The notes beneath the pieces are model-generated. The model searched no databases. It had not been told where the DNA came from and saw only the letters and a list, made by a program, of their open reading frames with translations. The position numbers were made by a program, and so were the translations under genes. From Chrysochromulina tobinii (taxonomy: Eukaryota), in assembly GCA_001275005.1 (NCBI GenBank), contig JWZX01003055.1:1-38052 (forward strand): a DNA stretch of 38,052 nucleotides, in the 5' to 3' direction. Each line of letters starts with the position of its first letter. Within the stretch, counting starts at the first letter, position 1. This document shows, in pieces, positions 1 through 38,052 of this stretch.

Positions 1-180
1 CACCGCCGCCCTCGCGTCCACCGTCGCCTCCGCCGCCCTCGCCCTCGCCGCCGCCGCCGAAGCCTCCACCCTCGCCTCCGCCGCCCTCGCCCTCGCCGCC
101 GCCGCCGCGCTCGCCGTCACCTCGGCCGCCGCCGCCCTCGCCCCCGCACCCGCTGCCCTCACCGGCATCCTCGCCCCCAC

Positions 181-3093
181 CCTTCGCCCTGGACTATCGA
201 GACCCTTGACTGCTATTCGGCGTACTACAACGAGTGGACCCAGACTCGAACAGGGCAAGACTGCCAACCGTCCTCCGGCTGGTTTGGGACCAAGACCGAC
301 GCCGAGTGCATTTCGCACTACAAGTCGAACGGCTACGCGTTCGTGATCGTGGCCTCGGACTCAAACTGTAAGTGCGCCCTCTCGTCAGAGTGCAATACCG
401 TCACCAGCGTCTCTGGTTTCAAGATCTTCAGTAAGGCGTTAACAGCCTCCTGCGACTGGACTCTTCAATCTGGGTGCCCTGCCGATGATCATGGGGTAGG
501 ATACGGGTGCTGCTGCAGTGCCTTACGGCTCGACCCCGCCAGCTACGCCGGTGTCATCTTTTATGTCTACTCCGACAATCATTGCTACAAGATCACCGTG
601 GGTACAAAGATTGAACAGAAATTCGCCAACAGTCAGGCGACGAGCGACGACCAATGCCGCACAAATTGGGGCAGCATACAGGCAGTGAGTACAATCGATC
701 TCGGCTCAACAGTGAGTACAAATCCCATAAAGACTCAGTCATACACAGGCGGGAACGGCGACTGCAACAACGGTGGCGGACGTGCTTCAAGTCTGCGCCT
801 CGTCGCGCGCAGATATCCTTCTGCTCAAATCACCACGATGGTCACGGAAACCCCAATTTGCGTGTATAGATTCGTAATCTTCGCCCCGGTAGGAATGCTG
901 GCCAACCCGCCATCGCCGCCACCTCCATCGCCATTGCCACCATCGCCGCCACCGCCCTCGCCGCCGCCGCCCTCGCCGCCGCCGCCCTCGCCACCGCCCT
1001 CGCCGCCTCCACCGCGCTACCCTCCAACTGTACCAGAGGGCGCGCCACAGGTTCCGCCGCCCCCACCTCGCTCGCCGCCGCCATCGCCCTCACCAACGCC
1101 CCCTCCCTCGCCGCCACCACCCTCACCGTCGCCGCCGCCGCCCTCGCCGCCGCCCTCGCCGCCGCCCTCGCCGCCGCCCTCGCCGCCGGCGATGAGTATG
1201 GTCGGGTTCACCCTCGAGCTCGACGGCGACGTCTCCTCGTTCACCCCGAGCGTGCAGATCCAGATGCAGAGCGCAGTAGCGGCTCGCGCGGGCGTCGACC
1301 CATCGGCGGTGGAGTTGAATATATCGCCGGGCAGCGTCATCGCCGACGTGCGCATCCAGACGACCAAAGCGATGGCAGCCTCGGTGCAGTCGACGATGGC
1401 CAGCGCGACGAGCAGCCCGAGCAGCGCGATCGCCATGCTCGCGAGCGTCACCGGCGTCTCGATTGACGTGCTCACCGTCGTGACGCCACCCACCGTCGCG
1501 GACGTTCCACCACCACCACCGCCTTCACCATCGCCACCTCCACCCATGGCACCTCCACCCATGTCGACCGGTACATCAGCGGTAGAGACGAGCGGCTCAA
1601 CGGGCATCATCATCGGCGTCATCGTCGGCGTGATCCTCCTCCTTGTCCTCGCCCTGCTCATCCTGTACCGTCGTCGCCGCGAAACGCGCCGCAAGCTGAT
1701 TGTGGTGACGCCGGCAGTCGCGCCTACCAAGTCGAGCAGCGCCGACGGTACGAGCTACTCGCACTCGTCCACGTCGTCCTCTGACATGGTGAGCTCGCTC
1801 ACGCTCTCCGAGGGCGCGAGCGCCAGTGCCAGGGCACGCATGACGCGGGCGCAGGAGCTCCTCAAGGTCTGGGAGCTCGACGCGCGCGAGATCACGATCC
1901 TCGAAAAGCAGCTTGGCGAGGGCGGGCAGGGGGTCGTGGTGCGCGGCTTGTGGCACGGCATCGAGGTCGCCATCAAGCAGCCGCGGCCGCCCAAGGGGAG
2001 CCGCGGGAAGCAGAACGCCTTCGGCTCGACATTGGCGCTCGATTCGTACAACCAGGCGCTCCGGCGAGAGGTGCGCGCGCTCTCGCGCGTGCGCCATCCG
2101 AATGTCATCAAGCTGCACGGCGTATGCTTCGGACCGGCACCGATGCTCCTGATGAGCTACGCACCGAGCGGCACGCTGCAGGACGCGCTCGACAACCAAA
2201 AGTTCCAGACGTCCTTGGAAATGGTGCGGCTGCTCGCGGGCATCGCGCGCGGCATGGAGGCGGTGCACGCGCACAAGATCATCCACCTCGACCTGAAGCC
2301 GGAGAATGTGCTCATCGGGCCGCTCGACGTGCCGTGGATCACCGACTTTGGGCTCTCCACCTCCGCCAACATGACCTCCATTTCGCAGTCGACCGCGGGC
2401 GGGCGTGGCACGCTCCCCTTCAAGGCGCCCGAGCTCTTTGCCCATCCGCCGTGGGTGGGGCCCGAAGCTGACGTCTACGCCTTTGCCATCCTCGCATGGA
2501 TCGTCGTCTGTGGCGAGCAGCCGTACGCGAACATGCATGCGGCTGCGACGTCGTTGCCGCAGGCGGTGGCTCAGGGCGTGCGGCCGACGCTGGCCGACCC
2601 GAGCGAGGAGTGGCAGGACAAGACAACCCTGCCGATGGTGCGGCTGATCGAGGGCTGCTGGCACGCCGAGTATGCGCAGCGCCCGACCTTTGGCAGCGGC
2701 AGCGCTCCCCCGGGCGGAAGCAGCGAGGGTGGAGAGGTCGGGGAAGAGGCAGGCAAGGGGGCGGGGAGTCGTGTCGTCGCGATGCTCGAGAAGATGGAGC
2801 ACTCACTCTCCAGGGGCTCTGAGCTGGAGGCGTCGCAGCTGGCGCTGGCGATGCGGCTGATCTCGACCGAATCCGAGGCAGAGACGCTGGGCGCCTCGTT
2901 CGTGCAGATTGGTGCGGCACAGGGCGACGCAACGACGACGGCGGCGGAGCAGACAGAACTGGCTGAGGAGAAGGCGGCATTGGAGACGTCGCAGCGCCTG
3001 CTGCGCCAGAATGCCTTCGCGGTGCTCTCGCAGATGCCCGGCGGTACCGGTGGAGAGATCGCGGTCGCGCTGAGTGCGATGCTGCAGCGGTAG
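181..3093 (+). CDS. Single-pass receptor-like Ser/Thr (TKL-like) kinase, main open frame
   Basis: Kinase motifs LGEGGQGVV, VAIK, HLDLKPEN, DFG, GTLPFKAPE and DVYAFA. TM helix IIIGVIVGVILLLVLALLIL is followed by a basic stop-transfer RRRRETRRK (about 1606-1695). Extensin-like SPPPP stalks. The ORF-track GTG at 343 is internal; the frame is open upstream. Confidence 0.85.
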   Translation, partial: PSPWTIETLDCYSAYYNEWTQTRTGQDCQPSSGWFGTKTDAECISHYKSNGYAFVIVASDSNCKCALSSECNTVTSVSGFKIFSKALTASCDWTLQSGCPADDHGVGYGCCCSALRLDPASYAGVIFYVYSDNHCYKITVGTKIEQKFANSQATSDDQCRTNWGSIQAVSTIDLGSTVSTNPIKTQSYTGGNGDCNNGGGRASSLRLVARRYPSAQITTMVTETPICVYRFVIFAPVGMLANPPSPPPPSPLPPSPPPPSPPPPSPPPPSPPPSPPPPRYPPTVPEGAPQVPPPPPRSPPPSPSPTPPPSPPPPSPSPPPPSPPPSPPPSPPPSPPAMSMVGFTLELDGDVSSFTPSVQIQMQSAVAARAGVDPSAVELNISPGSVIADVRIQTTKAMAASVQSTMASATSSPSSAIAMLASVTGVSIDVLTVVTPPTVADVPPPPPPSPSPPPPMAPPPMSTGTSAVETSGSTGIIIGVIVGVILLLVLALLILYRRRRETRRKLIVVTPAVAPTKSSSADGTSYSHSSTSSSDMVSSLTLSEGASASARARMTRAQELLKVWELDAREITILEKQLGEGGQGVVVRGLWHGIEVAIKQPRPPKGSRGKQNAFGSTLALDSYNQALRREVRALSRVRHPNVIKLHGVCFGPAPMLLMSYAPSGTLQDALDNQKFQTSLEMVRLLAGIARGMEAVHAHKIIHLDLKPENVLIGPLDVPWITDFGLSTSANMTSISQSTAGGRGTLPFKAPELFAHPPWVGPEADVYAFAILAWIVVCGEQPYANMHAAATSLPQAVAQGVRPTLADPSEEWQDKTTLPMVRLIEGCWHAEYAQRPTFGSGSAPPGGSSEGGEVGEEAGKGAGSRVVAMLEKMEHSLSRGSELEASQLALAMRLISTESEAETLGASFVQIGAAQGDATTTAAEQTELAEEKAALETSQRLLRQNAFAVLSQMPGGTGGEIAVALSAMLQR
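907..1187 (+). repeat. Low-complexity CCG/TCG repeat encoding an extensin-like (SP3-4)n stalk
   Basis: Repeated ccgccgccctcg units; similar tracts at 1-180 and about 1507-1560. Confidence 0.85.
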
Positions 3094-3099
3094 TCGGAC

Positions 3100-3963
3100 A
3101 TGTTCCGACAAGCGATGCAGGAGACCGAAGCCAAGATGCAGAGTTTTGAGCGCAGCCTCAGCCGGCTCGCCGAGGGCGAGCTCGACTGCCCCCGCCTCTT
3201 TGTGCTCCTGCCGATGGAGGCATCGAGCTCGAAGCTCATGCAGCTCATCAAGAGGGAGTTTGTCAAGGACAAGTACCGCCTCGTCTTCCTCGACCCGGTG
3301 ACCGGCTGCGCGGTGCGCTGCGGCCCCGACGGCGACGGCTACAAGCTGGAAGTGCCCAAGAAGTGGTTGGTCGAGAACCGTGTGATCGTCTCGGCCGCCC
3401 TTCACATCGTGAAGAGCTGCGCCATGGCAGGCCGCCTTGCGGGGCTGCCGCTGCCGTCGGCTGCCGGACTGCCGACGCAGGCGGTGTCGAAGGCGGAGGT
3501 TGAGGCGCTCAAGACCTTTGAGGCTGTGTATTCGGGCGAGGGTGTTCTCGGAGACGATGCAAGCAGCACGTCAACCTTGGCCTCGCAGCCCACGGCCAAG
3601 GCGGTCAAGGCGGCGACGGGCCGGGCGCACAAGCAGCTGCGCAAGATGCTCAAGGAGCAGTGCGAGGATGAGTACCTCGTGCACTGTGAGATGACCAAGG
3701 AGAAGGCGCGCGACGGCTCGATCGAGTTCGTGAGCGCCGGCAGCAAGGAACGCTTCCTCCACTTTGGCCAGCAGGCCCTCATCTGGAACGACGAGACGCT
3801 CAAGCAAAAGGCCGCGGCCAAGGCGGCGGCGCTCAAGGAAGTCGAGGCGATGGCCGCTTCGACCGCCGAGAAGGCGGCTTCGTTCATGAGTCCTGGATCA
3901 GGGGGCCTGAACGCCATGTTCGGCGTGATCGACGAAGAGACCATCGAGACTATCGATGCGTGA
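3100..3963 (+). CDS. In-frame C-terminal continuation of the kinase (DCPRLFVLLP...YRLVFLDPVTG...TGRAHKQLRKML...DGSIEFVS), resembling the post-COR C-terminal region of Roco/TORNADO1-like proteins
   Basis: Same frame as 343-3093, begins 6 nt after the TAG, has GC3-rich codons, and the coiled-coil character is continuous across the stop. The family resemblance is from motif memory. Confidence 0.6.
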   Translation: MFRQAMQETEAKMQSFERSLSRLAEGELDCPRLFVLLPMEASSSKLMQLIKREFVKDKYRLVFLDPVTGCAVRCGPDGDGYKLEVPKKWLVENRVIVSAALHIVKSCAMAGRLAGLPLPSAAGLPTQAVSKAEVEALKTFEAVYSGEGVLGDDASSTSTLASQPTAKAVKAATGRAHKQLRKMLKEQCEDEYLVHCEMTKEKARDGSIEFVSAGSKERFLHFGQQALIWNDETLKQKAAAKAAALKEVEAMAASTAEKAASFMSPGSGGLNAMFGVIDEETIETIDA

Positions 3964-4286
3964 TCGACAAGAGACCATCGATAAACCTTGACATAGCCGC
4001 TACTTGCACCGCATGCTCTCCAAGTCGCAACTCGCGAGACGTCCCATCGAGCATCGATGTGTGGTTCAATCGGTACGAGTAAATCCGTGATCCCAGCGTG
4101 TTTTCTTGAGTTTGATCGGAAGTATATCGCGGCCGCCGCTTAGGCCTCGGAGCCCCTCGACGTGCCCGCTCCCAATGTCGTGTGAGCTCGGAGCATGCAT
4201 TGGTTTTTTCTTGTGAAAAACAAGCTGTTGACTGCCTGTCTAGAGGTGCGCTGCTCCGGACCCCGCTCGCAGTTTAACGTTGCGGC

Positions 4287-6266
4287 ATGTCGCTGTGGTG
4301 GTTGGGTCCACCGAGTGAAAGCCTGAAGCTCGACGACCCCATCTACCTGACGCTCGAGCAGCGCGTGCCACGCTTGATACGGAGCACCAGCCACATTTCG
4401 TTCGTCAGCGTCGCCTGTGGCGGAGGCCATGCGATGGCCGTCACACGTGATGCCCGGCTGTTTGGCTGGGGATGGAACGCATTCGGGCAAGTCGGCATTG
4501 GCAAAGATCTACGGCCTGTCCCCTCGCCGCGCGTCCTTGGACGGTTTTACGGGAGGACGGTTGCGTCCGTATCCTGCGGTGCTGCACACACGATGGCCAT
4601 CGTCAGGGAGTCCTCGGACGGCTCTGGGGAGGTGGTCGTGTACGGCTGGGGTGCCCATGCGGCCGGGCAGCTCGGGCACGCGCCGGACGAGACGCGCGAC
4701 GCTTTGGCGAACGAAGGACGCAAGGGATCTGGCGTGTACGCTGCGGCCGCATCCACCTTCTCTTACACAAGCCCGTGCATCGTCGAGACCCTCAACGGCG
4801 TGTGCGGCAAACTCTCGGGTGTTGACTCAGGGGGCAGTGCGAGCGGCACCCTCGTCGGCGTCACCAACGCTAAGGGCGTGACGCTCAAACAGCCCCTCTC
4901 GTGCGGAGCGGCGCACACGGCGATCGTGAGTGCAAGCGGATCTCTGCTCACGATGGGCCTCAACCAGCACGGCCAGTGCGGCCGGCTGATTGTCAAGTCG
5001 GCGGCGGATGAGGCGGCGGAGGCGAGGGGTGAAGGGCCGAAGCCATCGGCGGGCGTCACGAGCGGAGTGATGTTGCCGGGACGCGTGCTCGCGCTCGCGC
5101 ATGAGGAGATCCGAGGGGTTGCGTGCGGCGCCGCCCACACGCTCGTGCTCACCGACAAGGGCGATCTCTACGCCTTCGGCCTCAATGCGACCGGGCAGCT
5201 CGGGCTTGGCTCACACAGCTCGCAGCCGTGCCCGACGCCGACGGCCGTCGCACTCGGGCCGCGCTTGGTGGTCGTCTCCATGTCAGCGGGGGACGAGTTC
5301 TCGGCATGCGTCACAAAAGCCGGTGAGGTCTTCACCTGGGGCTTTGGCGGGTTTGGCCAACTCGGCCACGGAAATGCAGGGTCCATGTGCAAGCCTCGGC
5401 AGGTGGCCTGCGAGCCGGCCTTGGAGGTGAGCTGTGGCGGCGGCCAGCTCTACGTACGCACGGGCGCCAACGGGCTGCTCCGGAGCGGGTACTCGGGCAC
5501 GTGGCAGCAGCTGAGCATGCAGCAGGAGCACGCGACCGCTCTCAAGGTTGAGTCCGATGCGAAGACTCTCGCAGCGCTCGAAGGGAGGGCTCCGCTCCGT
5601 GCAGCGACCGCCACACCGAGTGGAGGAGCGGCGCAGGCGCCCAGCGGCGTTCGAAAGAGCGAGGTCCCTCCAGACGCAGCTCCTCCCGACTTCCGTACCC
5701 AGCGCATTGAGCTGATGGGCTACAATTACAAGAAGGTGGTTGTCAAGGGCCAGCAGATTGCCCCCACGTTTGCACGCCAAGTCGCGGCCGGCCGTCACTT
5801 TGGGCTCCTCCTCGGGGAGCCTCTCGAGCCCATGAATGAGGATGAGGCAGCGAACCTGATCCAGAACACATTCGTGAACTCGCGCCTCGGCCAGGAGCAG
5901 AAGCAGCGGCAGCAAGAGGTGCATGCCGCGGCCGTGATCACGGAGCGTGCTTCGGTCTTCGAGGGCAAGAAGCGCATTGAGGACGCGCGTCTCGCCCAGG
6001 AGCGACGCGACGCCGCCACACGCGTGCAGGCACACCAGCGCCGCCGCCAGGAGCAGCGCGAGGTGGAGCGCACGCGACGTGAGGCAGCCGAGGCGGCGGC
6101 GGCCACGCAGGCGGCGACGCGCATGGTCATCTCGGCGACTGGCAAGCTCGCGCCCCCGTCGAAGCACCTTCTCATAGCCCAGAAGAAGCATGTGCGTCCG
6201 AAGCCGCCCGCGAGCCAACGCGTTGGCGGCGGCTTTGAGCGCCGCCCGGGGGGCGGGGGGCCGTGA
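4287..6266 (+). CDS. RCC1-repeat beta-propeller protein with a C-terminal helical IQ-like/coiled-coil tail
   Basis: Multiple RCC1 blades: VACGGGHAMAV..LFGWGWNAFGQVG, VSCGAAHT..YGWGAHAAGQLG, SCGAAHT..MGLNQHGQCG, VACGAAHTLVL..YAFGLNATGQLG, SAGDEFS..FTWGFGGFGQLG. IQ-like segments AANLIQNTF and AATRVQAHQRRR. Confidence 0.9.
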   Translation: MSLWWLGPPSESLKLDDPIYLTLEQRVPRLIRSTSHISFVSVACGGGHAMAVTRDARLFGWGWNAFGQVGIGKDLRPVPSPRVLGRFYGRTVASVSCGAAHTMAIVRESSDGSGEVVVYGWGAHAAGQLGHAPDETRDALANEGRKGSGVYAAAASTFSYTSPCIVETLNGVCGKLSGVDSGGSASGTLVGVTNAKGVTLKQPLSCGAAHTAIVSASGSLLTMGLNQHGQCGRLIVKSAADEAAEARGEGPKPSAGVTSGVMLPGRVLALAHEEIRGVACGAAHTLVLTDKGDLYAFGLNATGQLGLGSHSSQPCPTPTAVALGPRLVVVSMSAGDEFSACVTKAGEVFTWGFGGFGQLGHGNAGSMCKPRQVACEPALEVSCGGGQLYVRTGANGLLRSGYSGTWQQLSMQQEHATALKVESDAKTLAALEGRAPLRAATATPSGGAAQAPSGVRKSEVPPDAAPPDFRTQRIELMGYNYKKVVVKGQQIAPTFARQVAAGRHFGLLLGEPLEPMNEDEAANLIQNTFVNSRLGQEQKQRQQEVHAAAVITERASVFEGKKRIEDARLAQERRDAATRVQAHQRRRQEQREVERTRREAAEAAAATQAATRMVISATGKLAPPSKHLLIAQKKHVRPKPPASQRVGGGFERRPGGGGP

Positions 6267-6525
6267 GTGACCAGAGTGTGAGCCGCGGCACACGTGAGCG
6301 ACGGCAGAACCGCAAACCAGACAGCAGCGCAGTACAGCACTTATACACACGGATGAGGGTTAGGGTTTCAACATCCAGTCATCACTGTGAGTGTGTGACG
6401 CGCGCGGCGCGGCGCCCCTCGCCGGTACTCTCCGTGGTACGGTAAAGACCCGGGACTACGTACAACCGCTATTAAATAAACAATCATGCACTTTTCGTAG
6501 TACTTATTACTTACCCGCCTTCAGC

Positions 6526-9423
6526 TCACAGCTGGCCGCTTTGCAGCATGCCCTTGCTGCGCAGCTCGGCCATGCCCTCGCGTGCCGCCTGGCTGATGCC
6601 CAGCATGCGGCCGTCGCCTGCGCTCCGCAACATGGTCGAGTACATGTGCATCGTGAGCCACATCGGCCGAGAGGCCGCGAGCGCCTCCGAGGCGACCGGT
6701 GCCACGTGGCAGCTCGCCTGGCGTGAGAGCGTGAGCAGCAAGGCGCCGTCGTGGGCATGTAGGTCGCGCTGCACGCCGTGCGATTCCACACGGACGTTGA
6801 CGGGCTGCGCGCCTGGCCGAGGCTCGCCCAACATGAGCGTGCAGTCGACTTCGCATCCGACGTCGGGCCAGCCCGCATTCGGTGGACCCACAGGACGCAG
6901 ACCGCCGCTGCCGAGGTCACGCAGGCGTGCCCCCCGTGGGGTCGAAAGCCGTAGCTCTGAGATGGCCTCGAGGGCCGCGGCAATGCCCCGCAGCCCGCGC
7001 AGCGCCGCACAGAGCGCCGGTGACGTGGCCGAGGCGATGGTGTGCGAGGCGCCGTATAGGTGTGAAGGCAGCGGCGCGCCGATGGGCTCGGGTACGGGCG
7101 TGCGCGGCGTGCCTTCGGGGCATAGGAGCCAGCACGAGCGCTCGTGCGTTTGAATCGTCGAGTCGGGAAGCAACGCCCCCGCCGCGACGACCGCCCGCGC
7201 CTCCGCTGCTGCTTGCGCCACGAGCGACGGCGGGAAGGCGTCGGGGATCAGCACGGAACCTCGAAGGAGGAGCTCGGACACATGCGAATCGCGGAGCACC
7301 GCTGTCGCTGCGGGCACGGTCCAATAGGCGGCCAAATCGAACATTAGACGTGGCAGCGGCAGCAGCTGCAGCGTCGCGCGCGCCGCCCGAGGCAGCAGTG
7401 CCTCGAAGACATGAGCATACCATCGGGCGAGGTGCGCATCGCCGTCGCGCTGCGGCTGCCCGTCGCCTTGGCCGCCGCTGCCGCTGCGCTGCCCGCCGCT
7501 GCCGGCACAGCCGCCGCCGTCGCCGCCGATGCCGCCGCCGTCGCCGCCGATGCTGACGTCGTCGCAGTCGTCGTCGGCGTCGCCGCCGCCATTGATTGAG
7601 GGAAGGCGCACAGGTGTGGGCAGGTTCACGGCACCCAGCCTCTCAACGAGTGCGCGGGCGCCGGTGGCCGATCGTGCCATGGCGATAGCCTCCGACGCCA
7701 TCGCGTGCGTGAGGCGCGTCGCCTCGACCAGTGCTTGCTCAGCCAACAGCCCCATCGTCCGGTCGTCTGCCACGGCAGCGAGTGCAGCGGCGCGCACTTG
7801 TCTCACCGTGGACTCGACCGCCGCGGCCGCCGACGCGTCGAGCCACGCCCAAGACGACGCTTCGCGCCGCAAGGAAGGGTTGGCGTCGTCGTGGGCGCGA
7901 GCCTCGCGCTCGAGTGGGGCTGCGGAACTCGGCACATCGGCTCGTTCCACAGTCCGTGGAAGGAACTCGCGCCGCGCGAGTTCAATGAGCTCTGGCACGC
8001 CCAGCCGGACGCACACGCCGGCCTCGAGCTGCCGCTGCTTCTCGCGCTCGTCCACGATCATCATGGAGCGGCGGTAGAAGGCATGCGCCTCTTCGCGCCG
8101 CGCGGCGAGCGCAAGGGCATTCGCACGCTGCTCGAGCCCGCTGCCGCCGCCGCGGAACCTGTGGTTGGGCGACGCGTAGCCGAGTTGGGCCCAGCGCTTC
8201 CGCCAAAAGGTCTCAAACGAGCAGACCGCGAAGTGGAGCAGCACGGCGCCGCCCGCCTCCTCGTAGCGCATCAGCTGATGGTACACATAGTGTGAGTGGC
8301 GCAGCTGCCGGTTGTTCGTCATGGCCGCCGTGGCCGCCACGTGCTTCGAAGGCAAGTTCCACTCGTGCACTGAGCCTGCTTCCCGGATCGCCTCGTGCAC
8401 GCGCACAATCGACTTGCCGTTGGCGTAGAAGCGGAAGAGTTCGCCACCCGCCTCGGGCGCCTCGCTCCAGTAGCGCATCGCCGCTGCTACGGCAGGATGG
8501 TGCTCATCCAACTGCCCCGGATGCTGCTTGAACAGACTCACCTGATGAGGGAGGCAATCAGCATGCAATCAGCGACCTCCACCAATCGATGACATCTCCG
8601 ATGCTGCATGAACAGGCTCACCTGATGAGGGAGGCAATCAGCATGCAATCAGCGAGATGACATCTCCGATGCTGCTTGAACAGGCGCACCGCCCGGTATG
8701 GGTCGACACACTCAAGCGCTGATGAGGGAGGCAATCAGCATGCAATCGATGTACCGCCCGGTATGGGTCGACACACTCAAGCGCCTCAGGCACCGCCTCG
8801 AGGTTGCGGTAGGTGAAGAGGATGGCGCCGAGTCGCTCGAGCTCGGCCAGGTGCCGCTGCAGCGCGCCACCGCCAGTGCCCCCCGCGCCGCTCATCCCGC
8901 TCTCCGTCCCAGGAAGGTGGAGAAGCTCGTCCGAGTCGACGTGCAGCAACCACTCGTCGCCTTGCTCGCGACAGCGCGCGATCGCATGCTCGCAATTGAG
9001 CATCTGCCGAGCTTGCACCTCGGTCGCCGCGTACAAGCGCAGCCGCGACCACGACGGCAGCCCCTCCCACTCACACTCGAAGGCAGCATCGCGCACCCGA
9101 ACCGTGACACGATCGGTAGGGTAGCGGCGTGCGACACCGACGCTCGCGTCGTTGGGGTCGTCAAGGTACAAGTAGAGCCGCGAAAATCCCACGTGCAGGT
9201 AGTAGCAAATGAACGAGTCCAGCGAAGAGCCATTGAACGCCATCGTGCAGACTACAGCCGCGCGGCGAGGGCCTGGCGCGGCCTCTGGTGGATTTGCAGT
9301 GATGAGCAGTGGAACTGATGCGTGCTCAGCCGCTACAGCAGCCTTGCTAGTCGGGCCTCGTCGATGTCGCCACTCGCATCGGCAGCAGCTCGGGCGGCGA
9401 GAGGCCGAGCAGCAAAAGGACAT
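6526..9423 (-). CDS. GT-A fold glycosyltransferase (Glyco_tranf_2_4/GT92-like) with a degenerate 2OG-Fe(II) oxygenase-like C-terminal region; exons 9423-8755 and 8541-6526, about 894 aa
   Basis: Motifs LDSFICYYLHVGFSRLYLYLDDP, RQMLNCEHA, WLLHVDSDELL (DxD), NLEAVPE..VDPYRA|VSLFKQ, NGKSIVRV and VLLHFAVC. A phase-0 GT...AG intron at 8754-8542 joins the two ORFs seamlessly. The start at ATG 9423 is uncertain. Confidence 0.8.
8542..8747 (-). repeat. Three identical 29-nt repeats (plus strand ctgatgagggaggcaatcagcatgcaatc) at 8542-8570, 8622-8650 and 8719-8747, separated by 51- and 68-nt spacers containing exon copies
   Basis: Direct sequence comparison. Confidence 0.95.
8542..8754 (-). other. 213-nt spliceosomal intron (GTACAT...CTCATCAG) with introner-like internal repeat structure
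   Basis: Removal gives continuous DPYRA|VSLFKQ. The intron contains in-frame stops and three identical 29-mers, each with CTGAT branch-like, pyrimidine-tract and CAG elements. Confidence 0.85.
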
Positions 9424-10022
9424 GGACGCCACCCGCGTGACCACAGGCGCCACCCGAAGACAGACGGACGCCACCAGGGGGCAGCTGATCGGCGAGCGGT
9501 GTGAACAGCGCGGCAAAAATTTTGCCACGAAAACAGCCGCGAAATACCAAATGCCCTCTTCTCCGGGCTTTCGGCACCTGGCGCATGCCCATCGTTCCGA
9601 GCGGGTGATCGGTGGCCTATCCCCGGCGGCCGAGCAGCGCGCAAACGCAAATAAATCCGCCCATGAACAAAGCCGAAAGCGGTACAAAGCAACGCCCGAT
9701 CGGGGTAACATATGATTGAGCCCCGGATTCGACGTACGACGATCGTGCTTCGTTCTCGTGTCTCGTCATGGGCATCGTTGGATCGGATCCGGTGTGAGGG
9801 TGTGATCTTCTAATTTGAATACTGCATCACATGCTCATGGCATGGCTCATGGCGCACAGTCTGCACACGCTCGAGGTTCCGTCTTCACAACAAGAGTCTT
9901 CGGCTCGTTTGACCGACACGCACACGCGCGCACGCACGCACGTTCGCCGCGGCCCCGTGCTTCCTCGCCCTGGGCGGCTTCCTGCGTGCAGTTCGAGCGT
10001 GTTGCTCGGGCTGCGCTGCGGC

Positions 10023-10697
10023 TCACTTCAAGCCCGCAGTGGACACGACGCGGCCGCCCACGCCGAGCGCTTCTTGGAGGGCAGCGATCGAGACCTGCAG
10101 CTCGGAGCACTTGACCGACGAGCCGTCCTCCTCGAGCATGCATTGGCCAAAGAGCAGCTGCTGCTGCTCGAGCAGCGCTGCCGGATTCGCACAGCCCTCT
10201 GCGCGCACCTGCCGGGTCCAGACCTCGGCAACGCGGCGCTGCTCATCGCCAAATTTGGCCGCCGCGTTCTTCACGCGCACGAGGGCGCGGTCGAGCTTGG
10301 GGTTACTCTTGCTGGCGGCGAAGAAGAGCAGTTTGTCGAGGTCAGACAGGGCGGCGTCGAGCTCCTTGCAGCGCTCCATGCTGCCCTCCTCATCATCATC
10401 GACTACACAACCCTCAAAGAGCATAATCTGCTTGTTAAACAGCTCCTCGGGCTCGGTGGCAGCGATAGGCGTGCGGATAGCCTCCCCGACCCATTCCGCC
10501 GCAGCGGCACCCTGCTCGCTGCCGAACATCTCAGCAGCGCGCACCACGCGCGCCGCCGCCTCCTGAATGTGTTTGGCATCACCGGCAGCGCAGAGGACGA
10601 CAGCAGAAGCCGGGCGGCGAACGACGCTCACGGCGATGCCGAGCTTGGGTGCACTCGAAACGAAGGCAAGGGACAGTGCCACGAGCGGAAGTGCCAT
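10023..10697 (-). CDS. Uncharacterised, probably plastid-targeted protein with two tandem ~80-aa repeats, each carrying a Cys pair
   Basis: Hydrophobic signal peptide MALPLVALSLA-F followed by an Arg/Ser/Ala transit-like segment. Internal repeats RVVRAAEMFGSEQ..W..QIMLFEGC..ERCKELDAAL and RVKNAAAKFGDEQ..W..QQLLFGQC..VKCSELQVSI. Confidence 0.75.
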   Translation of the reverse strand: MALPLVALSLAFVSSAPKLGIAVSVVRRPASAVVLCAAGDAKHIQEAAARVVRAAEMFGSEQGAAAAEWVGEAIRTPIAATEPEELFNKQIMLFEGCVVDDDEEGSMERCKELDAALSDLDKLLFFAASKSNPKLDRALVRVKNAAAKFGDEQRRVAEVWTRQVRAEGCANPAALLEQQQLLFGQCMLEEDGSSVKCSELQVSIAALQEALGVGGRVVSTAGLK

Positions 10698-10933
10698 TTC
10701 GGACGGGTGGGACGCCGGCCGGAGCGAAGCAGAGGGGGACTGTCGGAGCCTTGAGGTTGTTGATTACCTCTCTTTCACGAAGCAAGGGAATCTTTTTTTC
10801 CGTCCTGTTGGGTTCTACGAGCGCATTTCTATAGAATTTGTTTTTTATTCTGACGGGAGCGGCCGAGGTCCCGAACTTTGTGCGCCCTGAAGCGCTCGCA
10901 TTCCTCAGAATAAATCCAGGGTTCTTGAGGAAG

Positions 10934-10970
10934 GTCAAGTCAAGTCTTTACTTCACTTGACTTGACTTGA
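10934..10970. promoter_or_regulatory. 12-bp inverted repeat built from TCAAG/CTTGA pentamers in a divergent-gene intergenic region
   Basis: gtcaagtcaagt (10934-10945) pairs with acttgacttgac (10955-10966) around a 9-nt loop; direct repeat cttgaggaagg at 10924 and 10966. A regulatory role is inferred from position only. Confidence 0.35.
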
Positions 10971-11099
10971 GGAAGGATTGAATTCTTGATGGAGTTCAGA
11001 AGAGCTATACCGGAGTCTCATTCACCGCGAAGAGGAGAAAATGATCGCTGCGTACAACCGTTACATTTGTTGACGAACCTTCGTCACAAAACGCGTGAA

Positions 11100-11888
11100 A
11101 TGCTATGCGTCACGACCCTGGTTCTGGTCGCGGCGGCGTCGGTGGCTCCGCGCTCGGTGCCGACGCCGCGCGCACCATCACTGACACCACGTGCCAGGCT
11201 TCCGTTGACGGCGTTGCGCACCGCGAGCACCTACGCGGCGACGCTCTGCTTGCCCGCAATCGCCTCCGCAGCATCCGCCGCCGCCGGTGGAGTTGAGCAC
11301 CTGCACACCGGCCAAAAAGTGGCTCTATTCTTCCGGAAATCTGGCCTGCCGGATTGGGCCGTTCTCATGCTCATTCCTGCGACGCCCGCGGTCGAACTGC
11401 GAGGTGGCGTGCCGGTGGGCAACTGGATGGGCCTCCCACCCGCAACGACCTTTGCCATCTGCGTGATTGGCAATATGCTACCGATCGCGCCGATGATCCT
11501 CGCGCTGCGCTCCAACTTCTTCAAGCGGCTCGCCGCTCCGCTGCTCAAGCGTGCGGAGAAGATAAGCGCCGGACTGCCCACAGGCCAGTCGCGCTGGCTG
11601 ACGCTCGCGCTCTTTATCGGTGTGCCAGCGCCGGGCACGGGAGCCTGGACTGGCGCAATCATCGCCTACCTGCTCGATATGCCCTTCTCCTCAGCGATGA
11701 GCTCCATCTTCTCCGGCGTGGTGCTCGCGGGGCTCATCATGACTATCCTCACCCTTGCCGGCAAGACCGGCGCGCTTATCGCACTCGGGGCGATGCTACT
11801 CGCTGGGACGGGTGCGGTCGTGAAAGCCTTGAACCAGGAGGCCAACTCGCCCGATGAGGAGCCGCCTTCGCCAGGAAGCCAACGGTGA
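11100..11888 (+). CDS. Putative small multi-drug export family (Sm_multidrug_ex/COG2426-like) membrane protein with a bipartite plastid-targeting-like N-terminus
   Basis: Signature motifs P-x-x-ELRGGVPVG, IGNMLPI and LALFIGVPAPGTGAWTGAIIAYLLDM. ATG 11100 gives MLCVTTLVLVAAAS plus an Arg/Pro/Thr-rich transit-like segment. Confidence 0.85.
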   Translation: MLCVTTLVLVAAASVAPRSVPTPRAPSLTPRARLPLTALRTASTYAATLCLPAIASAASAAAGGVEHLHTGQKVALFFRKSGLPDWAVLMLIPATPAVELRGGVPVGNWMGLPPATTFAICVIGNMLPIAPMILALRSNFFKRLAAPLLKRAEKISAGLPTGQSRWLTLALFIGVPAPGTGAWTGAIIAYLLDMPFSSAMSSIFSGVVLAGLIMTILTLAGKTGALIALGAMLLAGTGAVVKALNQEANSPDEEPPSPGSQR

Positions 11889-12594
11889 GCGCGCCGCCCG
11901 ACCGCCTAGCCGCGGTCACGAGTCGCGCACACCTTGTGCCCGGGACCCTGGGAGCTCCAAGTTAGCGATCCGCACGGAGTCGACTCAGTCATACAGTCAA
12001 AGTGCTACCGCATAACCGCGTTATGCCGACACGTCATGGCACACGTTCGTCCTCTGCGTCAGGTCCGACGTCCACCAGGTCGCAGAGGTGAGAACAAGAA
12101 AGAAAGTAATTTATTTCCCGCGTCCGGCACTCGGCAGGGGCCCGGGATATCTCAGTTTGCATGCGGGTACACGAATCGGGTGATCCAACTATGCGGCATG
12201 CCCACACCGGATCCATAAGCACCACGAACATACGATACACGTGTTAACATCTCAGTTGACAGTTCTCACCATCTCTACGGGGTCGTCACCGTCACGCGCC
12301 GCGCCATGTACGCGCCGCGCGCGCCATGATGCCACGTACCGCACACACATGGAGCCCAGGGACACTCGCACACAACTCTGTGTGCAGAATCTCCGGTCGA
12401 GGACTCGTAGCGTTATAGCGATACACATCTGTGATCTCAAAGAGTTGTAGTCCGCCTGCTCATCCAGTAATCTCACGGCTTGGAAGGCGAGATCTCAGGC
12501 TCCGCACCCCCCACGGAGGCAGAGTCCTGATGCCGCGCACACAGCCGCTACACCCCCATGGCACAGAAGAGAGACTTGACACGTGGCGCCGTTT

Positions 12595-12633
12595 CGTCGA
12601 GCGACGCGGCGTCGGGCGACGCGGCGTCGGGCG
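12595..12633. repeat. 15-nt tandem repeat (gcgacgcggcgtcgg) x~2.6, each unit containing the near-palindrome cgacgc-g-gcgtcg
   Basis: Units at 12601-12615 and 12616-12630, downstream of the B55 stop. Confidence 0.8.
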
Positions 12634-12663
12634 CGCTCGCGAGGGCGCGAGGTCTAGGCGATC

Positions 12664-12683
12664 CAAGTCAAGTCAAGTCAAGT
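12664..12683. repeat. (CAAGT)4 pentanucleotide microsatellite
   Basis: caagtcaagtcaagtcaagt, about 50 nt downstream of the B55 stop codon. Confidence 0.85.
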
Positions 12684-12731
12684 AGAACGCTGAACGGAGA
12701 GGGGGGAAGTGAAGAGCGATGGGTCGCACAC

Positions 12732-14506
12732 TCATTGGCCTGTGAAGAGGTACAGACTATTGCGTGCACCGATGGCAACGAGGTTGCGCTGCGGATGGTG
12801 CGAGTGGTGCAGAATCTTCTTGCTGAAGGTTCGGCTGCTGTCCCTTCGTGTTAGGCCGAGCCTGCCATTGAGCGTCGGTTGGCGGCGCGCGGGCGAACTG
12901 CTGCTCACAGACTCGATCGTCGTGCAGCTGTTATCGCTGCCGAGCGTGTCCCATACGAGAAGCTTGCTGTCGTACGTGCCTGAGCACACATGACGATCGT
13001 CGTGCCCCCACGAGCACTCGAACTTGTCGAAGATGCAATCGCTCTCGTACAGCTCGCACAGCTTGGAGCGCAGGTGCTCGTGCACCTTGATCGTGCGGAC
13101 CGGCGACGATGCCATGTGCACGTCCCAGATCTTGAGCGTCATGTAGTCGCGCGCCATGACGTACCGACCGTCGCGCGAGAATTTGACGTCACTCATCGAC
13201 GAGATGACTTCCGAAAAGAAGGTGCGCTCGCTCTCTTTCTGCTGGACTTGCCCGAAGAGGCAGCCCGAGTGCTTACTGACCCGCGCCGACTCGCGAAGGT
13301 CGCACATGCGCACCAGGCCCTTACTGCTGCTGTAGATGAGCTGCGATGAGCATATGGGGTGAAACTCGGCCGAGGTGATCACCTCGGAGAGCTCCTCCAT
13401 GTCGTCGGGCTTGATGTCGACGATGTTGAACGTGGACTCGTTCGTGTGCAAGTTCCAAAGGTTTATCCGCAAGTCGTCCGCGGAGAGGTAAGTCTCGCCG
13501 TCTGGGCTGAAGGAGAGAGAGTTGATGTGGTACGCGTGGCCGTTCGAAAAGGTGCGCTTTAGGCTGGCGGTCGCGATGCACTGTACTGGATGCAGCGACG
13601 GCATCCGCAGCGAGGCGATGAAGGGCGTCATCACAGGCTGAGTGAGGCTCGAGGCGGCACCCTCGACGTTCCTCATCGAGACCATCCGCACCCTCTTCTC
13701 GAAGATCTTCCAAAATTTGATCGTCTTGTCTGCGCGCGGAGGCGGCGGCGCGTGTGAGCCGGCCGCAGCTCCCGCACAGCGCTGCAAAAATGGCCCGAAG
13801 GCAGCAGCGGCAGCGGCAGCGGCAGCAGCGGCAGCAGCAGCAGCGGCAGCGGCAGCGGCAGCGGAAGCGGAAGCAGCAGCAGCGGCAGCAGCGGCGGCAG
13901 CGGCGGCGGCGGCGGCAATGGCAGCGGCAGCGGCGGCAACGGGAGCGGCAGCAGCGACTTCGCGGTCGAGTGCGCTGGACGCAACGGCGGCGATGCGCAC
14001 CGTTCGTCGAGAGCAAAAAGAGCGGGCCAGCCCTGCCGTGCCGCCATCGGATCCTGTTGATCTTCTCCTCGATCTCGAGCGACTTCAGATAGTCGAACTC
14101 GGGCTCGTGCGATTGAAACTCGCAATAGAAGCGGTACTCGATGTCCTGGCGCGGCGCGATGTCCATTCTTTCACTCTCGGCTCGATCCCTCTGCTGCGCT
14201 CGGTGCTGCACCTCCGAAGACTCAAATATGACGACGCGCCCACCGCGGTCGCCGGTCGCAAGGTAATCGCCCGTGCCATCGAACTGCACAGCGCTGATCA
14301 AGTCCTCTGCAGCCAGCGCGAGCAGACAGAGCTCAGCGGCCTGAGAAGGTGGGTGCCCGCGAAGGGCGGCGCGTGCTGCCGCCAGCGCAGACGAGGCAGC
14401 ATGTGCGTGCTGGCTGCAGCTACGCGGCGAGCGCACCATCCGCAGGCTCCTCTGGGGAGTCACGGTCCCCAAAAACCTGACGGAAAGTCCAGCTTGCGGA
14501 GGCCAT
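12732..14506 (-). CDS. PPP2R2: Protein phosphatase 2A regulatory subunit B (B55/PR55/CDC55 family, WD40); exons 14506-14437, 14306-14001 and 13729-12732, 457 aa
   Basis: Spliced protein [14 protein letters not shown]...[29 protein letters not shown]...[26 protein letters not shown]...[15 protein letters not shown]...[11 protein letters not shown]...[11 protein letters not shown]...[21 protein letters not shown]...[11 protein letters not shown]...[13 protein letters not shown]. Two GTGCGC...CAG introns; total 1374 nt, divisible by 3. Confidence 0.95.
13730..14000 (-). other. B55 intron 2 (271 nt) containing an imperfect GCA/GCG trinucleotide repeat (about 13801-13956)
   Basis: GTGCGC donor at 14000 and GCGCAG acceptor at 13730; splicing restores the conserved STNDKTIK. 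Confidence 0.9.
14307..14436 (-). other. B55 intron 1 (130 nt)
   Basis: GTGCGC donor and CTGCAG acceptor; joins the WTFRQVFG exon in phase to [10 protein letters not shown]. Confidence 0.85.
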
Positions 14507-14824
14507 CGACGCAGCGTCCCAACCGCCACCTGCCAGTCAAAAAATGAGCACGAGCAGTGGTCAGGCGATCAGGCAGCCGTCGGGAGCCTTGCGAGCGATG
14601 AACTGGCGCACCCGACAGCTCCAACAGCCCACAGCCGCCGGGCAAGTCGGCGCAAGGGGCCCGGGAGAGAACAAATGCGCCGACGATTAACCTTGGCTGT
14701 GAACGCAGGTGAGAATGGTTCCAATTCCTCCTCAGAGTGTCTCCTCCCTTCCTTTTGGTTTTGTGAATCCGACACCCAAGGCCCCCGCCATTTATGTGCT
14801 TGCGTTCACACATGCACTGAAATT

Positions 14825-15586
14825 ATGGCGTATGTGAAAATGTTCCGCCCCGGCTGCTGCTGCTGCCTGCTAATGCTCGCGCCGCCTCCGACGGCGCACG
14901 TGCCAGCGGACGGCACGCCAGACAAGCCTCACGAAAATGATCCCTCGCATGCCGCGCTCGGTGAGCTCGGCCGCATTGGACGCAGGGATGCGGTGCGCTC
15001 CCTGCGTCAGTTCTACAACGACGAGTCTGTGCGCCGCGCAGCCTACGCGGCCTTCTCTACGGCAGCAGCCGAGGCTGGCGGCACGTCCGAGTTTGGCTGG
15101 CTCGGGCGCGAGGCTTTGATCGCCAAGTATGGGAACGAGATGGCTGCCAAAATGCTGGCCGATGCGAGGCAAGTGCGGCGGGAGAAGTACGGCGAAGAGG
15201 GCGTTCGCGTAATCGCGCGCCGGGCGCAGGTGGCATCCGCGGCCAACGAGCCCTACGGCGCCGCCGGGCTTTCTCGCAAGGCCGGCACGGCGGCAGCGCT
15301 GAAGCGAGGGGCACGGGTCGGCTACGCTGGCGTTCGATGGCAAAAGAAGAAGCGAGTGGCAAGCCGCGACGGCCCACTAGACGCGGAGGCCGAGGGTTTC
15401 TGGCGCTGCGCCTTTTCGCATCGCGGCACACGCTACTCAGTGGGAAGTTATGCCACCGAGGAGGCAGCGGCGCGCGCCCACGATGCCTTCGTACTCCGCC
15501 ACGGATTGGATCGCGAGCTCCACTTTCCGAACGAGCGGATGAACCCGAATGCGTTGCCAAGTAGTAATACTGAACGCGCATCATGA
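14825..15586 (+). CDS. AP2/ERF-type DNA-binding domain protein
   Basis: C-terminal YAGVRW...FWRCAFSHRGTRYSVGSYATEEAAARAHDAFVLRHGLDRELHFP matches the AP2 pattern (YRGV..W..LG.F.T.EEAARAYD..NFP). The start codon is uncertain. Confidence 0.8.
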   Translation: MAYVKMFRPGCCCCLLMLAPPPTAHVPADGTPDKPHENDPSHAALGELGRIGRRDAVRSLRQFYNDESVRRAAYAAFSTAAAEAGGTSEFGWLGREALIAKYGNEMAAKMLADARQVRREKYGEEGVRVIARRAQVASAANEPYGAAGLSRKAGTAAALKRGARVGYAGVRWQKKKRVASRDGPLDAEAEGFWRCAFSHRGTRYSVGSYATEEAAARAHDAFVLRHGLDRELHFPNERMNPNALPSSNTERAS

Positions 15587-16043
15587 GATGGGCCTCAAGG
15601 GCGCAGCGCCATAGCAGCAGTAGATAGGTGTTCTCATTCGTGCACTGTTCACAACGCGAACACACTTACGTTCACGTTTAAACGCTACCGACTTGCGAAA
15701 CACCGGATTCCGGATCCGGATGGCGGTATACATCGGATCTTACATGTGTTAGGACGATGCTCTACACAACCTACATGTTTAGAATCGGCGCGGCCGAATC
15801 GCGACGGTTTTACTTACTTACTTACGACGGCGCGCGATATTAATTACGAATGGACAGAATACGAAGGCGCCGGCCATGACGAGCGGAAGTTCAGACTCGA
15901 CAACGTGCCACCCCCTCGACCCTGTGGGCCGCTCGAGACGCACGACGGGGGGTTCCTTGAGTCCGGTCCGTGGTTCAGTGCCTCTGTCGGTCCAGAGCAT
16001 TTTCCGACGACCCGCAGGCGAACAGCGAGTCTGATTGCGGAGC

Positions 16044-17627
16044 TCATTCCGCCGCGCTCTCCGCCATCGGCACTGATACCGGCGTCAGCTCCACCCCGAC
16101 GTACGCTCGATTCTTCATGGCCTTTCTTGGTCGGACGGCAGACACGATGGCGATGACCGCGAGGTGAGCCAGCAGTAAGGAGGCCATGAGCGTGCACGCC
16201 CAAGGGAACCCCATTCGCCCTGACGCGGAGGAGCCGATTAGAGGTCCGATCATCTGCCCCAAAGCAAAGGAGGACATGATGAGCGGCGCGATGGTGACGG
16301 AGGCCTCCTCCGCATGCCTCCTGCACGAGAGCATCATATCATCCATCAACGGCGTCTGCGACATCGCCTCTCCCACTCCAAAGAGTATCAGGGCCAGGAC
16401 CATCTGCGGCATGCCCATTTGCTCCTGCTGCAGCAGCGGCGAGGGGCCGACCAGCAAGAAGCCGATGAGCTGAAAGATCAGGCCGATGACGATGACGACG
16501 CGCGGGCCTATCCGCTCGCGCTTTGCCAGGAGACCGATCACCGGGCATGACAACGTGTAGGCGACAATCGTCACCGAGAAGAGTGCTCCTATGGCATCAG
16601 GGGTTCTGGCAAGCCCGAGGTTCGATGCATGCTCCCCAAGCGTTGGCTCAAGGAAGGCATAGTCCGAGTTGGCGAGCGTCGCTGCGACCGCCATGACGAT
16701 CACCTGTGGGTTCACCAGAAGGCTGCGCATAGCGACGGGTTCGACTCGCTCTTGGTCCCTGCTGACGCGGTGGGCGTCGTTCGGCATGGAACGGTAGAAG
16801 ATCAACGCTGCGGGAGCGATGAGGGCACCCACGCAAACAAATGGCATCGGGAAGCCGCCTGCCATGAAGAGGATGCCACCAAGCGGCGGTCCGATCATGT
16901 ACCCCAAGCCGGTCGAAATCTCGCAGATGCCGAGATAGAAGGTGACATTCTCCGCATCGAGCTCCGCGATGATCGCATACATGGCCGTCTCCTCCAACGC
17001 CGCACCAACGCCCTGAGCTATTCGTATCGAGAGGCACCACACCGCAAAAGGCCAGCCCTCAGGCACAAAAGTGGCCGCAGCAAAGAGTATTGTTGAAATA
17101 GAGACGATGCCAAGCCCGCACAGATACACCCAGACCTTGCCGCGCTGCTGCATCAGTATGCCCGCAACAGGCGAGACCACAAACATGACGCCAGCAAAGA
17201 TTGAAAATACGACGCCGACCATGTCATCGCCCATGCCCTTCGCTGCTGCCTGCTCTGGGAAGAAGGATGCAAGCACCGAGTAGACTGCGTGGCAGCACAA
17301 GTTCGCTATGTTTGAGCACACAAGCACGAGCAGTCTCTTGTTATTTATCGAGACCATGCGCACCGCCGAGCGCATCTTGCTCGATGTGCGCTGGACCTCG
17401 TTCTCGCTGTCCTTGCTGAGGCGTTGGGCCCTGCTGGTACCGCACGTATCGGTGCTTGAGCTTGCAGCTCGCTCTGATCCATGCAGTAAGGATGCACCAG
17501 ATCGCGGTGAGGTCAACAGTGGAGGACTTCCGTTTCCGTTGCCATCCGACAAGCTTCCTCGGCGCTCTCTTGGCGTTGAACGCCCAAGTGGGGTCACGGC
17601 GTCGTCGTCATGACTCTTCGTCGACAT
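16044..17627 (-). CDS. MFS transporter, SLC18B1/DHA1 vesicular amine-transporter-like
   Basis: About 12 hydrophobic helices; SVLASFFPEQAAAKG..VGVVFSIF, RIAQGVGAA, GLGYMIGPPLGGILFMAGGFPMPF, FLEPTLGEH and ALGQMIGPLIGS. Disordered N-terminus from ATG 17627. Confidence 0.88.
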   Translation of the reverse strand: MSTKSHDDDAVTPLGRSTPRERRGSLSDGNGNGSPPLLTSPRSGASLLHGSERAASSSTDTCGTSRAQRLSKDSENEVQRTSSKMRSAVRMVSINNKRLLVLVCSNIANLCCHAVYSVLASFFPEQAAAKGMGDDMVGVVFSIFAGVMFVVSPVAGILMQQRGKVWVYLCGLGIVSISTILFAAATFVPEGWPFAVWCLSIRIAQGVGAALEETAMYAIIAELDAENVTFYLGICEISTGLGYMIGPPLGGILFMAGGFPMPFVCVGALIAPAALIFYRSMPNDAHRVSRDQERVEPVAMRSLLVNPQVIVMAVAATLANSDYAFLEPTLGEHASNLGLARTPDAIGALFSVTIVAYTLSCPVIGLLAKRERIGPRVVIVIGLIFQLIGFLLVGPSPLLQQEQMGMPQMVLALILFGVGEAMSQTPLMDDMMLSCRRHAEEASVTIAPLIMSSFALGQMIGPLIGSSASGRMGFPWACTLMASLLLAHLAVIAIVSAVRPRKAMKNRAYVGVELTPVSVPMAESAAE

Positions 17628-17841
17628 GAATGGACTCCTCCGTTCGAGACGCGCGGTTTTTGTGAACGTGGTGCGCCCCAAGCGAGCAGCTCAATACGAC
17701 GCTTCACCCTCAAAGCTCCCGAGAAAGCCGCCTCATGTCTCTCCCCTTGCCAAAGTAAGACTTGCCTCAAGTCAATTCAAGTCAGTCCGCAACTTTCTCA
17801 AATCTTCTCAAGCTTCTCGGCCGCGCCCTTCAGCGGAAATC

Positions 17842-20811
17842 ATGCGCGCCTCTATCTTTGTCTACTTCGCATTGCTTGCCCTGCCGAGCGCAACGTTCAA
17901 GGTGGCCGTCGTCGAATACACTGCCGTGTCTCCGTGCGGTGCCGGCAGTTGCGGCAAGCAGCAGCGAGAGAGCTCGTGCGCCGACTATGCTGAGTACATC
18001 GAACAGGCTGGACGGGCTGGCGCTTCACTCGTCGTGTTTCCCGAGTATGGGATCACGGGCTTCTCGTCGTACCCCAAGTCGAGCTGGGTTTCGGGCGGCT
18101 ACGTGGAGGCGGTACCTGCCGTGCCAAGCGGTCGCCGCGTGGTGCCGTGCGACTCTCCGTCCACATTTGCAAATGCGCCGAGTGTCGTGTCACTCTCCTG
18201 TGTGGCCAAAAAGCACGGCATCGCGGTCGTGGCCAACTTGATGGACTACGACGGGCACAACATGTACAATACCGATGTGGCTCTCGACACGGACGGTGCA
18301 TTCCTCGCCAAGTATCCCAAGCAGAACCTGTGGGGCGAGCGCAACGTGGACATTCCACAGAGCTGCCCGATGGCGTCGTTCACAACGAGCTTCAATGTGA
18401 CGTTTGGCCTGATCACGTGCGCCGACCTCATCTACGAGTTCCCGGCGAGCCGACTGGTGCGCGAGCGCCATGTCGAGCACTTTGTCATGCCAGCGGCCTG
18501 GTCCGACGAGATGGCGCAGATGCAGGTGCTCGGCTTCGCCCAAGGGTGGAGTCTCGTCCACAATGTGACACTCCTCCTTGCCAACCACCGCACTGCCGCC
18601 GAGAGCGGCTCGGGCGTTTGGCGTGGCGGCCATCCCCTCGCCTACACCTTTGATCGGGCCCCGGGCGCCGATCGGCTCCTCGTCGCCGACGTCGGCGCCG
18701 GCGCCGCCAGCGCCGCCGGCGCCGCCGGCGCCGCCAGCGCCGCCAGCGCTGCCGCCCGTCGGCAGGAGCCGCCCGTCACGGCGCTGGCCGATGTCCCTCT
18801 GACGTGCGCGACAGCTGTGGTCGGTGCAGGATGGGCGGGCATCTATGCCGCATGGCGCCTCGTGGTCGACGCCGGCGCGTTGGCGCCTGGCGATCTATGT
18901 CTCTTCGAAGCCCGTGGCAAGCCCGGTGGGCGCACTTACAGCGTTCAGGTAGAGGGGCTCGTGGTCGACGTGGGCGCGTACCGGTTCAGCAAGCAGCAGC
19001 ACCTCCCGAGCGATCTCATCTTGGAGCGGCTCGAGCTGCCGACGGCGTGCTACGAACCAGACTGCAAGCCTGACGCGGAGTTCAACCAGACACTCTTCAA
19101 GATCGTCGACACGAAGGGACGCAACGCAGGCTACGTGACCCCGATTCGGACGATGCTCGCGCAGCTCGAGGCTGCGGGCGCGCGCGTCTTCTTTGGCCAT
19201 CGGCTCACGGGCGTGTACGCCAACGGCGCTGCGCCCACTACGCGCGGTGGCGGCTCGAGTGGTGCACTGACGAGCGCAGTGTCGGGCTCCTCATCGAGTC
19301 TCCACTTCGCGGGCGGCCAGGTCGTGACCGCGTCGGCGGTTCTCCTCAACCTGCCGCGCCTCGTGCTCCAGCGCCTCGACCCAGCTTCGATCGTCTTCCC
19401 CACAGACACGACGCAGCTCAGCTGGCAGCTGCTCAAGAACTGCACGCCGTGCTTCGACCCGAGCGCGGGAAGCGCCGTGCCCAACTGGCTCGCAGTCAAG
19501 GTATACACGCAGTACGACGACCCATGGTGGATCACTAAGCTTCGGCTGGAGCAAGGCTCCTTCGTGGATACGGAGCACTCGCCGCCCCTCGTCGGACGGT
19601 ACCATGACGGGCCAGTCAGCCGGGCTGACGACGGCAGCGTGGACGGTCCGGGGCTCCTCGAGGCCGTCTACGCGTACACGACCAGCCAGCCCTCGATCCG
19701 CTACTACGAACCCTTTGCCGACGACCCCGCGGAAGATCCGTTGACTATCACGACCGACCCCGCTCTGCTGCTCCCTCTGCACCGGCGCCTGATGGAATTC
19801 CACGCGGCCGCGTTTGCCAAGATCGGCCTCAATGCGACGAGGGACGTGCCGCCACCCACCAAGGTCGTTCTGGGGATTTGGACCTCGGACGAGCTCGCGG
19901 CGCTTCCACAGCCGATGAGCTCCAATTTCCGCGCACAAGTGCCCAGCTGCCCAGCAGAGTCTTGCCTTGATGGCGTGAGCGCTCCGCAGTACAATGCCGC
20001 CACGGCTACGCCCAACCCTGCCGCCAACATCCACATCGCGAACAACGACTTTGCGATCACGTTGGAGCAGGGCGTGCCGTGCTGCTGGGCCGAGCAGTCG
20101 CTCAAGTCAGTCGAGCGCACGCTCCACACCGCCTGGGGCTTGGGGCGGCCCACGTGGCTCGATCCCGAGTACTACGCGCAGCTCCTTGTAGCGGAGGAAA
20201 CTTCAGACGCGCCAGACGCGCCCGAGGCGATCGGCGTCTTCGACCGTGCCGCCCACATGGCAAGCCACGCGACCGCTGCCGCCCGCTCCGGGCCGAGCGC
20301 AAGCGCTCGACGGCTGTTGGCAGCGTCGATGAGCGGCGCGAGCTGGGCGTTCGCTCCGCTTGATGTGCCTGCCGCGCGCGTGTGCAGCGGCGGCGTCTGC
20401 TGCTCAGCGACCGTTACGAGCGGCAGCGGCCACGGGTATGTATTGGCGGCACTCAACGGTACCGACACCGATGCTGGCGAGATGTGGGCCTCGCAGGTGT
20501 GCGCGGTGCTGCCTTGTGCAAGCGCCTCGAGCGCTTGCCTTGCCTACACGGTGCCGTTGCGCTCAGCTTCATTGCGTGGGCTCTCAATGTCTATGCATGA
20601 CGTGGCCGCCGACACGACGCTCTTCCCCCTTGTCCTCGCCGCCGACGTGGGCGCCGAACAGCGCATGCTGCAGCCGGGTGCTGGGGCCGACGCATTCGCA
20701 TTCGACGCCCAGTCCCAAACTCTCAACGTCGCCGTCGCCGACGGTCTCCTCTCCTCTGCGACGCTGTACGGCCGCCGCTTCGCTGCTGACCGGTTGCCGT
20801 ACAACTGCTAG
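17842..20811 (+). CDS. Secreted vanin/biotinidase-family amidohydrolase with an internal FAD-dependent L-amino-acid/amine oxidase domain, followed by a Vanin C-terminal domain (about 989 aa)
   Basis: Signal peptide MRASIFVYFALLALPSA. Nitrilase-fold triad at VFPEYG (E 18043), AKYPKQNL (K 18319) and LITCADL (C 18418). Oxidase motifs AVVGAGWAGIYAAWRL..FEARGKPGGR..DVGAYRF..WAEQSL. Vanin_C-like motifs VCSGGVCCS..YVLAALNG..QVCAVLPC..LFPLVL..ATLYGRRF. Confidence 0.85.
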   Translation: MRASIFVYFALLALPSATFKVAVVEYTAVSPCGAGSCGKQQRESSCADYAEYIEQAGRAGASLVVFPEYGITGFSSYPKSSWVSGGYVEAVPAVPSGRRVVPCDSPSTFANAPSVVSLSCVAKKHGIAVVANLMDYDGHNMYNTDVALDTDGAFLAKYPKQNLWGERNVDIPQSCPMASFTTSFNVTFGLITCADLIYEFPASRLVRERHVEHFVMPAAWSDEMAQMQVLGFAQGWSLVHNVTLLLANHRTAAESGSGVWRGGHPLAYTFDRAPGADRLLVADVGAGAASAAGAAGAASAASAAARRQEPPVTALADVPLTCATAVVGAGWAGIYAAWRLVVDAGALAPGDLCLFEARGKPGGRTYSVQVEGLVVDVGAYRFSKQQHLPSDLILERLELPTACYEPDCKPDAEFNQTLFKIVDTKGRNAGYVTPIRTMLAQLEAAGARVFFGHRLTGVYANGAAPTTRGGGSSGALTSAVSGSSSSLHFAGGQVVTASAVLLNLPRLVLQRLDPASIVFPTDTTQLSWQLLKNCTPCFDPSAGSAVPNWLAVKVYTQYDDPWWITKLRLEQGSFVDTEHSPPLVGRYHDGPVSRADDGSVDGPGLLEAVYAYTTSQPSIRYYEPFADDPAEDPLTITTDPALLLPLHRRLMEFHAAAFAKIGLNATRDVPPPTKVVLGIWTSDELAALPQPMSSNFRAQVPSCPAESCLDGVSAPQYNAATATPNPAANIHIANNDFAITLEQGVPCCWAEQSLKSVERTLHTAWGLGRPTWLDPEYYAQLLVAEETSDAPDAPEAIGVFDRAAHMASHATAAARSGPSASARRLLAASMSGASWAFAPLDVPAARVCSGGVCCSATVTSGSGHGYVLAALNGTDTDAGEMWASQVCAVLPCASASSACLAYTVPLRSASLRGLSMSMHDVAADTTLFPLVLAADVGAEQRMLQPGAGADAFAFDAQSQTLNVAVADGLLSSATLYGRRFAADRLPYNC

Positions 20812-21038
20812 GAACCCTAATGCAACTTCTCCCGCGAGCGAGGTCGAGGTGGGGTCGCTTGGAGTTGCGTTGTCTGATGTGTCTTCTCAAACGCCCTGAT
20901 TCAAGCCCGTACCTGTGAACGACTCGAGCGGCAATCGGAAGCCAGTGTACCTCAGCGCGCATCTTGAGACCACAATTGGCCCGGTGAGCGGTGTTCCAGT
21001 GTTGGCTGTTGCCTTGGTGTTGCCTAGGAAGAACGGAA

Positions 21039-21096
21039 GGCGGGGAAGCCGCCTTGAGCGTAGATGGCGGGGAAGCCGCCTTGAGCGTAGATGGCG
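21039..21096. repeat. 27-nt tandem duplication (ggcggggaagccgccttgagcgtagat x2), each unit with a ggcgg/ccgcc hairpin, upstream of the dynein gene
   Basis: Units start at 21039 and 21066. Confidence 0.9.
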
Positions 21097-21287
21097 CGCA
21101 GGCCACCGACGACGCCGATCGAGCGGCGCCATCACCATGAAGCTACGCCCGCGACAGCGCCGACTTACCGAAAGGGGTATTTGGAGATTTGTTCTGGCTC
21201 CGAACTCTTTTTCCCCACAAGTAAAGTTGGACTCACCGTTGCCCCTTTCTCTTTTGTGGAGGCACTCATCGCCACGCCGACCGCACC

Positions 21288-24200
21288 ATGGGAGGCGGAG
21301 GAGATGAAGGAGGCACGGGTGACAAGCGCGTCGAATATCTGCGTGACCGCGTGGTGCCGTTGCTGAAGATCAAGCCCGAGCTCTTCGACGCATACTGCAA
21401 AACTGAGGAGGGCGAACTGATCAAACGATTCGTGAGCGACGGCAATTGCACAAAAATCTTCTTCTCTGCGGGCGCCAAGGACATGGCCGCGACGGAGAAG
21501 ATGCCCGACGATAAGCAGACAAAGAAAAAGGCCGTCTTCGCCATGAAGCTCGGCGAGGACATCAAGTTCGACGAGAAGAAGCTCGACGAGATGTTTGACA
21601 AGTGCGTCGTCGCCGACCTGTCGCCAGCAGTGCTGAACAACCTGTACAACACGCTGCGGAGCGTGTACCTGCCCATACTCACCAACCCGGGTTTCATCAA
21701 CGGAAAGCCCGGCATCGTCATGAAGCAATTCGTCGACAAGTACAATTGGATGCTCGCTGCGGTGCACACGGCGATCGGCCAGACGCAGGGCAAGACTGCC
21801 CTCTGGCTACCGCCAGTGGAGGGCCCGTCGGGCGGCGGCGGTAATAAGGACCGATCCGACAAGGACCGTGTGCATGTTCTCGAGAGCGCAGTGGTCATGT
21901 GGACCGAGCGCATCAACACGGTGCGCGCCGCCGCCTCTGCCCAGCGTGGCTGCCGCGCTGCTGCTTCTGCCTGCCACCCTGGCCTCGGCTGATCCCAATC
22001 ACCTCCGCAGGCGCTGAATCGCGATCCCGAGTCGGTTTTCGGTAACGTCGGCACCAAAGACGAGCTCTTCCCGGGGCCCATCTTGTGCATCGACTTCTGG
22101 CAGAGTAAGGCGATCGACCTGGGCGACATCCTCGAGCAGCTCAGCAGCCCGCACATAGTCAAGGTGATCAAGGTGCTTGAGATCATCCGCTCGCCGTACC
22201 ATGGCTCCTTCAAGGCGTTGGCGACTCAGCTCTCGATTCGGCACATGGAGGCCAAGGATAACGTCAAGTTCCTCGAGTCACTCCGCGCCAAGTTTATCGA
22301 GCTGCTGCAGTCGGACTTCTCGGAGGTCTCGATGCGCTTCAAGCCGATCATGCACATGCTGCTCATGATCTGGAAGCACTCCAAGTTCTTCAACACGCCG
22401 CCCGCACTCGCGCTGATGGTGCGCACGCTCTGCAACGACGTGATCGAGAAGGCGCGCGACTTTCTGGGCGGCACCGGCGAGATCTTTGGTGCCGAGCCCA
22501 AGGATGCATGCGAGAAGATCAACGCGGTGCTCGACGTGTGTCGCTCCCTCAAGGCTGACTACTACATGTACTACGCGGTCGCGAAGACACAGTGCGAGCA
22601 CAATCCGTGGATGGCCGACCGCGGCAACATGTTCAAGCGACTCGACCTCTTCATCACGCGCTGCGAGGACCTGCTGCACTTGTGCCGGACGGCACAGCAG
22701 TTCGAGAAGCTGATTACCGTCGTCATCGGCGGCATCGCGGGCGCAATTCTGACGCAGGACTCGGAGGACATCGCGAAGCAGTTCGCTCTGGCGCTCAACA
22801 AGATGAGGGAGCTCCAGTACGACGTGCTCGATGTGCAGATGACGCAGTTTGAAGCGGACATCACGCGGTTCACTGTCGCCGTCAAGGCACTCGAGACGCG
22901 CGTTGGCAAGGTGCTCGGTCAGGGCTTCGAGGACTGCGACACCGTCGGCAAGGGCTTCAAGCTCGTGGATTCCTTCGGTGACCTGCTCGAGCGCGACTTC
23001 ATCCAGGCTGACCTCGAGGCCAAACAGATCGACCTCATCCGCATCTACGCCGACGAGCTCAAGCAGGTGCAGGAGATCTTCTCGCGCGACCGCAACGGCT
23101 CGAACTCGAGGGGCAAGTTCTTCGAGCGCGACGGCCCGCCACTGTACACCAACCAGCCGCCGGTCTCGGGCGCGCTCGCATGGGTGTCGGGCCTGATCAA
23201 GCGGCTCGAGGAGCCGATGAAAGCGCTCACGCCGGTGCTACGCATCATGGAGGACACGGATGAAGTGCGGGACGTGAAGCGCATGTACGAATCGATCATG
23301 AAGGTGCTGCAAGAGTACGAGGAGGCCATGTTTTCGGCGTGGAAGGAGTCGATCGACGCCACGCTCGGCGAGAAGCTCACGCTGCCGCTGCTCACGCGCG
23401 ACGGCAAGTCGCAGGAGATCGCGGTCAACTTTGACCCGCAGCTCATCAAGCTACTCTCCGAGTGCAAGTACTTTGTGATGCAAAGGAAGAAGATCCCCGA
23501 CGTCGCTCAGAAGATGTACGAGGGTGCCGAGATGTTCCGCGTTCACACGGCCAACCTGACGCTCGTGCAGAACATGTACAACGAGATGCTGCGCATCATG
23601 CTCGACGTCGAAAAGCCGTTGCTCAAGGGATCGATGAAGGCGATCGACAAGGTGCTCGACCGCGGCCTCAAGGGGCTCGTGTGGAAGTCACCCAATCCCG
23701 ACCAGGACGCCTTCATCGCCGAGGCCATGGGGCTGGTTGAGGAGGCCTTTAAGATGCTGCACGAGATGAAGAAGAACATGAACAGCGTGCACGCCATCCT
23801 CGCCCGCTGGGTCGCGACACCCTTCATCACGCGTGCGTCGATGAACAAGACGTACAACCTCGCCGCGTACATGGAGGAGCACATGCGCTACCTCGAGGTG
23901 CGCCAAAAGGATATCACTGACGGCGCTAAGGACATCCACGCGCTGCTCAAGGAGTCGAACGAGTGCCTCAAGGTGTCCAAGGGCGCACCCGCGTGGCGCG
24001 CGTACGTCGAGTTCATGAACAACCATTTGATCGACGGCACCGCCAACACGGTCGTCGCCTCGCTCAGCTACCTGCTCGCGCAGCTCGATCCGAAGCAGAT
24101 TGCCAAGATGGAGAAGGCGCCCTTTTTCGACATCAAGCTCGACCTGAACGTGAGCGACAAGGGCGACGATGCCGTCTTCTTCTCGCCGCCGCTCGACGGG

Positions 24201-27200
24201 TCTGCGGATTCGCCTTCTGTGACGGGCTACGTGACGGCGATCATCTCGGACTTTTACAACATCATCAAGCTCTTCAAGCGGCTCGACCGCACTGAGGGTG
24301 ACTTTCTCAAGGAGATGGAGGAGAACGAGTTGGTGCGCTTCCACGTGCACCGCATCGTCGATGAGCTCGAGAGCAACCAGAAGGCGGCGCGCGACCTGCG
24401 CGCGCCGATGCTCAAGCACCGCTCGCTCTGGGCCAAGAACATAAACCACACGCTCGAGGCCTTCCTCGAGGAAGCCACCGTCGCCGCCGACGAGAACAAC
24501 CCTCTGATCCGCATGCCCAACTTGGCCGTCTTCCAGGCGCGCATCAACGAGCTCAAGGAGGAGGAGGCGGAGATCAAGGAGCTCCACGGCGTGATCAACC
24601 ATGGCGCGGTCAGGATCGACGCGAAGCCTACCAAGACGACGCTCGCCACGCTCGCCTCCAAGTGGGTCGACGCGCACACCAGCTACCTCAAGAACCACGT
24701 GCTCACGGAGCTCGACGGCCTGGGCAAGTTCATCGGACTCATTAAGGAGACGCTCACTCACGAGGTCGCGGAGGGCGACCAGAAAGGCCTCTTCGATGCG
24801 ATGGCGCACGTGCGCGACGTGCGCAACCGAGAGGAGCGCACCAACAACCTCTTCGTGCCGCTCAAGGACACGATCCAGCTGCTCAAGAAGTTTGGCGTGC
24901 TCATGCCCGACGAGACGCTCGAGACGCTCGAGATGATCCCGTTCAGCTGGGAAGACACGAAGAAGATCACGCTCAACGCGCGCGAGGGGCTCGGCCCGCT
25001 GCAGGCGATCCAGCAAGAGAAGGTGCGCGAGGAGGCCGAGGTCTTCAAGGCCGAGGTGGCCAACTTTGCCAAGAAGTTCCACGATGAGGCGCCGTTCGAG
25101 TTCAAGATTGGCTGCGATGACGCCTATGCGGGCATCAACAAGTTCGCCAAGGAGCTCTTCGTCTACGAGAAGCACTCCGCTGAGATCGGTCGTAGCCAAG
25201 AGCTCTTCGAACTCGCGGTCACTAACTGGCGAGACATCAAGACGATCCGCACCGAGCTCACGCTGCTCAAGCTCTCCTGGGACTTCGTGCAGTACGTCCA
25301 GGACATCTTTGGCTCGTTCCGCGCAACGCTGTGGACGGCCGTCGACGTTGAGGCCATGACGGACGTGACCAAGAAGCTGCAGAAGGAGGTCAAGATGCTC
25401 AACAAGGCCATCCACAAGTGGGACGTGCACATCGGGCTGACGGCGCTCGTAGCCTCGATGTCCATCTCGCTGGAGGTCGTAGGCGAACTGCGCGACGAGG
25501 CGATGCGCGAGCGCCACTGGAAGCAGCTCATGGTGGTCTGCAAGCAGACCTTCGTCGTGGACGACAAGATGCAGCTCGATACGCTCTACAAGCTCGAGCT
25601 CGACAAGCACCGGGAGCCCGTGAGCGAGATCGTCGAGCGCGCGCGTGCCGAGATCAAAATCGACCTTCAGCTGCAGAAGATCATCAACACCTGGGCGGGC
25701 CTCTTCCTTTTCTACAGGCCCTACAAGACCTCGGGCGTACAAATCCTCGAGCAGCCAGGCGACGTCTTCGAGGCGCTCGACGACAACGAGGTGGTGCTGC
25801 AGAATATGATGGGCAACCGATTCGTCGGCTTCTTCGAGGCGACCGTCTCCTCGTGGAAGTCGAAGCTCGGCAACACGCGCGCCGTGCTCGATGTGTGGAT
25901 CGAGGTGCAGCGCTCATGGACGCAGCTCGAGTCCATCTTCCTTGCGTCCGAGGACATTCGCGAGCAACTGCCCGAGGACGCCAAGCGCTTCGACGGCATC
26001 GACTCGTCCTTCCGCGAGCAGATGGTCGACGCATGCCAGAACAGCAACCCGATCGAAGTGTGCAGTGCCCAAGGCCGTTTGGAGGTCTTCGAGAAGAACT
26101 TTAGGGACCTCGAGCTCTGCCAGAAGTCGCTCAGCGACTACCTCGAGGTCAAGAAGAAGAAGTTCCCGCGCTTCTACTTCATCTCGTCGGCAGATCTGGT
26201 CGACATCCTATCCAAGGGCCGCTACGCCCCCGCGGTGCAGCCTCACTTCTCCAAGTTCACCGACGCGACCGGCTTCATCGACTGGGCGCCCGACGCCGAT
26301 GGCAAGCTCACCGGGCTCGCGCGCGGCTGCCAGTCCATCGACGGCGAGAAGTTCGCCTACTCGGAGCACCTTCTGTGCGAGGGCGCCGTTGAGGATTGGC
26401 TGCTCGTGCTCATGAAACACCAGGCGTCCATGTTCAAGTTTAAGGTGAGAGAGTCGCTCGACGCGTACATCGACACCCCGCGCGAGAAGTGGATCGACAT
26501 GTACGGCTCGCAGCACTGCATCCAGACGGGCCAGGTCTATTGGACCTCGGAGGTGCACGTCTCGTATGACCGCCTCGAGCAGGGCAACGAGAACGCGATG
26601 AAGGAGTACCTGGAGCAGTGCAAAAAGGGCCTCCTGGCCTACGCGGCGATGGTGCTCGGGGAGATGAGCGGCGAGCTGCGCACGAAGGTGAAGACGTTGA
26701 TCACCATCGACACGCACGCGCGCGAGATCGTCGAGAAGCTCGTGCTGATCAAGTCGGAGACGCCGACGGACTTCACATGGGCGTCACAGCTCAAGTTCCG
26801 CTGGCCCGAACCCGACGATCCCACGCCCAAGGACCTGTACATCAACATCTGCGACGCGCAGTTCACCTCGTGCCACGAGTACGTCGGTAACCCCGGCCGG
26901 CTGGTCATCACGGCACTCACCGATCGCTGCTACATCACGCTCTCCCAAGCTCTCCGCCTCATGATGGGTGGCGCGCCTCAGGGCCCCGCCGGTACCGGCA
27001 AGACCGAGACGACCAAGGATTTGGGCCGCGGCCTCTCGATTTGGGTCATCGTGTCCAACTGCTCGGATCAGATGAACAACAAGGTGACGGGCAACTTTTT
27101 CTCGGGCCTCGCGCAGACGGGCGCATGGGGCTGCTTCGACGAGTTCAACCGCATCACCGTCGAGGTGCTCTCTGTCGTCGCCACGCAATACGGCTCCATC

Positions 27201-30200
27201 TTGCAGGGCATCCGTGCCGGCAAGGCTCGATTCGTGTTCGAGGAGGAGGAGATTAATCTCGTCACCACGATCGGCGCGTGGATCACGATGAACCCCGGCT
27301 ACGCCGGCCGCGCCGAGCTGCCCGAGAACCTCAAGGCGCTCTTCCGCCCATGTGCGATGGTCACGCCCAACTTTGAGAACATCGCCGAGATCAACCTCGC
27401 CGGCGAGGGCTTCAACGATTCGAAGAACCTCGCCAACAAGTTCGTGACCATGTACTACGTGTGCGGCCAGCTGCTCTCGAAGCAGATGCACTACGATTGG
27501 GGTCTGCGTGCCATGTCGGGCGTGCTGCGCATTGCGGGTGGCATGAAGCGAGCGGACCCCGAAAAGTCAGAGCAGCAGATTCTGATGCGTGCGATGCGCG
27601 ACACGAACCTGCCCAAGTTCGTGCAGGCCGACTTCGGCATCTTCCTCGGCGTGATCACCGACCTGTATCCCAAAGTGGACTGCCCCGCCATCATCAACCC
27701 GGACTTGAAAAAGGCCATCATGGACGTTATCGCCGACAAGGAGACGTCTTATTGGGGCACTCTCGGCCGGCCGCGGCTCCAGGCCGAGGAGAACTTCGTC
27801 ATCAAGACGATCAACCTCTTCGAGGCCCTCTCGGTGCGCCACTGCGTCTTCGTGCTCGGCACCGCCGGTGCCGCAAAGTCCGAGCTGTGGAAGACGCTCG
27901 CCGCGGCGCAGTCCTTCACGTCCATGGGCGGCGGTAACACGCTGTACAATCCACTCAACCCGAAGGCCGTCACCTCCAACGAGCTCTACGGCTACGTGCA
28001 CCCGGTGACCAAGGAGCCGTACGACGGCGTGATCGCCAAGATTATGCGCGACTTCGCTGCGGTGCCGCCCGATCACAAGAACGCGAATGTGCCCAAGTGG
28101 ATGGTGCTCGACGGCGACATCGACGCCGAGTGGATCGAGTCGATGAATACTGTGATGGACGACAACCGCATCCTGACGCTCACCACCAACGAGCGCATCC
28201 CGCTGACCAAGTCGATGAAGCTGCTGCTTGAGATCTCGCACCTTCGCAACGCGTCGCCGGCGACCGCCTCGCGCGCTGGCTGCGTCTTCCTCAACGAGAG
28301 CGATATCGGCTGGCGCCCGTACGTGGCGATGTGGGTTGAGACGATGGGCGACTCCAAGACGCAGACCATCCTTGAGCAGCTCTTCGACACGCTCGTCGCC
28401 CCGACGCTCTCGATGATCAAGAAGGAGAAGTGGAATCACGTGACGCCCCTCAAGGACCTCGGGATCGTCGAGGTCATCTGCCGCATCCTCGAGGCGGTGC
28501 TCACGCCTGAGGCGTGCCCTCCCGGCTCGGAGAGGGAGGTGTACGAGGCCTTCTTCCAATTTGCGGCCGTGTGGGGTATCGGCGGCGCCTTCGGCTCCGA
28601 CAAGGGCGCCGACTTCCGCAAGCAATTCGACAGCTACTGGCGCACCGAATTCGCGAAGCTCACGATGCGCTTCCCCGACGAGGGCAGCATCTTCGACTAT
28701 TACATCGACCCGACCACGAAAAAGGGGGAGCCCAAGCGGTGCACCCACTGGCGTGAGATCGTGCCCGGGTACACGCACGACCGCGCCGAGTCGTACGCTC
28801 GCATCTTCGTGCCCACGCTCGACTCGACGCGACTGCTCTGGTTCTCGACGACGATGCTCAAGCTCAAGAAGCCGATCATGTACGTCGGCAACTCGGGCTC
28901 CGCCAAGACGGTGATCGCCAACGTGCTGCTCCGCGGCCTCGACGAGGATGTGTGGATGTACAACATCATCTCGTTCAACTCGTTCACCATCGCCGCGTCG
29001 CTGCAGGGAATGCTCGAGGCGCCGCTTGAGAAGAAGACGGGCACCATCTTTGGCCCGCCAGGCATCAAGAAGCTCATCTATTTCATCGACGACTTCAACA
29101 TGCCCTCGCCCGACAAGTACGGCAACCAGTCGTCCATCTCTCTTCTGAACCAGCTCAAAGACTACGGCGGCTTCTATGACCTCAAGGGCCTCCGCATGAA
29201 GCGCATCGACAACACGCTGGTGGTCGCGGCCATGAACCCATCCTCGGGCTCCTTCTACGTCCAGGATCGCATGCAGCGCCACTTCTGCACGCTCGCGACG
29301 CCGTTCCCCTCTCCCGAGGTGCTCACCAACATCTACTCGAACATCATGGGCGGCCACTTTGAGACCTTCAACGAGGGGATTCAAGCCGTGCTGCCCAAGC
29401 TGATCAGCTTTCAGGTGGCGCTCCACAACCAGGTCGCCGAGAACTTCGTGCCCTCGGCCGTCAAGTTCCACTACCAGTGGAACCTGCGCGCGATGGCGTC
29501 CGTCTTCCAGGGCCTCATCATCACGCAGCCCGGCACATACAAGGACCCGCTCCGAATGGCGCGCCTGCTGCTGCACGAGGCGTACCGCGTCTACTCGGAC
29601 CGGATGGTCTTCGAATCGGACTGCGAGAAGTTCCAGGAGCTCATCATCAAGAACGTCAAGCAATTCTTGGGCGATCTTGACCAGGAGGCCCTGCTCACGT
29701 ACCCCATCGTCTACTCAACCTTCGTCGAGGAGGCCGAGGGCGATCAGAGACAGTACCTGCCCGTCGAGGGCGGCTACGAGCAGCTCTCCAAGCTGCTCAC
29801 CAAGCAGCTCGCCATGTACAACGAGCAGTTTGCGATGATGAACCTCGTGCTCTTCAACCAGGCGATGGAGCACATCTCGCGCATCTCGCGCATCATCGAC
29901 AACCCGCGCGGCAACGGCCTGCTCGTGGGCGTGGGCGGCAGCGGCAAGCAGTCGCTCACGCGCCTCGCCGCCTTCATCGGCGGCTGCGAGATCTTCTCGA
30001 TCAAGCTCACGAGCTCGTACAATGCAGCCGACTTCAAGGAAGACCTGCGCAACATCTACTTGAAGACGGGCGTCAAGGCGATTCCGACCGTCTTCCTCTT
30101 CACGGACCAACAGATCTTCCACGAGAATGCGCTCATCTTCCTCAACGACATCCTCTCGCTCGGCTACCCGCCCGGCCTCTTCGCCGAGGAGGACCGCGAC

Positions 30201-33200
30201 ACCATCTGCAACGGCGTGCGCAACGACGCGAAGCAGGCGGGCTACATGGATTCGAAAGAGCAGCTCTGGGAGTTTTTCATCAACCGCGTGCGCGCGATGC
30301 TGCACATTTGCCTGTGCATGTCGCCCGTCGGCGACAAGATGCGCAACCGGTGCCGCAAGTTCCCGGCGCTCACGTCCTGCACGACGTGCGACTGGTTCTT
30401 CAACTGGCCCCAGCAGGCGCTCATCTCCGTCGCCGAGCGCTTCCTGAGCGACATCCCGATGGAGAGCCCGGAGGTCAAGAAGGCCACCGGCGACCACATG
30501 GCCTTCGTGCACGAGTCGGTCGGCGTGGCGGCGGAGGAGTACCGCGCGTCCGAGCGTCGCGAGGTGTACACGACGCCCAAGTCTTACCTCGAGCTGATCG
30601 CGCTGTACAAGGACGAGCTGCTCAAGAACCGCAGCACGCTGCAGGTGCTCAAGGACCAGCTGGCCGAGGGTCTGATCAAGCTCGCCGACGCCGAGCAGCA
30701 GGTGGCCGACATGCAGATCACGCTCAAGGAGGAGTCGGCCTTTGTGGCGGTTAAGTCCAAGGAGACGGACGAGCTCATTATTGTGGTGGGCAAGGAGTCG
30801 ATCGTTGCGACGGAGGAGGGCGCCAAGGCCGCCATCGAGGAGGCCGAGGTCGCCGAGATTGCTAAGGGCGTCGCCGAGTTCCAGGTGCAGGCCAACAAGG
30901 ACCTCGCCGCGGCCGAGCCCGCCATCCAGAAGGCCATGGCAGCGCTCGGCGGTCTCAACAAGGCCGCTCTCGGCGAGCTCAAGGGTCTCGGCTCTCCGCC
31001 CGCTGCCGTGCTCGACGTGACCGCGGCGGTATCCTACATGCTCGCCCCCAAGGGAGCCAACCTCAAGAAGCTCGACATCACGTGGAACGGCGCCAAGAAG
31101 ATGATGGGCGACCCGGCAGCGTTCCTCGTCCTGCTGCAGAACTACGACAAGGACGGCTTCGACCTCGCAGCCAAGGCGATGGTACGCGCGTACACTGGCA
31201 CCATCCCCGACCCCAAGGGGGAGAACCCGATGGGGCTGACCATGGGCCACCCCAGCGGCAACGGCGACGCCTGCCCCACGTTCAACTTCGCGTACATGGC
31301 GGGCAAGTCGTCCGCGGCGGCTGGCTTGTGCGACTGGATCGTCAACATCTGCATCTACCACGACATCTACCTCGACGTCGCGCCCAAGCGTGCCAAGCTC
31401 AACCAGGCCGAGGCAGACCTCGCCGCGGCCAACAAGAAGCTCGCGGGCGTGCGGGCGCACGTCAAGGCGCTCGACGACCGGATGGCCTTCTTGACCAACC
31501 AACTCGAGACAGCGACGAGCGAGAAGAACGCGCTCGTCACCAAGGCCGAGGCGACGCAGAAGCGCGCGAACCTGGCCAACCGCCTCATCAACGGTCTCAG
31601 CTCGGAGGGCAAACGCTGGAAGGAGGACGTGGGCAAGCTCGATGAACAGATGCGCTTGCTCGTCGGCGACGTGCTGCTCTCCTCCTCCTTCGTCGCGTAC
31701 ATTGCGCCCTTCTCGCGTCAGTTCCGCGACGCCCTTGTGGACGAGAAGTGGAGGCCCGACATGCTCGCGCGCGGCGTGCCGCTCACCGCGGGCTTCGATC
31801 CGATGAACTTGCTCACCGATTCGTCGAAGACGGCCGGCTGGCAGGCGGAGGGGCTGCCCGCGGACCCACTCTCGACGCAGAACGCGTCGATCATCTGCAA
31901 GTGCGCTCGCTTCCCGCTCATCATCGACCCGCAGATGCAGGCCGTTGCGTGGATCAACGGGCGCGAGAAACCCAACGGCCTCGTCACCACCGTGCCAGGC
32001 GCCAAGGGCTGGCTCAACAAGGTGGCCAAAGCGCTCGAGGAGGGCTTGCCGCTGCTGCTCGAGAACTTGAACAGCGTTGTCGAGGCCATCCTCGACAACC
32101 TCGTCGCGCGCGCGTACGTGCGCAAGGGCACGAAGGTGCAGGTGTACCTCGGCGACATGTGCGTCGACCTCTGCCTCAAAAAGGGTCCGGACGGTTTGGC
32201 GCTCGAGTCGGGCGAGCCGAACATCAAGGTGTACATGCAGTCTCGTCTGCCCAACCCGCACTACATCCCCGAGGTGCAGGCACAGACGACGCTCGTCAAC
32301 TTCACCGTGACCGAGAAGGGCCTCGAGGACCAGCTGCTAAGCACGGTCGTGGGGCACGAGCGTCCTGACCTGCTCAAGGAAGCCAAGGAGCTCGTCGAGA
32401 TGCAGAACGGCTTCACGATCAAGCTCAAGGAGCTCGGCGACAACCTGCTCTACCTTCTCGCGACCGCCCAGGGCGACATCCTAGCCAACGAGGCGCTCAT
32501 CGTCACGCTCGAGGAGACCAAGGTCACCGTCGGGGAGATCAACGCGAAGCAGGTCATCGCCAACAAGAAGGAGGTTGAGATCGCCAAGACATTTGAGCTC
32601 TACCGCCCAGACGCTGCGCGCGGCTCGCTCATCTACTTTTTGATGAACAAGCTGAACGTGATGGGGCCCATGTACCAGTACTCGCTCGCCGCCTTCAACT
32701 TCATCTTCTACAAGGCGCTCGACAAGGCACAGCAGCCCGAGGACCCCAACGACGTCTCGGCGCGCGTGGGCTTTCTTCTCGACTCGGTGACGTACACGCT
32801 CTTCAAGTTCGTCTCGTCCGGCCTCTTCGAGCGCCACCGTCTCACCTTCTCGACGCAGCTCGCGATCAACATCTGCCGTGCCAAGGGCGAGTTCCGGATG
32901 ATGGAGCTTGACCTGATGGTGCAGGCGCCCAAGGACAACTCCAAGGAGAACCCGGTGGCCGCGTGGCTGACCGACCAGTGCTGGGGCGCGTGCTGCGCAC
33001 TCGCGCAGGCGCACGAGGAGTTTACCAACCTGCCAACGGACCTCGAGGGCTCCTGGAAGCGTTGGAAGGAGTGGGCAGATCACCCGACGCCCGAGCTCGA
33101 GCCGCTGCCCACCGATTGGAAGCGTCTGGGCGGCTTCCAGCAGCTGCTCCTCATGCGTGCCGTCCGGCCCGACCGCATCACGCTCGCGCTGCGCACTTGG

Positions 33201-35069
33201 GTCATCTCGATCCTCGGTGCGCCCTACGGTGAGGCGATCAACTTCAACCTGCCCGTCTCCTTCGAGGACTCGGGCCCGGCGGTGCCCATCTTCTTCCTGC
33301 TCTCGCCCGGCGTGGACGCGACCCAGGAGGTGCGTGTGCTCGGCAATGCACAGCCGATCAAGATGAACGAGGACGCCGGTCGTCTCATCACCGTCTCGCT
33401 CGGCCAGGGCCAGGAGCCCGTCGCCGAGAAGGCGCTCGATCGCATGCACACCGAGGGCGGCTGGGCGATGCTTGAGAACATCGAGCTCGTCGCCGGCTGG
33501 CTGCCCAAGCTCGAGAAGAAGCTCGAGGCTCTCGAGACGGACGGCGATCCGCTCTTCCGCGTCTTCCTCTCGGCGATGCCCCAGCCCGTCGTGCCCGTGC
33601 CCATCCTGCAAAAGTCGATCAAGCTCACCAACGAGCCGCCGACCGGCCTCAAGGCCAACCTGAAGCGCGCGTACCTCAACTTTGGCGAGAGCCTCTGGGA
33701 GGCTTCATCGAAGCAGTCCGAGTTCAAGGCGATCGTCTTCTCGCTCTGCTTCTTCCACTCGGTCGTGTGCGAGCGGCGCAAATTCGGCCCGCTCGGCTGG
33801 AATCGTGCGTACCCCTTCGCCCCAGGCGACCTCAAGGACTCGATCGCCGTCGCCAACAACTACCTCGAGGCGGGCGGCGCGATCCCGTGGGCTGACTTGC
33901 GCTACCTATTCGGCGAGGTCTTCTACGGCGGCCACATCACCGACAACTACGACCGCGCGCTCTGCGAGGCGTACCTGGCCGTGTACTTGCGCTTCGAGCT
34001 GCTCGAGGGCATCGCCATGTTCCCCGGCTTTGCGTCACCGCCCACGCTCACGTACAAGGGTTACCTCGAGTACCTCGACGAGGGCCTCGATCGCGAGACG
34101 CCCATTGCGTACGGCCTGCACCCGAACGCCGAGATCAACTTCATGACGATGCAGGCCAACCAGCTCTTCACAGACATCTCCAACCTGTCGCCCAAGGGCG
34201 GCGGCGGCGGCGAGGGCGGCCTTTCCATGACCGAGAAGGTCAAGCTGGTCCTCGACGACATCCTCGAGAAGCTGCCAGACCTGTTCCCGATGCTCGAGAT
34301 TATGGAGCGTGTGGAGGACGTGACGCCGTACACGGGCGTCTTCCTGCAGGAGCTCGAGCGCATGAACGACCTAATCTTCGAGGTACGCCGCTCGCTCATC
34401 GAGCTCGACAGCGGCCTTAAGGGCGACCTGTCGATCACCGAGCCGATGGAGCTCATCATGTACGCGCTCGCGGACGGCAAGGTGCCCATGAAGTGGGAGA
34501 AGCTCGCATGGGCCTCGCGCGATCCGCTCTCCGCATGGATCGCCAACCTGCTTCTGCGCCAGGGCCAGCTCCTGACGTGGACCGGCGACCTGGCGCAGCC
34601 CAAGGTCACGTGGGTCGCTTATCTCTTCAACGCACAGGCCTTTGAGAACGCGGTCAAGCAGGTGACGAGCCGCAAGAACGACTGGCCTCTCAACAAGCTC
34701 GTGACGATCGTCGACGTGACGAAGAAGATGTCGCCAGAGGAGGTCGACGTGCAGACCCGCGATGGTGCGTACGTGTTTGGCTTGTTCATGGAGGGTGCGC
34801 GCTGGGACTCGGGGGCGGGCTGCCTCGAGGACGCATTCATGAAGGACCTGTACCCGAAGATGCCTGTCATCCTGATGAAGGCCATCCTCGCCGAGAAGGA
34901 GGATCGGCGCGGAGTCTACCTGTGCCCTGTGTACAAGCAGACGGAGCGCGCGACCCCTGGCACGGCCACCCCTGGCTCGGGCTTCGTCTTCATGATGCAG
35001 CTCAAGACCAAGCAGCCCGCGGCCAAGTGGACCATGGCCGGCGTCGCCATGCTCCTCGCCATCGACTAG
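21288..35069 (+). CDS. ODA4: Axonemal dynein heavy chain, outer-arm beta type (DNAH9/11/17-like); exons 21288-21920 and 22011-35069, about 4563 aa
   Basis: P1 GPAGTGKTETTKDLG (26982), WGCFDEFNRI, ITMNPGYAGRAELPENLKALFRP, YDWGLRA, LDGDIDAEWIESMNTVMDDN, P4 GVGGSGKQ, stalk KSSAAAGLCDW, and C-terminal CPVYK..KWTMAGVAMLL. The N-terminal tail has no kelch domain, which favours beta over alpha. The subtype symbol is less certain than the dynein call. Confidence 0.95.
21921..22010 (+). other. Dynein intron (90 nt, phase 0)
   Basis: GTGCGC donor, CTGAT branch-like site and CCGCAG acceptor; contains an in-frame TGA; joins WTERINT|ALNRDPES. Confidence 0.9.
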
Positions 35070-35191
35070 AGAGGGCGAGCCACATCGACGATCGCGGACA
35101 CCGGTGCGCTTGTCACGGCGCTCATCGTGGCGAGCCACCTGTACCGTGTGGCGAGGTGTGAGAGTCGAGTGCGGATTGTATCGCTCGGTGA

Positions 35192-35340
35192 AAACGGCGT
35201 GTCGTGTTCGCGCTCATAATATTCGTGCACGAAAAACATTAGCAAGCCGTACCGTGCATGTACATTTAGTACACTTGTGACTTGAAGACAGAATACGATC
35301 GTGGTGCCGGGTTCTCGGTCTGAGTCAACATACATACTGG
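35192..35340. repeat. 149-bp exact direct repeat, copy 1
   Basis: Identical to 36026-36174 (offset 834) by base-by-base reading. Confidence 0.95.
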
Positions 35341-35883
35341 GGGGGCGGAACTACTGTACAGTACTGTACATGTACTGTGGGAGCGCGAGGCGTCGACAAC
35401 GCGCATCGGCTTCACCGCCAGGTTGCCGCAGCGACGCAGGACTTTGATGTCCGCGGCCGACCGATGGGTGCTCGCATGGCTCATCAGGAGCGCGATCGTC
35501 GCCTGGGGGCAGTCTGGCGTCACAGGCATGAGCTCGAGCACCTCGCGGGCTCGTTTGTCACGCATGTTCATAGCAGGGACCTTGGCAGGCGAGAGCGTGC
35601 TCGTGAGCTTGGACACGGATTCGTTGCGAGCGAGCGCGAGCCATCGTCGGCCGAGCACCTCGAGGTGCACCGCGGGCGAAGGGCTGTGTTTGAGCAGCAC
35701 ATCGACCACTTGCTGCACGATGGCTTTGGTGTCCACATCGATGGGACTCGGCGACGGCTCGCACGCCATCGGAACGGGCGGCTGATTCGGAAGGGTACCG
35801 AGCGCATTGGTAAACGACTCGAAGTCGGTGTGCTGGGTGGCGAGCATGGCGACGAGGAGGAGGCAGACGAGGCAGCAGCACAT
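35266..35883 (-). CDS. Hypothetical membrane-anchored/secreted protein fragment whose C-terminus reads into repeat copy 1 (possible chimeric or truncated gene)
   Basis: ATG 35883 MCCCLVCLLLVAMLA (hydrophobic) followed by a Pro-rich stem. Coding-like composition ends at about 35380; the last ~24 residues derive from the duplicated AT-richer segment. Confidence 0.4.
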   Translation of the reverse strand: MCCCLVCLLLVAMLATQHTDFESFTNALGTLPNQPPVPMACEPSPSPIDVDTKAIVQQVVDVLLKHSPSPAVHLEVLGRRWLALARNESVSKLTSTLSPAKVPAMNMRDKRAREVLELMPVTPDCPQATIALLMSHASTHRSAADIKVLRRCGNLAVKPMRVVDASRSHSTCTVLYSSSAPPVCMLTQTENPAPRSYSVFKSQVY

Positions 35884-36025
35884 GCAAAATGCTTGCGAGT
35901 GCGCCCACGAAAGACCTGCGAGACCGGAAGGTCGCAGCTCAGAGTAAACGTTTGGTTTGTTTCCTTTTTTATCGACTAACAACACGGCCGCACTGGAATT
36001 TGGTCACATACTAGCTAGCAGCTGT

Positions 36026-36174
36026 AAACGGCGTGTCGTGTTCGCGCTCATAATATTCGTGCACGAAAAACATTAGCAAGCCGTACCGTGCATGTACATT
36101 TAGTACACTTGTGACTTGAAGACAGAATACGATCGTGGTGCCGGGTTCTCGGTCTGAGTCAACATACATACTGG
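36026..36174. repeat. 149-bp exact direct repeat, copy 2 (in the probable 3' UTR/terminator of the IQ gene)
   Basis: Identical to 35192-35340; lies 86-234 nt downstream of the TAA at 36260. Confidence 0.95.
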
Positions 36175-36259
36175 AGACTCTCTCCACAATCTATCCGTAA
36201 TCCGACCTCCGGTTGATGTAGCTACCACGTCGTCGTCGGCGTCCTGGTGGTCGTCGGAC

Positions 36260-38050
36260 TTAGGGGTCGAGGCGCCCTGAATATCTCGGCCTGAGGAGCT
36301 TCGGTCGAGTTTGCGCGATCGCGCTGGCGAGCTCGACCCACTCCTGCTTACCGTCTCCCTCGTTGAGGAAGAGCACGGGCATCGAAGAGCTGCGTGACAC
36401 GCTCGCGGTTGCAGCCTGCAGCGCCAGCTTGGTTCGATGCCGTTCCAGCACGGGGGGCTTCTTGGGCCAGCGCGAGGCGACATGCACCGGCGGCGACTCG
36501 ACGACGGGCCGTTGGGTGCGGCTACGCGAGCGAGGGGGGATGAGTGGACGCGGTTCCGAGGCACTGTCTTTCAGGGCTGCAGAGTCCGGAATCACCACCG
36601 GCGGTCGGCGGTCATTCTCGACAGGCGTCCTCAGCCGGTTGATGGTGCTGCCAGAGACCGGCGTGCTCGGCACTTCGCGCATGCGCTGGGCCATCAACCC
36701 GGCTGCTGCCGTGGACAGCAAGCCTGAAGCATCGCGATCGACACGCATGTCCACCGACCACGCTGTCCCGTCCGATTCCCAGCTCCAGGCACCGCTGAGT
36801 GCGCCAAAATTGTACGCACGCCGCGTTGTTGCCGATAGAGCTGCGGATTTTCGGTGGGGCTCAAAGACAATCGGTCTAGTCAGCCCCATACCGCTCTGGG
36901 GACGTGTCCATCGGGGGGCGCGCAAACGTGCGGACGGGTCCCTCGGTGTCGACGGGCGACCGCAGTCTGCATCGCGATTCGAATCGCAGAGGCTTGCCGC
37001 CGATGAGCCAGGGCTCACGAGCGAGCGAGCGGGTGCCCCCGACTTGCCAGCAAAGTCGGACTCCCATGTATACATGTAGGCCGACAAGGCGCCGAGGCTG
37101 ATCGGGCCTTGCTGCTGGCTCCGACCCGGGCTCCGACCCGGACTCCGACTCGGACTCCGCGTGGCGGCTTGGTGTTGCCGTCTCGTCCCTCGAGAGGTCC
37201 CAAGCGCTGATGCAGTTGGCAAGGGTCGACCCTGCCGGTGGGCTACCTTGCTGCGGAGGGCTCGGAATCGTAGCTGGATGAACAGCGCCGCAGAGCATGC
37301 GATTGCCAAAAGACGTCGGGCTGCCAAACGTCGAGCGTTCGCCTGGATTTGGACCAGAGCGTGGCGAACGGCTCCGTACTTCGCCTTCGCCAGCAACCCC
37401 CGCGCTTTCGATTGAATCGAGACCGTTGCCTTACGCATCTTATGGACTGATCTCTTCTCCTGTCGCTCCAGCGCCCGCGACGGCTTGACCTTGATACGAA
37501 TTTCCTCGCCACGGTAGTAGAACCGTCCGTGCGGGGAAGGTCCCTCGGTGTGGCAAAGGGGCGACTGATGTCCTGGGCTGCTGCCGGCAGAGATCGCGTC
37601 CTTGCCAGAAGACTCATCCGCTACGCTCACCGACACCCTCGGCGAAGGCAGGTCCCAGACTGCAAAGACGCTGATAGGGCTCGTTCGGCTGTCTGGGCGG
37701 CTTCTCTGCTCTGCTTCATCAGGGCCCTGCCTCGCTCTACTCGTTTTGATCGGGGTACTGCCTCTCGACCCCCATCCGGGCAACAATGGTGGCAGTTCCG
37801 CGGTGCGCCAAGTCTTCGCTTCACCGGATGACGGCGGGCGCGAGAGAAAGATGGGATTGAAGATCACTTCGACCTCGTCGGCACCAGGAAGCAGACCCAC
37901 GGACCCGTACTCAACCGGCGGCTTGGGTGGCTGCGGCTTCGGTGGCGGCGGCTTGGGTGGCGGCGGCTTGGGTGGCGGCGGCGCGGCTGGCGGCGGCGCG
38001 GCTGGCGGCGGCGCGGGTGGCGGCGCGGGTGGCGGCGCGGGTGGCGGCGG
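36260..38050 (-). CDS. Pro-rich, largely disordered protein with three IQ calmodulin-binding motifs (5'-partial)
   Basis: IQ motifs IQSKARGLLAK, IQANARRLAAR and IQLRFRALRSK. The frame stays open upstream of the GTG at 37900 through PPPK/PPPA repeats to the window end. Confidence 0.75.
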   Translation of the reverse strand, partial: PPPPAPPPAPPPAPPPAAPPPAAPPPPKPPPPKPPPPKPQPPKPPVEYGSVGLLPGADEVEVIFNPIFLSRPPSSGEAKTWRTAELPPLLPGWGSRGSTPIKTSRARQGPDEAEQRSRPDSRTSPISVFAVWDLPSPRVSVSVADESSGKDAISAGSSPGHQSPLCHTEGPSPHGRFYYRGEEIRIKVKPSRALERQEKRSVHKMRKATVSIQSKARGLLAKAKYGAVRHALVQIQANARRLAARRLLAIACSAALFIQLRFRALRSKVAHRQGRPLPTASALGTSRGTRRQHQAATRSPSRSPGRSPGRSQQQGPISLGALSAYMYTWESDFAGKSGAPARSLVSPGSSAASLCDSNRDADCGRPSTPRDPSARLRAPRWTRPQSGMGLTRPIVFEPHRKSAALSATTRRAYNFGALSGAWSWESDGTAWSVDMRVDRDASGLLSTAAAGLMAQRMREVPSTPVSGSTINRLRTPVENDRRPPVVIPDSAALKDSASEPRPLIPPRSRSRTQRPVVESPPVHVASRWPKKPPVLERHRTKLALQAATASVSRSSSMPVLFLNEGDGKQEWVELASAIAQTRPKLLRPRYSGRLDP

Positions 38051-38052
38051 TG
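37915..38052 (-). repeat. Low-complexity repeat encoding (PPPA/PPPPK)n
   Basis: Repeated ggtggcggcggcttg / gcgggtggcggc units on the plus strand. Confidence 0.85.

What the first reader, a model, noticed from the sequence alone, without database searches (positions are those of the whole stretch)
8520..8784. Intron built as a repeat-spacer array that stores copies of its host exons, including the intron-less exon-exon junction
Seen in the sequence, in gene sense: exon1..CCATACCGGGCG | GTACATC-[29-mer gattgcatgctgattgcctccctcatcag] - a perfect copy of the end of exon 1 (8690-8719 = 8755-8784, 30/30) fused directly to a copy of the start of exon 2 (8668-8689, 20/22 vs 8520-8541) - ggagatgtcatc linker - [29-mer] - a second exon-2-start copy (8600-8621, 20/22) - linker with a copy of the intron's own 5' end (gtcatcgattg) - [29-mer] | exon 2. 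The intron therefore contains the spliced or 'empty' insertion site. The minimal unit 8719-8754 is a complete 36-nt GT-AG intron. Established: introners are intron-generating elements in several algae. Inference: this is a snapshot of an intron-gain mechanism in which a short splice-acceptor cassette is inserted with iterative template switching or rolling-circle-like copying of the target site (or of spliced cDNA), unlike a simple transposon with a short TSD.
Basis: partly seen in the sequence, partly recalled or inferred. Interest (0 to 1): 0.85.

Follow-up and report, generated by a model that had tools for sequence, protein, structure and literature searches.

The report
Intron-making cassette with long target duplications
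This 213-base intron in an algal gene is a three-unit stack from a large family of likely young introns, each a short splice-acceptor cassette placed behind a roughly 12-45-base copy of the next exon; the family likely spreads by target-primed copying of intron ends, and a published survey listed no intron-making element for this species' genome.

Summary
The repeats are as described, and an RNA contig removes the whole 213-nt intron (8542-8754, minus strand) from a glycosyltransferase-like gene of the haptophyte Chrysochromulina tobinii. The 29-mer is not local: a metagenome scan returned 129 loci. In 64 of 90 distinct sites the bases after the cassette's AG are copied upstream (controls 7/450, 0/61), mostly starting with GT, so the copy supplies the donor and the cassette the acceptor. 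Near-identical alleles without the insert exist at this gene and at a second one. The 'stored spliced junction' is not an mRNA copy. It is the old exon/intron boundary, duplicated by a later event that straddled the donor; 5 of 12 other non-GT sites show this (background 1.5-3%). A fixed AG end, a variable 5' end with 1-3 nt microhomology, long variable duplications and a second unrelated cassette fit target-primed copying of intron 3' ends best. DNA end-joining or Replitron-type copying remain open, and no enzyme was found. Published introners have 3-9 bp duplications; a 2025 survey lists zero families for this genome. This scan noted the family before at another locus (e1-2577349). Verdict: new introner variant.

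The parts
8755..9243 (-). Coding exon upstream of the intron (start codon uncertain); glycosyltransferase family 2-like domain PF13704
   Evidence: Pfam E 1.4e-11; 157/162 identical to intron-less relative P0002
8755..8784 (-). Exon-1 end (segment A), duplicated inside the intron
   Evidence: 30/30 with 8690-8719
8542..8754 (-). Whole intron, 213 nt, GT-AG, phase 0, with two in-frame stops if retained
   Evidence: RNA contig skips it; frame and stops
8719..8754 (-). Unit c0: present donor GT plus short cassette; likely the youngest unit, readable as a deleted copy of the local unit or a fresh cassette
   Evidence: its first 14-18 nt found in 0 of 129 loci
8690..8718 (-). Perfect copy of the exon-1 end (29 nt, 30 with the shared G of the AG); second copy of a duplication that straddles the old donor
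8668..8689 (-). B1: copy of the exon-2 start; inferred former 5' end of the intron
   Evidence: 20/22 to exon 2, continues into the intron linker
8622..8667 (-). Unit c1: linker plus cassette; equals unit c2 with a 12-nt deletion
   Evidence: alignment
8600..8621 (-). B2: second copy of the exon-2 start
   Evidence: 20/22 to exon 2 and 20/22 to B1
8542..8599 (-). Unit c2: linker plus cassette with the acceptor used; its last 48 nt (8542-8589) are identical to the end of a 67-nt intron in a ubiquitin-peptidase gene (L045)
8542..8570 (-). 29-mer acceptor cassette (also at 8622-8650 and 8719-8747): branch-site-like CTGAT (consensus recalled), short pyrimidine run, CAG
   Evidence: 129 loci in metagenomes; summed depth 33,000-40,000 versus about 48 in flanks
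6526..8541 (-). Coding exon downstream of the intron; its first 22 nt (8520-8541) are the target duplicated in B1 and B2
   Evidence: open frame; 629/671 identical to P0002

Best explanation
This intron is a member of a widespread family in which a short 3'-splice-site cassette sits behind a long copy of the next exon's start, and it likely grew in three steps by target-primed copying of an existing intron's 3' end, most likely from RNA. Inferred step 1: staggered nicks about 22 nt apart at a donor-like G|GT site; the nicked strand primes at the AG end of a family intron, copies back 30-60 nt, and rejoins through 1-3 nt of microhomology. Fill-in duplicates the target, so the copy's GT becomes the donor, the cassette's AG the acceptor, and splicing restores the mRNA exactly. 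Inferred step 2: the unit (target copy plus cassette) was duplicated in tandem, with a 12-nt deletion. Inferred step 3: a later event began 29 nt inside exon 1 and ended just past the donor, adding a third cassette and moving the old exon/intron boundary inside the intron, where it looks like a spliced junction. Shown: splicing of the whole intron, the family, the duplications, empty alleles, and the junction statistics. Not shown: the template (RNA or DNA), the enzyme, and the order of steps. I put the family-plus-later-duplication reading at about 0.85 and the RNA-templated route at about 0.5.
For: Fixed 3' end: 45 of 59 distinct copies of upstream sequence begin within -5..+3 nt of a cassette AG, 2 more are left-extended at an AG, 12 lie further off. 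Long variable duplication: 64/90 sites versus 7/450 and 0/61 controls; among 55 first-copy GT sites 47 are 12-44 nt long and 8 are 60-70 nt, probably tandem units. Variable 5' end with microhomology: mean 1.58 nt at the 19 of 40 sites where a prediction was possible, versus 0.52 and 0.39 in two controls, 0 of 2000 reaching it. Target bias: 93 GT and 7 GC after 123 terminal cassettes; purine at +3 in 84/90 versus 56% background; G at -1 in 41/55. Removal from GT to AG joins compatible frames in 14/16 testable sites. Unrelated genes share long cassette ends: 48 nt between the window and L045, 46 nt between L010 and L129. A second, unrelated acceptor cassette has the same footprint in 6/10 sites. 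Donor-straddling duplications: 5 of 12 other non-GT/GC sites versus 93/6239 and 267/9000 random positions. Empty alleles: 8 of 15 listed cluster members read through the window junction with no insert, the other 7 do not span it; at the L045 gene 24 filled versus 10 empty among 54 proteins.
Against: No reverse transcriptase, endonuclease or transposase was found: 0 of 48 neighbouring frames had such a Pfam hit, and the genome could not be searched. There is no poly(A) or simple-repeat tail at the fixed end. The shared 5' extension in L045 is not derived from that gene's exon, so no parent-to-daughter carry-over was shown. 26 of 90 sites lack a clear duplication, and a few of the 64 positives are matches between cassette or array units. 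Microhomology and patchwork units fit DNA end-joining equally well. The straddling count is small, and survival of such events is filtered by selection. The microhomology and frame sets each contain one locus counted twice (L027/L056). Empty alleles rest on protein calls, not on aligned DNA.
Confidence: 0.5

Rival explanations
1. Staggered double-strand breaks are repaired by microhomology-mediated, DNA-templated end-joining (polymerase-theta-like), which copies the cassette from another locus or from the local intron; repeated template switches give the patchwork units.
For: 1-3 nt microhomology; units c0 and c1 read as deleted versions of local unit c2; tandem subunits of 10-12 nt inside cassettes; Daphnia neointrons show staggered-break repeats and secondary hits (PMC4202315, passages).
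Against: It does not explain why copying starts at the AG in about 45 of 59 cases, why the same few cassettes are chosen, or the sense-strand donor-like target bias. Daphnia exon-intron repeats are 4-12 bp.
Confidence: 0.25
2. The cassette is a minimal non-autonomous element moved by a Replitron-type HUH nuclease, with one fixed end inserted next to a dinucleotide, one fuzzy end and variable target duplications.
For: Replitron-1 inserts in one orientation at a dinucleotide with variable duplications and fuzzy ends, and one Replitron protein is reported from C. tobinii (PMC10288648, passages and section 9 part 1). Read on the antisense strand, the family has the same asymmetry.
Against: The cassette is only about 30-60 nt, against alignable termini of about 53 bp at each end; no paired terminal repeat or special hairpin was seen (fold z 0.05; no inverted repeat in the intron); two unrelated cassettes share the footprint; carry-over of parental flank was not shown.
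Confidence: 0.12
3. One reading: one event copied the empty target or spliced cDNA repeatedly (rolling-circle-like), so the intron holds a true exon-exon junction.
For: The junction does read as the empty site at 50/52 positions; all three units are related; at L015 a 35-nt copy spans the junction and matches the exon form.
Against: The exon-1 copy is perfect but the adjoining exon-2 copy is not and runs into the intron linker; the inner junction differs from the mRNA in 4 of 4 informative loci; L016 and L087 differ by one unit at the same site, which suggests stepwise growth or assembly collapse.
Confidence: 0.08
4. Assembly artefact, or an ordinary local tandem duplication in an old intron.
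For: No read or contig spans the whole array.
Against: Most junctions are held by single-copy-depth contigs in two DNA runs, RNA skips exactly 213 nt, the cassette occurs at many unrelated genes, and near-identical alleles lack the intron.
Confidence: 0.05

Closest known systems
Introner-like elements of Symbiodinium and Polarella glacialis classes 4/5 and 6/8/10 (bioRxiv 10.1101/2020.10.14.339549, parts 1-2 of 4 read; PMC9860276 Fig. 2B passage)
   Same: [quoted passage not shown]
   Different: Their duplications are fixed at 4 or 8 nt and the Symbiodinium ones have terminal inverted repeats. Here duplications are mostly 12-44 nt and variable, the 5' end is not fixed, no inverted repeat was found, and up to half of the intron is exon-derived.
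Introners of marine Chrysochromulina MAGs (PMC9860276 Fig. 2C passage and supplement rows)
   Same: Same genus, no terminal inverted repeats, one splice site taken from the duplication.
   Different: The family shown there has 4-bp duplications, carries the 5' site and co-opts the 3' site, the opposite polarity. C. tobinii itself is listed with 0 families in PMC12130899 supplement file 7.
Non-LTR retrotransposition (target-primed reverse transcription; features recalled)
   Same: Fixed 3' end, truncated 5' end with short microhomology, long variable target duplication.
   Different: No tail, promoter or coding capacity; the fixed end is a spliceosomal AG; no autonomous partner identified.
Replitron-1/N1 of Chlamydomonas (PMC10288648)
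   Same: Orientation-specific insertion beside a dinucleotide, one variable end, variable duplications.
   Different: Replitrons are 0.9-3.6 kb with short terminal direct repeats and a hairpin; they are not reported as intron makers in the passages read.
Daphnia neointrons from staggered-break repair (PMC4202315) and the tandem-duplication model of intron gain (Rogers; recalled, cited in PMC9860276)
   Same: Exon-derived direct repeats at intron ends and secondary hits inside young introns.
   Different: Daphnia exon-intron repeats are 4-12 bp with no long shared cassette in the passages read; in the tandem model both splice sites come from the exon, whereas here the acceptor is imported.

Membership tests
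Introner (broad sense) | Similar sequence in introns of many unrelated genes | tested here: met
   129 loci; 19 of 48 neighbouring frames hit varied ordinary Pfam families
Introner (broad sense) | Insertion is spliced out and restores the coding sequence | tested here: met
   RNA contig at the window locus; frame-compatible in 14/16 testable sites, 11 of 27 set aside for cassette-like flanks
Introner (broad sense) | Recent gain: empty site in close relatives | tested here: met
   Read-through proteins without insert at two genes, on contigs up to 21 kb and 10 kb; protein-level only
MITE-type introner | Fixed short target duplication (3-9 bp) | tested here: not met
   Mostly 12-44 nt and variable
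MITE-type introner | Terminal inverted repeats and two fixed ends | tested here: not met
   No inverted repeat within the intron; 5' ends vary
Non-LTR retroposed element | Fixed 3' end, truncated 5' end with microhomology, variable long duplication | tested here: met
Non-LTR retroposed element | Poly(A) or simple-repeat tail at the priming end | tested here: not met
   The fixed end is CAG joined directly to the target
Non-LTR retroposed element | Autonomous reverse-transcriptase/endonuclease partner | tested here: inconclusive
   0 of 48 neighbouring frames; whole genome not held
Non-LTR retroposed element | RNA intermediate | not testable with these tools
   needs a tagged-intron or inhibitor experiment
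Replitron | Orientation-specific dinucleotide target with variable duplication | tested here: met
Replitron | Terminal direct repeats and end hairpin | tested here: not met
   None evident in inserts; fold no better than shuffles, z 0.05
Replitron | Fuzzy end copied from the parent's flank | tested here: inconclusive
   Two pairs of loci share long ends but the one tested is not exon-derived at L045
Replitron | HUH transposase with matching termini | not testable with these tools
   genome not held
Tandem-duplication intron (Rogers model) | Both splice sites come from duplicated exon sequence | tested here: not met
   Acceptor lies in a cassette shared across loci
Repeat-spacer memory array or structured RNA | Foreign spacers, known RNA family or stable structure | tested here: not met
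   Spacers are copies of adjacent flanks; three Rfam hits all far below gathering score; fold z 0.05

The most novel reading that the evidence does not exclude
Spliceosomal introns of this alga propagate without a dedicated transposon: the branch-site-to-AG end of excised intron RNA is reverse-transcribed at staggered nicks in donor-like exon sites, so any abundant intron end can seed a new, perfectly spliced intron and can re-hit its own locus. Two unrelated cassettes with one footprint would be the first family-scale case of intron self-retroposition with target duplication.
Probability: 0.3. Interest if true: 0.9.

Novelty: new variant of a known kind. Interest (0 to 1): 0.7.

Why it matters
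How new spliceosomal introns arise in bulk is attributed mainly to DNA-transposon-like introners with short fixed duplications. This family has a different footprint, in which much of each intron is a copy of its own exon. That would hide it from surveys based on end-to-end intron similarity (inference; the 2025 survey lists 0 families for this genome). It is polymorphic among close relatives and sits in a cultured alga with a 59-Mb genome (PMC4580454 passage), so the long-debated RNA route to intron gain becomes directly testable. It also matters for annotation: the public model of this gene uses internal splice sites that the RNA contig does not.

Tried and rejected
Viral contigs: 0 matches to the 29-mer. 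Whole-genome scan not possible, no genome held. Idea that the window's linker is the exon-derived part of the L045 intron: rejected, since empty alleles continue differently. Where the linker's upstream part comes from stays open; one search lists one 130-nt DNA contig that matches 46 nt across it with one difference and then goes on unlike, and its remainder was not seen. The linker, B and A segments occur in 0 of 129 loci. Structured or known RNA: rejected. A hammerhead-like reading of the antisense end (motif recalled) was dropped because the other core half is missing. The junction histogram was faulty (tandem arrays counted many times) and was replaced. No other family member lies in the window. 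Four lake-water runs held next to none of the locus's words, which is no evidence. Ten paper searches listed no description of this family; only listings were seen for most hits, the library lacks most subscription papers, two supplement files of PMC12130899 were not searched, the PMC9860276 supplement was cut when stored (two cassette motifs not found in it), and bioRxiv supplements were not seen.

Full report
Observation. On the minus strand, 8542-8754 interrupts a coding sequence in phase 0. The three 29-mers and the three exon copies are at the stated coordinates and identities. Exon 1 carries a glycosyltransferase-2-like domain, and a protein 100% identical to exon 1, on a contig of the window's length, is named by its source as a hypothetical protein of Chrysochromulina tobinii. 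One RNA contig joins the two exons across exactly 213 nt; the other RNA run laid gave no bridging piece. Short DNA contigs at single-copy depth hold most internal junctions, but none spans the whole array. The intron is a multiple of three but holds two in-frame stops; using the first internal acceptor and the old donor would keep 29 extra bases and shift the frame.

The cassette is a family. Summed depth over the 29-mer is 33,000-40,000 against about 48 in the flanks (the tool warns that this is no copy number). A scan of metagenome contigs with the last 25 nt returned 129 loci and estimated about 540 stretches in the collection. After removing duplicates and sites too close to contig ends, 90 terminal sites remained. 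In 64 the sequence after the AG has a copy upstream within 300 nt, against 7 of 450 swapped pairs and 0 of 61 downstream controls; 74 begin with GT and 5 with GC. A few of the 64 are matches between array units. With a shorter motif, 93 of 123 terminal cassettes are followed by GT and 7 by GC, and the following bases lean towards a donor-like pattern (purine at +3 in 84/90, G at +5 in 48/90; background 56% and 33%). G precedes the first copy in 41 of 55 sites. The copies differ from the exon at 74 of 1700 positions. Removing GT-to-AG joins compatible reading frames in 14 of 16 testable sites; 11 of 27 were set aside, and the two failures are one locus. Host frames include kinesin, myosin, ABC, Argonaute and oxidoreductase domains (19 of 48 with a Pfam hit) and no mobile-element domain.

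Recent gain. Eight of 15 listed members of the nearest protein cluster (representative 97% identical over exon 1) read straight through the junction with no insert, on contigs up to 21 kb; the other seven do not reach it. These calls appear unspliced, because other proteins of the same sources read into introns, but the DNA was not seen. A second gene shows both states: 24 proteins run into the cassette and stop, 10 continue as coding sequence (one of these is a curated model that may be spliced), and 20 of the 54 are uninformative.

What the 'spliced junction' is. A family intron starts with a copy of the next exon, so its donor boundary already reads like the empty site. The window's 32-nt repeat starts 30 nt inside exon 1 and ends two bases past the donor, with a cassette between the copies. 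Of 13 distinct non-GT/GC cassette ends with a flank repeat, 6 including the window straddle a donor in this way; 5 of the 12 others, against 1.5% and 3.0% of random positions; L051 is a further case by eye. In the window, L030, L046 and L050 the inner junction differs from the spliced mRNA on the exon-2 side; L015 is not informative on this point. In the window the exon-1 copy is perfect, the adjoining exon-2 copy is 20/22 and runs into the same linker as the next unit, and unit c1 is unit c2 minus 12 nt. I therefore read three layers: first insertion, tandem copy, then a donor-straddling event. The order is inferred from divergence only.

Mechanism. Copies of upstream sequence begin at the cassette's AG in 45 of 59 cases, 2 more are left-extended at an AG, and 12 lie 4-106 nt away. 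The other end of the insert varies, is built from 10-12-nt units around a branch-site-like word (consensus recalled), and overlaps the target copy by 1.58 nt on average where this could be scored (19 of 40 sites; controls 0.52 and 0.39). Unrelated genes share long ends: 48 nt for the window and L045, 46 nt for L010 and L129. A second cassette of different sequence, also ending in an acceptor, has the same flank repeat in 6 of 10 sites. About 40% of this genome is coding (PMC4580454 passage), so random insertion filtered by selection should leave mostly non-coding copies with random following bases; the 81% GT/GC share argues for targeting (inference). A fixed 3' end, a truncated 5' end with microhomology and a long variable duplication are the recalled marks of target-primed reverse transcription, and an excised intron ends at that AG. 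That is my best reading at about 0.5. DNA end-joining (0.25) and Replitron-type copying (0.12) are not excluded; no enzyme was identified, and the one parent-flank test was negative.

Comparison with what is known. Introners that carry the acceptor and take the donor from the target duplication are described in dinoflagellates, with fixed 4- or 8-nt duplications (bioRxiv 10.1101/2020.10.14.339549, parts 1-2 of 4; PMC9860276 passages, which give 3-9 bp as the range; review PMC11282704 part 2 of 5). The Chrysochromulina introner figured there has 4-bp duplications and the opposite polarity. The 2025 survey reports about 5% of classified introners as non-LTR derived (PMC12130899 passages) and lists C. 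tobinii with 0 families (supplement file 7); the 2022 survey lists this genome in its Supplementary Table 1 and introners in marine MAGs of the genus. Replitron-1 shares the asymmetric insertion pattern (PMC10288648). Daphnia neointrons show 4-12-bp exon repeats and secondary hits (PMC4202315 passages). The family passes the broad introner tests and fails the MITE-type ones.

Earlier findings. Note e1-2577349 describes a 66-base intron with a 15-base flank repeat from what appears to be the same family elsewhere in this genome. I did not examine its locus.

Verdict. Observation confirmed; interpretation partly supported. New variant of a known kind, interest 0.7; the bolder reading, intron ends that retropose themselves, has probability about 0.3.

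Noticed in passing
window 35189-35340 and 36023-36174: A 152-nt direct repeat at 99% identity brackets about 680 nt and is AT-richer than its surroundings; possibly a repeat-bounded element or a local duplication.
   Followed up: no
L014, L016, L022, L037, L046, L051, L058, L076: A second acceptor cassette of unrelated sequence has the same long GT-started flank repeat in 6 of 10 sites and also forms tandem units.
   Followed up: partly
L045:1959-2025: A 67-nt family intron in a ubiquitin-peptidase gene is present in some relatives and absent in others, and shares its last 48 nt with the window intron.
   Followed up: yes
window 8542-8754: The public gene model P0001 keeps part of the array as coding sequence through internal splice sites, whereas the RNA contig and the relatives' proteins indicate removal of the whole 213 nt.
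   Followed up: partly
L016 and L087: The same GC-donor site in an ABC-transporter gene has an extra middle unit in L016, which contains a jump back into the upstream exon about 10 nt after a cassette end.
   Followed up: partly
L025:2001-2421; L002:2001-2289: Long tandem runs of the unit target-copy-plus-cassette (seven units of 66 nt; six to seven of 44 nt); could be slippage or assembly effects.
   Followed up: no
L019 and L068: Cassettes occur on both strands close together, for example L019:2001-2269, which may mark antisense insertions.
   Followed up: no
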